A stretch of 64,000 nt of DNA from Candidatus Eiseniibacteriota bacterium (GTDB lineage: Bacteria; Eisenbacteria; RBG-16-71-46; CAIMUX01; VGJL01). Location of the stretch: contig CAWBWI010000001.1 in NCBI GenBank assembly GCA_963792585.1, forward strand, positions 864,001 through 928,000, in the 5' to 3' direction. Made by a program: the position numbers and the translations under genes. Shown one piece after another: positions 1 through 64,000 of this stretch. The notes beneath the pieces are model-generated. The model saw only the letters and a program-made list of their open reading frames with translations. It had not been told where the DNA came from and searched no databases. Positions within the stretch are counted from its first letter, which is position 1. Each line of letters opens with the position of its first letter.

Positions 1-579
1 GAAAGATCCGCAAGGAGAGGTCGCGAAGCTCCACAGCGAGGTCCCCGCCGACGCGATCGCCCAGCTCTTCGAAGGTGACCGGCACGGTCGTGTCCGACAT
101 CCTCCTTCGTCGTGGGCGTGAAGATCGGCTCGGGAAGCCTGCCGTACTTCTCGATCCCGGGAGGCAGCGCGACGCCGACAACGCGTCCCGGTGTTCCGGT
201 ACTCGTCGATTGCCGAACCTGCGAGGTGCCCGCGGACCACGCACTCGACCGGCACCCGTGTCCGCCTTGCGGACCAGCACCCAGCGGTCCCGAACCGCCG
301 GGAGCAGCGACGCGAGGGGGCGGGGGAAAGTCGACCTCTTCGTCGGAGATGAAGTGCGTCGGCAGGAGCGGGGCAAAGCCCCGAAACCAATGACCGGAGA
401 TCCGGTTCAGTAGCTTTCCCTTCCCCGGTATCGGGTTGGGCAGGACGCAATCGAACGCGGAGATCCGATCCGTGGTCACGATCAGAAGATGATCTCCCAG
501 GTCACAGGATCTCCCGCACCTTCCCCTGGTATGTCGGGGACAGGCCATGTTCCGAAATCGAGAGGAATGGGCTTTCCAT
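1..579 (-). CDS. purC: SAICAR synthase, 5' part, runs off the window; about 4 apparent single-base frameshifts
   Basis: ATG at 579 with GGAG upstream. Motifs in shifting frames: YQGKVREI, LLIVTTDRISAFD..PIPGKG, PVECVVRGHLAGS, LPEPIFTPTTKEDVGHD. Confidence 0.9.
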
Positions 580-601
580 TGCGAATTCTCCGAAAGGGCT
601 C

Positions 602-2929
602 TTATAGCACAGGCTTCCAGACGCCACAACCGCCGCTACGAGACCAAAGATGGCCCGCGCGCCATCGAAGCGCAAGAACCCCTTCTCGGTCCGTGCGACG
701 CACCGTGGCTCCCGCGGCTTCCAGGCGGGCCACCGTGGCCGGTGCCGGATGCCCGTGCCGGTTTCGGGCGCCGCAGGAGATGAAGGCCAGGCGCGGGTGG
801 ACGGCGGCGATCCAGGCGGACCGGGACGATCCCGCGCTGCCGTGATGCCCGGCCACGAGAACGGCCGCTGCCTCGAAACCGGCGCGCGCGGCCAACGACT
901 CCTCTGCGGCATGCCCCAGGTCTCCCGGCAGGAGCAGAGCGCCTCCGACCGATTCGACGCGCAGCACGAGCGAGCCATCGTTGCCTGTGAAGTCGTCCCG
1001 CACCGCCGGTGGCCACAGGACCGAGAGATGCAGATCCCCCTCTCGGCGCGACCAACCCGCGCGCAGCGGACGCACCGGCGGGATTTTCCGCGAGGGCAGA
1101 GCGCGACGCGTCCCCGCCGTCGCGCTGAGATAAAGCGTGTCGACCGGAATCCCCGCGAGCAGGAGCCCACGCAGACCTCCGACATGGTCCTCATCCCCAT
1201 GCGAGAGGAAGACCCCCCTCAGCCTTCGGACGCCCTGCGCGCGCAGGCTGGGCGCCAGCGCGCGGCGGCCGCGCATCCCATCCGGTCCCCCGGGTCCCGT
1301 GTCGAAGAGATAGTCCGCGCCGGTATGGGAACGGATCAGCATCGCGTCGCCCTGCCCCACAGGAAAGATGACCGCCTCGGCCGAGGACGCGCGACGCGAG
1401 GCGATGAAGGTGGGCGCCGCACCGGTGACGAACAAGAGCGGGATCCCGAGACCGACCATCACCGCAGTCGCCCGCCCGGGACCGGGCGCCCGCCTCGCGA
1501 TCGCGAGAAGCCCGAGGAAGAGCAGACTTGCGATCACCCCTGTCGTCGGGCCGGGCGAGAAGCGCACGATCGTCGCCTCCCCCGCGGGAGTCATGAGCGC
1601 GAGGGGTCGCATCCAGCAGATCGCGAAGAGCCTCGTGGGTCCCCACGCGATGGCCTGCAATGTCACGCTGGAAGGATCTCCCCATGCAAGGCCCCAGAGG
1701 ATCGAGATCAACACCGGTGTGAACGCAGGAATCCCGATCAGGTTCGCGACCACCGACAGCGGCGCCGTTTCGCCGAAATGAGCCCAGAGAATCCCGGAGG
1801 TGGCGGCCGTGGCCGCGTAGGAGGAACCGATCGGATCCCATCGCCGGGGAAGTCGGGGGCGCAGCAAGAGCGCCGCCGTCGCGCCAAAGGAGAGTTGCAT
1901 CCCCGGAGATGCGACTTCCCCGGGCGTCGCGACCACGACGGCCAGCAGTGCGGTCCACCATGCGGCCCCCATCCCGCCGGGCCGTCCAATCGCACGACCC
2001 ATCAGGATGCAGCCCGCCATGATCGCCGATCGCACCACGGACGGCATGGGACCCACGAGCGCCGTGTAGCCGAAGAGACCCGCCAGCGAGAGGCACACGC
2101 GCGGACCCGGTCGGCGCACCACGAGGCGGAGCGCGAACTCGACGAGCAGTGCGATCAAGCTCACGTGCAGCCCGGAGATCGCCACCAGGTGCATCGTGCC
2201 GGTCGCGCGAAAGACACGGAGGATCTCCGGATCGGTCTCGTCCGATTCGCCCCAGACGAGCATCGGGATCAGGGAGCGAAGGGGCGGCGGTAGGGACCGG
2301 CCCACCCGCGCCCGCAAGCCCGCCCGCGTGCGCTCCTTCCACACGTTGCCCCGCGCGCCCGCCGGCCACCCGTCCTCCACATCGATCCACCCCCGCAGAC
2401 CCGCGAGGCGCCGGCGGTAGGACGGATCGCTGAGGCCGGGCATCCGCGGCTCCCACGTCGGCACGATGAAGCCGCGCCCGACGAACGGTCCGTCCCCGAG
2501 GTCGTCGACGCCCCTGGCCAGGAACGAACCGGAAATTGGCCGCCAGCAACCCTCGCGCGCGATCTCGAGCCTCCGGGCGATCGGCGATCCGCCGCCGCTG
2601 GAGATCACTCCCCTGAGCGGGATGGCAGGAAGACCCATGGGCAGCCCGCGGACGGACACACGGGGCGCTCCCCAGCCGTGTCCCAGGACGAGGAGGAGGC
2701 AGAGGATCAGTGGATCGCGCGCGAGCCTTCCGCGTCGAAGGACCGACGCCATGACCGCCGCCCCCCAGACGACCGGACCCACGAGCGCAAACGCCGGCGC
2801 GACCGCCTCACCACGCAGCCGGGCCAGCAGGAATGCGCCGCCGAAGGCGAGACAGACCGGAGCGATCCCCGGCCAGGCCGCCCCCGCGCGAGCCTCCGCC
2901 GACAACGGAAACCGAGCCGTTCGCCCCAC
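602..2929 (-). CDS. comEC: ComEC/Rec2 DNA internalization competence protein
   Basis: TGTMHLVAISGLHV competence motif, many TM helices, C-terminal metallo-beta-lactamase domain (VGQGDA, SHGDEDHVGG, GHHGS). Start uncertain. Confidence 0.92.
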   Translation of the reverse strand: MGRTARFPLSAEARAGAAWPGIAPVCLAFGGAFLLARLRGEAVAPAFALVGPVVWGAAVMASVLRRGRLARDPLILCLLLVLGHGWGAPRVSVRGLPMGLPAIPLRGVISSGGGSPIARRLEIAREGCWRPISGSFLARGVDDLGDGPFVGRGFIVPTWEPRMPGLSDPSYRRRLAGLRGWIDVEDGWPAGARGNVWKERTRAGLRARVGRSLPPPLRSLIPMLVWGESDETDPEILRVFRATGTMHLVAISGLHVSLIALLVEFALRLVVRRPGPRVCLSLAGLFGYTALVGPMPSVVRSAIMAGCILMGRAIGRPGGMGAAWWTALLAVVVATPGEVASPGMQLSFGATAALLLRPRLPRRWDPIGSSYAATAATSGILWAHFGETAPLSVVANLIGIPAFTPVLISILWGLAWGDPSSVTLQAIAWGPTRLFAICWMRPLALMTPAGEATIVRFSPGPTTGVIASLLFLGLLAIARRAPGPGRATAVMVGLGIPLLFVTGAAPTFIASRRASSAEAVIFPVGQGDAMLIRSHTGADYLFDTGPGGPDGMRGRRALAPSLRAQGVRRLRGVFLSHGDEDHVGGLRGLLLAGIPVDTLYLSATAGTRRALPSRKIPPVRPLRAGWSRREGDLHLSVLWPPAVRDDFTGNDGSLVLRVESVGGALLLPGDLGHAAEESLAARAGFEAAAVLVAGHHGSAGSSRSAWIAAVHPRLAFISCGARNRHGHPAPATVARLEAAGATVRRTDREGVLALRWRAGHLWSRSGGCGVWKPVL

Positions 2930-3032
2930 GCGGAGGTCGGCAGCACGGCGCGTGCCGAACCCCGGAACGGAACGACCCGGACCGCTCGTGCGATCCGGGT
3001 CGTATCGTCGATCCCCGCGGGCCGCTACGCGG

Positions 3033-4847
3033 CTATTCGACCAGGATCATCTTTCTCGTCGCCGTGTCGGCTCCGGTGCGCACGGTGTAGAAATACAAAC
3101 CCGTCGCGACGGTATGGCCGGTGTCATCGTCGCCGAACCAGTTGACCTCGTGTTCTCCGGCCGCGAGGCCGCGGTCGATCAGTTTGCGAACGTGACGCCC
3201 CGACGCGTCGAATACGTCCACCTGAACATGTCCCGGGGCCGAGATCGCGTACTTGATCGTGGTGCGCGGGTTGAACGGATTCGGGCTGTTCTGGTCCAGC
3301 CGAATCACGCGCACAGGCCGGTTCAGATCGGCGACATCCGAGACGGTGCTCGTCACGGCGTCGAAAACGAAATCCTTGCCGGAGGATCCGCAGGCCCGCT
3401 TCATGGGGATTCCCATGAGGAGGTAGTCGGTGGTGGCGTTCATCTGGTCCCACTGATGGACCTCGAAGACCGCGTGACCTGCCGCATCCAGCGGAATCTC
3501 GTACTCCGTCCACGTTGTCCCGAGCTTCCGGGAGAACTCGATGACGTGGCCGTAATCACAGGCGTTGAGTACGTCGACGGTGATCGTCAGCTTGTTGTCC
3601 GAGGATCCCGTCTGCTTCCGGAAGCGCGTGACGTTCGTGCCGTGGCCCTGCGGCATCTTCGTGGCCGCCGGATGCTTGTCCAGCTGGGGGTAGGTGTTGA
3701 GGTCGTTGTCCGGGTTCATGGTGACGTGATAGTCGGGCCCCTCGATGTAGTGAGCCCCATCGTCACGGGTGAACGTGTACATGTTCCAGCGGGCCCACTC
3801 GGCGACCGCCGTGTCGTAGTTCCTGCCCGTGCCGTAGGCCGCAAGCTGGTTGTCCATGACCGTGTTGAGGTTCGTGTTGTCGGCAAACTCCACCCAGATG
3901 TCCCGGACGAGCGAATGGCCCCACCGCTCCTTCAGATAGGTCGGCCAGAGGAAACAGGCGTATTCGAAGCAGCCGTCCGCCGTCTGCAGGCGCGTCCACG
4001 GCTTGGCGAAGTAGCAGTTCAAGTAGTTGTAGTTGTCATTGATGCTGTCGTAGACCTCGTCCTCCATGAACGTCGAAGTGTTCTCCATGAACCAGCTCGC
4101 GCCGCTTGCGTTCAGGCCCATCTGGACGACGTGGTGGTATTCGTGGGCGACGGTCACCTTCATCGGCAGGGTCCGGTCCGCGTATCCGAATCCGGCGTAG
4201 TCGTTGTCGATGACGAAGTAGGCGGTGTAGTCGTTCGGATGACCGCCTCCGACTGCGCTCTCCGAATAGGTGACCCCATACACGCCGGAGAGGTTGTCAA
4301 CGTAGCAGTCGATCAGATTGCTGCCCCCTCCTGAACTTCCGTCCGACGGGGGCGTCGGCCACCCTTGCGTGGTGTGGAAGAAGGACCAGCTCGCCTCGCA
4401 CGAGGCGACCACGGCATCCCGGTAGGTCGTGTCCGGCCAGTTGTAGATGATGTTTCCGCCGGAGGTCGAATAGTGGACCCGGAAGTGAGCGGTATCGATG
4501 AAGGCGCCGAGCGTCGGTCGCACGAAGAAAGCTTCACCCTCGAGGCGCACGCCATCCGGCATCGTCGCGAGTTGCTCACGGATCTCGGAAATCACAGGGG
4601 TTGCGCACTTGAGGGGAATCGACGTCTCGAGCCGGAATTCCTCCGGGAGTTTCGGCGAGTTGTAGATCGCATAGAGCTTGTACAGCAACGCCTGCGGCGC
4701 GCTGATTCGTCCACCTTCCTGCGCACTCTCGATGGCAGCGAGGGTCGGACTGGCCTGCTGCGACTCCTCGGCAAGCCCCATGGCCATGGAGGGCGTGAGC
4801 AACAGACCGATGAGCGCGATGGTGAACAGCGCCTGGAGAACCTTCAT
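3033..4847 (-). CDS. Secreted HExxH metalloprotease-like protein (MXAN_6640-like) with C-terminal FlgD-Ig/T9SS-like sorting domain
   Basis: Signal peptide MKVLQALFTIALIGLLL, AHEYHH plus downstream WFME, C-terminal QNSPNPFNPRTTI...GLYFY...TRKMILVE; GAGGAGG SD. Confidence 0.8.
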   Translation of the reverse strand: MKVLQALFTIALIGLLLTPSMAMGLAEESQQASPTLAAIESAQEGGRISAPQALLYKLYAIYNSPKLPEEFRLETSIPLKCATPVISEIREQLATMPDGVRLEGEAFFVRPTLGAFIDTAHFRVHYSTSGGNIIYNWPDTTYRDAVVASCEASWSFFHTTQGWPTPPSDGSSGGGSNLIDCYVDNLSGVYGVTYSESAVGGGHPNDYTAYFVIDNDYAGFGYADRTLPMKVTVAHEYHHVVQMGLNASGASWFMENTSTFMEDEVYDSINDNYNYLNCYFAKPWTRLQTADGCFEYACFLWPTYLKERWGHSLVRDIWVEFADNTNLNTVMDNQLAAYGTGRNYDTAVAEWARWNMYTFTRDDGAHYIEGPDYHVTMNPDNDLNTYPQLDKHPAATKMPQGHGTNVTRFRKQTGSSDNKLTITVDVLNACDYGHVIEFSRKLGTTWTEYEIPLDAAGHAVFEVHQWDQMNATTDYLLMGIPMKRACGSSGKDFVFDAVTSTVSDVADLNRPVRVIRLDQNSPNPFNPRTTIKYAISAPGHVQVDVFDASGRHVRKLIDRGLAAGEHEVNWFGDDDTGHTVATGLYFYTVRTGADTATRKMILVE

Positions 4848-4925
4848 CGCCTGGACCTCCTCGCACCAAGGCAACCGGATACACGTACGCCCCTGTGGGA
4901 GGACAGAGGCGGCACAACTGCTGTA

Positions 4926-4954
4926 AGTATAGACCACTCGGGAGGTTCAGTCAA
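4926..4954 (-). promoter_or_regulatory. Sigma70-type promoter for the 3033-4847 gene
   Basis: Minus strand TTGACT-N17-TATACT. Confidence 0.7.
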
Positions 4955-5003
4955 TGTGGCGAGGGCGGGGGACGGGGGGAGAGGCGCACGCGGAACTGCT
5001 TCA

Positions 5004-5028
5004 CGGGGGCCGGGTTGGCCGGCCCCCG
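5004..5028 (-). terminator. GC hairpin after the PEGA gene
   Basis: 10-bp stem CGGGGGCCGG/CCGGCCCCCG with 5-nt loop just past the stop; no U-tract. Confidence 0.4.
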
Positions 5029-5035
5029 CACAGTC

Positions 5036-7201
5036 TCAACGATACCCTGCCTGACTGATCGCGTTCGTCGCCCGAAACCGGAAGAGCTCCGAACAGAGCG
5101 TCTCGCCCGAGGCCGTCTGGACGGTGAAGTAGTAGGCGACCGCCCGGTCGAGGGGAACCCACTGCGGATCGATCATCCCCACGAAGGCCCCTTCCTCGTC
5201 GCCGACGGGCGAAAGCGGAATGTCCCGAACGGATGCGTTGAGCTCCGGTAGATGGAGACGCGGGTTTCGAGGCGGAGATCCGTCGGGCGTCTCTATCTTG
5301 AGGGTCAGCAGAACGGGTCCGCGCACGTAGATCATGCCGGGATCCTGGTGCCGAATCCTCGGCCAGCTTCCCATGCCGAAACGCGGGGCGACGACCCGAC
5401 TGCTCCCTGCCGCGAGGTCGGCGATCTCGGTCCAGACCTGACCCTGCGCGTTGTGAACGCGGACACCATGGAGCCCCGGCACGACCTCGGCTTCATAGGG
5501 CGTCCTGCCGACGAACCGGCCGTCGATGTACGCGCTGTCCCCGGCACTCTCACGCAGACCTTCGCCGCTCCTGTACTCCCACGACTCGATCTTCAGCAGA
5601 GCGCGATTGGTCGCGAATGCATTGTTGATTCGCACGCGACTCGTTTCCCCCGCGCGGACGAGAACGGAGCGTTCCCAGAGGGGCAGACGATCGTCCTCGT
5701 AGAAGACCTCATGCCATCCGACCGGAAGGCTGTCGATGCGACACGGAACGCCCGTCCTGGGCGCCCCGCCAAGCCACACCTGCGCGCCCGGGCGCACGTC
5801 CATGGCCGCGACCTCGAGCGCGCCCGTGGCCTTTGGCCTCAGGTCGGTCGTTTCGCCTGCGCGCACCCGGACCCGCTCCTCGATCGCTCCAAACGCTCCC
5901 AGATCGAGGCGGACGCGGTGGGTCCCGGCGGCGAGTCCGTCGAGGAGGGCCGGGGTGCCGGTCCCCTGGTCCAATCCGTCGATGAAGATGGCCCGCGCCG
6001 GCGGGCTCGACTCGATCCGAAGGGCGCCCCCCTCGGCAACCGCACCGCCGCCGCGAAGCATGCGGAGACCGCGCGGGACCCCGGCGACCGCGATGACGGC
6101 AAGAATGACGGCTCCCACCGCGATGGGCCACCGCCCCTTCAGAACGCGCCCACGGCGCGTGAAGGAGGGAGGCAGAATCGCCTGCGGCTCCGGATCCGTT
6201 TCCTCTTCCCTTTCGGGAGGCACCTGCGCGGCAACCTCGATCGGGGCTTCCGGGGAGGGAGCGGCCGCGTCCGCCGACGGTGGTTCGATATCGGCGGGAA
6301 CGTGGACGGGAGAGGGAACGGGAACAGGAACGGGAGAGGGCGCACGAGCCTCGTCGCGCAGGAACGAGGGCAGATCCATCTCGGGCATGCCGTAGTCCCC
6401 CGCCGGCGCGTCGCCCCCTTGTGCCTCGACGCTCTCTTGGGCTCGATCGGCGAGATCCCGCCTCAAGGCCCGCTCGAGTTCCTCCATCAGACCGAAATCG
6501 TGCGGCGTGGGGGACGATCCGACGGGCACGAAGCGGACTGCGGCCGCACCCGCCCCGTCCGCTTCCGAGCGGAACAGATTGACGAGACCGTCGCATGCCC
6601 TCTTGAGATCCTGTGTTTGCTCGAACACGCGGGCCACGGCGCGTCGATCCGGCTCCTGACCCGCCGCCGCCGCGAGCAGCACCACGACATCGTTTGCCTG
6701 CACCTGGAGAGAAGTGACGGCGAGACTGAGCTTTTCCGCCCCCCCGAGTCCTGCATGCTCCGCGGCATCCGCGGGACCCACGCAGGCCGGAATCGCCTGA
6801 CCTTCTCGCACCAGAAAGACCCAGCAGGGAATCCCCTTGATGAAGTAGACGCGGTCTTCCTCCACGAGCATCAGGACGATGCGCGCCCCGCGAACGGGTT
6901 GACGCCCCGATCGATTCTCTCGGTAGAGGCGGACGTGGGCTTGCCGGAGTCGCTCGAGCGCCACGCGTACGCGAAGCGGCAGGGTCGACGCGCCCGCATC
7001 CCCGTCCGATCCGTTTGCGCCGCGATCGATTCCCGCCAGCCTGGGCTCGATGAAGCGCTCGAATGTGTCCCTAGGTTGGGCCCAGGACACGCAAGACAGA
7101 ACCTGACCTGGATCGACCCAGGCCACGGTCCCGGCGCCCTCGATTTCCGAGGTCGCCATTTCGATCCGCATTGGAAGCGGCTGCTCCGACCGCTGGGTCA
7201 T
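5036..7201 (-). CDS. PEGA-domain membrane protein with degenerate PP2C-like N-terminus and Pro-rich linker
   Basis: Single TM (WPIAVGAVILAVIAVAGV), PEGA repeats (IESSPPARAIFIDG..GTGTP; AYIDGRFVGRTP...PGLHGVRV). Confidence 0.7.
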   Translation of the reverse strand: MTQRSEQPLPMRIEMATSEIEGAGTVAWVDPGQVLSCVSWAQPRDTFERFIEPRLAGIDRGANGSDGDAGASTLPLRVRVALERLRQAHVRLYRENRSGRQPVRGARIVLMLVEEDRVYFIKGIPCWVFLVREGQAIPACVGPADAAEHAGLGGAEKLSLAVTSLQVQANDVVVLLAAAAGQEPDRRAVARVFEQTQDLKRACDGLVNLFRSEADGAGAAAVRFVPVGSSPTPHDFGLMEELERALRRDLADRAQESVEAQGGDAPAGDYGMPEMDLPSFLRDEARAPSPVPVPVPSPVHVPADIEPPSADAAAPSPEAPIEVAAQVPPEREEETDPEPQAILPPSFTRRGRVLKGRWPIAVGAVILAVIAVAGVPRGLRMLRGGGAVAEGGALRIESSPPARAIFIDGLDQGTGTPALLDGLAAGTHRVRLDLGAFGAIEERVRVRAGETTDLRPKATGALEVAAMDVRPGAQVWLGGAPRTGVPCRIDSLPVGWHEVFYEDDRLPLWERSVLVRAGETSRVRINNAFATNRALLKIESWEYRSGEGLRESAGDSAYIDGRFVGRTPYEAEVVPGLHGVRVHNAQGQVWTEIADLAAGSSRVVAPRFGMGSWPRIRHQDPGMIYVRGPVLLTLKIETPDGSPPRNPRLHLPELNASVRDIPLSPVGDEEGAFVGMIDPQWVPLDRAVAYYFTVQTASGETLCSELFRFRATNAISQAGYR

Positions 7202-7319
7202 CTTCCACACCTCCGGTATGGGGGACCTCCCCCGCCCTAGAGATCGGCAGACCGGACGCGGAGCAACATAGAGAATCTCGGCCCACGACGCGGGCCTGTT
7301 CGTGGGAAATCGGTGACCG

Positions 7320-8327
7320 CTAGAAGCGGACGGAGGCTGACACCCGGTGGGTGTCCCCGAGATCGTCGTGCGGTAGGAAGGCGTAGTCGGCCCCGAAGCC
7401 GCGGTAGCGCAATCCCCCACCGGCGGTCCACGTCCCGGCATCTGTCCCCACGCGGAGGGCCACGGCGCGCGCATACCAGTACTCGAGCCCGCCCTGGAAA
7501 TCGCCGCCAACGGTGCCGCCGCCGAATTGGCTCGCCGCCTCGCGTCCCTCGAATGTCGACGCGAGGTCGGCCGCGAAGGTGATTTCGCTTCGCAGTCCGG
7601 AGAGGGCGCGACTCCATCGAGCGCCGACCGTGAGACTTGGATCGACGACCTCCCGGGTGCCCGTGTCCCACGAAATCTGGGTCGTGGTGATGTCGGCGAG
7701 GCGGACCCCCAAGGTCAGGGCAGGATCAGGGCGGAACATGAGTCCGAGATCGGCGCCCATGCCGAAGCTCGTGTTCTTCACCAGCGCCTGGCGAAGGACC
7801 TTGAGATTCCCCCCCACGCTCCAGAGATCGCCGACCCGCCGGGCATAGGTGAACAGGAAGCCCCACTCGGAGTCGCTCTCCCTGCGGAACAGCGCGGGGT
7901 CGACTTCGCCGGGGTCGACACGGTCATTGTGGTTCCGGTCGGTCCACGCGTCCCGCGTCATCAGGATGTCGTCGACCCCGTAGCGAATCGCGGCGAATCC
8001 GATCGTGCCCGTGCTCCCAGCGATCAGAGGTTGGACATAGCCGAAGTAGTCGTGGTTGGCGAGGCTCCCGAACTGCTCCGCGTGCATGAAGAGCATCTCG
8101 GGCCGGCTCATGGAAGCCAGTCCTGCAGGATTCCAGTAGGCAGCGCTCGCGTCATCGGCGATCGCCGTGAAGGCTCCGCCCATTCCCAGGGCGCGGGCCC
8201 CTACGCCGATGCGAAGAAACTCCGCGGCGTATTTGGTTCCTTGGGATGGAGTTGCACAGAGGATGGCCAAGAGCGCGCCAAACATGACCGGTAGGAAGAC
8301 CGACCGTCCCTTGCGAATTGCCGGCAC
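7320..8327 (-). CDS. PorV/PorQ-family outer membrane beta-barrel (T9SS PorV-like)
   Basis: FLRIGVGARALGMGGAFTAIADDASAAYWNPAGL signature, C-terminal aromatic residue (VSASVRF). Confidence 0.85.
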   Translation of the reverse strand: MPAIRKGRSVFLPVMFGALLAILCATPSQGTKYAAEFLRIGVGARALGMGGAFTAIADDASAAYWNPAGLASMSRPEMLFMHAEQFGSLANHDYFGYVQPLIAGSTGTIGFAAIRYGVDDILMTRDAWTDRNHNDRVDPGEVDPALFRRESDSEWGFLFTYARRVGDLWSVGGNLKVLRQALVKNTSFGMGADLGLMFRPDPALTLGVRLADITTTQISWDTGTREVVDPSLTVGARWSRALSGLRSEITFAADLASTFEGREAASQFGGGTVGGDFQGGLEYWYARAVALRVGTDAGTWTAGGGLRYRGFGADYAFLPHDDLGDTHRVSASVRF

Positions 8328-8378
8328 CCGAACCTCCCGCGTGTGGAATCCGACCTCAGGTCCGCGACCGATGACTGT

Positions 8379-8403
8379 AACGCAGCCTAAGGGAACCGGT
8401 TCC
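8379..8403 (-). promoter_or_regulatory. Putative ECF-sigma promoter upstream of the porV-like gene
   Basis: Minus strand GGAAC-N16-CGTT; the -35 lies within the palindrome GGAACCGGTTCC. Confidence 0.35.
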
Positions 8404-8471
8404 GCAGCGTCAATTTGGATTCCGACGCCTTCGCACGAAGGCGATGTCGATCGTTGACCCCGTCCCGCCGC

Positions 8472-8864
8472 CTACCCCTGCGCCTCCTCCGAATCCGTCG
8501 GGGCCATGACGGCCTCGTGCCAAGACACGTAGCGTTCGATCGTGTCGTGGGTCGCCGGGCTCAGGCCGACGAACGCGGCGGCCATCCCCCAGCCATGGTG
8601 AGGCTCGCGACGCTTCTCGCATCGCACGACCACCGCCTCGCACCCGATCGAAGAGGCGGGATCGTCCCCAAATGCGGGGAATTCGAAGCGGAGGGCGAGC
8701 TTCGTCAAGGGCTGGATCGGGTGATCCATCCAGCAGGAGAATCCGCCTGCGCTGAAATCCGCCGTCTCGATCCGGGTCGAGGAACCCGGATCCCCGAACT
8801 CGCTGACGATCCGAATTGGCGCCCGCTTGTGGCGGCGTCGATCGGTGTTCCCATCCCATTTCAT
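8472..8864 (-). CDS. Stand-alone PilZ domain protein (c-di-GMP receptor)
   Basis: RRHKR (RxxxR) and DFSAGG (DxSxxG) motifs. Confidence 0.85.
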   Translation of the reverse strand: MKWDGNTDRRRHKRAPIRIVSEFGDPGSSTRIETADFSAGGFSCWMDHPIQPLTKLALRFEFPAFGDDPASSIGCEAVVVRCEKRREPHHGWGMAAAFVGLSPATHDTIERYVSWHEAVMAPTDSEEAQG

Positions 8865-10945
8865 CGTCCTCTACCTCCTCGGGGACGTGGCTGTTTCGCG
8901 GATTTCCGGATCTTCGGCCTCCTTACACGATCGGCACCTGACCGGCCGGGCTTGACCCGGACCGTCTTCGCACCCGACTTCTTCCTCTTCCCCTTGCCCC
9001 CGGCGGGGCGACGCCCTGGCCGCTCCATACCGCCCGCCGCCTTGGAGACGAGGCGGAAGTCGAGTCTACGCTCCCGCAGGTCGACGCGCGCGAACTGGAT
9101 CTCGACGCGGTCTCCGAGACGCAACTCACCATGCGACCGAATGGCAACGAATGCCAGCCGTTCTTCTACGAATTCCATCCGTGGCTGAAGAGTGTCCCGG
9201 GGGACGAATCCTTCGACCGGCACGGATTCCAGCTCGACGAAGAAGCCCGCGGGCAGGCAACCGACGATGCGCCCCCACCCGGTCTCTCCGAGTCGCGACT
9301 CGGCCCAGCGAAGCGTCTTCAAGCGAAGGAGATCGCGCTCGGCCCTCTCAGCGGTGCGCTCGGTACGCGAGCACCCCTCTGCGAGGCCCACGGCCGTCGC
9401 CTGCATCCCGCGGATCTCCGTGGACCGATCGACCTTGGCGCGCGGGTGTCGAATCACCCAGCGCGCGAGCCGGTGATTGAAGAGGTCGGGATAGCGTCGG
9501 ATCGGGGAGGTGAAGTGGCAATACTGCTCGATCCCGAGTCCGAAATGGGCCAGGTCGATCGGGGAATAGACCGCCTGCTTCATGCTCCGCAGGAAGAACG
9601 AATGGAGAACCCGCGTCAGCGGAGACGGGGGCAGATCGGTCAGAAAGCGGCGAAGCGCAGGGATCCCGTCGAGGTCCTTCGTGCGCGCCGCCGGCAGAAT
9701 CGTCCGCACGATGTCCGCGAAGCGTCCCAGAGCCGCGGGATCGGGCTGTTCGTGGACTCGGTAGAGGAGGGGCAGCCCGTGATCGGTCAGGATCCGCCCG
9801 ACCACCTGGTTGGCGAGGATCATGAACTCCTCGATCAAACGGTTCGTCTCGAGGGTCTCGTGGCGCCAGATCGCGCTCGGGATTCCATCCGGGCCCAGAC
9901 GCATTTCCGCTTCCGGAAGCTCGAGATCGAAGCCGCCGACCGCGAAACGCCGCCGCCTCAGGATCTGGGCGAGATGGGCCATCTGGCGGAGCGATCCGCG
10001 CACCTCCGGATCGCCCTCGTCCCGCTCGAGCATCCGCTGGGCTTGCGCGTAGTGAAGGCGCGCCGAGCTGATGATGATCCCCTCACGCAGTTCTCCGCGG
10101 AGGAACTTCCCGTTCCCGTCGAGGTCGATCATCGCCGTCAGAACCCGCCGCTCCTCGCCGGGGACGAGGCTCGCCGCGCGCGTCGAAAGGGCCTCGGGCA
10201 GCATCGGGATCACGCCCCCCGGGAAGTAGACGCTGTTGCCCCTCATCGCGGCCTCGCGATCGAGCGGACCGTCGGGCTCCACGAACCAGGTGACATCGGC
10301 GATGTGCACCTGGAGGTGGAAGCCGCCTGCGTCTACCTGGAGGGAGACGGCATCGTCGAAGTCCTTCGCATCCTCGGGATCGATCGTCATGACGAGGCGG
10401 TCGGTGAAGTGCGTGCGGCGCGTACGATCCTGGGCGTCGGCCCTCTCCGCGCAGCGCACCGCCTCGTCGATCACCTCGTCCGGAAAGCGGCCGGGGAGCT
10501 GGTGGTGCGTGGCGACCACCATCGCGTCGAGTGACGGGTCCTCCGCATCTCCCAGGACCCTGATGAGCGTCGCGAGGAGGGGACGGTCCAGCGCCGAGTC
10601 CTCCACCCGGAAGAGGACTTTCGAACCGGCAGGAGCGCTGGCCGCGCCGCACTGGAGACGGATTCGGTCGGGGAGGATCGGCGTGTCGGGAATGACGAAC
10701 GTCGTCCGTGAGAGACGCGTCACGTTGCCGGTGAAGATCGGATGGGTGCGCTCGAGGATCCGCTCGACCACGGCCTCCGAGCGAAAATCCCGGGAGGTCC
10801 GCCGGATGAGGGTCGCTTCCACCCGGTCGCCGTGGATCGCTCCCCCGAGCCGCTCGGCGGAGATGTAGACTTCCTCGCCACCGTCGTCGGGCTTCAGGAA
10901 CGCGAAGCCCTGTCGCGTGCCACGGATCAGACCCTGGACGGTCAC
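8861..10945 (-). CDS. rnr: Ribonuclease R
   Basis: TIDPEDAKDFDDA, HIADV, LIEEFMILAN, HFTSPIRRYPDL, S1 domain, basic tail. Confidence 0.93.
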   Translation of the reverse strand: MTVQGLIRGTRQGFAFLKPDDGGEEVYISAERLGGAIHGDRVEATLIRRTSRDFRSEAVVERILERTHPIFTGNVTRLSRTTFVIPDTPILPDRIRLQCGAASAPAGSKVLFRVEDSALDRPLLATLIRVLGDAEDPSLDAMVVATHHQLPGRFPDEVIDEAVRCAERADAQDRTRRTHFTDRLVMTIDPEDAKDFDDAVSLQVDAGGFHLQVHIADVTWFVEPDGPLDREAAMRGNSVYFPGGVIPMLPEALSTRAASLVPGEERRVLTAMIDLDGNGKFLRGELREGIIISSARLHYAQAQRMLERDEGDPEVRGSLRQMAHLAQILRRRRFAVGGFDLELPEAEMRLGPDGIPSAIWRHETLETNRLIEEFMILANQVVGRILTDHGLPLLYRVHEQPDPAALGRFADIVRTILPAARTKDLDGIPALRRFLTDLPPSPLTRVLHSFFLRSMKQAVYSPIDLAHFGLGIEQYCHFTSPIRRYPDLFNHRLARWVIRHPRAKVDRSTEIRGMQATAVGLAEGCSRTERTAERAERDLLRLKTLRWAESRLGETGWGRIVGCLPAGFFVELESVPVEGFVPRDTLQPRMEFVEERLAFVAIRSHGELRLGDRVEIQFARVDLRERRLDFRLVSKAAGGMERPGRRPAGGKGKRKKSGAKTVRVKPGRSGADRVRRPKIRKSAKQPRPRGGRGR

Positions 10946-10976
10946 GAGGCGACCAACCCTTCCGCGGGGCGATGGA

Positions 10977-11016
10977 ACAAGAGAAGCTCCGGGGTCCGAC
11001 GCAAGGACCCCGGAGC
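10977..11016 (-). terminator. Intrinsic terminator after the small basic protein gene
   Basis: 12-bp stem GCTCCGGGGTCC/GGACCCCGGAGC followed by TTCTCTTGTT on the minus strand. Confidence 0.65.
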
Positions 11017-11053
11017 CGAAAACATGGCGCCCACGCTGAGGAGAATCAGCCTT

Positions 11054-11149
11054 CTAGCGAATGCGCTTCTTGTGGCGATTCTTGCGGAGCCGCTTCTTCC
11101 GCTTGTGCGTCGCGATCTTCTTTCTCTTCCGCTTCTTCCCACAACCCAT
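11054..11149 (-). CDS. 31-aa basic protein, AURKAIP1/COX24 (ribosomal bS22/mS38-like) family
   Basis: Hand translation: MGCGKKRKRKKIATHKRKKRLRKNRHKKRIR*. GAAAGGA SD, own promoter and terminator. Confidence 0.88.
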   Translation of the reverse strand: MGCGKKRKRKKIATHKRKKRLRKNRHKKRIR

Positions 11150-11246
11150 CGAGACGTGGTCCTTTCCCAATTGACAACCCGTGGGCCGCCGTACGTGCGC
11201 CCCACCGGGTGCGGAACGGCCCCTACCTTATTCTCAAGACTTACGC

Positions 11247-11276
11247 AGTCTACCAACCGCCCACGAGGGGTGTCAA
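11247..11276 (-). promoter_or_regulatory. Sigma70 promoter for the small basic protein gene
   Basis: TTGACA-N18-TAGACT with extended TG. Confidence 0.65.
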
Positions 11277-11290
11277 CGCTCGGGGGGCGA

Positions 11291-14200
11291 TCATCGAACC
11301 ACTGCCAGCCGCTCGATCCGGCTCTCCCGCGCCCCCTCATCATCCCGGAGGGTCACCTTGTAGAAGTAAACGCCGTTTGCCAGAGGGTCGCCGTCCTCGT
11401 CCCGGCCGTCCCAACGGATGCCCTCGGCGGCCGCCACTGCAGGTTGGATCGCCGACGGGGTGCGGATCGTGCGGATCGTGCGGCCGCTCGATGTGAAGAC
11501 CCGAATCTCGACCAGGGCTGGGCGGTTGACCTCCATGAAGAAGGTCGTGGCCCCCTCGGTTGGATTCGGCACGTTGTAGACCCGCGCGAAATCGAGGCCG
11601 GAGGTGCCGGTGCCCCGCAGGCGGAACTCGACCGCCGAAGAGCCCCGATGATCGCGATTGTCGGAGGCCTCGAGCGTCAGCCGATAGCGGACGCCTGGCT
11701 GCAAGGTCGAAGGGAGCCCGAACTCGACCGTCCCGCTCGATGGCCCGCTCGGGAAAGCGACTCCGGCGGCGAGGTCCTCGAGGTGGACGATGCGACTCCC
11801 CTCCTCGATGCGCAAGAGAACGGATCGGCTGGGGACGAGCTGCGTGATGTTGATCCCGCTCGTGTCCTCCATCGTCGCCTGCCAGCGGGCATCGGCCGGT
11901 ACCGCGTCGAGGTCGGCGACCAGGAGCGGGCGAACGGTGATCGCCGGCCCATCCTGATCGAGGGACGTCTCAGGCGCGATCTCCGGCACGATGATTTCCG
12001 TGAGGGCGCCGATCGCCTCCACGGCCGCTGCATCGTCCGCGTAGGCGTAGACGGCCGCGAAGCCGCGGGGCCCCGTACGCAATGCCGACGGGGCAATGAG
12101 CGAAAGGTCGAACTGCCCGTTGGTCACATCGGTCGTGCCGCGGAAGATCGGCGAACCGGTCAGGTTGTAGACGACGTTCCCCTGCCCGGGTTCTCCCACC
12201 ACCTCGCGCTGAATCTCCGAGTCGTAGAGCTCGATCCGAACCGAGCCCGTGTAGTCCGCACGAACTGCGCCCGCGTCGTCGACGATCTCGCCGTGGAGAT
12301 TCGCGCGCCCCCCGCGGTACAAGGTGTCGGGACTCGCGACGCCGCCTCCGCGCAGGCCCCGTAACGTCATCGCGCAACGCAGCCGCGGCGTGCCAAGGGC
12401 GATGACCGGCTCCCCGAGCAGCGGATAGCGACGGTTGTTCAGGGCCGCTGGATTCCCGACACTGGCCTTGGCCATGACGGTTGCGGTCCCGAGGGGAACC
12501 GAATTCAGGACGTCGCGATCGGGCCAGACCGCCGTGAAGAAGGCGCGATTCAGTTCGGCATTGGCGCCGGAGAAGGCGACCGCGGTGGCGGAGAGGACAC
12601 CTATCGCTCCCCCTCGCGGCTGGCGCACGAGGGCTTCGCCGAGACCGGTTCCCGCGAAATTGAATTTCCCTACGGAGCACGACGCGGTCAGGAAGAAAAA
12701 GAGATGATCCCGGTTCGTCATGCTCCCGACACCTGACGTCTCGAGGACACGTTCGTCTGCGAGTTGCCCTTCGCTGCCGTGCCCCGTGTAATTGACGACG
12801 AGGGTTCCATCGTCGATCAACTCGCGAAGCGCCGCCGCCGAAGCCGGCTTGCGGTCATAGAGACACTCGCTCCCGAACTCGTAGAGATAGACGCGGTCGC
12901 GTCGAAGTTCCACCGGAAGCAGGTCGGCGAGCGACTCCGTTTGTCGCATGTGCGTGAATCCGAGCGCGTCCTTCGACAGGCCCTGACAGATGTCGTCCGC
13001 CACGAGGGTGAAGCGCTGGCGCCAGGAGCCCGTCGCCTGGCGGGACTCGTAGTCGATCACCTTCTCGACCAGAGCGGTCGCCGCGGAGGGGCTGTCGGCG
13101 GGAAGCCTGCCGGGCGCCATGTCCAGGCTGCCGTCCGGCAGTGGATCGAAAAGAACGTACCAATCGTCCGTCCCGAACTGCGGTTGATAGATCGAGTGCC
13201 GCAGGACGGGATCGTAGTAGCCCTCATAGGTCGGCACGGTCACGCTGGCGCCCTGTTGCAGGCGATTGCGGAAGTCGAAGCTCGCGTCGCCGAGGAAGAC
13301 GACATAGGTCGGACGGTGCGTCGGATCGCCCCCGTTCCAGCGCTCGTACGTCCATCGAAGGAAGTTGCGGATCGCCGTGGGATCGACCCTCCCCGCCGAG
13401 AACTCGTCATAGACATCCTGAACGTCGACGACCGCCACGCGGAGGCCCTGCCCGTCGGGTCCGTGGGCGGTCCGCCAGTCCGCCAAGGTCTGAGCGGCAT
13501 CGAGGAAGTTCCGATGGGTGATCAGGATGTAGTCGACCGCAGCCGTCCGATCCCTCAAGTAGCCCCCGACAGGGGGATCGTCGACCGAGATGCGGGGACG
13601 CGCGGCGTGATCCACGGCCACCACACGGAGGTGGCGCAGGCGGTCGGCGTCGCCATCGGTCTGCCATGTAGCGCTTCGCAGTCCGCCGCTGGTGTCGTAT
13701 CGAGGGGCGATCTCGACCGTCCGCCGCGGGTCCGTCACATCGAGGACGCGCACGTTTCCCGCGACACTCAACCCGTTCACGGCGAACGCCCGCGGCGAAA
13801 GTGCGGGCTCGATCCAGAAGTCGATGCTGTCGCCGCGCGCCACGAGGTTGCGCCGGTAGTCGAGTTCGAACCAGCCGAGGTACTGGCGGTCCGTCGTCAC
13901 GTCCGACGTGTCTCCGCGGAACGGCACCTGAATGCCGAGAACCTGATCGTCACCCACCAGCCGCAGACCCGGCACCACGACGTCCCGGTGGATCAAGTCA
14001 TCCCACAGGCGTTCCGCAATCGGGGTCCCGTTGATGTCGATACGAACCAGGTGGTCCTGAACCCGGCCGGAGAAGACGTAGCTTCCCCCCCACATCCGGA
14101 GTCGGAGGTTCGCATCCCCGTCCGGGAGGGGATCGGGCACCAGGAATGGGAGCTGGGAACGCGTGTTGCCGCGGCTCGCGATGATCTCCAGCCAGTGCCA

Positions 14201-15376
14201 CTTCTCCCATGCCGGGAGCGTATCGGGATAGGGCGGCTGCTGCCCGGTCACCGTTCTCGGCCGGGCATCCCAGAGAAGGTCCTTCTCGTAGTGGACGCGG
14301 TTGAGCGCGCTCGTCTCGGGCGTCAGGTTCACATTCGATCCATCCACCACGCCCCAGCGCCGCGGGTCGCCCTCGAAGGTGCCCCACGCGAGCCAGTAGG
14401 TGTTGACGTTCGAGAAATCGTCCTCCAGATAGCGCTCGTGCTTCGCGTCCGGCAGCCCGAAGTCGGCATACCATCCGTCGGGCCCGACGGCATGGAACAG
14501 GATTCGGTCCTGCGGATCGAAGGCGCCGTCGGCACTCCCCTCCAGTCGGATGGCGACCTCGGAGAGTTCCGACGGGAGGTCGAAGACCGAGTCGGTCTCG
14601 CGCAGGCACACGCCGGTCCCGGAGAAAAGCCGCAAGGAGTCGGGTGCAATGGTCCCGAGATCGATCCCGGCTGTCTGGAGATCGGTCCCCCTGATCGCGA
14701 AGAGGCCTCCGTGCGAGACCTCGACCCGAACCCAAGGGCTCGTGGTGCTCCAGAAGCTCTCGCCTTGAAGCCGGCGGGGACGCGCGGCCTCGCGCCTCCA
14801 GGAGCGCGCTTGATCGTAGTTGACGAGGAGGGCGCTGTAGACCTTCTCCCATGCAGCGTCCGTGGACCGAATCCCCGCGCCGGAACGGCTCCCGGAGAAA
14901 CGAACGAGCACGCGCACGGCCGTTTCCACCGTCGCCTCGCGCGACTTCCGAACGATCGGAGTCCAGGAGACGGGAACGACCCGCTGATCCCGCATCCACT
15001 GCAATGCCCCGAGCTCGACGGACCGTTCCGGCAGGCCGGCGGAGGCGGGCGGTGTCCGATCCCCGAGATCCAACGGCCTGCCGTCGAGGGTTTCGTACGA
15101 AACCGACGTCTCCCCCTCGGGAGGGATTCCCAACCAGACCGTACGGACGGGGAGTTGCCATCCGTCGACAGAGGCGATCGAGGCGAGCCCCGCCCACTCG
15201 ATGCTGGACGGCTCCCCCGCCCGCTCCACGAGCCGGGGCTCTCCGGCCGGCGCGGTCAGGACGAAACGAACGCCATCGGGCAGGATCTCGACCTGAGAGA
15301 CTCCGTCCGGCGCGGCGATTGCCTGCCCCACGCCCGTGAACAGGATGGCAAGCCAGACGGCCATGCGCCCGGCCAT
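11291..15376 (-). CDS. porU: PorU-like C25-family peptidase (T9SS sortase-like) with C-terminal FlgD-Ig domain
   Basis: DVQDVYDEFSAG..DPTAIRNFL, LGDASFD, GRLP, catalytic YTGHG and TASCSVG, C-terminal NVPNP...WDGRDEDG..LANGVYFY. Start could be 15418. Confidence 0.85.
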   Translation of the reverse strand: MAGRMAVWLAILFTGVGQAIAAPDGVSQVEILPDGVRFVLTAPAGEPRLVERAGEPSSIEWAGLASIASVDGWQLPVRTVWLGIPPEGETSVSYETLDGRPLDLGDRTPPASAGLPERSVELGALQWMRDQRVVPVSWTPIVRKSREATVETAVRVLVRFSGSRSGAGIRSTDAAWEKVYSALLVNYDQARSWRREAARPRRLQGESFWSTTSPWVRVEVSHGGLFAIRGTDLQTAGIDLGTIAPDSLRLFSGTGVCLRETDSVFDLPSELSEVAIRLEGSADGAFDPQDRILFHAVGPDGWYADFGLPDAKHERYLEDDFSNVNTYWLAWGTFEGDPRRWGVVDGSNVNLTPETSALNRVHYEKDLLWDARPRTVTGQQPPYPDTLPAWEKWHWLEIIASRGNTRSQLPFLVPDPLPDGDANLRLRMWGGSYVFSGRVQDHLVRIDINGTPIAERLWDDLIHRDVVVPGLRLVGDDQVLGIQVPFRGDTSDVTTDRQYLGWFELDYRRNLVARGDSIDFWIEPALSPRAFAVNGLSVAGNVRVLDVTDPRRTVEIAPRYDTSGGLRSATWQTDGDADRLRHLRVVAVDHAARPRISVDDPPVGGYLRDRTAAVDYILITHRNFLDAAQTLADWRTAHGPDGQGLRVAVVDVQDVYDEFSAGRVDPTAIRNFLRWTYERWNGGDPTHRPTYVVFLGDASFDFRNRLQQGASVTVPTYEGYYDPVLRHSIYQPQFGTDDWYVLFDPLPDGSLDMAPGRLPADSPSAATALVEKVIDYESRQATGSWRQRFTLVADDICQGLSKDALGFTHMRQTESLADLLPVELRRDRVYLYEFGSECLYDRKPASAAALRELIDDGTLVVNYTGHGSEGQLADERVLETSGVGSMTNRDHLFFFLTASCSVGKFNFAGTGLGEALVRQPRGGAIGVLSATAVAFSGANAELNRAFFTAVWPDRDVLNSVPLGTATVMAKASVGNPAALNNRRYPLLGEPVIALGTPRLRCAMTLRGLRGGGVASPDTLYRGGRANLHGEIVDDAGAVRADYTGSVRIELYDSEIQREVVGEPGQGNVVYNLTGSPIFRGTTDVTNGQFDLSLIAPSALRTGPRGFAAVYAYADDAAAVEAIGALTEIIVPEIAPETSLDQDGPAITVRPLLVADLDAVPADARWQATMEDTSGINITQLVPSRSVLLRIEEGSRIVHLEDLAAGVAFPSGPSSGTVEFGLPSTLQPGVRYRLTLEASDNRDHRGSSAVEFRLRGTGTSGLDFARVYNVPNPTEGATTFFMEVNRPALVEIRVFTSSGRTIRTIRTPSAIQPAVAAAEGIRWDGRDEDGDPLANGVYFYKVTLRDDEGARESRIERLAVVR

Positions 15377-15392
15377 TCGGTTTCCGCGCGCC

Positions 15393-15581
15393 TCAGTCTG
15401 TAGTCTTCGGGACCGCATCGAACCTCTCCGCTTCCTCGATCAGCATGATCGGAATGTCGTCCTGAACCGGATAGCGGAGCCGGCATGCGTGGCAGATCAG
15501 CCGCGCGTTGGCCGTGTCGTACTCGAGGTCCCCCTTGCACTGGGGGCAGACCAGGATTTCCAGGAGTTCCTTCGAAAGCAT
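15393..15581 (-). CDS. Trm112/YcaR (UPF0434) family protein
   Basis: [14 protein letters not shown]...[24 protein letters not shown]. Confidence 0.92.
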
Positions 15582-15651
15582 CGCTCTCTCTCCCCGGGCT
15601 GGAAGCCCCATGGAACGTGTCCTGACACCGTATCAACCTGTTCGATAGGGG

Positions 15652-16665
15652 TCAACGCGCCGCGACGGCATCCGGTTCCCCTTTCGGCACCGAATTCGGG
15701 GGTTCAGTGCGCCACGTCAAGAGCCTCCGCAGGGGCCCCCTCTCGAAAACCCTCGGAAAGAGCACGAACCCGACCAAGGCGTCGGCCGCCACGACGTAGA
15801 GCACCGCGAGGAGAATATCGATCAGATAGTGGTGGTTCAGATAGACGGCCGAGCACCAGACTCCGAGTGGAAAGAGCGCGACGGGCAGGGCGCGCCTGCC
15901 GAAGCGCCGCAGCGCGTGGATCAGGATCAACAAGGGGAAGGCGCTGTGGAGGGAGGGTATTGCCGCGAACTTGTTCGGGTTCAGGTGACGGTAGACGCTT
16001 TCGAAGAGGGGGATGCCTATCCAGCGGTCGGTGGCCACGAGGTTCCCCGCGCCCGCCCCCTTGAATCCCGCCTCGGGTTGCACGAAGCCGAAATCCCGGA
16101 TGTACCAGGGCGGCGCCGCGGGATAGGCGAAGTAGGTGGCGAAACTCGCCCAGGTGACGATGGAGAAGGGGACCACGAAGCGCCAGTAGGCCCGCCGATC
16201 CCGCATGGTGTGCCACAGGATCCACGCCAACACGAGGGGCGCCGCCATGTGCATCGCGTAGAAGCCGGATGCGGCGGCGTCGAGGGTCCCTCCGAGGAAG
16301 GATCCTTCGATCTTCTGGCGCCAATCGAGCACGGCGAAGTTCGGAATCCGTCCTCCGCCGAGCCAGCCGAAGAGCGAGAGCTCGAGTCGATATGGGCCGA
16401 GGATGTGGATCCGTCCGGCCAGGTCGTCCACGATCCCGCGCATGAAGTCGTAGGCGATCCAGAGTGCGATGAAGGGCGACCAGTCGACGAGGAATCGACG
16501 GGCGTTCTTCAGCACCAAGGCTACGATGAGGAGCGACAGGAAGGCGTGGTCGGGCCGCACCTTCATCAGATTGTCGATCTGGACAAAGTAGACGACTACG
16601 AGCAGGAGAACCGCGAGGCGCCAGAATCCGCCCCGCTCCCACTTCCCGGAACCCGACACCGCCAT
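15652..16665 (-). CDS. PAP2-superfamily membrane protein, AUR1/inositol phosphorylceramide synthase-like
   Basis: YPAAPPWY, AAIPSLHSA and LNHHYLID motifs; multi-TM. Confidence 0.8.
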   Translation of the reverse strand: MAVSGSGKWERGGFWRLAVLLLVVVYFVQIDNLMKVRPDHAFLSLLIVALVLKNARRFLVDWSPFIALWIAYDFMRGIVDDLAGRIHILGPYRLELSLFGWLGGGRIPNFAVLDWRQKIEGSFLGGTLDAAASGFYAMHMAAPLVLAWILWHTMRDRRAYWRFVVPFSIVTWASFATYFAYPAAPPWYIRDFGFVQPEAGFKGAGAGNLVATDRWIGIPLFESVYRHLNPNKFAAIPSLHSAFPLLILIHALRRFGRRALPVALFPLGVWCSAVYLNHHYLIDILLAVLYVVAADALVGFVLFPRVFERGPLRRLLTWRTEPPNSVPKGEPDAVAAR

Positions 16666-16670
16666 CGACG

Positions 16671-17633
16671 CTAGCCGTTCTCCGCGAAGACGCCCATGTT
16701 CAGGTAGATTTTGTGGCGCTTCTCGATCAGTTCATCGGCCGGCACCGCGCAGAGCCGGTCCAGACTCTGCCGGATCTCGCCTTGCAGCGTCGCCGCCATC
16801 GTCTCCAGATCGCGGTGGGCTCCCCCGAGGGGCTCGGGCACGATGCGCGTGATCAGATCCAGAGACTTCAGGTCCTTCGCGGTCAATCGAAGGGCCTCGG
16901 CCGCGTCGGCGGCCTTCGCCTGGTCCTTCCATAGGATTGCGGCGCATCCCTCGGGGGAGATCACCGAGTAGATCGAGTTCTCGAACATCAAGACCTCGTC
17001 CCCGATGGCGATCGCGAGCGCTCCGCCCGAGCCGCCTTCCCCGATGATCAGCACCAGAACGGGGGTGCGTAGCGAGGCCATGTCGCGGATGTTCCGGGCG
17101 ATCGCCTCCGCCTGTCCACGCTCCTCGGCACCGACCCCGGGATAGGCGCCGGGCGTGTCGATGAAGGTGATGACCGGGTTGTGGAACTTCTCGGCGAGCC
17201 GCATCGCCCGCATCGCCTTCCGATAGCCTTCGGGGTGCGGCATGCCGAAGTTGCGCTGGAGGTTCTCCTTCGTGTTGCGCCCCTTCTGGTGGCCGATGAG
17301 CACGACCGGCCGTCCCTCGAAGTGGGCCAATCCGCAGATGATGGCCTTGTCGTCTCGGAAGAGGCGGTCGCCGTGGATCTCGGTCCAGTCGGTGAAGAGC
17401 CTGGGTATGTAGTCGAGGGCGTAGGGCCGCCGCGGATGACGCGCGATCTGGACGCGTTGCCACGAGGTGAGGTTTGCGTAGATCTCGTCCTTCAGGTGCG
17501 CTGCTTTGGCCTCCAGCTTCTGCAGCTCATCGCTGAACTCGAGATGCTCTTTGTCGGCAAAGAGCCGCAGGTCCTCGATCTTCTGTTCGAGCTCGATGAT
17601 CGGTTTCTCGAACTCGAGCCAGCCGCTCTCCAT
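16671..17633 (-). CDS. accA: Acetyl-CoA carboxylase carboxyltransferase alpha subunit
   Basis: LEFEKPIIELE, ARHPRRP, FGMPHPEGYRKA, IDTPGAYPG, GEGGSGGALA. Confidence 0.97.
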   Translation of the reverse strand: MESGWLEFEKPIIELEQKIEDLRLFADKEHLEFSDELQKLEAKAAHLKDEIYANLTSWQRVQIARHPRRPYALDYIPRLFTDWTEIHGDRLFRDDKAIICGLAHFEGRPVVLIGHQKGRNTKENLQRNFGMPHPEGYRKAMRAMRLAEKFHNPVITFIDTPGAYPGVGAEERGQAEAIARNIRDMASLRTPVLVLIIGEGGSGGALAIAIGDEVLMFENSIYSVISPEGCAAILWKDQAKAADAAEALRLTAKDLKSLDLITRIVPEPLGGAHRDLETMAATLQGEIRQSLDRLCAVPADELIEKRHKIYLNMGVFAENG

Positions 17634-17652
17634 GCTTCCTCCTCCGCTGCGG

Positions 17653-19941
17653 TCAACGCACAACGCTGAATGACGCGGTGCGTCTGGCAATGTTGCCGGC
17701 GCGATCCCGCACCCGCACCTCCCACTGGTGAATCCCCTCCGCGATCGGGACGGCCGGCATGGCGATCGCCGTCCGACTGACCGGCATCCAGGCGGACGGC
17801 AACCGCTTGCCGTCCAGTTCGATCTCGACCCCCGAGGGATCGAGCCCCGAGCCGTCCTCGCGGACGCTTGCGCGGAGGGAGGACAGCGGCCCCATCCGTC
17901 GGTCGCCGGGGGTCGGGTCGAGAGCATAGACCCACGGTTCCGACCTGTCCTCGAGCAGGATCCACTCCCCGAGGGCATCCGCGATCGCGACCATGGCGCT
18001 CCCCGTCCAAATCCCTCCGATGTACCGCCAAGTCCTCCCTGGTCCCGGCCGGGTGTAGATCGCGAGCCGCTTGGCCTCCTCCCCGCTCGTGGGTAGGACC
18101 GTGGGGCGGATCGAGACCCGAAACGGACCGTCGACCTCCAGATCCTCGGGGCTCAGTCGGTGGACGTCGCTGCGAACCAAGAGGATCTCGACCTGCTCGT
18201 TGCGCGCGTGCGGCAACCCGGAGATCTCCCCCGTCGGAATCCTCTCATCCTCCCGAACGGCCTTCGTCCAGACCAACCATACGGGCCCGTAGAACGTAGC
18301 AGCGGGGACCTCCACGGTCAACGCGCCGTCCGGAGAGCTCCATAGGAGGTCCGCGCCGGGCGTTGCCAGGACAACGGACCCAAGCCTCCAACGCCGCGTC
18401 GACCCATCGAGTCGCAGGTCAAGGTACGGCGTCGCGCCGGCCCGGGCGCGCCCCGGAGCCGCCACCCAGCGCCACAAGCCCTCTTCCCCTTCATCCGGCG
18501 GAATCTCAAGGAGATCGCAGGCGATCGTGCCCCCCGGGATCTGGAGCTCCGCGGTCGGCGCGGCAGCCGGCACGCACGCAATCGGCGCCCGAATGTCGAG
18601 CCACCGGGGCCGCGCGATGATCAAGGGCGAATCGATGACGGCCGTCCCGCAACCGCCCGCCGGATCCAAGGTCAACGCCGGCTCCCATGCCTCGATCCCG
18701 TCGGGCGTGCGTAGCCGCAGGCGGATGCCGATCCTGCCCGACGGAATGATCGAGGAGAGATCGCCCAGAAACCACTGCGAGCCGATGTGTCCAAGGGGAG
18801 TGCTCACGGGGAAACGTCGACCGTCTTCCGTCTGGTCGACCCAGAGACGAATCGCTTCCGGATTCCCGCCGGCGATCGGATCGATCCGGATGCCGACGTC
18901 CCAGAGGCCGGCGCCGCACGGCCGGGCCACCCATTCGTCCAAGCGGGGGGTCGGTCGGACGAGGACGCCCACGTTCACGGTGTCGGCAAGCCCGGCGGCG
19001 TCGCGGCTTACCACGCGAAGTCGGTGGAAGCCCTGTTTGATCGTGGAGCCGCAGGCAAGTCTGCCGCGGTCCCTCTCCGCTGGACGATAGAGCCGTTGGA
19101 CGAACCGATCGGGCGCGACGGGTTCAGGGGAATCCCCTCCCCAACGTCCCTCGACCACCCGCTCCCCGACGTCACCTTCGAACTGAAGGGCTCCATCGAC
19201 ATCGAGTCGCGTCTGCCACGGGGACCTCTGCTGGCCGAGAGCATCGTCGTGCGCCACCGACTCGACGCCGACCGGCCCCCAGAGGACCAGCCGGGCGGCC
19301 GGGTTTGTTCGATCGGCGATCAGATCGAGCGGGATCTCCACCGGATCGAGGCCGCCGTTGATGCGGGCGCTCGGTCCGAGCGGCAGGAATCGAAGGGCCT
19401 CGATGCGTGGTCGCGTGGAGTCGGCGAATCGGAATCCCGCGCGCAACGGATTCCTGGGCGCGCCGTCGACGCGCACCTCCAGGTGAAGCACCCGGCGGCC
19501 GTCCTCGTTTTCTCCCGTCTTGCCGATGAACTCGCCCCTGAGGACGGGAAATGTCCCGCGGGGCGGACCCCAGTCCAATTCAAAAGAGGCCGATCGCTCC
19601 TGCCGCGCGAGGCTCGACTCTTCGATCGCCGGCATGAACATCGATAGGTGGGCATAGACGATCTCGCGACCATCCGGTAGCAGCAGGTTCAGCGCGCGTC
19701 CGTATCCCGTGGTCGAGATGCGAACGCGAACGATCTCACCGTCGGCGGCAGCCGAGATCTCGAGCGATTGACCGCCCGTCGGCAGGTCGACTCCCGGATG
19801 GCCAATGCCGGGTGAGAGTTCCCCGTATGTAGCCGAGGGGGTCGCGACGCCCGAGAGGGGCGCGCGAAGCTCGATATCATCGGAGCGCGCAACGCTCCCG
19901 CTCCAACCCAGCGCGGTGCCGATGATGAGGATGCGGCCCAT
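17653..19941 (-). CDS. Large secreted M23-family peptidase-domain protein
   Basis: HPGVD, GYGRAL, YAHLS, LHLEVR..PRNP at the N-terminus, followed by Ig-like regions. Start uncertain. Confidence 0.75.
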   Translation of the reverse strand: MGRILIIGTALGWSGSVARSDDIELRAPLSGVATPSATYGELSPGIGHPGVDLPTGGQSLEISAAADGEIVRVRISTTGYGRALNLLLPDGREIVYAHLSMFMPAIEESSLARQERSASFELDWGPPRGTFPVLRGEFIGKTGENEDGRRVLHLEVRVDGAPRNPLRAGFRFADSTRPRIEALRFLPLGPSARINGGLDPVEIPLDLIADRTNPAARLVLWGPVGVESVAHDDALGQQRSPWQTRLDVDGALQFEGDVGERVVEGRWGGDSPEPVAPDRFVQRLYRPAERDRGRLACGSTIKQGFHRLRVVSRDAAGLADTVNVGVLVRPTPRLDEWVARPCGAGLWDVGIRIDPIAGGNPEAIRLWVDQTEDGRRFPVSTPLGHIGSQWFLGDLSSIIPSGRIGIRLRLRTPDGIEAWEPALTLDPAGGCGTAVIDSPLIIARPRWLDIRAPIACVPAAAPTAELQIPGGTIACDLLEIPPDEGEEGLWRWVAAPGRARAGATPYLDLRLDGSTRRWRLGSVVLATPGADLLWSSPDGALTVEVPAATFYGPVWLVWTKAVREDERIPTGEISGLPHARNEQVEILLVRSDVHRLSPEDLEVDGPFRVSIRPTVLPTSGEEAKRLAIYTRPGPGRTWRYIGGIWTGSAMVAIADALGEWILLEDRSEPWVYALDPTPGDRRMGPLSSLRASVREDGSGLDPSGVEIELDGKRLPSAWMPVSRTAIAMPAVPIAEGIHQWEVRVRDRAGNIARRTASFSVVR

Positions 19942-20168
19942 GCAAAAGAACGGGCACGGACGTGCAAGATGCGCTCTGCGGCGCCGAGTTCTCTCGCGTC
20001 GCAATCCCCATCGTCTGGACAGCCCCCGCATCCTTGCCTCTCCCGCCCCCTCCACACTCGTTGGGTCGTCGCGCTATCGCCTGCCGCCACGCAGGATACG
20101 CCATCCTCGGCCCCTGGGCGAGAGAGCGCAACGCGAGTGTTTTTGCCCAACGCGAAACCAGGCCCCTC

Positions 20169-20185
20169 GCGGCACGGGGATTGCA
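20169..20185 (+). promoter_or_regulatory. Sigma54 (-24/-12) promoter
   Basis: cGGCACGgggaTTGCA with exact GG-N10-GC spacing, about 80 nt upstream of the lipoprotein ATG. Confidence 0.65.
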
Positions 20186-20263
20186 TCCATCCGACGCAGA
20201 TCGCGGCTTCCCCCCGGTGGCAGCCGGAGGGAGTCGCGCACCGAGCCGAAGGAGGACTCAGTC

Positions 20264-20809
20264 ATGTTCAATCGACATTATCGATGCGTCGCGTCCGCGT
20301 GGATGCTCTTGTTCGTGGTACTGGCCTTCGCGAGCGGCTGCAGCAGCGATGGCGACAAGACCCCGTTCGATCCGGGGCCAGGCGACCAAGCGCCTCCACT
20401 GACACCGACGGGCATTGGCCTCGCCAGTCAATCCGTCTCGAAGTTCATGCTCAACTGGGTACCCAATGTCGATCCGGATCTGGCCGGATATCGAGTCTAT
20501 CTGTACGATCCCAGCCCCAGTCGGAGCAACGCATTCGCGTGCCTCACCGGTACGGAGCTCTGGCGGAGCACCTCGTTCCCCTACGCCGGCACGGACGGGA
20601 CCACCTATTCGTTCCGGGTCACGGCCGTCGACACCAGCGGCAACGAGAGCGCGATGAGCGATCCCATGACCTTCTCCTTCTCGGTCACGGGGAACTCCGA
20701 CGCCACCGCTGCGGGTCACACGAACCAGACCGGAAGGGGCACGGCGGAAACCGGCGGCTTCCACGGATGGCTCCCGAACGACCGCACCGAGAGAGAGACG
20801 AATCGATAG
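20264..20809 (+). CDS. Fibronectin type III domain lipoprotein
   Basis: AAGGAGG SD, lipobox FASGC, FN3 motifs LNW..N..PDLAGYRVY and YSFRVTAVDTSGNESAMS. Confidence 0.8.
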   Translation: MFNRHYRCVASAWMLLFVVLAFASGCSSDGDKTPFDPGPGDQAPPLTPTGIGLASQSVSKFMLNWVPNVDPDLAGYRVYLYDPSPSRSNAFACLTGTELWRSTSFPYAGTDGTTYSFRVTAVDTSGNESAMSDPMTFSFSVTGNSDATAAGHTNQTGRGTAETGGFHGWLPNDRTERETNR

Positions 20810-20876
20810 AGCCCTCCCGTCGCTCGAAGTATCGGACCAGGGAGGGCGTCGCACGGGGTTCAGCGGCGCCCCTCCC

Positions 20877-20905
20877 TTGACCTGCAAATCTTGGGATCCT
20901 AGAGT
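20877..20905 (+). promoter_or_regulatory. Sigma70 promoter predicting a leaderless pyrE mRNA
   Basis: TTGACC-N17-TAGAGT, then 6 nt to the ATG; no SD. Confidence 0.55.
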
Positions 20906-20911
20906 CCCGAC

Positions 20912-21496
20912 ATGAACCCGAATGAATCGCTCTCTTCTTCCGCACATCGTGATCTCGTGGAAGCGATCCTGCAGCACTCCTTCCTGCGGGGTCGCTTCCA
21001 GCTTTCCAGCGGCGCCTGGAGTGACTACTACCTCGACCTGCGGCGCACGACGCTGGACCCGCGGGGCCTCGCTGCCGCGGCTGCGGCCCTCTGGCCCGTA
21101 GTCTCCGCGGCCGGGGTCGTCGCAGTCGGCGGCCCCACGCTCGGCGCCGACCCGATCGTGGCGGCCTTGATGCTGGAAGGAGCGCGGCAAGGTCACCCGA
21201 TCCAGGGATTCCTCGTCCGCTCCGGAGCGAAGGACCACGGCACCGGAAGACAGATCGAGGGCCACTGCCCGGCAGGAGCGCGCGTCGCGGTCCTCGATGA
21301 CGTGGTCACGAAGGGCGGATCGATCCTCCGCGCCGTCGAGGCGGTTCGGGCCGCCGGTGCGGAACCTGTGATCGCGCTCGCCCTCGTGGACCGTGAAGAA
21401 GGGGGGCGCGCGGCGCTCGAGGCCGTTGGCGTCCCCCTCTATGCTCCCTTCCGGGTGGGTGAGATTCTCGAGGAGGCGGCGCGGCGCGGCCTGTAG
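20912..21496 (+). CDS. pyrE: Orotate phosphoribosyltransferase
   Basis: GRFQLSSG..SDYYLD, GGPTLGADP, KDHGTG..IEG, VLDDVVTKGGS. Confidence 0.95.
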   Translation: MNPNESLSSSAHRDLVEAILQHSFLRGRFQLSSGAWSDYYLDLRRTTLDPRGLAAAAAALWPVVSAAGVVAVGGPTLGADPIVAALMLEGARQGHPIQGFLVRSGAKDHGTGRQIEGHCPAGARVAVLDDVVTKGGSILRAVEAVRAAGAEPVIALALVDREEGGRAALEAVGVPLYAPFRVGEILEEAARRGL

Positions 21497-21500
21497 GAGA

Positions 21501-21980
21501 ATGCATTTCCCCTGCCCTCACTGCGGCCACCGCATCGAACGCTTACCGGTCCCGGTATGCACCGTCGATGCAATCCTGGAACTCCGCCTGGGCTGCGTTC
21601 TCCTGGTCCGCCGGCGTTACGAGCCGCTTGGTTGGGCTCTCCCCGGCGGGATCGTGGAGGCCGGCGAGTCGTTGGAAGAGGCGTGCCGCCGGGAAATTCG
21701 CGAGGAAACGTCGATCGAGATCCTCGAACTCCAGCAGATGCACACCTACTCCGATCCGTCACGGGACGCTCGACACCCAACGGTGAGCACGGTGTTCATC
21801 GCTCGTGGATCGGGCACTCCCGTCTCGGGAGACGATGCGGCCGAGGCGGCCCTCTTTCCGATCGACCGGTTGCCCCAACCCCTCTGCTTCGATCACGCCG
21901 CTATCCTTGCTGATTACAGGCAAGGCCGTTGGGGCGTCGGACCCGGCGGCTTTCCCGCGATATCCCACAAGAAAGTCTAA
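21501..21980 (+). CDS. NUDIX hydrolase
   Basis: WALPGGIVEAGESLEEACRREIREET Nudix box; YSDPSRD; GDDA. Confidence 0.92.
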   Translation: MHFPCPHCGHRIERLPVPVCTVDAILELRLGCVLLVRRRYEPLGWALPGGIVEAGESLEEACRREIREETSIEILELQQMHTYSDPSRDARHPTVSTVFIARGSGTPVSGDDAAEAALFPIDRLPQPLCFDHAAILADYRQGRWGVGPGGFPAISHKKV

Positions 21981-22194
21981 ACATTCGCTAAAGGCATTCG
22001 TATCCCACGCCGAACCGTCTTCGTGGGCGCCCCCGTGGAGCGGGCCCGGGAGGTCGGGAGTCCGGCGTTCGGCAGACGTTCCGCCGACCGACTCGCCGGC
22101 ACCCGCCGCGGGGGAGATTCGACCATCCGTTCGTCCAAGCGCGGCGGCGCTGTCGCGCCGGCATGAACCCGAGACCAGCAAGGAGGTCCTGTCC

Positions 22195-22887
22195 ATGAAT
22201 TCCGAGAAGATCCGTCAGCTCACCGAGACGCTTCACCAGACCGTCGAGGCGCTGAACGAGTGCTACAGTTCCGGCAACGGTCAGCAGGCCACCCACGCAA
22301 CGTGCAACACGTTCGGCTCGATGCCCAACGGCGGTTACGGTCCCAATCCGATGAGCTTCGGCTGGTCTCCGTCGCGGGTCGGTCCGTACCCGGTCTTCAA
22401 CGGCGCCTTCCCGGGCGGCACGTACCCCCAGTTCAGCGGGGCGCCGGCCCAAGGTTGGTCAGGCGGCTTCTCCAATCCGTGGTGGGGCATGAGCGGCCCG
22501 ATGCAGGCGAACGGCTACGCACCGGTGCAGACCTTCGGTGGGACGCCCGCGTACAACGTCGGGACCCACCCGTTCCATGGAATGAACACGCCGTCCAACT
22601 TCGCCGCCGGGTTCTACGGCTCCAACGTCACGAACTGCGTTCCGGGCTGGGGCATGCCGATGTTCGGCAATTCTTCACCGTTCCAGGGAGGGTTTCCGAC
22701 GGGAACATGGGGGTCGACAACGCCGGGCTCCTTTCCCGTCTACGGCGCCAACGGTTCTGGATTCCCCTTCTTCGGTTACGGACAGCCCGGCTTCGCAGAC
22801 GGACCGTGCGCGCCGCAGAACCAGCCGACCGGTTGGACTCCTAACTGTGGTCCGACCGGCGTCGTCGACATCCCGCTCGCTGCGTAG
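22195..22887 (+). CDS. Hypothetical Gly/Pro/aromatic low-complexity protein
   Basis: AAGGAGG SD, GC3-biased codons, downstream terminator; short N-terminal helix then a nearly uncharged G/P/F/N/Y/W-rich chain. Confidence 0.75.
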   Translation: MNSEKIRQLTETLHQTVEALNECYSSGNGQQATHATCNTFGSMPNGGYGPNPMSFGWSPSRVGPYPVFNGAFPGGTYPQFSGAPAQGWSGGFSNPWWGMSGPMQANGYAPVQTFGGTPAYNVGTHPFHGMNTPSNFAAGFYGSNVTNCVPGWGMPMFGNSSPFQGGFPTGTWGSTTPGSFPVYGANGSGFPFFGYGQPGFADGPCAPQNQPTGWTPNCGPTGVVDIPLAA

Positions 22888-22915
22888 GACGAAGCAACGC
22901 CGCCACGCGTGAGAG

Positions 22916-22943
22916 AGGGGGCCAAACGGCCCCCTTTCCTCTT
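22916..22943 (+). terminator. Intrinsic terminator
   Basis: AGGGGGCC-AAAC-GGCCCCCT followed by a pyrimidine run. Confidence 0.55.
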
Positions 22944-23090
22944 CCCCTCCAGCGCAACCGAGTGCTTGCCCCATCCCGCGCCCGGTTCCTACACTCAGGC
23001 CAGCGACTTCTCCTCGAAGCGCTTCTGCCGGGCTTCGACGATGGCGTCACCGCCCCGTACCCTTGCGGGTCGTTCGCGCTTGGAGGATCC

Positions 23091-26000
23091 ATGACGACGC
23101 GAGTCCGCACGGCCGGCCTGCCGGTCATCTTGAGCCTGTTCTTCATCTCTGCAGCCGGCGCGAACGTGATTCCCGATTACACGGCAAACGACGAGGAAAC
23201 GGGGCAGGAGTTCCAGCATGATGTCGCCTGCTGCGTGCACCCCGACGGCCGTTGGACCGCCGCATGGCTCGACTATCGCACCGGGGCTCCGGCGATCTTC
23301 ATGCGGACCTTCTCGGGCGACGACGCGGGGATCGGACCGGGCCAGGTCCTGACGGACGGGTTCGGCCTCTTCGGCCTGGACCTGAACGCATCCGTCATCG
23401 GCGAACCGGCCATCATCGCCCTGGAGGGAGACCGCAGCCTGCTCATCTGGACCGAGGTGCGTGGGGAGGTCAGCCTCGTGCGCGCGGCCATCCTCGATCC
23501 CGACGGAATCGTCCACGGCCCCGTGAGCGTGAACGACACATCGAGACGCAACGGGTGTCGGCACCCCCATGTCGCCGCGACAGGAACCCATATCCTTGCA
23601 GTCTGGGAGGAGTCCGTGGGGCTCTTTGCGCGCGCGCGTGGTCGGGTGCTCGACCTCGAGCTGACGCCGATCGGGGCCGAGTTCCCCCTTCATCCCGAGG
23701 GCGAGCTTCCCCAGGTTGGACCCGTGGTCGCCGCGCACAGCGGGGGCTGGCTGGCCGCATGGGAAGAGGGCACCGCAGCGCCGCAGGTGACCGCGCGGGC
23801 TTTTGGGCTCGACGGGGCCGCGGAGGGCGGGCCCTTTGCCGTGGAAGCGCAGCCGTCCCTGGCACAGCGCGACATCGCCCTCCTCTCGACTCCGGATGGA
23901 TACTTCCTGAGCTGGACGTCGACCGAGCAGAATCTGGTTCGACTTCTCGGCCGTTCGATCGATCTGAACCTCGATCCGGTCGGGACGGTCTTCGACATCT
24001 ACCAACCCGACGCGCAGACCGTGACGCCGCGCGCCCCCGAGCTGATCCGGGGTTCGGCGAACTCGGTGGTCGTGATCTGGCCCGCGGGCGCAGCCGCGCA
24101 CACGCGCCTCTTCTCGCGGGAGGTGCAGTATCCCGACACGCCGTCGGGCGATGTTCGGATGCTGGAGGACCCCGCAGATCCGGTCGATGGCGTGCTCATC
24201 CCCCGCTCCCTTGCCGTCTGCGGCGGAAACGGGCTCCAGCGCCGGCTGGTCTGGTGGGACAATCGCGAAGGTTGGGATCTTGCCTACTCGATGCGACTCG
24301 ACGAGACGGGAGGCGCCGTCGACGGAAGCGTGATGCCCATCGAGCTGATCGACGGTACCGCGAGTCAGGTCATGCCCGCCGCCGCAATCTACCCGAACGA
24401 CAAGGGCATCGTGGTCTGGGAGGACTTTCGCACCGGCGGCCTCAGCATCTTCGGCCGGATGCTCGACCGGGACGGCGTACCCGAGGGCGCCTCCTTCAGG
24501 ATCAGCGAGATGTCCACCGGGTCGGTCAGCGTCCCGGCGACGAACCTCCGCGACCTGCTCCGCAACCGGCCCTCCGTCGCGACGACGACGGACGGTTCCG
24601 CGGCGGCGGTGTGGACGGTCTTCTTCCCTGACGGCCGGTCGAGGGTCTACTTGCAGAGCTTCGACCCATCCGGGGAGCGGCTTGGAGGCAACATCGGACT
24701 TCCGACCGTCATCCCGGACGATCCCACTCCCAACACACAGCTGGCCCCCACCATCGTCGGTCTCGCAGACGGCGGCTACATGATCGTATGGCGCGACACG
24801 TACTCCGACTCGAACGGGGACATCTTCGCGCGTCGATTCCTCGCCGACGGAACGGCCGCCAGCGACACGATCCGCATCGTCGATCCCGGTCCCTACGCCG
24901 GCGCATCGCAGGACATGCCATCCGCCGCCTCCTCCGGAGAGGGCGAGGTGGTCATCGCATGGATCGACGGCCGCTCCGGCGACGGCGACGTCTACGCCCA
25001 GCGGCTCGGCCCGACGGGTCGCAGGGTCGAGGCGAACCTGCTCGTCAGCGGACCGGAGGGATCGAGGCCCATTCCGCAGCTCAACCCCGCAGTGGCGGCC
25101 GCGCCGGGACGATACGCGATCGTCTGGGACGACGATCCGCTCGGCGTCGGCACCATCTCCGGCATGCTGACCATCCTGCCGAGTCTGAAGAACGCGTCCT
25201 CCCCCACCAGCGTCGATATCCCGTTCCACATCAGCACCGGAACCCGCGGGATGAAGTACCCGCGCGTGGCCATGAATCCCGACGGCCGCTTCGTGGTGAC
25301 CTATTGGGACACGACAGCCGACTCGGCGCGCGTCATGGCGCAACGGTTCGATCCGGACGCAGGCGTGATCGGTCCGCCGTACTCGGTGGGGGCGCTCGGC
25401 GGGCACGCGCTGACCATCCCGGGCGGCGTCGCCGCCAACGGCGACAGGATCCAGTATGCTTTCTCCGATTCGCGCGATATGCGCGGCTGGGACGCCCGCG
25501 TGCGGCGCGTCGACTGGACCTTCGACGGGTGGTTCTCGGCCGTCGCGATCGCCACGTGGGCGGTTGAGGAGACCGGCGACGCGCTGCTCCTGCGCTGGTC
25601 CGTTCCGCTCGATCGGGCCGGCGCCCTCTACACGCTCTGGCGTGAGGAGAACGAATCGGACGACGCGGGCGCCGCGCCGGGCCCCGACGCAGTCCCTCTG
25701 GGATCCGGACCGATCGGCCCGATCGCTTCCGGCGGCGCAGATTACGTCTTCCGTGACGTCACCGCGCGGTCAGGACAACGCTTCGCCTATTGGATCGAGG
25801 ATGCGTCCGGTGAGTTCGCGGGTCCTTGGAGCGGCTCTCGGGGCGCGTCCTCCGCGGACGCGGAACTCCGGGTGCTCGGCAACCCCTTCCGCTCATCGAC
25901 GCGCCTGGCCTGGTCATCGCCTCGCGGGACCCGCGTCGACGTCACGATCCACGATGCGACGGGGCGGCGCGTGCGTCTGCTTCGTCCCGTCTCCGGCTCG

Positions 26001-26150
26001 CCGTCCGGCGACCCGGGCGGACAGCGGGGTGAGTACGTCTGGGATGGACGTGACGATTCGGGACGGCCCGTCCCCGCGGGCGCGTACTGGGCGCGCCTGC
26101 GCGCAACCCCCGGAACCGATCGATCGGTCCAGATGCTGCGACTTCGCTGA
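23091..26150 (+). CDS. Secreted repeat (probable beta-propeller) protein with C-terminal FlgD-Ig domain
   Basis: Signal peptide; about 14 repeats of Q..P.VA....G...VW.D; C-terminal NPFR..T...WDGRDDSG..VPAGAYW. Confidence 0.8.
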   Translation: MTTRVRTAGLPVILSLFFISAAGANVIPDYTANDEETGQEFQHDVACCVHPDGRWTAAWLDYRTGAPAIFMRTFSGDDAGIGPGQVLTDGFGLFGLDLNASVIGEPAIIALEGDRSLLIWTEVRGEVSLVRAAILDPDGIVHGPVSVNDTSRRNGCRHPHVAATGTHILAVWEESVGLFARARGRVLDLELTPIGAEFPLHPEGELPQVGPVVAAHSGGWLAAWEEGTAAPQVTARAFGLDGAAEGGPFAVEAQPSLAQRDIALLSTPDGYFLSWTSTEQNLVRLLGRSIDLNLDPVGTVFDIYQPDAQTVTPRAPELIRGSANSVVVIWPAGAAAHTRLFSREVQYPDTPSGDVRMLEDPADPVDGVLIPRSLAVCGGNGLQRRLVWWDNREGWDLAYSMRLDETGGAVDGSVMPIELIDGTASQVMPAAAIYPNDKGIVVWEDFRTGGLSIFGRMLDRDGVPEGASFRISEMSTGSVSVPATNLRDLLRNRPSVATTTDGSAAAVWTVFFPDGRSRVYLQSFDPSGERLGGNIGLPTVIPDDPTPNTQLAPTIVGLADGGYMIVWRDTYSDSNGDIFARRFLADGTAASDTIRIVDPGPYAGASQDMPSAASSGEGEVVIAWIDGRSGDGDVYAQRLGPTGRRVEANLLVSGPEGSRPIPQLNPAVAAAPGRYAIVWDDDPLGVGTISGMLTILPSLKNASSPTSVDIPFHISTGTRGMKYPRVAMNPDGRFVVTYWDTTADSARVMAQRFDPDAGVIGPPYSVGALGGHALTIPGGVAANGDRIQYAFSDSRDMRGWDARVRRVDWTFDGWFSAVAIATWAVEETGDALLLRWSVPLDRAGALYTLWREENESDDAGAAPGPDAVPLGSGPIGPIASGGADYVFRDVTARSGQRFAYWIEDASGEFAGPWSGSRGASSADAELRVLGNPFRSSTRLAWSSPRGTRVDVTIHDATGRRVRLLRPVSGSPSGDPGGQRGEYVWDGRDDSGRPVPAGAYWARLRATPGTDRSVQMLRLR

Positions 26151-26162
26151 CATTCCGAGCGC

Positions 26163-29100
26163 TCAGCCGCGGGGCGCGACGCTCACGAGCCGATCCACCG
26201 TCAACGTCGGGGCCCCGAAAGGGGCCTCGACCGTTCCGGTCGCGTGCAGGAGCCAGCCACCACGGACGATCGTCCCGAACCGCGCGTAGACCGGCGGGAA
26301 GAGGGTGCACTCGGCGAGGCCCGATTCGTCCTCGAGCGTCAGAAAGAGCATCGACTCCCCGCGTTTGGTCCGCACCCGCCGCGCGGCGGCAAGCAACCCC
26401 AATACGGATCCGGCCCCTTCCCGCACGAGCCGCGCCGCGGGCGGCGCGATCGGCAACGCTCCCTCGCGCGCGAGCCGCTCGCGGATCACCTCGACGGGAT
26501 GCGCGGTGATCGCGATCTCCAGCGTCTCGAGTTCGTGGCGGACGCGCGTCTCGCGATCGTATTCCCGCCACGCCCCGCTCTCCTCGCGCGGCGGAAGCGC
26601 GAGCCGCATCGATACCTCCTCCCCTCGGTCCGGCCCCTTCCGCGTCCGGCAGTGAAGCCGCCAGAGGCGGGCGGGTCTTGGACCCGGCCCCACGTCGTCG
26701 AGCGCGCCACACAGGATGAGCGCCTCGGCCTCCGGCAGGCTCGCCCTCGTCCGCGCCAGGAACTCCTCGACGTCGGCGAAGGCGCCCCGCGCACGCTCGC
26801 TCAGGATCGCCGCGCGCGTGCAGTCGCTCAACCCGCGGACCTGCGCCAAGCCGCAGCGGAGGGCGCATCCGTCCCACGTCCAACCGAGCTCCGACCGGTG
26901 CACACACGGGGCCGCGAAGGCGACCCCCCTGCGGCGGGCCTCCTCGACGTGCACGCGAAGCGGGTACATCCCCTGGTGGTTGTTCAGGAGGGCGGCGTAG
27001 AAAGGGCCCGGATGGTGAGCCTTCAGGTAGGTCGTGATGTAGGCCAGCACGCCGTAGCCGGAGGCATGCGCCTTGCAGAAGGCATACGAACCGAAACGGG
27101 CCAGCTCCTCCCAGACCTGCCGCGCGACGTCGGAGTCGATCTGATTGCGCACCGCGCAGGCGATGAAGCGATTCTCGAGCCCGCGCATCGTGAGGTCCCG
27201 CCAGGGATCCGCCCCCGTCGTCGCGCGGCCCGTCGAAGGACGTTCGCCGAGCGAGGGATCGGCCGCCACGCGGCTGGCGGAGGCGATCGCGCGCCGCAAG
27301 AGGTCGCCGACCGCGCGGTCGAATCCCCCGATCGCCGCGGCCACGCAGATCACGTCCTCCTCGTAGAGCAGGATCCCGTGCGTCGACGCCAACAGGGGCG
27401 CCAGCGAGGGATGCAGGAATCGGTCCGGCTCGAGCCCCCTCTCGCGGCGCACGAACCGCTCCTTCATCCCCGATCCCGCCGGATCGGGCCGGATCAGCGA
27501 GAGGGCGTTGATCGTCCCCTCGAGATCGCGGGTCCGCAGCATCCGCAGCAGGTTGCGCATGCCCGGCGACTCGATCTGGAAGCAGCCGAGCGTCGCCCCC
27601 TGCTCGAGGAGTTCGGACGTCGACGGATCCGGATCCGGAATCGCGGCGAGATCGGGCTCCGCCTCCCCGGACGCGCGAATTCCCTCGATCGTCTCCGCGA
27701 TCGTGGAGATCGCCCGATTCCCGAGCAGGTCGATCTTCACGAGCCCGATCGCCTCGATCGCGTTCATCTCGTACTGCGTGACCACGATCCCCTTCGTCGC
27801 CATTTCGAGAGGGACCCATCGGTCGAGAGGCCCCGGGCCGATCACGATCCCCCCGCAGTGGATGCCCAGCGTGTGGGGCAGGCCGATCAGGTGGTCGGCG
27901 GTCGCGATCAGCTCGGGCAGCGGCGGCTCTTCCAGGTCGAGCGTGCGCCCCAAGGGCGTCGAGAGGATCGCGCACCCGAGCGGCCCGTCGCTGAACGAGG
28001 GAATCGCCCGCGCAATCCGGTCGGCGGCGTCGGGGGCGAGTCCGAATGCCTTCGCCGCCTCGCGGAACGCTCCCCGCGCCTGATAGTGGTTCTGCGTCGA
28101 GATCATCGCGACGCGGTCCGACCCGTAGGTGTCGTAGACGTGGCGGATCACCTCATCGCGCCGACGCCAGCAGAGATCGATGTCGAGATCCGGAAGGTCG
28201 CGGCGAAGCCTGTGGAGAAAGCGCTCGAACGTCAGGCGATAGCGGATCGGGTCGACGTTCGTGATCCCCAGCAGATACGAGACGATCGAGCTCGCGCCGC
28301 TGCCGCGGCCCACGGTCGGGATTCCCCGCGCGCGCGCCGCGGCCACGATGTCACCGACGACGACGAAGTAGTCGGTGAAACCCATCGTATCGATCTGCTC
28401 GAGTTCCGTCGCGAGCCTGCGGGCGACCTCGCGCGTGACGCGCCCGTAGCGGCGCCGGAGCCCATCCTGCGTCATCCGGTAGAGACGGTCGTATGCGCTC
28501 TCCCCATCCGGAAGAGGCAGCTTCGGGAACAGGCTCCCCGGCGCGGGGAGGTCGGCCGCGCCGAAGGAGCAGCCGAGCGCGAGACGTCTCGACGCGGCCA
28601 GAAGCGCCGGATCGTCGGCGAAGAGGCGAAACGTCTCCGCGGGACCGGCGAGGTGCGCCCCTTCGGGCGCCAGAAGGTCCGGGTCGAGTCGTGTGATCAG
28701 TTCGTTCTCGCGCACCGCCGCCAGGAGCCGGTGCGTCGGCCGGTCCCCGGCGTCTCCGAGGAAGCCGTCGATCGTGCCCACCAGATCGACGCCGAGCCGC
28801 CGCGCCGTCGAGCGCAGGAGCGCCTCCGCGGCGAGGTCGGATGCGCAACGCACCACCGCCGCATGGAGCCGCTCACGCGGCACCCGCTCCCGGAGACGTT
28901 CCAGCGCGGCCGGATCGCGCGCCAGGACTTCGAGTCCCTCGACATGGTCCCCGACGCGTTCCGGAAGATCGAACGTATCGGCGAGATGCCGCGCCGTCAG
29001 GATCCGACAGAGCGAGGAGTAGCCGGCCGCCTCCCTCACCAGCAGCACGACGGAACCGTGCACGCGCGCCGGACCGCGCATGATCCCGCGCGCTCCGTCT

Positions 29101-29369
29101 TCACCGGGGATCTGCGGCGCCCCGGCGCGCGGCGTCACCTCCGCGCCGAGGACCGGCCGGATCCCGGCCTCCGCCGCGGCCCGCAGGAAAGCGATCGCCC
29201 CGTAGAGGTTGTTCCTGTCCGTGAGCGCAAGGGCGTCGAGCCCCGCCGCGTTCGCGCGGCGGACGAGGGTGTCGGGAGACGCCGTTCCCAGTCCCAGGGA
29301 GTGGGCGCTGCGCACGATGAGGGGGACCGGAATCGGCCCGGGCGCCCCCGCGTTTTGTCGTTTGTTCAC
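26163..29369 (-). CDS. dnaE2: DNA polymerase III alpha subunit, error-prone DnaE2-like
   Basis: GRGSGASS, FERFL...PDLDID, KIDLLG, GCFQIESPGM, FCKAHA, OB domain; degenerate PHP start (IVRSAHS); short C-terminus. GTG start inferred. Confidence 0.85.
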   Translation of the reverse strand: MNKRQNAGAPGPIPVPLIVRSAHSLGLGTASPDTLVRRANAAGLDALALTDRNNLYGAIAFLRAAAEAGIRPVLGAEVTPRAGAPQIPGEDGARGIMRGPARVHGSVVLLVREAAGYSSLCRILTARHLADTFDLPERVGDHVEGLEVLARDPAALERLRERVPRERLHAAVVRCASDLAAEALLRSTARRLGVDLVGTIDGFLGDAGDRPTHRLLAAVRENELITRLDPDLLAPEGAHLAGPAETFRLFADDPALLAASRRLALGCSFGAADLPAPGSLFPKLPLPDGESAYDRLYRMTQDGLRRRYGRVTREVARRLATELEQIDTMGFTDYFVVVGDIVAAARARGIPTVGRGSGASSIVSYLLGITNVDPIRYRLTFERFLHRLRRDLPDLDIDLCWRRRDEVIRHVYDTYGSDRVAMISTQNHYQARGAFREAAKAFGLAPDAADRIARAIPSFSDGPLGCAILSTPLGRTLDLEEPPLPELIATADHLIGLPHTLGIHCGGIVIGPGPLDRWVPLEMATKGIVVTQYEMNAIEAIGLVKIDLLGNRAISTIAETIEGIRASGEAEPDLAAIPDPDPSTSELLEQGATLGCFQIESPGMRNLLRMLRTRDLEGTINALSLIRPDPAGSGMKERFVRRERGLEPDRFLHPSLAPLLASTHGILLYEEDVICVAAAIGGFDRAVGDLLRRAIASASRVAADPSLGERPSTGRATTGADPWRDLTMRGLENRFIACAVRNQIDSDVARQVWEELARFGSYAFCKAHASGYGVLAYITTYLKAHHPGPFYAALLNNHQGMYPLRVHVEEARRRGVAFAAPCVHRSELGWTWDGCALRCGLAQVRGLSDCTRAAILSERARGAFADVEEFLARTRASLPEAEALILCGALDDVGPGPRPARLWRLHCRTRKGPDRGEEVSMRLALPPREESGAWREYDRETRVRHELETLEIAITAHPVEVIRERLAREGALPIAPPAARLVREGAGSVLGLLAAARRVRTKRGESMLFLTLEDESGLAECTLFPPVYARFGTIVRGGWLLHATGTVEAPFGAPTLTVDRLVSVAPRG

Positions 29370-29375
29370 ACGGAG

Positions 29376-29396
29376 AGGATACCATACATGTGTTCG
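29376..29396 (-). promoter_or_regulatory. Extended -10 promoter with overlapping SOS-box-like site
   Basis: Minus strand CGAACACATGTATG (compare CGAAC-N4-GTTCG) abutting TGG-TATCCT, which lies 6 nt before the GTG. Confidence 0.5.
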
Positions 29397-29433
29397 GGTG
29401 ATCACCGAAATGCGACGGCGGGCCACCGAAGCC

Positions 29434-29472
29434 AAAAAGCGAGGGCGGCGGACCCTCGGCCCGCCGCCCCGC
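29434..29472 (-). terminator. Intrinsic terminator of the DUF6754 cassette
   Basis: GGGCGGCGG/CCGCCGCCC stem followed by TTTTT on the minus strand. Confidence 0.7.
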
Positions 29473-29495
29473 CCGGACGCGTCGGAACGGGAAGG

Positions 29496-30182
29496 CTAGG
29501 AGATGATTCCCAGCCAATCCCGAAGCAGGAACGTGAAACGGCCGATGGCGAGGGAGACGCGCGCCATCACGGTGAAGCCGAAGCTCGCCCCGAACCCGAT
29601 CATGATGTAGACGATGCCGGTCTTGGCGCCCCACTTGACGATTCCCTTGTGCTCCTTCGAGAAGAAGAAGTAGGTCAGGGTCGTCACGACGCCGACCAGA
29701 ACCACGAGCGCCCAGATCCCCTCCGTCACGTTCCCGAAACTCGCCCGGTTTACGAGAGATCCCCGCATCTGCGGGAAGACGCTGCCCTCGAGGGAGGCCG
29801 GGATCCCGTAACCCATGTAATAGCCCATGAAGATCCCGATCGGGATCCGCACGAGCCACGAGTGCTTCGGCACGAAGCGCATGAAGTAGAGACATCCGAT
29901 CAGACCGGGCACGATCAGCCAGAAGTTCGCCGGAGAGAGGGGATCGAAGAGATCTTTCGTCACGCCCTTCTCCGCCGCGAGCTGGAACGCGCGTCCGAAG
30001 GGCTTGATCATGACCGGCACGATGACGCGGTGGTACATGAAGGCGATCGAGTATCCGTTCGCCACACCCACCCAGAGATGCTCCGCGAAGCGGTAGAACG
30101 GATTGTCTTTGTAGAGGAAGGATAGAACGCTCAGGGTCAAAAAGACCCCGACCCACACCCAGATATCGTGACTCAGGTGCAT
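29496..30182 (-). CDS. Conserved hypothetical multi-TM protein (DUF6754 cassette gene 4)
   Basis: SFLYKDNPFYRFAEHLWVG...GFGASFGFTVMAR; start overlaps the upstream stop. Confidence 0.8.
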   Translation of the reverse strand: MHLSHDIWVWVGVFLTLSVLSFLYKDNPFYRFAEHLWVGVANGYSIAFMYHRVIVPVMIKPFGRAFQLAAEKGVTKDLFDPLSPANFWLIVPGLIGCLYFMRFVPKHSWLVRIPIGIFMGYYMGYGIPASLEGSVFPQMRGSLVNRASFGNVTEGIWALVVLVGVVTTLTYFFFSKEHKGIVKWGAKTGIVYIMIGFGASFGFTVMARVSLAIGRFTFLLRDWLGIIS

Positions 30183-31045
30183 CACTTCCCCCTCTTGCTC
30201 GCGAAGTAGGCGATGTTGCCCAGAACGACGAACACCATGATCGCGAGATGGGCCGCCGACTGGGAGCCCATCCCCTCGCTCGCCCGCACCCGACCGCCGA
30301 TGTGGTAGCGATCCTCGACGAGCTGCTCGTATTCCGCTGCGCCCTTCATCCCACCCAGCATGCCGGAGAACTGGCGCGTCTCGAAGTAGGGGTAGAACTC
30401 GGGGGCGCTGACAGCGGTGCACCCCGCCGCCACCTTGACGCCGAACTTGGGCTGGGCGAACTGGACGTACCAGAGCGGCGATCCGGCGCTCGCGATCGCG
30501 GCGACGAGGCCGACCTGATCGTAGTTGTGGATATTGCGCATGATCGGCAGCGAGTCGGTCGTCGCGCCGAAGAAGTCGGTCGGGTAGATCCCCGATATCG
30601 ACTTCCCCATGGCGAGGATCGGGACGATCGGCGGCGGTTGCCACCCGAGGAATGCGACGTCGCGGCCGTAGTGGACGCTGTCGGCCGGGGCCTTCGCCCG
30701 GGCATTGAACTCGGCGACCACCTGGTTCATCGCGTCCGCGACGAGGGGCGTCGATTCGACATAGAGGCTGAGCATCACGACCGGCAACCTCCGGGCCATG
30801 GCGTGCCGGATCAATGCGATCGTCATCGGCTGGTTCTCGGCCTCGGTCTGCGGCGTGTAGTCGGTCGAGATCATCAGGCACTGACTGCTCGGGTCGATTC
30901 CCTCGACCGTGTCGAAGAGCGCCTTCGTCGACTTCTGGCATCCGACCGGCTGGTGGATGGGGAAGATCATCGGCAGGATGATCACCACCCCGATGATGAT
31001 GAAGATGAACCGGCGATCGATCTTCAGGAGGCGGTCCCAGTTCAC
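30182..31045 (-). CDS. Conserved hypothetical membrane-anchored alpha/beta protein (cassette gene 3)
   Basis: GTG start overlapping the upstream TGA, GGAGG SD; N- and C-terminal TMs; GCTAVSAP...GMLGGMKGAAEYE. Confidence 0.8.
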   Translation of the reverse strand: MNWDRLLKIDRRFIFIIIGVVIILPMIFPIHQPVGCQKSTKALFDTVEGIDPSSQCLMISTDYTPQTEAENQPMTIALIRHAMARRLPVVMLSLYVESTPLVADAMNQVVAEFNARAKAPADSVHYGRDVAFLGWQPPPIVPILAMGKSISGIYPTDFFGATTDSLPIMRNIHNYDQVGLVAAIASAGSPLWYVQFAQPKFGVKVAAGCTAVSAPEFYPYFETRQFSGMLGGMKGAAEYEQLVEDRYHIGGRVRASEGMGSQSAAHLAIMVFVVLGNIAYFASKRGK

Positions 31046-31701
31046 TTGCCACCTCCCATCCACGAGCGCTCGATCCCCGTGAGGATCTTGAGCGAGGTGG
31101 CCAGCGCCCCGAGAGTCACCCCCAGCTCGATACCCCTCTTCGATGCGGTGTTCGGCACGCTCATGATCCGCTGGCTGATCTCGGGGATCTCGCTCCAGAG
31201 GGCCTGTCCGAAGGGAACCTGCCCGAGCATCACGACGAACGCGGCGGCCAGGAGCAGGAAGGCGAGGACGTTCTTCGCGCGAAACGAGCGGTAGGCGGCG
31301 GACGCCATGTAGAAGGCGAGCAGAGAGAACATCGATGCACCCAGCGGGGTGAGGACCTTCATGTACAGAGTCTGCACATCGTATTGAAAGCCGCCCAGCT
31401 TCGTGGGGAACCATCCGGTGCCGGAAACACCCCCACAGAGGCCGATGAAGGCCGTCACGCCCAGGGCGATGAGGAGCGTATAGGACTGATGCCAGTTGAC
31501 GCCCTTGCGCTTGATGCGCCCGAAATGGTGCTGGATCAGGTTTCCAAGCCCCAGGATGAGGGCGAATGCGGAGATGATCCGGAGCAACGTGTTGCGAAGG
31601 TACTCATTGAAGGTATCCACGGTGGGGTAAGGGATGAAGTAGGCGGTGATTCCGAAAATGCCCATGAGGATCATGATTCCGAGTGGAAGCTTGTCGCGCA
31701 T
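31042..31701 (-). CDS. Conserved hypothetical multi-TM protein (cassette gene 2)
   Basis: About 6 TMs; MFSLLAFYMASAAYRSFRA; PNTASKRGI..G. Confidence 0.8.
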   Translation of the reverse strand: MRDKLPLGIMILMGIFGITAYFIPYPTVDTFNEYLRNTLLRIISAFALILGLGNLIQHHFGRIKRKGVNWHQSYTLLIALGVTAFIGLCGGVSGTGWFPTKLGGFQYDVQTLYMKVLTPLGASMFSLLAFYMASAAYRSFRAKNVLAFLLLAAAFVVMLGQVPFGQALWSEIPEISQRIMSVPNTASKRGIELGVTLGALATSLKILTGIERSWMGGGK

Positions 31702-31712
31702 CGTCCCCTCCC

Positions 31713-32858
31713 CTAACGGCCCGAGGTGGCCAGGATCCGCCCGGCGTCCCAGTTGAATGCGAGCGCCACGATGGTGCCGACCACCAGAAAGACCATGAAG
31801 AAGAGTTTGCCCATGTCCTCCCCCTTCAGCGCGCCCACCATGAGGGGTTCTCGAGAGAGGTAGGCGGAAGCGGCGTACAGCTCCTCTCCCATCAACGTGT
31901 AGTCGCAGGCCACGACGAAGAACGGCAGCTGCGTCGGCGTGTCCGTGCCGGCGATCTGGATCGCGCCGGTGGTGGAGCCCGTTTCGGCCAGAATCAGCGA
32001 CTCTCCGCCGAAGGGTCCGAGGAAGAAGCTGGCCGCAGGCTGTTCACGAACGATCATCCCGCTGACGGCGGAGGCGTAGGCGAGCGCATTCTCCACGACG
32101 AACTGCACGCTCTCGGGATCGTAGGTGTCGGGATGGCCCGCCGCCGCGTACGCGCCCTTCGTGACCTCGCGCGCCACCGTGAAGACGACCGGGTCGCGCA
32201 CCGGGACCACGAGGCGGGTTCCGTACTCCGCGGTCTTCTTCGCGACCTCGCCCAGGACGTTCAGCGAGGCCACGGTTCCGATGTCGGACACGTATCCCGT
32301 CCCGGCAACGTAGAGGATCGGCCGGCCCATCTCGGTTGCGCGGCCGACGGCCTCGTCGACGGCGTCGAGGCCCGCGATCTTGCGGATGAACAGATGCTCC
32401 CCCGACCGTGCGCGGCGAATGTAGTAGAGGATCAGGCTCACGAAGAGGACGATTGCGACCGCCACGCCCGTCAGATAGCCGTTGAACCACTGGGCCGAGC
32501 TTGCGACGGCGGCCGTCGCTTCGGACGGCGCCTCGGCGCCCGTGTTGTCGATCGCGACGACTCGGTACCGATACGGCTTGCCGGTCTCCGCCTTGTCGTC
32601 GACATAGCTGGTCGCGGAGCCGATCGCAACATCGTGGTCTGCGAACTCGCCCGAGCCGTCCGCCCGCTCGATCCGGTAGCGGAAGGCGCCGGGAGCCGCC
32701 TGCCATCTGACAGTGAGGCTCCCGCCGCCGTCGTTCGGGCTGTCTGTCGCCCGAACTGCGGTCGGCGGACTCGGGGCGACTGCTGAGGTCTCGCCGGCTT
32801 GCGCAAGGGCCGCACCGGCGATCAGCAGCAGGATCCAGGCGAACAGAATCCGTCTCAT
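31713..32858 (-). CDS. Fibronectin III + DUF6754 membrane protein (cassette gene 1)
   Basis: Signal peptide, DSPNDGGGSLTVRW FN3, TM, IRKIAGLDAVDEAVGRATEMGRP...QIAGT..QLPFF...GEELYAASAYL. Confidence 0.8.
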   Translation of the reverse strand: MRRILFAWILLLIAGAALAQAGETSAVAPSPPTAVRATDSPNDGGGSLTVRWQAAPGAFRYRIERADGSGEFADHDVAIGSATSYVDDKAETGKPYRYRVVAIDNTGAEAPSEATAAVASSAQWFNGYLTGVAVAIVLFVSLILYYIRRARSGEHLFIRKIAGLDAVDEAVGRATEMGRPILYVAGTGYVSDIGTVASLNVLGEVAKKTAEYGTRLVVPVRDPVVFTVAREVTKGAYAAAGHPDTYDPESVQFVVENALAYASAVSGMIVREQPAASFFLGPFGGESLILAETGSTTGAIQIAGTDTPTQLPFFVVACDYTLMGEELYAASAYLSREPLMVGALKGEDMGKLFFMVFLVVGTIVALAFNWDAGRILATSGR

Positions 32859-33088
32859 GGACTCACGTCCTCTGGTGAAGGTTTTCGGTTTCTTGGGGAA
32901 TCGACGGGGATGGCGAAGACGGCGACGGAAGGAAGTGCGGGAGAACCGATCCGAACCCTTCCCATCCTCACCCCTCCTCCCCGTGCGCGTTCGTCCAGGG
33001 AAAGCAGCTCCCCCGAATCCACTGACAAGAGGATGGCCTATGCCGATCAGGGATTCAAGAATCAAGCGACGTTGGATCGCAAGAGAAT

Positions 33089-33541
33089 CTAATGCAACGC
33101 ATCCAGATGGCGGCGCAGACCATCGCCGTCCGGACGCTGAAGGCCGATCGCGGCAAGGGTGACGGCGATGAACGGAACCGCCTCCGCGATCGATCCCCCC
33201 AGCAGGACCAGAATCAGCCCGAGGATTGCCACCGCCTCGCTCATCGCCCAGCCGGCGACCATCGCGGCCTGCAGCCCGATCATCGCCGCGTACGGTTCAC
33301 GGTAGGCGCGGTTCATCAGCTGTCTGCGGACAACGAACGCCAGAATGAGCAGAACCCCGCCGAGCGCATAGAAGATCGGTCTCAGCTGCCCGACCGAATC
33401 CGGCGGCGTGATCGCCGCACTGCGACCGCGGGCAATGAGGAACCCGACGACGAGGTAGAGGATCGCCGCGCTAAGAAACGCCGCCCAGAGGACCCACAGG
33501 GTCCGTGTCATCCGCCGCAATTCCGTATCGCGCTCGCTCAT
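33089..33541 (-). CDS. Hypothetical 4-TM membrane protein
   Basis: Hydrophobic helices; start overlaps the stop of the resB-like gene (ATGA). Confidence 0.7.
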   Translation of the reverse strand: MSERDTELRRMTRTLWVLWAAFLSAAILYLVVGFLIARGRSAAITPPDSVGQLRPIFYALGGVLLILAFVVRRQLMNRAYREPYAAMIGLQAAMVAGWAMSEAVAILGLILVLLGGSIAEAVPFIAVTLAAIGLQRPDGDGLRRHLDALH

Positions 33542-34542
33542 GGTACCCTTCCTTCCCTGCGGCCCCACGCCGCCTGAAGCCGTCGCGCGGCCGAGAGGAC
33601 GATCCCCGTCACGAACACGATGCTCCCGACGAGGAGCCAGACCGTTCCCGGCGCACGGCGGTAAGCCACGATAGCCGCCTCCGAGAGCCGCGCGTCGACC
33701 ATCTCGATCCCCGGCGCGTCCGACGCGATCCCGCGACTCAACAGGTGGGTCCCTTCCCTTGGACCCCCGACAACACGGACGCGCGCGATGGGAACCCGGT
33801 AGTCGGGCGGACCGAAGAGACGATCGAGAACCAGTCGCCCTCCGCCGGCCAGCGGACGCTCCTCCCCTACGGAGAGCGTGTCGGTCCGTCCATCGATGGA
33901 GAGAACCGCTCCGCCCACCATCGGCTGCATGCGCATCAAGATGAGCATCCGCGTGCCTCCCGCCCAACGGGCCGGAGCGTTCGGCGCGGCACGCATCCTC
34001 GCCGGAGCCGAGCCCGGTCGCGTCACCTCGAAATCCCCCGCTTGCCAGCGGATGGCTCCGTCCGGATAGTGGCGCGTCTGCGTGCCGAGCAGGCGTGCCT
34101 GGACCTCTCCAACGTGCGTCGGCCGATCCCCCACCACCGCAAAGCTCTCGCTCCCATACCAGCCGCCGATCGCGTGGGCCACGAGCGCGATCCCCACGCC
34201 GACGTGCGCGAGGATCGTGCCGTACGCCCGCGGATCCCGATCCCGCATCCGCAACCGCTTGCGCAGCGCGTCGAGCGTGCAACAGGCAAGGCTCAGGCCG
34301 AGGAACGCGCAGCATGCGAGGATCGCCCAGAACCAGGCGTCGATCGGGCGCACCCGCGCGAAGAAGAAGCGGATGTCGTCCCCCTGGAGCCCCTCGTACG
34401 CGCCCGGCACCCGCTCGCGGACGATGCTCCCGATGACGAAGAGGAGCGCGAGGACGAGAAGTGCCCAGATCCCGGTGTCATTCGCGGCGAGGAGGCGCCA
34501 TGCGCGCGTCCAGAGGCCGGCTCGCCGATCAATCGAAGCCAT
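33538..34542 (-). CDS. ResB/CcsB-like cytochrome c biogenesis protein
   Basis: Three N-terminal TMs with His (LAHVG), periplasmic domain, C-terminal PG..W...GS TM; adjacent to ccsA. Confidence 0.7.
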   Translation of the reverse strand: MASIDRRAGLWTRAWRLLAANDTGIWALLVLALLFVIGSIVRERVPGAYEGLQGDDIRFFFARVRPIDAWFWAILACCAFLGLSLACCTLDALRKRLRMRDRDPRAYGTILAHVGVGIALVAHAIGGWYGSESFAVVGDRPTHVGEVQARLLGTQTRHYPDGAIRWQAGDFEVTRPGSAPARMRAAPNAPARWAGGTRMLILMRMQPMVGGAVLSIDGRTDTLSVGEERPLAGGGRLVLDRLFGPPDYRVPIARVRVVGGPREGTHLLSRGIASDAPGIEMVDARLSEAAIVAYRRAPGTVWLLVGSIVFVTGIVLSAARRLQAAWGRREGRVP

Positions 34543-35311
34543 GCATGCTCGTCCGGAAGAACGCAACGCCGAGATAGGCCAAACCCATCAGGATCCAGGC
34601 CGGAATGGCGAGGATCGCCCGCAGCCGCGGGCGCGGTTCGAGGGCGGTCAGGTGCGCGAGCGCCCCGTAAGCGAGCCAGAGGGCGACCGACAGCTCCATC
34701 TTCGGATCCCAGAGGAAGACGAAGCCCCAGGCCAGGTATCCCCAGATTCCGCCGGTGACCATCGAAACGCTGAAGATATGGAAGCCCCAGATGATGAGGG
34801 ACCGGTTCCGCGAATCCCACGAAGCCGTATCGGCGACACCCGGCGAGGTCGCGAGCCTCACGACGGATACCGCGAAGGCGGCGTTCCAGATCCCGTATGC
34901 CACGAAGGAGAGTGGCACATGAATCACATACCAGACCGTGACGAGAAGAGACACCGGGTGGCGCGGCGCGGGCCAGGCCGCGAGACTCCAGGCGAGCAGT
35001 CCCAGGGGCGGGAGCAGGAGGAGCGATCGGTAGAGCCGCCATCGCGCATCGGGGCTCTCAGGGGCCCATCGGTCCGTGAAGAGGGCGACGCCCATCGCGC
35101 ACAGCACGAAGCCGGCCACCGACTCGGGGCGCTGTGTCAGGGGGACGTAGCCGATCGCAAAACCCCGTAGCACCAGCGCGATCGCGAGGGCCGCGAACCC
35201 GGCCATGAGGACGAATCGGCCCGCTCTGGGGCGAAACCAGCCGACACAGATCGAGGCCGCCAGGTCGGCCGCAGCGAGGCCCAGAAGCGGCAGCTCGAGA
35301 GATCGCATCAT
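34529..35311 (-). CDS. ccsA: Cytochrome c biogenesis protein CcsA (System II)
   Basis: WWD domain GGIWGYLAWGFVFLWDPK; His in IHVP and LAHL. Confidence 0.88.
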   Translation of the reverse strand: MMRSLELPLLGLAAADLAASICVGWFRPRAGRFVLMAGFAALAIALVLRGFAIGYVPLTQRPESVAGFVLCAMGVALFTDRWAPESPDARWRLYRSLLLLPPLGLLAWSLAAWPAPRHPVSLLVTVWYVIHVPLSFVAYGIWNAAFAVSVVRLATSPGVADTASWDSRNRSLIIWGFHIFSVSMVTGGIWGYLAWGFVFLWDPKMELSVALWLAYGALAHLTALEPRPRLRAILAIPAWILMGLAYLGVAFFRTSMHGFD

Positions 35312-35422
35312 CGGCCGCACGATAGCCGGGCACGAAGCCTCCGGCAAGTCCGCCAATCCCGGCTGGCCCCGGTCGTTTGCCGGCAGCTATGATCCCGCGC
35401 AACGCCCCTACCGGAGGAACCG

Positions 35423-35698
35423 ATGCTGAAGCTCTTCTTCTCCACCTTTGCCCTGATCTTCCTCGCCGAGCTGGGCGACAAGACCCAGCTGGCCACCCTC
35501 GCCATTACCAGCCACGCGAAGCAGCCGGGCGGCCCCTGGATCGTCTTCGGAGGCGCCGCGCTCGCGCTCATTGCGACCTCGGCCATCGCCGTGCTCGCGG
35601 GTGGTTTTGTCGCGAGGAGCGTGCCGCCGCACCTGATTCGGTGGATATCCGGGTCACTCTTCATCGCGGCGGGGGCCTGGACCCTGATCAAGGGTTGA
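35423..35698 (+). CDS. TMEM165/GDT1 (UPF0016) half-size protein
   Basis: FLAELGDKTQLA motif, 3 TMs, GGAGG SD. Confidence 0.92.
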   Translation: MLKLFFSTFALIFLAELGDKTQLATLAITSHAKQPGGPWIVFGGAALALIATSAIAVLAGGFVARSVPPHLIRWISGSLFIAAGAWTLIKG

Positions 35699-35780
35699 GC
35701 AAAGCGAGGGAGAAGATGCGGGAGAGAGCGAGGGAGAGGACGCGTGGCGCCCTCTCCCCATCCGTCCTACTTGGCAAACC

Positions 35781-38180
35781 CTACCGCGCGGTCTTCGCGA
35801 ACGCCTCCGCGTAGCCCTGGATCGCGGCCCACTGAGCCGGACCGTCGAGGCCGGCCTCCGCCAGGACCATCTCCGCCTGGCCGCTGCCCGGGTAGCGTCC
35901 CTTCACGAAAGCGTGCAACGACCGGGCGCGTCCCTCTTCGGAACAGACCCACCGGTAGATCGTCGCCATCGTGAACCCGGTGATCCCCATCGCCTCGCGG
36001 GCGCGGGCTGCCGGGAAGATCGTCTCCTTCTCAGCTTCGGGCAACAGATCGAACAGCTCGGCGCTGGTCACGAGATAGACGTTCATCTTGTAGCCGGCCG
36101 CGTCGAGGCGCGGCAGGACGTAGTCGACGAAGGCGTAGACGATCCCGCTCTCCTGGAGAACGACCGTCCCGTGATACGGCTTTCCGGACGGATCGGCCGT
36201 GCGCAGCGCGTAAATACCCTTCACGGCATCCGTCGCCGGCGGCATCTTCAGCGCGGCCCTATCCGGAACCGTCTCGTTCGGCCGGGTGACGAAGGGCGCC
36301 AGGAGCGCCGGGCGGGCCTTGAGCGCGGCGATCGTGAGCGGCCAGAGTTCCTGCGGCTCCCACGGCGTGAGCGTGATCGCCGTCCCCCTCGGGAAGTTCT
36401 CTTGCAGGAGCTGCAGGGCCTGGGGATCGGCATGCGTCGGTCCGTCCTCCCCTGTCTTCAGCCCCGCGTGCGCGCAGACCATCACGAAGGTCCTCGACGG
36501 ATCGCCCGAGACCTCGTGGCGCGCTTGCTGTCCGATCCCGTGCAGACGGGCGGCGACGTGCTGGAGCGCCGCGATGAAGGCGGCGTAGGAGGAACCGACG
36601 CCCAGGTGCACGCCGTAGGTCGAGAGGCCGGCCAGGAATGCGCCGATGCAGTCCTCGCAGATCCCGCCGCAGGCCACCAGTCGCGAACCGGCATTCGAGC
36701 GCGCATGGAAGAAACCCGCAGGGAACTCCTTGTCGATGTTGGAAACGCTGGTCGAACCGAGCAGGTCGGCTGACGCGGCGAAGACGCCGCCCTTCGTCGC
36801 CCGGTTCACGTACCCCAGAGCGTCGCCGAGCGCGGCGCGCAGGGTGGCGCTCGACCCGGGCTGGAGCTGGAGTTCGGGCGGGATCTGGTCCGCGCGGATC
36901 GCGTCGCTGTAGAGGGGCGCCAGGTCCGGATGGCCGGCGCGCATCTTGCGACCCTGACGCTTCAGGCTCGCCGACCGCTCGGCGATCGCAGCGGCGAGAC
37001 GCTTGCCAAGACCTTCCTTCTCCACCACCTGACGGAAGACAAGGAGCGTCTCCCAGAAGGTCCTCTCGACGTTGTCGGGGGCTTTGTTGCCGTCGAACCG
37101 CGGGAAGGTCACGCCGCAGGCGCTCTCCATCTCCTTGAGGGAGCCGTAGTATTCATCAGAGCAGAACTTGTGGCCCGCCCCGTGCGATGCTCGCCCCTCG
37201 ATTCCATAGCGCCATCCCTTGACCGTGCGGTAGACGATCGCGGTGGGCTGATCGTTCGGATGCCGCCGCGCGAGTTCCACCGCGGCGAGGACCTGGCGGA
37301 TGTCGCTTCCGTCGTCCACCCGGTAGACGTTCCAGTCGTGCAGGTAGCACATCTCGATCGGGTTCCACTGGACGTAGTCGCCCGGCTTCTCGCCGTCCCG
37401 GCAGACGCGGTTCGAGTCGATGCTCGCCTGATTCCAGTCGACGTGGAGGAACGCGTTGAGAAGACCAGCGGTCGCCCCGGTCGCGAGCGCTTCGGAAACG
37501 CGGCCCGGGGTCATCCCGCCCTCGCCCTCGAGGAGGTGGACGTGCGGCGCGTCGTCGGGACCGAAAGCGTCCAGAGCCCCCATCGCCAGGCCGAGCCCCG
37601 CAGGGATCCCCACGCCCGATGCGCCGGTCGCAACTTTCACACCCGGAGTGGTCGGCGTCGGGTGGCCGTCGAGCGCCTTCGCGTGGAACTTCTTGAAGAG
37701 CGCCGTCGTGGTCGTCGGATTGCGGCGGAATCCCAGCAGATCCTCGAGGCGCAATTGCTTGCGCTCATCCTTGGGGAGCAAGTCGGGAGCGCCTGCGCGC
37801 ACGATCTCGTTCCGCAGCGCCCACATCGAGTAGAGGCCCATCGCCTTGTGCCCTGCGGCGTAGACGAGGAGATCGTTCGTCCGCTCGTCGGGATCCGTGA
37901 AATCGTAGTCGAGAAGGGCGAAGAGCAGCGCGCCGACGATCCTGCCCGACGAGATGGAGCCGCCGGGATGACCGGAGGTCGGCACGAAGTTGTACAGAAC
38001 CCCGCACATCGTTCGGTAGAGCAGGTCATAGCGTTCCAGATCGGTGATCAGAGCCTGACTCGGCTCGCGGCCGGGCACGCGCCCCGCATTCAGCTCTTCC
38101 GTCACGGGGACGTAGATCGCCCGTCGCGGACCGAATCCTAGGGTATGCGATTGAAGGCCGCTGGCGGTCGTCGTCATCAT
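35781..38180 (-). CDS. Transketolase-like TPP enzyme (atypical)
   Basis: SGHPGGS, AGHK, LDGHPT, ATGASG, SADL, GICE, TGEDGPTH. Confidence 0.8.
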   Translation of the reverse strand: MMTTTASGLQSHTLGFGPRRAIYVPVTEELNAGRVPGREPSQALITDLERYDLLYRTMCGVLYNFVPTSGHPGGSISSGRIVGALLFALLDYDFTDPDERTNDLLVYAAGHKAMGLYSMWALRNEIVRAGAPDLLPKDERKQLRLEDLLGFRRNPTTTTALFKKFHAKALDGHPTPTTPGVKVATGASGVGIPAGLGLAMGALDAFGPDDAPHVHLLEGEGGMTPGRVSEALATGATAGLLNAFLHVDWNQASIDSNRVCRDGEKPGDYVQWNPIEMCYLHDWNVYRVDDGSDIRQVLAAVELARRHPNDQPTAIVYRTVKGWRYGIEGRASHGAGHKFCSDEYYGSLKEMESACGVTFPRFDGNKAPDNVERTFWETLLVFRQVVEKEGLGKRLAAAIAERSASLKRQGRKMRAGHPDLAPLYSDAIRADQIPPELQLQPGSSATLRAALGDALGYVNRATKGGVFAASADLLGSTSVSNIDKEFPAGFFHARSNAGSRLVACGGICEDCIGAFLAGLSTYGVHLGVGSSYAAFIAALQHVAARLHGIGQQARHEVSGDPSRTFVMVCAHAGLKTGEDGPTHADPQALQLLQENFPRGTAITLTPWEPQELWPLTIAALKARPALLAPFVTRPNETVPDRAALKMPPATDAVKGIYALRTADPSGKPYHGTVVLQESGIVYAFVDYVLPRLDAAGYKMNVYLVTSAELFDLLPEAEKETIFPAARAREAMGITGFTMATIYRWVCSEEGRARSLHAFVKGRYPGSGQAEMVLAEAGLDGPAQWAAIQGYAEAFAKTAR

Positions 38181-38227
38181 CGTCCTCCCTTCCCCAAACA
38201 CGCCTGCGTATGCAGAATCCCTAATGA

Positions 38228-38256
38228 AGATTAGTCGAGCGTGATGGGCGGGGCAA
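38228..38256 (-). promoter_or_regulatory. Sigma70-like promoter for the transketolase-like gene
   Basis: TTGCCC-N17-TAATCT. Confidence 0.4.
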
Positions 38257-38268
38257 GGGAGAACCCCC

Positions 38269-39645
38269 TCACGGGCGCAGGCCCGCCCACCGATTCGCGA
38301 GTTCCTTCGCCTCCTTGACGCAGCTGTTGATGGCCACCCCCCGGTAGGAATTGCCCGTCAGATGCAGACCGGGCGAACGCTCCAGGGACTCGGATATTCG
38401 TTCGAGCCGCCGTCCATGGCCGACGGCGTACTGCGGAATCCCGAGGTGGTGGCGGAAGATCCAGATCCTGCGCGGCGCCGCCTCGATTCCCATGCTCCGC
38501 TTCAGGTCCTCGCGCACGATTGCGAGCAGGTCGGCGTCCTGCAGGCGGACCGCCTCCGGATCCTGCGCGCCACCGATCATCGCGCGCATGAGGACCCACC
38601 CGGTCGGGGCTCTGTAGGAGAAGATGCTCGAATCCCAGAGACACCCCAGCACCCGGAGCCCCTGCCCCCGGGGCGCGAGGAAACCGAATCCATCCGGAGG
38701 TTCCGACGGCATGTCATCCGTCCGGTAGGCGAGCGCCACCACCGCCAATCCGGCGTAGGCGATCCCCTCGAGGTCCGTCGCCAGCCCGCCATCGAGAGGA
38801 CGCAGGAAGCGGGCCGCCGCCCTTGAGGGGGCCGCGACGATCAGGCGCCGCGCCTCGATCCGATCCGCACCAGTGCCGACTTCATATGCGTCCCCGGAAC
38901 GCGTCACGGAAAGGACCGGCCGATCGAGCCGGATGCGTTCGGGACCGATCCGCTCGGCGAGACGGTCGATCAGGCTCTCCATTCCGTCCCGAAACGAGGT
39001 CAGGACGCCTGCCGGCCCCGCAGGGCCTCCGGCGCGCGCCGCGCGTCTTGCCCGCTGGCGACGCGCGATCAAGGCGCGCACGAGGCTTCCGTGCTCGCGC
39101 TCCATCTCGGCCATCTTCGGGAACGTGCTTTCGAGCGAGAGCGTTCGCGAGTCGCCCGCGTACACCCCGGACACCATCGAGTCGACGAGGATCTCGGCGG
39201 CCTCTCGACCGATCCGACGCGACGCGAAGGCGAAGACCGTCTCATCGCCATCGGGCCTTCCGCGCGCGAACGGTTCGCCGAGAACGCGCAGTCGCCCCCG
39301 CACGGTGAGCAGATTCGAGGCAAGGAAGGCGGGAGGTTTGAGCGGAACCTCGCGCAGGCGCCCTGCGCGAAAGATGAAGCGCTTCCCGGCCGCGTCGCCC
39401 GCAGGGGTGACCGCGTCGCGGAGACCGATTCGGTCGATGAGTTCGAGAGTTTCCGGAACGCTGTCGAGGAAGCCGTTCACGCCCCACTCGACCGTGAAGC
39501 CGTCCTCGCGAGTTGTGCGGATGTTCCCCCCGAGCCGCCCCTCGGACTCGAGGACGATCAGCGAGGCGTCGGGCCGCACCCACAGGATCTCGCTCGCGCA
39601 GGAGAGCCCTGCGATCCCACCGCCGATCACGGCCCAGTCGAACAT
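38269..39645 (-). CDS. hemY: Protoporphyrinogen oxidase, HemY-type
   Basis: VIGGGIAGL FAD motif, RLGGNIRT, EWGVNGFL, SGVYAGD, IPQYAVGH, GNSYRGVAINSC. Confidence 0.92.
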   Translation of the reverse strand: MFDWAVIGGGIAGLSCASEILWVRPDASLIVLESEGRLGGNIRTTREDGFTVEWGVNGFLDSVPETLELIDRIGLRDAVTPAGDAAGKRFIFRAGRLREVPLKPPAFLASNLLTVRGRLRVLGEPFARGRPDGDETVFAFASRRIGREAAEILVDSMVSGVYAGDSRTLSLESTFPKMAEMEREHGSLVRALIARRQRARRAARAGGPAGPAGVLTSFRDGMESLIDRLAERIGPERIRLDRPVLSVTRSGDAYEVGTGADRIEARRLIVAAPSRAAARFLRPLDGGLATDLEGIAYAGLAVVALAYRTDDMPSEPPDGFGFLAPRGQGLRVLGCLWDSSIFSYRAPTGWVLMRAMIGGAQDPEAVRLQDADLLAIVREDLKRSMGIEAAPRRIWIFRHHLGIPQYAVGHGRRLERISESLERSPGLHLTGNSYRGVAINSCVKEAKELANRWAGLRP

Positions 39646-40616
39646 CAGCTCCCGCCCTGCAAGAGCGGCTCGACGAGGTCGGCCAGCGTGCTCACGAAAC
39701 GCGCCGAATCGTTGAGCGATCCCACCCGCACGAACCGGCGGATCCCCACCCCGGCGGCGAGATCCCGGAAGAGGATGTCGATCTCGTAGAGGGTCTCGAT
39801 GTGGTCGGACACGAAAGCGATCGGCACCACCACGACGCACGGGTGGCCGGCGAGTCGCTCGATCGTTTCGTCGGTGCCGGGCCCGACCCAGCGCACGGGC
39901 CCCGTGCGGCTCTGGAAGGCAAGGCGGTGTTCGTTCGGAAGGTCGAGGAGGCTCACGACGGCATCGACCGTTTCGCGGATCTGCCCCACGTACGGATCCC
40001 CACGACGCGGCAGCGACTCCGGCACGCCGTGGGCGCTGAAGAGGATCAGCGCCGCGTGGCGATCCGCCTCGCTCAGGGTAGCCAGCGTCTCCTGGATCCG
40101 CTCTACGATCGACGCGAGATAGCCGGGTTCGAGATGGTAGCTGCGGATCGGGACGATCTCGAGCCCGGGAGCGATTCGATCGCGGGCCCGCATCAGCGCA
40201 TCGAGACTCGATCCGGTCGTCGCGACGCACTCGTGCGGGTAGAGAGGCAGGGCGATCGCCCTCGTCTCCGCGGCATCACGCAGAGCGGTGACGACGTCCT
40301 CGGAACCCGGAGACGTATATCGCATGGCAATGGGTACGCGCGTCCCGGCGAATCCCCGCCGTTCGAGTTCCGCCTCCAACCCCGCCGCCTGCACGCGCGT
40401 GATGCGCAGAAGTGGGGATCCTCCGCCGATCTGCGCGTAGTAACCGCGGACCTTCGGGCTCCGGAACGTCGAGATCATCCGCGCGAAGAGGGGTTGCACC
40501 AGGCGTCCTCCCGGCAGCTCGATGATCATCGGATCCGAGAACAGGTTCCGCAGGAACGGGCGAACGTCGTCCAGGGTGGACGGTCCGCCGAGATTCATCA
40601 GGACGACCGCGGCCAT
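39645..40616 (-). CDS. hemH: Ferrochelatase
   Basis: MNLGGP, IGGGSPL, MRY..P, FSAHGVP, FQSRTGP..W, FVSDHIETLYEID. Confidence 0.96.
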   Translation of the reverse strand: MAAVVLMNLGGPSTLDDVRPFLRNLFSDPMIIELPGGRLVQPLFARMISTFRSPKVRGYYAQIGGGSPLLRITRVQAAGLEAELERRGFAGTRVPIAMRYTSPGSEDVVTALRDAAETRAIALPLYPHECVATTGSSLDALMRARDRIAPGLEIVPIRSYHLEPGYLASIVERIQETLATLSEADRHAALILFSAHGVPESLPRRGDPYVGQIRETVDAVVSLLDLPNEHRLAFQSRTGPVRWVGPGTDETIERLAGHPCVVVVPIAFVSDHIETLYEIDILFRDLAAGVGIRRFVRVGSLNDSARFVSTLADLVEPLLQGGS

Positions 40617-40617
40617 C

Positions 40618-42012
40618 CTAGACGGTGCGCGAGAAGGTCGGCTTCCCGTCGGCCTGCTTCGCCCTCAGGTACCGGTCGAAGATCATGCATATGTTTCGCA
40701 CGAAAAGCCGACCCGTCTGGGTGACGCGAATCGCCGTTTCATCGACCTCGACGAAACCGTGGCCGACCGGCCCCTTGAGTTCGCCCAACTCCAATGCGAA
40801 TCGCTCCGCGAACCGGATCCCGAACTTCGCCTCGACCGCCGGAATGTCGAGAACGAAATTGCACATGAGGTTCGAGATCACGTGCCGCCGCAGCTTGTCG
40901 TCGTCGTCGAGGACATAGCCCCGCTCGATGGGCAATCTTCCAGCGTCGAGCGCCTCATAGTAGGTCGACAGCTTCTTGACGTTCTGGGCGAAAGCTCCGC
41001 GCACGTCCCCGATCGAGGAAACGCCGAGCCCGAGCTGATCGGCCGCGGGCATGACGGTATAGCCCATGAAATTCCTCTGAAGACGCCCCTGCGCCTGCGC
41101 AATCGACATCTCGTCCTCGGGCAGCGCGAAATGGTCCATTCCGATCTGGCGGTATCCGGCCTCCAGGAAGGCGGCCATCGCCTGTCCGAACAGCTCGAAC
41201 TTGACCGCCGGGGTCGGCAGGGTCGCCGGATCGGTCTTCTTCTGGTTCCCACGGATCCAGGGAACGAAGGCGAAGCTGTAGACCGCGACCCGGTCCGGAC
41301 GCATGCCGACGATCTGATCGAGGTTCTTCGCGAACATCTCGATCGACTGCATGGGCAGGCCGTAGATCAAGTCCACGTTGATCGAGGCGAACCCCGCCTT
41401 CCTGCAGTACTCGTAGAGCTCGATCGTTTCCTCGAGTCCTTGATTGCGGGCGATCGCCGCCTGCACTTCCGGCGTGAAGTCCTGGATGCCCATGCTGAGC
41501 CGGTTGAAACCGGCCTCGCGCAGGTAGTCGATCTGCTCGTGGCTCGTCACGCGTGGATCGACCTCGATCGCGACCTCGGCCTCCGGGAGGATCCGGAACT
41601 GTGCGCGGATCGCCTCCATCAGCTCCCGCATCTCGGCGACGGTGTGGTAGGTGGGAGTCCCGCCCCCCCAGTGAAGCTGGTTCACCCGGCGACGGTGCGG
41701 AAGCCGCGAGGCGATCAAGTCGATCTCGCGCTCGAGATAGTCGAGGTAGCGCTGCGCCACGCCCGCCTTCTTGTTGATGATCACGTGACAGCCGCAGAAC
41801 GTGCATCGCTCCTGACAGAACGGGAGGTGGACATAGAGCGAGAGCGGCTCGTCGAGGCCGTCGGCCTCCGCGAGCCTCCCTTCATAGGCCCCGCAGTCGA
41901 ACGACTCGTTGAACTCGATCGCCGTTGGGTAGCTCGTATACCGCGGCCCCGGCCGGTCGTACCGGCGCAACAGCTCCGCCGTGACCTTTGCGGTGGGCGT
42001 CTCCCGTGCCAT
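40618..42012 (-). CDS. hemN: Oxygen-independent coproporphyrinogen III oxidase (radical SAM)
   Basis: GPRYTSYP, CQERCTFC, GGGTP, IGMDHFA, RNFMGY. Confidence 0.96.
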   Translation of the reverse strand: MARETPTAKVTAELLRRYDRPGPRYTSYPTAIEFNESFDCGAYEGRLAEADGLDEPLSLYVHLPFCQERCTFCGCHVIINKKAGVAQRYLDYLEREIDLIASRLPHRRRVNQLHWGGGTPTYHTVAEMRELMEAIRAQFRILPEAEVAIEVDPRVTSHEQIDYLREAGFNRLSMGIQDFTPEVQAAIARNQGLEETIELYEYCRKAGFASINVDLIYGLPMQSIEMFAKNLDQIVGMRPDRVAVYSFAFVPWIRGNQKKTDPATLPTPAVKFELFGQAMAAFLEAGYRQIGMDHFALPEDEMSIAQAQGRLQRNFMGYTVMPAADQLGLGVSSIGDVRGAFAQNVKKLSTYYEALDAGRLPIERGYVLDDDDKLRRHVISNLMCNFVLDIPAVEAKFGIRFAERFALELGELKGPVGHGFVEVDETAIRVTQTGRLFVRNICMIFDRYLRAKQADGKPTFSRTV

Positions 42013-42018
42013 CGCTCT

Positions 42019-43047
42019 CTACCCCTTCCGTCCGAAGCGTCGCACGGCATCCACGAACGCCTGCGCGTTCTCGACCGGAGTCTCCGGCAGGATGCCATGG
42101 CCGAGGTTCATCACGTGCCCCTTCGCGCCGCGCGCCTCCTCCAGGATCGCGCGCGTGCGTGCCTCGATCGTCTCGATGCTGCCCAGCAGGCAGCCCGGGT
42201 CGAGATTGCCCTGCACGGCGAAGCGGTCGCCGAGGATCTCCCGAGCCCGCGCAAGAGGAATGCGCCAGTCGACGCCGATCATGTCGGCACCTACATCGGC
42301 AATCCGCGCGAGATGGGTCGAGGCTCCCGGAGCGAAGTAGACGGTCGGCACCCCGGCGGCAGCAACTCTCTCCAGAGTCTCCCGCGCATACGGAAGCGCA
42401 AAGGTCCCGAAGTCCCCCAGCGAGAGAACGCCCGCCCAGGAATCGAAGAGCTGGATTGCCTGCGCGCCGGCCTCGATCTGGCGGCGGAGCGAGTGGACGA
42501 CCGCCTCGGTCAGCTTGCGCAGCAGCCGGTGAACCGTTGCCGGATCGCTGAAGAGCATCGCGCGGATCTCCGCCTGGTTTCGCGAGCCTCCCCCGCAGAC
42601 CGCATAGGTCGCGAGGGTGAAAGGCGCACCCGCGAAGCCGATCAGCGGAACCGTTGCGTCGAGTTCGCGACGCAGCATCGCGACCGCGTCGGCGACGCGA
42701 TCGGTCAGATCGCTCTGGTCTCCTGTGCCGAGTCGGTCGACGTCCGCCGAGGAACGAACCGGGTCGGGGATCTCGGGCGCCGGGTGGAAGAGGACTTCCA
42801 TCCCCATCGCGGCGAGCGGCACGAGGATGTCGGAGAAGAGGATCGCAGCGTCCACGCCCAGGCGCTTGACCGGCTGAAGGGTCACTTCCGTCGCGAGCTC
42901 CGGGACAGTGCACATCTCCCAGAACGTGTGTTTCCGGCGCAGCTCCTGGTACTCCGGCAAGTAGCGTCCCGCCTGTCGCATCATCCAGACCGGAGTTCGC
43001 TCGACCGGCTCGCCGCGGCAGGCGCGAAGGAACAGGTCGTTCTTCAT
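42019..43047 (-). CDS. hemE: Uroporphyrinogen decarboxylase
   Basis: PVWMMRQAGRYLPEY, AAILFSDIL, GFAGAPFTLATY, QGNLDP, NLGHG. Confidence 0.97.
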   Translation of the reverse strand: MKNDLFLRACRGEPVERTPVWMMRQAGRYLPEYQELRRKHTFWEMCTVPELATEVTLQPVKRLGVDAAILFSDILVPLAAMGMEVLFHPAPEIPDPVRSSADVDRLGTGDQSDLTDRVADAVAMLRRELDATVPLIGFAGAPFTLATYAVCGGGSRNQAEIRAMLFSDPATVHRLLRKLTEAVVHSLRRQIEAGAQAIQLFDSWAGVLSLGDFGTFALPYARETLERVAAAGVPTVYFAPGASTHLARIADVGADMIGVDWRIPLARAREILGDRFAVQGNLDPGCLLGSIETIEARTRAILEEARGAKGHVMNLGHGILPETPVENAQAFVDAVRRFGRKG

Positions 43048-44357
43048 CGAGTCTCCCCGAACGCCACGCCCAGCGCCTCCCGGGAAGCCTCCACGATCCC
43101 GTCGATTTCCTCCTCGGTATGGGCCGCGCACAGGAATCCGGCCTCGAACTGCGAGGGGGCGAGGTAGATGCCGCGGTTCAGCATCTCGTGGAAGTAGATG
43201 CCGAATCGCCGTGTGTCCGCGCTCTTGACCTCCTCCCAGTTCGTCAACGGTCCCGTCTTGAAGTAGAGGCAGCCGAGAGACCCGATGCCGATGTAGGTCG
43301 CGGGCGCGCCGAGGTCCCGCAGGTTCTTCTCGACGCCGGCGCGCAGCCGTGCGGCGAGCGCCTCCAGCTTCCCGTAGACGCTTCCATCACGGAGGTGGGC
43401 GAGCATCGCGCGTCCCGCCGCCACCGCGAGCGGGTTGCCCGAAAGCGTGCCTGCCTGATAGACGGGTCCCTCGGGCGCGAGTCTCCGCATGAGATCGCGC
43501 CGGCCGCCGTAGGCGCCGACAGGCAACCCGCCGCCGATCACCTTGCCCAGCGTCGTGAGATCCGGCGTCACTCCGAAGCGCTCTTGGGCCCCACCGTAAG
43601 CCAGTCGGAATCCGGTGATGACCTCATCGAAGATCAGGAGCGATCCCTCGCGGTCGCAGATCGAGCGCAGCCCCTCCAGGAATCCCGGCTCCGGCAGGAC
43701 GCAGCCCATGTTCGCCGCCACTGGCTCGACGATGATCGCCGCGAGCTTGCCCGGATAGGCGGCGAAAGCGGCCGCGACCGCTTCGAGGTCGTTGTACGGG
43801 ACATTCAACGTGTCCCTCGCCGTTCCCGCCGTCACGCCGGGAGAGCTCGGATTACCAAAGGTCGCCGCTCCCGAGCCGGCCTCGATCAGGAAGCTGTCTC
43901 CGTGGCCGTGATAACATCCCGCGAATTTCAGGATGACGTCGCGGCCGGTCGCCCCGCGGGCGAGCCGCACCGCGCTCATCGTCGCCTCCGTCCCCGAGCT
44001 GACGAGGCGCACCGATTCGATCGAAGGCACCGCCGCGACGATCTCCTCGGCCAGCGCGACCTCTCCCTCGGTCGGCGCGCCGAAGCTCGTCCCCTTCTCC
44101 GCCGCCCGAGCGACCGCCTCGAGAATGGCGGGGTGCGCATGCCCCAGGATCAGGGGACCCCACGACCCGACGAGGTCGATGTATTCGCTTCCGTCCACGT
44201 CCCAGATCCTCGATCCCGCGCCGCGGGCGACGAAGACCGGCCCGCCCCCCACGGCGCGGAACGCGCGCACGGGCGAGTTCACGCCGCCCGGGATCACCTC
44301 CGCGGCGCGCGCGAAGAGCGCGCCGCTATGCTCTCGGCCCCCGCTCAGCGCAGCCAC
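43044..44357 (-). CDS. hemL: Glutamate-1-semialdehyde 2,1-aminomutase
   Basis: [49 protein letters not shown]. Confidence 0.97.
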
Positions 44358-45316
44358 CGCGCGGCCTCCTTCGCGTGGTAGGTCAGGATCAGATCGGCTC
44401 CGGCGCGGCGCATCGACGTGAGCGTCTCGAGAACGATCCGCTCTCGATCGATCCACCCACGTTCCGCCGCGGCGCACACCATCGCGTATTCCCCGGAGAC
44501 GTTGTAGGCCGCGATCGGGGCGTCGAACTCCTCGCGCACCGCCCGGATCACGTCGAGGTAGGCGAGCGCCGGCTTGACCATGACGATATCGGCCCCCTCG
44601 TCGAGGTCGAGAGCGACCTCGTGGAGCGCCTCACGCACGTTGGCCGGATCCATCTGATACCCCCGGCGATCCCCAAACTGCGGCGTGGATCCCGCAGCCT
44701 CGCGGAAAGGACCGTAGTACGCCGACGCGTACTTCGCGGCGTAGGAGCAAATCACGGTGTCCGAGCAGTCCGCTTCGTCGAGGGTCTCGCGGATCGCCTC
44801 CACCCTACCGTCCATCATGTCGCTCGGCGCGATCACGTCCGCGCCGGCCCGCGCATAGGCCCCCGCCGCCCGCGCGAGCAGGGGAAGCGTCGCGTCGTTG
44901 TCCACGGTATCGCCACGCAGCACCCCGCAATGCCCATGGTCGGTGTACTCGCAGAGGCAGACGTCCGCCCAGACGGACAGGTCCGGCACCGCCGACTTCA
45001 CCGCGGTGATCGCGCGCGGGATGATGCCGTCGGTCGCATAGGCCTCCGACCCGACCGCGTCCTTCCTGTCGGGGATACCGAAGAGGATCACGCCGGGGAT
45101 CCCGAGCCCGCGCACCTCCTTGCACTCCTCGATCAGAAGATCGACGGAGAGCCGCTCCACCCCGGGCATCGCCTCGATCGGCAGTCGAACGCCCGATCCG
45201 TGGCAAACGAACAAGGGGAGGATCAGATCCTCGGCGTCGAGACGCGTCTCCCTCACCATCCGGCGCATCGTATCCGTGCGTCGCAATCTTCTCGGACGGG
45301 AAACCGGGAAGCTCAT
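44345..45316 (-). CDS. hemB: Porphobilinogen synthase
   Basis: [13 protein letters not shown] zinc site, [26 protein letters not shown]. Confidence 0.97.
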
Positions 45317-46743
45317 TGGGCTGCTCCTATCGATGGGACTTCCATCTTGTGGGGGCACGGGGATGGGATGCAGGCGTCGGCCAGCGCACTCATCGACGCT
45401 CCGAATGCCTCGGCGTCGGGAACGATTCCCAAGGCGCGAAGCGCCTTGCTCGTTGTCGGACCCATGGAGACGACGCGAATCTGGCGGGCCCCGTTCCCGA
45501 GGACCTCGATCCCGAAGCGCTCGGCGAACGCGCGGGCCGCCGATGCGCTCGCAAAGGTCACCGCGCAGATCGTGCCCGCGCGAAGCTCCTCGAGGATCTC
45601 GCGGGGCGCACTGGAGACCGCGAGAGTCCGGTATGCGATCCGCTCGTCGACGCGCGCACCCGCCGCCCGCAGCGCATCGGACAACTCCCTGCCGCCCTCT
45701 TCGGCACGCGGCAGCAGAACGCGCTTGCCCTTCAACTCCTCGAGCGCTGCAAGGGCCGCGGCCAAGCCCGTTCCCGTCGACTCCTCCGCGATCAGATCGA
45801 CACGCCCGAAGCATTCGATCGCGCGCCGGGCGGTCCCGGGACCGACCGCGGCCAGCCGCGTCGACATGGGCAAGGGGCCATCCGCGCCCCGCGCCCGCGC
45901 GAAGGCGTCGACCCCCCGAGCGCTCGTGAAGAGGATCCACCGGTAGCGCGAGACTTCCGACGCCGCCTTGCGAAGCGGGGTCGGATCCTTGGGCGGCTCC
46001 GTCCGCACGAGCGGGCAACGAACAGGCACCCCGCCAAGTGCCGCGATGGCACGCGAAAGGCCCCCGTCCGGCTCTTCTTCGCGCGTGACGAGAATCCTCT
46101 GCCCCGCGAGCGGGGCCGCCTCCGGCGATTTCGGGACACTCAGGCTCCGGCTGATGAAATCGAAGAGCGCCTCGGGCTCCGGCCGGCCGCGGGCGGGACC
46201 GTGTCCGTCCTCGATGCAGCGCAGGGCGGCTCCTTCAAGGCATCCGAAGATCAGATCGGTGGCGAACTCGGGCTCGAGAGGACGGAAGGTCCCGTCCTGA
46301 ACCCCCCGTGCCAGAACGTCCCGGAGGAGCTGACGGAGGTCGTTGCGCAGCGCATCGAGTTCCCGCGGCGCCCCGAGCGCCGGGCACGAGCGTTCCTTGC
46401 GCAGGATTCGGAAGAAGTCGGGGTACTTCACGAGGAACATGAGGGAGTGGACGACGATCTTGCGCAAGCGGACCCGGGCCGATTCTTCCTCCTCGAACAG
46501 ATCGTGAAGGGCGGCGAGGAGGCTGTCCATCCGCGCCGTGATGATCGAGAAGTAGAGGTCCTCCTTGGACTGGAAATGATTGTAGAGCGTTCCCTTCGCC
46601 ACGTGTGCGTGGGCCGCGACTTCCTCCATGGTGACCCGGGATAGCTCTCGCCCCGCGAAGAGAGGCGCCGCTGCATCGAGGATCCGGGCCCTCTTGCCCC
46701 TCGTTCGCCCTCCCCTGGCGGGGGGCTGGACGGTCTCGTTCAC
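45313..46743 (-). CDS. hemD: TetR-family regulator fused to uroporphyrinogen-III synthase (TetR-HemD)
   Basis: GTG start overlapping the hemC stop. Residues 1-~200 are TetR (ILDAA..LF...[23 protein letters not shown]). From residue ~212 HemD (ILVTR, FTSARGV, VGPGTA, AYRT, FASASA, MGPTT). Confidence 0.9.
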
Positions 46744-47693
46744 GGTGCTCCCCCCTCGGCGCCGGCGGCGCGAACGGATTCGAGGATCGCTCCCGCGCCA
46801 CTCTGGATCAGCTCGGCCGCAAGCTGCGCCCCGATGTCGTCCGCCTCTTCGATTCGCCCGGCCTTCCGCCCGCGCAGCAATGTGCGTCCTCCGGGGTCGG
46901 CCACCATTCCATCCAGGTCGAGCCACGCCGCATCCCCGGCGCGCGGCCGCGCGTGCGCCCCCACGGGCACCTGACAACCACCGCCCAGGGCATGCAGAAA
47001 CCCTCGCTCCGCGTCGGTCGCGGCCCGCGTCGTGGAATCCTCCAGTCGCGAGAGGAGGTCCGCCATCCGGGCATCGCAATTTCGGATCTCGACTCCCAAC
47101 GCGCCCTGCCCCGGCGCGGGAAGCAGCAGCTCGATGGAGAGGACCTCGCTCACCGACTCGAGCAGGCCGAGTCGCTCCAGCCCCGCCCGGGCGAGGATCA
47201 CCCCGTCGAACTCCCCCGAGATCCCCTTGCGTACGCGCGTGGGAACGTTGCCGCGCAGCGTCTCGACCCTCAGGTCGGGCCGTGCGTGGAGCAGCTGCGC
47301 CTGACGCCGGAGGCTCGAGGTGCCGATGCGCGCCCCGGCCGGGAGTGCCGCGAACCGTTCCCCGTGGGCAGAGATCAAGGCATCCCTCGGATCGGTCCGC
47401 GAGAGGACCGCCCCGAGTCTGAGCCCATCGGGGAGCTCGGTCGGCAGATCCTTCAGGCTGTGCACGGCGAGATCGCACCGACCATCGAGAAGGGCCTCCT
47501 CGATCTCCTTCGTGAAGAGCCCCTTGCCACCGATCTTCGCGAGTGGCGCGTCCAGGATCCGATCCCCCGTCGTCGAGATGATCGTGATCTCGACGACACA
47601 CCCCGGCTCAATGGAGCGGAGCAGATCGGCCACGTGCTCGGCCTGCCAGCGGGCGAGGTCGCTTCCCCGAGAGCCGATCCTAAGCGCCGTCAT
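46740..47693 (-). CDS. hemC: Hydroxymethylbilane synthase
   Basis: GSRGSDLARWQA, GKGLFTKEIE, VHSLKD, GTSSLRR, LGGGCQVP. Confidence 0.97.
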   Translation of the reverse strand: MTALRIGSRGSDLARWQAEHVADLLRSIEPGCVVEITIISTTGDRILDAPLAKIGGKGLFTKEIEEALLDGRCDLAVHSLKDLPTELPDGLRLGAVLSRTDPRDALISAHGERFAALPAGARIGTSSLRRQAQLLHARPDLRVETLRGNVPTRVRKGISGEFDGVILARAGLERLGLLESVSEVLSIELLLPAPGQGALGVEIRNCDARMADLLSRLEDSTTRAATDAERGFLHALGGGCQVPVGAHARPRAGDAAWLDLDGMVADPGGRTLLRGRKAGRIEEADDIGAQLAAELIQSGAGAILESVRAAGAEGGAP

Positions 47694-48960
47694 CGTCGCG
47701 ATCCTCCGATAGCCCGAAGAGGCGTCGAACGGTGTCGAGCCGACCGAGCATTCCAGAGCCGTGCCGCTGGAAGCTCTTGATATTGACGGTCGGATCGTGG
47801 AGCAGCTTGTTGACGATCCCCTTCGTCAGCGCCTCGATCTGCTCCCGGTCCTTTTCGCAGAGCTTGCGCCCGTACTTTTCCACCTCGAGCGCGCGGACAT
47901 TCTCGAATCGCTCGCGCAGCTCCCGGATCAGCGGGGCGACCTCGAGCGCGCCGTACCATTTGAGGAAATGGTCCAGCTCCTCGTGGATGATCGCTTCGAC
48001 CTTCGGGATCTCGCGACCGCGCCGTTCGAGGTTCGCCTTCACCAACCCTTCGAGGGCATCGATGTCGTAGAGGAAGACGTTTTCGAGCTTCGCCACGGAG
48101 GGCTCGACGTCGCGAGGGACCGCGAGGTCGATGAACAGGAGGGTCCGGCCACCGCGAGAGGCGAAGACCCGACGAACCATCTCCTGCCGGATAACCGGCT
48201 CGGGCGACGCGGTTGCGGTGACGACGATGTGGGCCCCGGCCATGGCCTTCTCGATCTGGTCGAACGGCACCGCCCGCCCCCCCAGATCCGCGGCCAGTTC
48301 CATCGCCTTCTCGTGGGTGCGGTTGACCACGACGATCTGGCCGACCCCTTCCTCCTTCAGGTGGAGCGCGGCCAGGCGGCCGGTCTCCCCGGCGCCGATC
48401 AACAATGCCGTTCGTTGCCCCATGTCGGAGAAGATGCGCGAGGCGAGCGAGACTCCGGCGTAGCTGACCGAGACGGCGCCGACGCCGACCTCGGTCTCGC
48501 TGCGGACGCGCTTGCCGACGCGAAACGCGGCATCGAGAAGTCGCTGCATCAGGGGTCCGGCGGTCCCGGCCCGCCGAGCGATCTCGAAGGCCTCGTGGAC
48601 CTGGCCGAGGATCTGGACCTCGCCGACGATCATCGAGTCGATCGAGCTGGCGACGCGGAAGAGGTGGGACACCATCTCCCGCCCCGAGTGGGTATAAAGG
48701 GTGCCGTCGGTCTCTCCGAGATCGAGCCCCCGGTGCGATCGCACCATCTCGAGGAACTGCTCTCGTCCGAGGTCCGTCGTGTCGGCGAGAGCGTAGAGCT
48801 CGGTTCGATTGCAGGTGGAGAGCAGCAACCGCTCGGGCATCGCGTCGGGCGTGCCGGCGCGACGCAGGAGTTCCTCCGCTTCCCCGCCGGCGAAGGCGAG
48901 CCGTTCCCGCAGCGAGAGCGGGGCGGTCCGGTGGCTCAGGCCAACGACGACGAGATCCAT
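47680..48960 (-). CDS. hemA: Glutamyl-tRNA reductase
   Basis: GLSHRTAP, LSTCNRTE, DSMIVGEVQILGQ, IGAGE, DLAVPRDVE. Confidence 0.97.
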   Translation of the reverse strand: MDLVVVGLSHRTAPLSLRERLAFAGGEAEELLRRAGTPDAMPERLLLSTCNRTELYALADTTDLGREQFLEMVRSHRGLDLGETDGTLYTHSGREMVSHLFRVASSIDSMIVGEVQILGQVHEAFEIARRAGTAGPLMQRLLDAAFRVGKRVRSETEVGVGAVSVSYAGVSLASRIFSDMGQRTALLIGAGETGRLAALHLKEEGVGQIVVVNRTHEKAMELAADLGGRAVPFDQIEKAMAGAHIVVTATASPEPVIRQEMVRRVFASRGGRTLLFIDLAVPRDVEPSVAKLENVFLYDIDALEGLVKANLERRGREIPKVEAIIHEELDHFLKWYGALEVAPLIRELRERFENVRALEVEKYGRKLCEKDREQIEALTKGIVNKLLHDPTVNIKSFQRHGSGMLGRLDTVRRLFGLSEDRDDDGA

Positions 48961-49787
48961 GCCAGTCCCGCGAAACGGTGGAACGAGTGGATGAAGAAGT
49001 TCAGGGCGACGAGCGCCAACCCCATCAGGAGAAAACCCCCGATCGAGAGGTAGACCGTGCGGTGGCCGCGCCATCCGAGGAGATAGTGCGCGACCAGACA
49101 GATGGCATAGATGATCCACACGAAGACGGTCGTCAGGAACATCGGGTCGGTCATGAAGCTGGGATAGAGCCGCAAGGCCCACCGGATGCCGACCGGAATC
49201 GCGATCGTCAAGGCCGCGAACCCGAAGGCGGCTGCCCGGATGTTCATCTTCGCGAGGACCTCGAGCGGAGGAAGCTTCCGGTAGACCAACCCGAAGCGAT
49301 TCGCCTTCAGCTCGTTGTACAGAAGCAGGAAGAGGAAGCCGTAGATCGCCGATACCGCGAACGCCGAGTATCCGAGGATGGCGCTAAGCGTGTGCAACCC
49401 GAAGAGGGGCTCTCGCAGCAGCGGCTTGACTTCCCCGGCGAGCGCGATGCGCCCCGACGAGGCGAACTGCAGGAGCGCCGAGAAGCCGACCAGGAAGAGA
49501 CCGGTCATGACATTGCGCGTGCGTGTCTCGACGTAGCCGTACGCGGCAGCAGTGGAAAAGGCGATCACCGTCAGAATCTCCGGCGCGGTCGCCAGTGGAA
49601 TCCTCTTGTGGAAGAGGATGAACGTGGTCAGAAACGCGAGGTGGGTCACAAGGGTGATGAGGAAGACAGGTCGGGCATAGGGTGAGTAGCGGTCCCCGCG
49701 GCCGAAGAAGCGCATGCCGTAGAGGACGACGCTCAAGACGTAGAGCGTCGGCACCGCACAACGAAGGACCGGGAGCAGATGGCTCAT
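48936..49787 (-). CDS. HemX/CcsA-like cytochrome c assembly family membrane protein
   Basis: About 8 TMs, LHTLSAILGY, LPPLEVL, degenerate WWD (MTDP), C-terminal HSFH; directly upstream of hemA. Confidence 0.8.
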   Translation of the reverse strand: MSHLLPVLRCAVPTLYVLSVVLYGMRFFGRGDRYSPYARPVFLITLVTHLAFLTTFILFHKRIPLATAPEILTVIAFSTAAAYGYVETRTRNVMTGLFLVGFSALLQFASSGRIALAGEVKPLLREPLFGLHTLSAILGYSAFAVSAIYGFLFLLLYNELKANRFGLVYRKLPPLEVLAKMNIRAAAFGFAALTIAIPVGIRWALRLYPSFMTDPMFLTTVFVWIIYAICLVAHYLLGWRGHRTVYLSIGGFLLMGLALVALNFFIHSFHRFAGLAWISSSLA

Positions 49788-49827
49788 TCGATAGGCGCCT
49801 GGCCGTCGGGGGGAACCCGACCCTTTC

Positions 49828-49847
49828 TGAACTGACCAGTCAGTTCA
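49828..49847. promoter_or_regulatory. 20-bp palindromic operator candidate for the hem operon
   Basis: TGAACTGAC-CA-GTCAGTTCA, perfect 9-bp arms, immediately downstream of the predicted transcription start. Confidence 0.75.
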
Positions 49848-49854
49848 ATAATGC

Positions 49855-49883
49855 AGGCTAACCCACCAAGGTGACCCGGTCAA
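49855..49883 (-). promoter_or_regulatory. Sigma70 promoter of the hem operon
   Basis: Minus strand TTGACC-N17-TAGCCT. Confidence 0.6.
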
Positions 49884-49889
49884 GCCTCT

Positions 49890-50711
49890 CTAATCCGTCG
49901 GGGGATCCCCCTCGGCATCCAGGTCGAGGTCTCCCTGACTGGGGCGATCCCTCCGGTTGAGCCAGAGAGCCGGCTCTTCCCGTTCCAGGAAGGCCTGGGT
50001 CAGGGACCCGAAGTCCTCCGCCCCCGTGCTGGTCGGGGCCGTCACCTGGATGGGAGCATGGAAGCCCCCCGCCTCGGCCAGGCGCGCGTTCTCACGGATC
50101 GGCCCCAGGACGAACGCCCCGTACTTTTCGCGCAATGCCGTTTCGAGTCGATTGCTCAAGCGCGTATGGACCGTCCGGTTGGGAATGATCCCGATCGTGC
50201 GCAGGCGCGGATTCCGATGTCGTTTGACCTGATCGACCACGTCCATCAACAGGTCCATCACCGCGACATCCAGCTCCCGCGTGGAGACCGGAATCAGCAC
50301 GCCGTCCGCGCAGGAGAGGGTCGCCACAAGCAGCGATCCCCACGTCGGTGGTGTGTCGACGAAGAGGTAGTCCACGTCCGGTGGGACCTGACCGATCAGG
50401 TGGGCGAGCCTGTCCCGCGTGGGATGCGTCCCGTTGTCGAACGGCGCTAGCAATCGACTGCTGGGAGCGATGCGGAGCCCACTGACGAGCGTTGATAGGA
50501 GCACGTCCGTGAGCCTCTTCTCTCCCGAGAGCGTGTCCGCCATGTTGCCATTCGAGGATCGGGGCAGAAGGTGGAAGGTGCTCGATGCCTGCGGGTCGAG
50601 GTCCATCAGGATGACCTTGCGACCCGTCAATGCGATACCGGCGGCGAGATTCACGGCGATGGTCGTCTTGCCGGAGCCACCCTTAATGTTAGCAACAGCA
50701 TACGTTCTCAT
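49890..50711 (-). CDS. ParA/Soj family ATPase (no adjacent parB)
   Basis: KGGSGKTT deviant Walker A, DLDPQ, VDTPP, IRENARLAEA. Confidence 0.9.
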   Translation of the reverse strand: MRTYAVANIKGGSGKTTIAVNLAAGIALTGRKVILMDLDPQASSTFHLLPRSSNGNMADTLSGEKRLTDVLLSTLVSGLRIAPSSRLLAPFDNGTHPTRDRLAHLIGQVPPDVDYLFVDTPPTWGSLLVATLSCADGVLIPVSTRELDVAVMDLLMDVVDQVKRHRNPRLRTIGIIPNRTVHTRLSNRLETALREKYGAFVLGPIRENARLAEAGGFHAPIQVTAPTSTGAEDFGSLTQAFLEREEPALWLNRRDRPSQGDLDLDAEGDPPTD

Positions 50712-50810
50712 GGGTCTCCCGATTTTGCCGGTCAGGATAAAACCGGCCGTGAGCATAACCCATGGAACGACCGTCTGCTAGGCCGGATTTCGCCCTCCGC
50801 GGCGACGGGT

Positions 50811-53081
50811 CTAGTGCCCCCGGAGTTTGTTCAGCGCGCTCCCCGCGCGGAACCAGCCTATCTGCTCCTCATTCAACGTGTGTCGCAGGATGACCGCCTC
50901 GGTCGACCCGTCGTCGTGAACGAGGCGGGCGACCACGTCCCTCCCAGGGGCGAGCGCCTTCAACCCGGTGAGGACGACCCGGTCGCCTTCCCGGACCTTC
51001 TCATAGTCGGCGACATCTACGAACGTCAGCGGCAGGATCCCCTGCTTCTTGAGGTTCGATTCATGGATGCGCGCGAATGAGCGGACGATCACCGCCATGC
51101 CGCCGAGGAACCGCGGGGACATGGCGGCGTGCTCGCGGCTCGAGCCTTCCCCGTAGTTGTCGTCTCCGACCACGACCCAACGCCGGCCCTCCTTCTTGTA
51201 GGCGCGGGCGATCGTCGGGATCGGTTCCCCCGTCTTGCCGGTCAGAAGGTTGCGGCCGTGCCCCGTCTCGCCGGTGAAAGCGCTCACGGCCCCGTTGAAC
51301 ATGTTGTCGCTGATCCGATCGAGGTGGCCGCGATAGCGCAGCCACGGGCCGGCGGGAGAGATGTGGTCGGTGGTGCACTTGCCCTTGGCCTTGAAGAGCA
51401 GCAGAAGTTCGATCTCGTCCGCGCCGTCCCATGCGGGGAAGGGCTCGAGGAGCTGCAGCCGTTCGCTGCGGGGATCGACCTCGACTGCGATCGATCCTCC
51501 GCCCGGCGGCGGGCGCCTCATATCCGCTTCGGTCCTTCACGAATCCGTTCGGGGGCAGCTCCGGCGCCTTCTTGGGAGGCTTGAGCCGCAGCTTCGCCCC
51601 GCCGGCCGTCGACGACCTCGTCCACGTTGGGATCGAAGGAGAGACGGCCCGCCAGTCCGAGCGCCATCACGATCTCGGGACTCGCGATGAAGGCCAGGGT
51701 GTTTGGATCCCCGTCGTTGCGCTTGGGGAAGTTGCGGTTGAAGGATGTCAGGATCGAGTTCGGCTCCCCCTTCTCCCTCGCCCGCTTCCACTGCCCGATG
51801 CACGGACCGCAGGCGTTCGCCAGGACCTTCGCGCCGACCGACTCCAGGCTCGCAAGCTGGCCGTCGCGCTCGATCGTCGCGCGGATCTGCTCGCTCCCCG
51901 GAGTGACGAGCAGCTCGCTCGTCATCCGCACCCCCTGGGCGTGCGCCTGCTCCGCCACGTCGGCGGCGCGCGAGATGTCTTCGTAGGAGGAGTTCGTGCA
52001 GGAGCCAACCAACGCGACGGTGATCGCGTCCGGGTATCCCTTCTCCTTCACCTCCGCGCGCGAGTCGCGAGACCGGGCGCGTGAGATCCGGCGTGTGCGG
52101 TCCGACGATTTGCGGCTCGAGCTTCGAGAGATCGATCTCGACGATCCGCTCGAAGAACCGCTCCGGCGCCTTCTCAACCTCGGGATCCGCGGTGAGGAGG
52201 CGGCGGAATCGCTCGGCCAGTTCGGCGAGCCCCGAACGGTCGGTGGCGCGGAGGTAGCGGGCCATCGGCGCGTCGAAGGGAAAGACCGATCCGGTGGCGC
52301 CCAGTTCTGCGCCCATGTTCGTGATCGTTCCCTTACCGGTGCAGGAGACCTCCGCGGCGCCGGGCCCGAAGTACTCGAGGACGCGATTGGTCCCCCCCTT
52401 CACGGTGAGCAGTCCGCAGAGGTAGAGGATCACGTCTTTCGGCGACGTCCAGCCCGACAACGCGCCGGTCAGATGGACGCCGATCAAGGTCGGGTACTTG
52501 ACCTCCCATGGAAAGCCCGCCATCACATCGACCGCGTCGGCCCCGCCCACACCCGAAGCGATCATGCCGAGTCCGCCGGCGTTTGGGGTGTGCGAATCGG
52601 TTCCGATCATCAGTCCGCCCGGGAACGCATAGTTTTCCAGGATGACCTGGTGGATGATGCCCGCGCCCGGCTTCCAGAAACCGATCCCGTACTTCGCGGA
52701 GACGTCGTGCAGGAAGGCATAGACCTCGCGGTTCTCGTCGAGAGCCGCCTGCGTGTCGGCAGACGCCCCCACGCGCGCCTGGATCAGGTGATCGCAGTGA
52801 ACGGTCGTCGGAACGGCCGTGCGATCCCGCCCCGCGAGCATGAACTGCAGGAGCGCCATTTGCGCCGTCGCATCCTGCATCGCGACCCGATCCGGCCGGA
52901 GCATGAGGTAGCTCTTGCCGGCCTCCAGATCCTGGCTCTCTGGATCGTCGAGGTGACCGAGCAGGATCTTCTCCGAGAGGGTCAGAGGGCGGCCAAGACG
53001 CTTGCGGGCGACCGCGAGACGCTCTTCCATCTTCGCGTAGACGCCGGCAACGAACTCAGGGGTCGAGTCGATCGATTGCAT
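50811..53081 (-). CDS. Aconitate hydratase (AcnA/mitochondrial type) split by 3 apparent +1 frameshifts
   Basis: [60 protein letters not shown], in different frames. Breaks near 52058, 51607 and 51503. Confidence 0.9.
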
Positions 53082-53172
53082 CGTTCTTCCTGCCTCCAGC
53101 TGGTGCTTCTTGCCGTGGGGAACGTTCCAGAATAGCGCGCCGGACGCGATTGCGGGGCCGGGAAGTTGCGCC

Positions 53173-53703
53173 TCATTCCAGGAGCCGAAGCCCGCTGGGA
53201 TATCGGCGGGCGAGGTCCACGTAGGTCTCCTTGAAGCGCGTCCACTCGGCCTTGTAGGCGTCGTCGATGCGCTTCTCGAGGATCCGAGCGGGAACGCCTA
53301 CCGCGATCTGCTCGGGTGGGACCTCCTGCCGTTGCTTCACGACGGCCCCCTCCCCCACGACCGACCAGCGGCCGACGACCGCCCAATCGGAAACGATGGC
53401 GCCCATGCCGATCACCGCCCAGTCGTCGATGCGGGCCGCATTGTGGATGATCGCGCCGTGTCCGATCGTCACCCAGTCCCCGATCGTGCAGGTCTCCCCC
53501 GGACGCGCGTGGATCACGCAATTGTCCTCGACGCTCGTGCAGACGCCGATTCGGATCGCGCCGTAGTCGCCGCGCAGGCGGGCCCCCGGTCCGATCCAGC
53601 ATCCCGCACCGATCTCCACGTCGCCGAAGAGGTCCGCGGTGGGGTGGACATACGCGCCCTCGCCGATCCGGGGCGTCTTTCCCTCGAACGATCCGACCGC
53701 CAT
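53173..53703 (-). CDS. Gamma carbonic anhydrase-like hexapeptide-repeat protein
   Basis: LRGDYG.I.IG...[17 protein letters not shown]. Confidence 0.9.
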
Positions 53704-53867
53704 TCTCCCCTCCCTTCGAAGCTCACGAGGCCCGCCGGTGCCCGATCCGCGGCATCATACACAACCGGTGCGTTCGGCCGGGACCCGCGGGATAGGAGTG
53801 GGAACCGTCCCCCGGCTCGAATTCGCCGGGAGACATGCGCGGCAGATTCTGGGGATTCTCCGGGGAA

Positions 53868-54770
53868 TCAGGAGGGTGCAACCGCGCGCGCCCAGTCGTG
53901 GACCTCCGAGAAGCTCCCCATGACGAGGGTGCCGGTCAGGGGGCGGGCCCCCTCACCTCCGAGTATCAGGTGGATTCGACGGGGGAGCTTCCGCCGCAGT
54001 TTCTGGATCTGCCCGGTCATCCTCGACCCGCGTCCGGCAACCGAAACGCTCAGGGCGACGGCGCTCGCTCCCCGCTCAACCGCAAGCGCAGCGACCTGCT
54101 CCGGCGGAACCTCCGTACCGAGGTAGAGGACTCGACGCCCCGCGCTGGCCATCGCTAGCGCCGCCATCTGCAGCCCGAGGGCATGGGTTTCTCCCGGAAG
54201 CGTCGCGAGAATCATTGAGGGTCCATCCGCCCGTTCCTCGAAAGGCAGGCGCAGCGTCCGCAGGAGGTCGGCGATCCGCTCGGAGAGGAAATGCTCGTGC
54301 CGAATCTCGAGCCGACCTTCGGCCCACTCCTCCCCCACCGCCCGGACCAGCGGGGTGATCGCGTCGTTGAGGTAGGCCACCGGTCCCAAGCGCGCCCAGT
54401 CGAGGAGAAGCAGGTGGGTCAGTTGCTCCGTGTCGAAATCCCGGACGGCTTGGAGAAGGACTTCGAGAAGGGCGGGACTCGTACCCGTCCCCTCCGGTCC
54501 GACCTGGGACCGCTGTCCGTCCCACGTCGTCCCTCCTACCCGGAGGAGTCGATCGAGGTCGTTCTCGTCCGCGCCGACGACTTCCGCAGCGCGGTGCCCC
54601 ATGGCGATGGCCTCGGCGACCTTTCGAAGGCGGGGGATGTTCGCGGTGGCATAGACGCGATGTCCCGAGGGCTTTCGATCCGGCGCGGGGAACCCATAAC
54701 GGCGTTCCCAACTGCGTAGGGTCTCGATTGGGATCGATGTCGCGCGGGAGAGAGCTCCGATCGTCAACAT
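53868..54770 (-). CDS. CarH/LitR-type MerR regulator with B12-binding domain
   Basis: TLRSWERRYG MerR HTH, W-x9-EH (WAEGRLEIRHEH), ETHALG cobalamin motif. Alternative start at 54812. Confidence 0.88.
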   Translation of the reverse strand: MLTIGALSRATSIPIETLRSWERRYGFPAPDRKPSGHRVYATANIPRLRKVAEAIAMGHRAAEVVGADENDLDRLLRVGGTTWDGQRSQVGPEGTGTSPALLEVLLQAVRDFDTEQLTHLLLLDWARLGPVAYLNDAITPLVRAVGEEWAEGRLEIRHEHFLSERIADLLRTLRLPFEERADGPSMILATLPGETHALGLQMAALAMASAGRRVLYLGTEVPPEQVAALAVERGASAVALSVSVAGRGSRMTGQIQKLRRKLPRRIHLILGGEGARPLTGTLVMGSFSEVHDWARAVAPS

Positions 54771-54835
54771 TCCGGTCGAGTCAACGGAAGCCCTTCCCCT
54801 CCTCGAGTTCATCGAACCCCCCATTCGTCGCGGCC

Positions 54836-54864
54836 GACCCTTCCGCCGCGGCGGCGGAAGGGTC
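54836..54864. other. 13-bp perfect hairpin between fasciclin and carH-like genes
   Basis: GACCCTTCCGCCG-CGG-CGGCGGAAGGGTC; no U-tract. Confidence 0.55.
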
Positions 54865-54880
54865 CCGGGACGGTACGATC

Positions 54881-55405
54881 CTACTTCGTCTGCTTCGGGA
54901 GAATCACCGTGTCGATGACGTGGATGATGCCGTTGGAACAGGCGATGTCGGTTTTGAGGACGTTCGCTCCATCGATCGTGACACCCTTTTCTCCGGCGAC
55001 CACCGAAATCTCCTTGCCCTGCACGGTCTTCCAGGTCTTTTGGTTCACGACGTCGGCGGCCATGGCGCGGCCGGCGACCACGTGGTAGGTGAGGATCGAG
55101 GCGAGCGCCTCCTTGTCCTTCAGGAGGGATTCGATGGTGCCGGCCGGCAGCTTCGCGAAGGCCGCGTCGGTCGGAGCGAAAACCGTGAACGGCCCCTTGC
55201 CCTTCAAGGTCGCCTCGAGGCCTGCCGCCTGGACCGCGGCCACCAGGGTCTTGAAGTCGCCGGCCGCGACGGCGGTCTCCACGATGTCCATCTGCGGGAC
55301 CTCGACCTTCGGCTTGCCCGCGAAGGCGAGCGAGGCGACGCCGAGTACGGAGGCTGTGATCATACCGGCCACGAGGGCCGTGCGGATACGGTTGTGGGTC
55401 TTCAT
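54881..55405 (-). CDS. Fasciclin (FAS1) domain secreted protein
   Basis: Signal peptide, [31 protein letters not shown]. Confidence 0.95.
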
Positions 55406-55501
55406 TGTTGGATCTTCCTTTCCCTTATCCATGTGCTGCGGGGACCAGGTCCCCGCAAGTTTCCATTCCACTCGATCAGGATCCTTGGCTGCGCGGTCCG
55501 T

Positions 55502-55732
55502 CTAGGTGACGGCGCGGCCCCAACGGGCCCGGATTGCCTTCCATGCGAAGGCCTGGTAGAGGGCGGCGAGTCCGACCAGTAGGTAGATGGCCGCGCTGAA
55601 TGTGTTCTTCGCGCCGAAACCACCAGCGCCCGAAAGGAGGGCGACCAGGTCGAAATTGGCCACGGCGACGAGTCCCCAGTTCAAACCGCCCACGACCAGC
55701 AGGACGGCGGCGAGAATATCGATGGTCTTCAT
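55502..55732 (-). CDS. DUF378 small membrane protein
   Basis: LLVVGGLNWGLV..NFDLV...IYLLVGLAALY; AGGAGG SD. Confidence 0.9.
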   Translation of the reverse strand: MKTIDILAAVLLVVGGLNWGLVAVANFDLVALLSGAGGFGAKNTFSAAIYLLVGLAALYQAFAWKAIRARWGRAVT

Positions 55733-55807
55733 GCTTGGATTCCTCCTATTCGAGAACCTTTGACGTCGCCGCCGGCCCGACCCTGCCGGGCTGCAGGCGA
55801 CAAGGGC

Positions 55808-55852
55808 ATCATAGGACTTGGTGATTTGTTTTGTCAAGTATTTGCACAGATA
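55808..55852 (-). promoter_or_regulatory. Strong sigma70 promoter with CarH-type repeats over the -35
   Basis: TTGACA-N18-TATGAT in an AT-rich patch; 11-bp-phased tatcTgtGCAa / atacTtgACAa. Confidence 0.6.
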
Positions 55853-56008
55853 TATTTCAGCATCCATCCCGAGACGATCCCGGAGCCTCGGGCGCCGCCC
55901 GGTAAATTGGCCGCTCGACTCCCCGTTGCGCCGGTCCGGTCGAGGCGAAACAATGGGGCCAACCCCGCACGTGCCGATCCATCGTCGAGCCTGGAAGGGA
56001 GTCCAAAG

Positions 56009-57045
56009 ATGAAGCGGTTCGCGTCGATCCTCTATCTCCTGGCGCTCGCATCCGCCCCCCATGCCGCGCCGCTTCCCGTCGCGCCCGGCGCGGGCGCCCA
56101 TTCGGGCACGATCGCCACCTTCTCCTGCGTCGGGTTCGATCCGGAGACCGGCGATCTCGGCGTGGTCGTGCAGTCCAAGTTCTTCGCCGTCGGCTCCGTC
56201 GTCCCCTGGGCGCGCGCCGAGGTCGGCGCCGTCGCCACCCAGGCCTTTGGGAACACGACGTTCGGTCCCCGCGGGCTCGACCTTCTTGCCGGAGGAAAGA
56301 CGCCCGCCGAGGCGATCGAGGCGCTCCTGGCACCCGACACGCTTCGGGAGCGGCGGCAGGTCGGCATCGTCGACGCCAAAGGACGAAGCGTCACCTTCAC
56401 CGGCAAGGAGTGCATGGCCTGGGCCGGCGGGGTCTCGGGACCGAACTTCGCGGCGCAGGGGAACATCCTCGTCGGCGAGCCCACGGTCCGGGAGATGGCG
56501 GCGGCATTCGAGTCCACCAAGGGGATGCTCGGCGACCGGCTGATGGCGGCCATCGAGGCGGGGCAGGCTGCGGGGGGAGACTCGCGCGGGATGCAGTCGG
56601 CCGCGCTCTTGATCGTTCGCAACGGCGGAGGCTACGGCGGTAACAACGATCGCTATTGCGACCTCCGTGTCGACGACGCGGTCGATCCGATCGCCGAGCT
56701 TCACCGCATCTACAACATCTGGAAACCGAACGCGCTGGTGACCGAGGGGTATCTCCAGGTCGAGAAGGGCGCGTTCGCGCGCGCCTACTCGATGGGGCTC
56801 GAGGCGGTCGGTCTCAAGCCCGAGGCGGGCGAGTACCGCTACCATCTCGCCTGCTACTACTCCCGGGGCGGGGAACGCGAGAAGGCGATCGCCACCTTGG
56901 GGGAGGCGCTCGAGCGCGAGCCGGGACTCTCGAACAGGCAGCCGTCGACACGGACCTCGCCCCGCTGGGGAGCGACCCGCGCTTCGGGAGAATGCTCGAG
57001 GCGGCCACGAAGGCCGCGACCCAGAAGAAGCCGTCGGATCGATGA
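56009..57045 (+). CDS. DUF1028 (Ntn-hydrolase-like) secreted protein with C-terminal TPR; one apparent frameshift near 56928
   Basis: ATFS..GFDPETGDLGVVVQSKFFAVG, QGNIL, GGDSRGMQSAAL, DLRVDD. The TPR tail continues in another frame (EQAAVDTDLAPLGSDPRF...*). Confidence 0.85.
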
Positions 57046-57785
57046 GCGCCCCGGTTCCGGGAGCCTCGATGGGGATCGAGGTGGTCCTCCACGTGGGCGG
57101 AATCGCCTACCGGTGGGACCCGCGCGTCTTTCACGATCTGGCGCACCCGGTCACATTCACGGACGCGGATCCGACCGCCTTCGGGCTCCCCACCCCTCGG
57201 GCCGCGCCACTCGCGGCTTCCGTTCTCGCCGCCACGATTCACGATCTCAATCCGCACACGACGACCCACGTCGAGGGAATCGGGCACATCGAACGTCCCG
57301 GCCCGTCGATCGGCCGCCTTCTCGACAAGAGCCTCTTCCCCGCGACCCTCGTCACGATCGTCCCGGAACGCGGGGCCGACGGCGATGCGCGCGTGCATCG
57401 CGCCCCGCTCGCGGCCGCGCTCGGCCCGTTCGATCCGTTCCAGGAAGCCGTGCTCGTCCGATCGTTGGCCGAGGGGAACGCGCAGACGCGCTTCACGGGA
57501 AGGAACCCACCCTACTTCGCGCCCGATGCGGCCGCGTTCCTCTCCGGGCGCGGCACCCGACTGCTCGTCGTCGATCTCCCCTCTCTCGATCGGGAGCAGG
57601 ACGGCGGATCCCTCGCGGCGCACCGCGCATTCCTGACCGACGCGGCGACGCCGAGAGCCGTGGTCGAGCTCGCGAGCATTCCCCCCGAGGCCTCCGACGG
57701 AAGGTATCTGCTCGAGGTCGTGGCCCTTCGCTGGGAGCTGGACGCCTCGCCGGTGCGGCCCCTCCTGTATCCCCTCACGCGATGA
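57042..57785 (+). CDS. kynB: Cyclase family protein, probable kynurenine formamidase
   Basis: NPHTTTHVEGIGH (variant of HxGTHxDxPxH), VDLPSLD, AHR, DASPVRP; coupled to kynU. Confidence 0.7.
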   Translation: MSAPVPGASMGIEVVLHVGGIAYRWDPRVFHDLAHPVTFTDADPTAFGLPTPRAAPLAASVLAATIHDLNPHTTTHVEGIGHIERPGPSIGRLLDKSLFPATLVTIVPERGADGDARVHRAPLAAALGPFDPFQEAVLVRSLAEGNAQTRFTGRNPPYFAPDAAAFLSGRGTRLLVVDLPSLDREQDGGSLAAHRAFLTDAATPRAVVELASIPPEASDGRYLLEVVALRWELDASPVRPLLYPLTR

Positions 57786-59029
57786 GCCGGGAGATGTTCG
57801 ACCGCATCCGGGCGCGATTCTACATACCCGAAGGGATCCTCTATTTCGACGGCAACTCGCTCGGCCTCCTCACGCGCGACGCAGAGTCGGAGATCCTCAG
57901 GGTGATCGAGGAATGGAAGCGCCTCGGCGTCCGCGGTTGGCTGGAGGCCGATCCTCCGTGGTTCACGCTCTGCGAGGGGCTAGCCGAGAGAATCGCACCC
58001 CTCGTGGGCGCGTCGCCCGATGCCGTCGCGGTCACCGGATCCACGACCGGCAACATCCACGCGCTCGTCTCGACCTTCTATCGCCCCGAAGGCCGCCGCA
58101 CGAGAATCCTGGCCGACCCGCTCAACTTCCCTACGGATCTCTACGCCCTCCGCGCGCAGGTCTCCCTCGCGGGTGGAGATCCCGAGCGCGATCTCGTTCT
58201 CGTTTCATCCATGGACGGCCGCACCCTTGACAGCGCGGCCCTGGTCTCCGCCATGGACGATCGCGTCGCGCTCGCCTTTCTCCCCTCGGTCCTCTATCGC
58301 AGCGGACAGTTGCTGGACGTCGAGGCGATCACCCGCGAGGCGCGCTCGCGCGGGGTCCGGATCGGATGGGACCTGTCACACTCGATCGGCGTGCTTCCGC
58401 ATGCGCTCGAAGCCTGGGGCGCCGATTTCGCCGTCTGGTGCCACTACAAGTACCTGAGCGCCGGCCCGGGCGCGGTCGCGGGCCTCTATCTGCACCCTCG
58501 TCATTTCGGGATCGTGCCGGCCCTCCCGGGCTGGTGGGGGTTTCGCAAGGATGGGCAGTTCGCGATGCGGGATCGGTTCGAGGCCGCGCCTGGCGCGGGC
58601 CGCTTCCAGATAGGCACCCCGCCGATCCTCGCCGTCGCCGCGCTGGGCGGCGCGCTTGCAATCGTCGAGGAGTGCGGTATCGAAGCGTTGCGCGCGCGCT
58701 CGCTCGACCTCACCACGCGGCTCATCGAGCGAATCGACGCGCGGCTTTCCGAAGCGGAAACGGGGTTCCGCATCGGAACGCCCCGAGCGCCGGAGCGCCG
58801 CGGCGGACACGTTGCCCTCGAGCACCCGACCATCGCCGCGCGCATGAATGCCGCACTGAAAGCGCGTGGGATCGTCCCGGACTTTCGTCCCCCGGACACG
58901 ATCCGCATCTGCCCGGCGCCGATGATCACGCGGGATTCGGATGTCGACACGCTGGTCGAGACGATTCGGGCAATCCGGGACGATCGGTCGTACGAAGCCT
59001 ACTCGAGTGTCCCCGATCCGGTCCCTTGA
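57782..59029 (+). CDS. kynU: Kynureninase
   Basis: YFDGNSLG, FPTDLY, WDLSHSIG, WCHYKYLSAGPG, RRGGHV, PDFRPPD. Confidence 0.93.
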   Translation: MSREMFDRIRARFYIPEGILYFDGNSLGLLTRDAESEILRVIEEWKRLGVRGWLEADPPWFTLCEGLAERIAPLVGASPDAVAVTGSTTGNIHALVSTFYRPEGRRTRILADPLNFPTDLYALRAQVSLAGGDPERDLVLVSSMDGRTLDSAALVSAMDDRVALAFLPSVLYRSGQLLDVEAITREARSRGVRIGWDLSHSIGVLPHALEAWGADFAVWCHYKYLSAGPGAVAGLYLHPRHFGIVPALPGWWGFRKDGQFAMRDRFEAAPGAGRFQIGTPPILAVAALGGALAIVEECGIEALRARSLDLTTRLIERIDARLSEAETGFRIGTPRAPERRGGHVALEHPTIAARMNAALKARGIVPDFRPPDTIRICPAPMITRDSDVDTLVETIRAIRDDRSYEAYSSVPDPVP

Positions 59030-59033
59030 CGGA

Positions 59034-59417
59034 TCAGCGCGCCTTCGGATCTCCCTGCATCATCCCGAAGATGTTGCCCTCGGTGTCCTTCGCATAGGCG
59101 AGCCAGCCGACACCCGGGATCGCCATCTTGGGAAGCGCGATCGATCCTCCGGCCGCCTGCACGCCTTCCATCGCCGCGTCGAGCGCGTCGACCTCGACCG
59201 TGCAGACGTAAGCGATCACCGCGGTGCCGTCGATCGTCCCCTGGCGGCGGATCAGCCCGCCGTCGATTCCGCGCGTCCCCTCCGGCCCGGTGCGGATCAG
59301 CCAGTATGTCTCCGGCCCGCCCCATGGGGTGAACTCCCATTCGAAGATCTTCCGGTAGAAGGCCATCGCCCTCTCAGGATCTTCCGCATGGATCTCGAAG
59401 TGCACGACGCGTGCCAT
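59034..59417 (-). CDS. VOC/glyoxalase family protein
   Basis: VVHFEIHAEDPERA..FY, GIDGG, DTEGNIFG. Confidence 0.9.
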   Translation of the reverse strand: MARVVHFEIHAEDPERAMAFYRKIFEWEFTPWGGPETYWLIRTGPEGTRGIDGGLIRRQGTIDGTAVIAYVCTVEVDALDAAMEGVQAAGGSIALPKMAIPGVGWLAYAKDTEGNIFGMMQGDPKAR

Positions 59418-59449
59418 CTGTGCGCTCCTCCCGGCGGCCGGTACGGTTC

Positions 59450-59911
59450 CTACCTTGCGGAGAGGGCCTCGATCACCTCGTCGACATGACCGGCGACCTT
59501 CACCTTCCGGAAGATCCGGGCGATCTTCCCCTTCTCGTCGATCAGGAAGGTGCTCCGCTCGATTCCCATGTACTTCCGCCCGTACATACTCTTCTCGACC
59601 CAGACGCCGTATGCCTCGGCGATTTCGTGGGCGGGGTCGCTGACAAGGGTGAAGGGGAGATCGAACTTCGCGCTGAACCTCTCGTGGGAACTCACGCTGT
59701 CGGGGCTGATGCCGATGACGATCGTCTTCTTGCGCGCGATGCGGGACATGTTGTCCCGGAAATCGCACGCTTCCCGCGTGCAGCCCGAAGTGTTGTCCTT
59801 CGGGTAGAAATAGAGAACGACCTTCTTGCCCTTGACGTCCCGCAGGGAGACCTCGTCACCTGCGCCGTCGAGCGCGGTGAAATCCGGGGCCTTGCCGCCG
59901 ACCTCGAGCAT
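59450..59911 (-). CDS. bcp: Thioredoxin-dependent peroxiredoxin Bcp
   Basis: LYFYPKDNTSGCTREAC, RSTFLIDE. Confidence 0.95.
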   Translation of the reverse strand: MLEVGGKAPDFTALDGAGDEVSLRDVKGKKVVLYFYPKDNTSGCTREACDFRDNMSRIARKKTIVIGISPDSVSSHERFSAKFDLPFTLVSDPAHEIAEAYGVWVEKSMYGRKYMGIERSTFLIDEKGKIARIFRKVKVAGHVDEVIEALSAR

Positions 59912-60113
59912 CCTGCCCTCCTATCGTGGAGCGAACCCGAACGGAGGACCGTCGCAGGAGGCCCGCCGTCTGTCAAGCCCGTCGCCGGTCCGGGGGCCCC
60001 TGGGAACGGGACAGATCCCTGCTCCCCTCCGGGTGCCCCACGCGGTACGATTTGCCATTGGTTTGGGGGAAGGACCGGCCCGAATGGCCGCATGCGCGAT
60101 GGAGGAGAAAGCG

Positions 60114-62801
60114 ATGAGCGAGGGTTCCATGTCCGTGGATGATCTTCAGGATCGGATGGTCTGCCGACACCAGCACCGGGACGTCGGGAAGTGGACGCTT
60201 CGGGAGGAGGGGCCGAAGTACGCGCCCGACAGGACCTGTGACGTCGAGCACATGCGGATCGAACTCTCGATCGAGCTGCCGCGCAAACGACTTCAGGCCG
60301 TCTGCACGCAGCGGCTCCGCGCGGCCTACGGCCCCTTCGAGTCGATCACCCTCGATGCGGTCGATCTCCGGATCCACTCGGTCCGGGACGGCTCCGGTCG
60401 TGACCTCGATCACACCTACCTCGGCGGCAAGCTGACGATTCGCTTTCCCCGTCCGGTCACCGATGGAGTCGACCTCTCGATCTCCTACGACGTCGATCAC
60501 CCCGCCCTTGGCCTCTATTTCATGGGTCCGAACGATGCGGAGCCCGAGGCGACGTGGCAGCTCTGGAGTCAGGGTGAAGACGAGGAGGCGCGTTACTGGA
60601 TTCCCTGTCATGACGCCCCCAACGAGCGGATGACGACCGAGATGATCGTCACGGTGGACAAACGGTACACCGTCATCTCGAACGGCGGGCTGCGCGGCGT
60701 GAAGGAGAAAGGCGGCAAGAAGACCTGGCACTGGTTCGAGTCGGTCCCGCATGTCTCCTACCTGATTACCCTCGTGGTCGGTGAGTTCGTCCAGGTCGTT
60801 CATCAGGAAAAGGGCCTGCTGGTCGATTCCTACGTGGAACCGGGCCGCGAGGCCGAGGCGCGCCGTTCCTTCGGCAAGACCCCGAAGATGATCGACTTCT
60901 TCTCCAAGGTGCTCGACTATCCGTACCCGTACGAGAAGTACACGCAGGTGGCGATCCGCCACTTCCATTTCGGGGGGATGGAGAACACCTCGGCCACCTC
61001 ACAGACCGACGGAACGCTGCACGATGAGCGCGCCGCGCTCGACTTCACGAGCGACGGGCTCGTCGCCCACGAGCTCGCCCACCAGTGGTTCGGGGATCTC
61101 CTCACGTGCAAGTCGTGGGCGCACGCATGGCTCAATGAAGGTTTCGCGACCTACTTCGAGGCAATCTGGAAGGAGCAGGACCTCGGCCGCGGGGAGTTCG
61201 ACTACGAGATGGTGACCGACGCCGCCTCCTACATGGCGGAGGGCTATCGGCGCGCGATCGTCTCGAACCGCTACGCCTACCCGCAGGACCTCTTCGACAT
61301 GCACCTCTATCCGAAGGGCGCATGGGTGCTCCACATGCTGCGTCGCAAGCTCGGCGACGAGGCCTTCTGGAAGGCGTTGCGCGTCTATGTCCGCAGGCAC
61401 GAAAAGGGATGCGTCGAGACGATCGACCTGATCCGCGCTTTCGAGGACGCGTCGGGCAAGAACCTGACCGGCTTCTTCGACCAGTGGATCATGAGCCCGG
61501 GCCACCCGGAGATCGAGGGCTCGCTCGCCTGGGAGGGCGATGACAAGCGCGTGCGGGTCACTCTCAAGCAGGCGCAGAAGGTCGAAGGGGGCATCCCCGC
61601 GGTCTTCCGGATCCCGGTGAGGGTCGAGTGTCGTCGCCCGAACGGTCGCGTCGTGGACGAGACCTTCGAGATGGATCAGCAGGAGCAGACCTTCTACATG
61701 TCGGTCCCCGAGGAGCCTGCCTCCGTTGTCGTCGATCCCGAGCAGGCCGTGCTGGCCACGTGGAAGCTCGACACCCCTGCGGAATGGCTCCGTGCGGTGC
61801 TCCTTGGCAAGACGCGGGATCCGCGCGTCTATGCCCGGGTTGTGGCGGTCCGGGGGCTCGGCGAGAAGCCGACCTTCCAGGATGAGTCGAGCCTGGGAAA
61901 GGTGCTCGCCGAGGATCCATTCTGGGGTGTGCAGGTCGAGGCGGCCCGCGCGCTCGGCAAGCTCCGCACGCCGCACGCGGAGGAGATCCTGCTGGGGGCG
62001 ATCGGGGTGAAACACCCGAAGGCGCGCCTCGCCGTGGTCCAGGCGCTCGGGGGATACCGTTCCCCCCAGGTCGCATCCGCGCTGCGCAAGATCGTCGAGA
62101 AAGGGGATGCGAGCTGGTTCGTCGAGGCGACCGCCTCCTCCTCCCTCGGCAAGACCGGACAGCCGGATATCGGGAAGACCCTGCGGGCGGCCCTTCGGAA
62201 ACCTGCTTGGCGCGATCTGATCGCGACCCACGCCGCGTTCGGTTTGGCCGCCGCCCGGGACGAGTCAGCGGTGGACGACATCCTTGTCCTCGCATCCGAT
62301 CGCAAGCGTTACTGGAACTGCAGGCTGAGCGCCCTCTACGCGCTCGCCGATCTGGGGTCGGCGCGCCCGGCCGTCGCGCCGCGCATTGCTGAAGAGATCG
62401 CTCGATTCCTGGACGATCCTTCCATCCTGGTCTCCGCCAGGGCCGCAGGCGCCATGGTCTCCCTCGGACATGAGTCGGGAGTGGGGGCGCTCCGGCGCGC
62501 CGCCTCCGCGACGTCCGATCAGCGGCAGGCCCAGAGCTATCTCATGGCTGCGGAGGAACTCGCCGCTCAGCGCAAGCGCGGGGAGGATGTCGATCGACTG
62601 CGCACCGAACTCGAAAAGCTCCGGGGCGAGGCGAAGGAGTTGAAGGAGGCGTTCGGGAAGCTCGAATCGAAGGTTTCCCCGCCGAAGAAGAGCGCTCCCG
62701 ACGGGAAGGGGGCATCGACCCGCAAGCCGGCGCCCACGAAAGCGTCCGCGAAGAAGAAGGCTGCGAAGAAGCAGGCCGCCCGGGGTCGCACATCGAGATA
62801 G
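60114..62801 (+). CDS. M1-family aminopeptidase with HEAT repeats, coiled coil and basic tail
   Basis: GGMEN, HELAHQWFG-x-WLNEGFA, YPKG; GGAGGAG SD. Confidence 0.92.
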   Translation: MSEGSMSVDDLQDRMVCRHQHRDVGKWTLREEGPKYAPDRTCDVEHMRIELSIELPRKRLQAVCTQRLRAAYGPFESITLDAVDLRIHSVRDGSGRDLDHTYLGGKLTIRFPRPVTDGVDLSISYDVDHPALGLYFMGPNDAEPEATWQLWSQGEDEEARYWIPCHDAPNERMTTEMIVTVDKRYTVISNGGLRGVKEKGGKKTWHWFESVPHVSYLITLVVGEFVQVVHQEKGLLVDSYVEPGREAEARRSFGKTPKMIDFFSKVLDYPYPYEKYTQVAIRHFHFGGMENTSATSQTDGTLHDERAALDFTSDGLVAHELAHQWFGDLLTCKSWAHAWLNEGFATYFEAIWKEQDLGRGEFDYEMVTDAASYMAEGYRRAIVSNRYAYPQDLFDMHLYPKGAWVLHMLRRKLGDEAFWKALRVYVRRHEKGCVETIDLIRAFEDASGKNLTGFFDQWIMSPGHPEIEGSLAWEGDDKRVRVTLKQAQKVEGGIPAVFRIPVRVECRRPNGRVVDETFEMDQQEQTFYMSVPEEPASVVVDPEQAVLATWKLDTPAEWLRAVLLGKTRDPRVYARVVAVRGLGEKPTFQDESSLGKVLAEDPFWGVQVEAARALGKLRTPHAEEILLGAIGVKHPKARLAVVQALGGYRSPQVASALRKIVEKGDASWFVEATASSSLGKTGQPDIGKTLRAALRKPAWRDLIATHAAFGLAAARDESAVDDILVLASDRKRYWNCRLSALYALADLGSARPAVAPRIAEEIARFLDDPSILVSARAAGAMVSLGHESGVGALRRAASATSDQRQAQSYLMAAEELAAQRKRGEDVDRLRTELEKLRGEAKELKEAFGKLESKVSPPKKSAPDGKGASTRKPAPTKASAKKKAAKKQAARGRTSR

Positions 62802-62919
62802 GCCGCACCCCGGTGTTCGATCGAGAAGGCGGCTCACGACGTTTGGGCGGTCGGCGGGCGGAATGCCCCGCCGCCGCCCTCCCAGCCGATGGAGCCCCGA
62901 ATTGAGCGCATCGGGCCGG

Positions 62920-64000
62920 TTGCTCGCCTACCGAATCAAGTGCCGCCCGGAGGATTTCCGGGTCGAGGAGGTCACCGACCTGAGGCCTTCCCGCAGCGGA
63001 CGGTACCGCCTCTATCGCCTCACGAAGACCGAGTGGAACACCGTCGACCTCATCGTCCGGCTGTCCCGCGATCTGCGTCTCCCCCGAGACGCCTTCTCGT
63101 TCGGCGGACGCAAGGACCGGCAGGCCGTGACGTCGCAGATGGTGACGATTCGCGATCGGGCGGACCGGTCCCGGCGCGGCCCCGGATACTCGCTCGAATG
63201 CATCGGCTCGATCGACGAACCGATGACGTCCCAACGGATCCGCGCCAATGAGTTCGTGATCGTCCTCAGGGACATCACCGACGGCGATATCCCGGTCGTC
63301 GAGTCGAGCACGGCCGCCGTGCGTTCCGCCGGCCTTCCGAACTACTTCGACGATCAGCGCTTCGGTTCGCTGGACCCGGATCTCGGGCTGCTGGGGGAAG
63401 CAATCCTCCGCGGACGGTGGGAGGCCGCCCTTCGCATTCACCTGACCCTTGCGGCCCCCGAGGCGCCCGACGTCGTCCGGGCGCACGGCCGGCGGATCGA
63501 TCTGATCTGGAGAAACTGGAGGGTCTGTCTCGCAGAAGCGCGATCGGTCACCGAGCGACGGATCTTCGAATACCTTCTCGCCCGCCCCACCGACTATCAG
63601 GGGGCGTGCGCGCGCATCCCCCACGATGCGATCGCGATGGCCCTCTCCGCCTTCCAATCGCATCTGTGGAATCGGATCGCCTGCTCGATCGCCGAGGACG
63701 CCGCCGTGGATACCGCCGCTGTACCCGGGCTGGCCGGCCCGTACGTCTTTCCGCTCCACTGGCGGCCCACGGCCTACGCGGGCGCGCGCAGGTTGACGAT
63801 CCCGCTTCCGGGGCCGCGGATGCGGCTGATCCACGCCGAGCTGGCGCGCACATACTTCGAGGTCCTCGCGCGCGCCGGATTGCGCGAGGACGCATTCACC
63901 CGGATCGGGCTCCCCTCGGCGGGCGTGCGCGCCGTCCCGCGCGCGTTCCTCCTGCGGCCCGATCGGCTGCGACTCCAAGGGGTCGGCCCGGACGACATGC
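62920..64000 (+). CDS. truD: tRNA pseudouridine(13) synthase TruD, runs off the window
   Basis: Hand translation (not in the ORF track): IKCRPEDFRVEE, GRKDRQAVTSQ, GLPNYFDDQRFG, SAFQSHLWN. Start could be 62863. Confidence 0.9.
   Translation, partial: MLAYRIKCRPEDFRVEEVTDLRPSRSGRYRLYRLTKTEWNTVDLIVRLSRDLRLPRDAFSFGGRKDRQAVTSQMVTIRDRADRSRRGPGYSLECIGSIDEPMTSQRIRANEFVIVLRDITDGDIPVVESSTAAVRSAGLPNYFDDQRFGSLDPDLGLLGEAILRGRWEAALRIHLTLAAPEAPDVVRAHGRRIDLIWRNWRVCLAEARSVTERRIFEYLLARPTDYQGACARIPHDAIAMALSAFQSHLWNRIACSIAEDAAVDTAAVPGLAGPYVFPLHWRPTAYAGARRLTIPLPGPRMRLIHAELARTYFEVLARAGLREDAFTRIGLPSAGVRAVPRAFLLRPDRLRLQGVGPDDM

Follow-up and report, generated by a model that had tools for sequence, protein, structure and literature searches.

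A TetR-HemD fusion gene conserved in heme biosynthesis operons of two bacterial phyla and a candidate operator that accompanies its TetR half

Introduction

Does a heme biosynthesis enzyme that is joined to a TetR-type regulator also control the operon that encodes it? The question is raised by one gene in a 64,000-nucleotide stretch of a Candidatus Eiseniibacteriota genome (contig CAWBWI010000001.1, positions 864,001 to 928,000; hereafter, the window). A preliminary description of this DNA, made from the sequence alone, had recognized a single open reading frame (ORF) that carries a TetR regulator followed by HemD (uroporphyrinogen III synthase, UroS), and had proposed a bifunctional trigger enzyme coupling tetrapyrrole flux or heme level to transcription. 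Such economy has precedents: in BirA, NadR, and PutA, a single polypeptide combines a pathway enzyme with a repressor of the genes of the same pathway, and the ligand state of the enzyme sets DNA binding.

For heme synthesis, the consulted sections of two reviews name Irr, HbrL, HrrSA/ChrSA, PerR, SpxA1, and the membrane protein HemX as regulators, and in these sections TetR proteins appear for heme efflux only (PMC11442138, PMC10991733). Our literature search, which used blunt terms and had most subscription papers beyond its reach, found no study of a TetR-HemD protein, nor one of a hem operon repressed by a TetR. Within the same scope, one supplement file of a survey of gene fusions held no match (PMC4921024), and the consulted part of a further paper mentions neither hemD nor any TetR family protein (PMC3362086). 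The architecture itself is on record as an automatic label, as some database names give both domains.

Results

The gene is a single stop-free frame of 476 aa that runs from a GTG start to a TGA stop on the minus strand (Table 1), and its three Pfam matches lie above the curated cut-offs: TetR_N (PF00440) at aa 21-65 (E 2.7e-15, 56.3 bits against a cut-off of 24), TetR_C_24 (PF17932) at aa 88-171 (E 2.6e-8), and HEM4 (PF02602) at aa 229-455 (E 1.1e-50, 172 bits against a cut-off of 27.5). No ATG, GTG, or TTG occurs in frame from codon 105 to codon 239, so the HemD part, which begins near aa 212, has no start of its own. The surrounding hem operon comprises ten genes in the order ccsA-like, hemA, hemC, fusion, hemB, hemL, hemE, hemN, hemH, and hemY. 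The start of the fusion overlaps the hemC stop (GTGA), with a G/A-rich ribosome binding site ahead; at the other end, its stop codon and the start codon of hemB share ATGA. Two of the gene names are our assumptions: we take the ccsA-like gene to be HemX-like, and the class-III aminotransferase to be hemL, from its position. The genome, which is 84% complete, contains one HEM4 match, namely, the fusion, and no SUMT match; HEM4 is likewise single-copy in each of five Ignavibacteria tested. The preliminary description was therefore right to report one 476-aa TetR-HemD frame, with no start codon ahead of the HemD part, as the sole hemD of the hem operon.

Table 1. Features of the heme operon and of its upstream region, in coordinates of the window
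Feature	Position	Strand	Basis
tetR-hemD fusion gene, 476 aa	45313..46743	-	ORF, Pfam, start-codon check
TetR helix-turn-helix, aa 21-65; recognition helix K50, G51, T52, Y54	46549..46683	-	Pfam PF00440
TetR ligand-binding and dimerization helices, aa 66-203, FadR/PfmR/AibR-like	46135..46548	-	PF17932, domain model
Linker, about aa 204-211, low confidence	46111..46134	-	Model
HemD / uroporphyrinogen III synthase domain, aa 212-460	45364..46110	-	PF02602, fold match
ccsA/HemX-like membrane protein (PF01578), operon gene 1	48936..49787	-	Pfam
hemA, glutamyl-tRNA reductase	47680..48960	-	
hemC, hydroxymethylbilane synthase	46740..47693	-	
hemB, porphobilinogen synthase	44345..45316	-	
hemL (assumed name), class-III aminotransferase in hem operon, start approximate	43044..44348	-	Pfam
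hemE, uroporphyrinogen decarboxylase	42019..43047	-	Pfam
hemN, oxygen-independent coproporphyrinogen III oxidase	40618..42012	-	
hemH, ferrochelatase	39645..40616	-	Pfam
hemY, protoporphyrinogen oxidase	38269..39645	-	
Candidate operator, 20-bp palindrome, 9-bp arms, 2-bp center; 40-59 bp before ccsA start	49828..49847	.	
Predicted sigma70-like promoter: -35 TTGACC (49883-49878), 17 bp, -10 TAGCCT (49860-49855)	49855..49883	-	

Could an assembly or sequencing error have merged two genes into one? The worry, voiced in the preliminary description, is a fair one for the assembly, in which frameshifts occur nearby (the aconitase gene at 50823-53072 has three frame changes), and unfused, overlapping tetR/hemD pairs do exist in nature. 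At the fusion itself, however, it proved unfounded. Searches recovered 19 independent, full-length fused homologs with identities of 44-92%. Of 205 other genomes from the phylum, 5 have the same fusion, and the order of the surrounding genes in them is identical as far as the contigs reach. An independent contig (X3) differs from the window at 261 of 4901 letters and is gap-free across the stretch, and a contig from an RNA library (X18), while no proof of expression, is gap-free over the TetR-HemD junction. These homologs, genomes, and contigs refute a merging error, to which we give practically no credence: one genuine, conserved gene couples HemD to a TetR-type DNA-binding domain. Two of the 19 homologs are labeled Candidatus Eisenbacteria by their sources.

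The HemD half retains T220-R221, F272-T273-S274, G301, T304, Y371, S399, S401, G428, and T431, and its model matches 4es6, with the two-lobed UroS fold (Z 22.2, rmsd 2.8, 242 aligned). Y371, S399, and G428-T431 align with the motifs YQT, FSPS, and GPTT of human UroS (1jr2), while Y371, G301, T304, S399, G428, and T431 are invariant in all 92 fused rows of the alignment, duplicates counted, which bears out the earlier statement that this HemD has the usual motifs. Among the invariant residues, Y371, S399, G428, and T431 presumably represent the catalytic positions. Across 10 pairs of Ignavibacteria, the dN/dS of HemD was 0.04-0.12. The consulted part of a review describes UroS as a monomer with seven invariant residues (PMC13564367). 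Judged from its sequence, the HemD half looks active and, being the sole HEM4 copy and occupying the hemD slot of the operon, likely supplies the uroporphyrinogen III synthase of the cell, converting hydroxymethylbilane to uroporphyrinogen III.

The TetR half was modeled as nine helices (pLDDT 91). Its best fold match was 1vi0 (Z 20.4, rmsd 2.6, 183 aligned), tied with several other TetRs, and profile matches reached an E of 1e-25 for 3whb and 1vi0. In both sequence and fold, the best matches are of the FadR/YsiA, PfmR, DarR, and KstR2 types, and AibR of Myxococcus xanthus also matches in fold (Z 18.6, rmsd 2.5, 176 aligned); a search of the ESM Atlas returned generic TetR clusters only. The recognition helix is nearly invariant in the family (K50 in 58/59, G51 in 59/59, and Y54 in 58/59 members), and dN/dS for the helix-turn-helix (HTH) was 0.00-0.06. 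The ligand domain is complete and conserved as well, with a dN/dS of 0.02-0.15, indicating purifying selection that matches that on the enzyme in most pairs. Conserved basic residues in this half comprise R71 (48/59), K106 (44/59), and R175 (48/59).

Candidate heme ligands were sought in the same alignment. H99 is the only conserved His (46/59), and the family holds no second conserved His or Cys, compared, on the basis of conservation within the family, with the His72 and His149 used by HrtR. H99 was judged generic, as PfmR has the same His, and the CP motif C120-P121 was rejected as a heme motif, as it is not conserved in the family. The TetR-type heme regulators HrtR, FhtR, and HatR were absent among the best 60 sequence matches and the best 50 fold matches, a result with which kinship is still compatible. 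In the model of the full-length protein (pTM 0.54), the linker had low confidence and the domains took no fixed arrangement, and among the Eisenbacteria-type homologs, the stretch that separates the domain envelopes ranges in length from 0 to about 57 aa. The genome encodes other TetRs besides the fusion; it contains no second member of the hem-operon TetR family.

Beyond the phylum, a profile scan of GTDB yielded 30 further loci, titled Ignavibacteria or Bacteroidetes, with identities of 28-31% and both domains in frame in 30/30. A domain-architecture search and a comparison of genomes had been suggested in the preliminary description; the same fusion was found not only in the homologs and phylum genomes above, but also, in the corresponding operon, in over 30 Ignavibacteria. 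Within the class Ignavibacteria, a full-length match was present in 18 of 301 genomes. We fetched the loci of 60 of 117 matching genomes; wherever the contigs extend far enough, these loci share a ccsA-hemA-hemC-hemD-hemE scaffold. Of the 60, 17 are fused, 5 have tetR as a gene of its own immediately ahead of hemD, and 38 are without tetR. In each of the five loci with separate genes, the stop codon of tetR overlaps the start codon of hemD; therefore, one small indel would fuse the two genes. In five TetR-less relatives that were inspected by eye, the gaps between hemC and hemD held no recognizable regulator. A metagenomic locus (L054) carries a tetR of the same family between hemC and a SUMT-type gene, and an exhaustive search widened the set by further fused clusters and by members that stand alone, the names Zixibacteria (one) and Bacteroidota (one cluster) occurring among them. 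Within the phylum of the window, the family members are all fused (6/6).

Phylogenies bear on how this distribution arose. The hem-operon TetRs, fused or unfused, form one clade relative to the 21 nearest other TetRs (SH-aLRT 95, in a quick tree), within which stand-alone members fall between the Eisenbacteria-type fusions (SH-aLRT 96) and the Ignavibacteria fusions (SH-aLRT 92). The HemD halves cluster by lineage with unfused HemDs, and a single clade of the 23 fused HemD rows was rejected (AU p 3e-7; 51 of 140 rows). The simplest reading of these patterns is that an old tetR of the hem operon was fused to hemD at least twice and was often lost, with the fusion itself probably having arisen at least twice; one ancient fusion, followed by splits and losses, is a history that the trees, being unrooted, still permit.

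If the TetR half acts on its own operon, a site would be expected before the first gene, ccsA, and a candidate was found there. A palindrome centered on ACTGACYRGTCAGT lies upstream of ccsA in 6/6 fusion genomes of the phylum and is absent, even at one mismatch, in six relatives without the fusion. It consists of two GAC-N6-GTC units with an offset of 4 bp, begins seven bases behind a TTGACC-17-TAGCCT pair, and overlaps the predicted transcription start of the ten-gene operon; a sigma70 scan called no promoter at this pair, which has 8 of 12 matches against a threshold of 9. In the 5.4-Mb genome, the palindrome scored 33.5 and the next best site 15.1, with a matrix that includes the site itself. 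Its exact 17-nt pattern occurs in 5 of 206 genomes, all of them fusion carriers, and the sixth carrier has the pattern with two mismatches; six one-mismatch matches in noncarriers, all within ORFs, were judged to be due to chance. The exact 14-mer is present once per genome, at the hem promoter, in all five genomes checked. Across loci, the site starts 0-8 bp past a -10-like hexamer in 23 of 24 cases (the hexamer being the best pick of many), and a predicted site just behind such a hexamer is in the position of a repressor. One branch of Ignavibacteria has its two GAC-N6-GTC units 44-53 bp apart. Among close relatives, the operator had no listed substitution in 4/4, although 6 differing places in 161 bases are too few for a footprint.

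As an independent test, we then compared the occurrence of the site with that of TetR in a second phylum, within the class Ignavibacteria (the class of genome G206). A matrix weighted solely on the six sites from the phylum of the window was run over the 150 bp that precede ccsA. Of the 60 fetched loci, 56 were scored; in the other 4, ccsA or the DNA upstream was missing. The site score was at least 7.1 in 17/19 TetR-bearing operons (13/15 fused and 4/4 unfused) and at most 3.4 in 37/37 TetR-less operons. The 14-bp form of the matrix had been chosen after viewing 26 Ignavibacteria upstream regions; without the two test loci that repeat viewed regions, the site was found in 16/17 TetR-bearing operons. 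As kin are not independent, contrasts were drawn on a HemC tree (67 rows, one skipped), on which the site and TetR traits each change 7 times. On well-supported branches, the site follows TetR in an average of 4.8 of 5 independent pairs and never runs opposite to it (sign test p 0.0625, the best reachable with five pairs).

The two TetR-bearing operons that lack the site belong to one lineage (L162/L219, L163, L164, and L221). There, the promoter region has disappeared, and about 20 bp are left between the end of an SPFH gene and the start of ccsA. Further upstream, L163 and L221 hold no convincing site (best scores, 3.9 and 6.4), and the best score in L164, 9.9, falls within an ORF. Measured against three outgroups, identity in this lineage is 0.32-0.34 for the TetR ligand domain, versus 0.51-0.54 in four site-bearing relatives, and 0.58-0.60 for the HTH, which is down from about 0.70 and still under purifying selection, while HemD is unchanged, at 0.60-0.62. 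The loss of the site together with faster TetR change counts as one event.

Because the palindrome tracks TetR, and because TetR changes faster where the site has been lost, it is likely that the TetR half represses its own hem operon, as the preliminary description had suggested; the candidate operator co-varies with TetR across two phyla. It is very unlikely that the palindrome serves another regulator, with the TetR half as a passenger or with its target elsewhere. Such a reading could draw on the further TetRs in the genome and on the fact that binding of the palindrome by the fusion is predicted only, but it must contend with a site that tracks this TetR family through 7 state changes on the tree, with a genome that has no second family member, and with the faster change of TetR in the one lineage where the site is gone.

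Discussion

How might such a protein work? In the mechanism that we propose, the TetR half would bind the palindrome over the predicted start, probably as two dimers on the two units offset by 4 bp, and would thereby repress the ten-gene heme operon, its own gene included. Dimerization, DNA binding, and repression are, in our judgment, very probable. Heme, or some other pathway product, would be sensed by the TetR pocket and serve as a co-repressor, much as the ligand of AibR does, such that plentiful product shuts the operon down. Co-repression is proposed because it is the product that has to shut off an operon for synthesis, the opposite of ordinary TetR logic; according to the consulted part of a review, heme releases the repressor in HrtR, FhtR, and HatR (PMC11442138), whereas control of heme synthesis calls for the reverse sign. 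Against heme as the ligand stand the lone conserved H99, which PfmR shares, the CP motif that is not conserved, and the nearest solved relatives, which are FadR-type acyl-CoA binders. That heme or a pathway product acts as co-repressor in the TetR pocket is accordingly a suggestion by analogy, for and against which the balance is even, and the same holds for the explanation taken as a whole, of a HemD enzyme joined to a product-co-repressed TetR autorepressor, which may equally prove right or wrong. The fusion would be a secondary join of overlapping, co-translated neighbors that links the dose of the repressor to that of the enzyme. As read from the loci, the fusion is not required for control, because the site is kept before unfused tetR and hemD (4/4).

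AibR (5k7f/5k7h/5k7z) offers the closest parallel to this scheme. The consulted part of its description places it in its own biosynthetic operon, where it uses Lys47 and Tyr51 to bind an 18-bp inverted repeat of 8-2-8 layout and acts as a repressor only when it has bound the end product (PMC5389471). AibR and the fusion are alike in having a TetR of the same fold inside the biosynthetic operon that it would control, and the K50/Y54 pair of the fusion has the spacing of Lys47/Tyr51. They differ in that AibR stands alone, has isovaleryl-CoA as its ligand, recognizes another operator sequence, and shares about 21% identity with the TetR half. Ligand-dependent binding has been demonstrated for AibR, whereas for the fusion, it is suggested by the position of the site, its layout, and the K/Y pair.

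Alternatively, the signal could be a molecule other than a tetrapyrrole, with the enzyme and the autorepression the same: a FadR-like pocket could release the DNA on binding acyl-CoA or another metabolite, or the repressor could damp the operon without any ligand. We regard this as possible, albeit somewhat unlikely. It would suit the FadR/YsiA, PfmR, DarR, and KstR2 types that are the best matches in sequence and fold, the lack of a conserved bis-His pair or CP motif, and the conserved R71, K106, and R175, which we infer would fit the phosphates of CoA and the carboxylates of porphyrins equally well. A site found a single time in each genome, at the hem promoter and nowhere else, fits a pathway-specific signal instead, and the ligand-free variant has against it a ligand domain held by purifying selection as strong as that on the enzyme in most pairs. 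FadR/YsiA, PfmR, DarR, and KstR2 control lipid or sterol genes; they are the nearest solved relatives of the TetR half and share its K-G recognition helix, but they have no enzyme partner and only about 20% identity with it. For DarR, the consulted part of the literature reports two dimers on overlapping palindromes (PMC10636190).

The trigger enzyme envisaged in the preliminary description goes further, as substrate or product bound to HemD would itself alter DNA binding by the TetR half, and transcription would read flux directly. The retention of the fusion in at least two deep lineages, where it probably arose repeatedly, and the fused state of all six family members in the phylum of the window could be cited in its favor, as could NnaR, in which a HemD fold is part of a regulator and for which sensing has been proposed, not shown, in the consulted part of PMC11162112. 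These points have to be weighed against the site being retained with separate genes (4/4), the stop-to-start overlap in 5/5 unfused pairs, which makes fusion mutationally easy, a linker that can be absent or tens of residues long, the low-confidence linker and pTM of the full-length model, and a TetR ligand domain that is complete and conserved. Coupling through the HemD domain hence remains unsupported, the fused HemDs also failing to form one clade, and we consider the trigger enzyme unlikely. Equally doubtful is its most ambitious form, in which the HemD lobes would close on hydroxymethylbilane or uroporphyrinogen III, or would pass the product to the TetR pocket, in a flux sensor that evolution would have assembled on two or more occasions, in two phyla, from a family of heme-synthesis repressors not described before.

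What the locus suggests is a TetR repressor of heme synthesis that is dedicated to one operon and occurs across little-studied phyla, with a predicted operator that is testable at once. Like HrtR, FhtR, and HatR, the protein would be a TetR family member in heme homeostasis; those proteins repress heme efflux genes, whereas the only strong site for the fusion in the genome precedes a synthesis operon. Were heme or a porphyrin its co-repressor, it would constitute a sensor of opposite sign to HrtR, useful in the feedback control of heme-producing strains. Further, the unfused, fused, TetR-lost, and site-lost operons provide a natural series in which to ask whether new regulation results when an enzyme and a repressor are joined, or whether nothing more than a fusion of neighbors has taken place.

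Other proteins share parts of this design. As in BirA, NadR, and PutA, an enzyme and a predicted DNA-binding domain of the same pathway are on one chain; unlike them, the fusion has a complete TetR sensor domain, and the control appears to exist without the fusion. NnaR of Actinobacteria likewise unites HemD with a DNA-binding domain in one chain, with HemD first and an OmpR-type winged helix following, whereas in the fusion, TetR comes first and there is no OmpR domain. The consulted part of a study of NnaR describes an activator of nitrate assimilation whose HemD is reported to be inactive in S. coelicolor (PMC11162112); in contrast, the HemD of the fusion is the only copy, lies in the hem operon, and keeps the conserved residues. 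Finally, CobA/SUMT-HemD proteins resemble the fusion in that HemD, encoded in the same slot of the operon, likewise has a partner at its N terminus, the partner there being a methyltransferase and no regulator, and many of the nearest nonfused matches of the HemD half are of this CobA/SUMT-HemD type.

Candidate regulatory sites and gene order around the hem operon

Upstream of ccsA, loci L213-L217 carry the two 14-bp units of the candidate operator palindrome, which overlap elsewhere, at a separation of 44-53 bp, one close to the -35 region and the other at the predicted start. Within the lineage that has lost the site, the hem operon at locus L163 is preceded by two genes, one ferritin-like and one for an SPFH protein, a gene order suggesting that heme synthesis and iron storage may now be under common control.

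In several Ignavibacteria, an extra ORF of roughly 200 aa, Cys-containing and lipoprotein-like, separates hemC from the tetR-hemD fusion, and at locus L160 there is no hem operon within 6 kb of the fusion gene. A gene for a ParA-type ATPase stands before ccsA in four of the six fusion genomes of the phylum to which the window belongs. The aconitase frame is intact in the relative G003 (757 aa) and split in the window, where the frame changes are probably assembly indels. Farther upstream lies a CarH/LitR-like protein with MerR HTH and B12-binding domains; a search of the genome for SUMT, the CobA-type methyltransferase, gave no match.

Features neighboring the fusion and the hem operon
Feature	Location	Strand	Remark
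ParA-type ATPase	window 49890-50756	-	between aconitase and ccsA
Aconitase	window 50823-53072	-	three frame changes relative to G003
MerR HTH + B12-binding domains	window 53868-54824	-	adjoins fasciclin protein
Fusion gene outside hem operon	L160:5920-7344		unrelated genes upstream
Lipoprotein-like ORF between hemC and fusion	L135:5337-6022
Lipoprotein-like ORF between hemC and fusion	L147:5330-5995
Lipoprotein-like ORF between hemC and fusion	L163:5432-5992
Ferritin-like and SPFH genes ahead of hem operon	L163:904-2373		lineage with lost site

Apparent loss of heme synthesis and aberrant family members

Heme synthesis appears to have been lost frequently in the order of genome G000. A HEM4 match is absent from 17 of its 35 genomes, among them two members of the family that are 99-100% complete.

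Two records of the TetR-HemD family depart from its usual architecture. P0123 (607 aa) joins two receiver domains to HemD and a portion of the TetR C-terminal domain. Its sequence gave no match to the TetR HTH; the DNA-binding head may have been exchanged, or the record may be misassembled. P0162 (685 aa) combines a C-terminal fragment of HemC, the TetR C-domain and a partial HemD in a single record, and may represent frameshift read-through.
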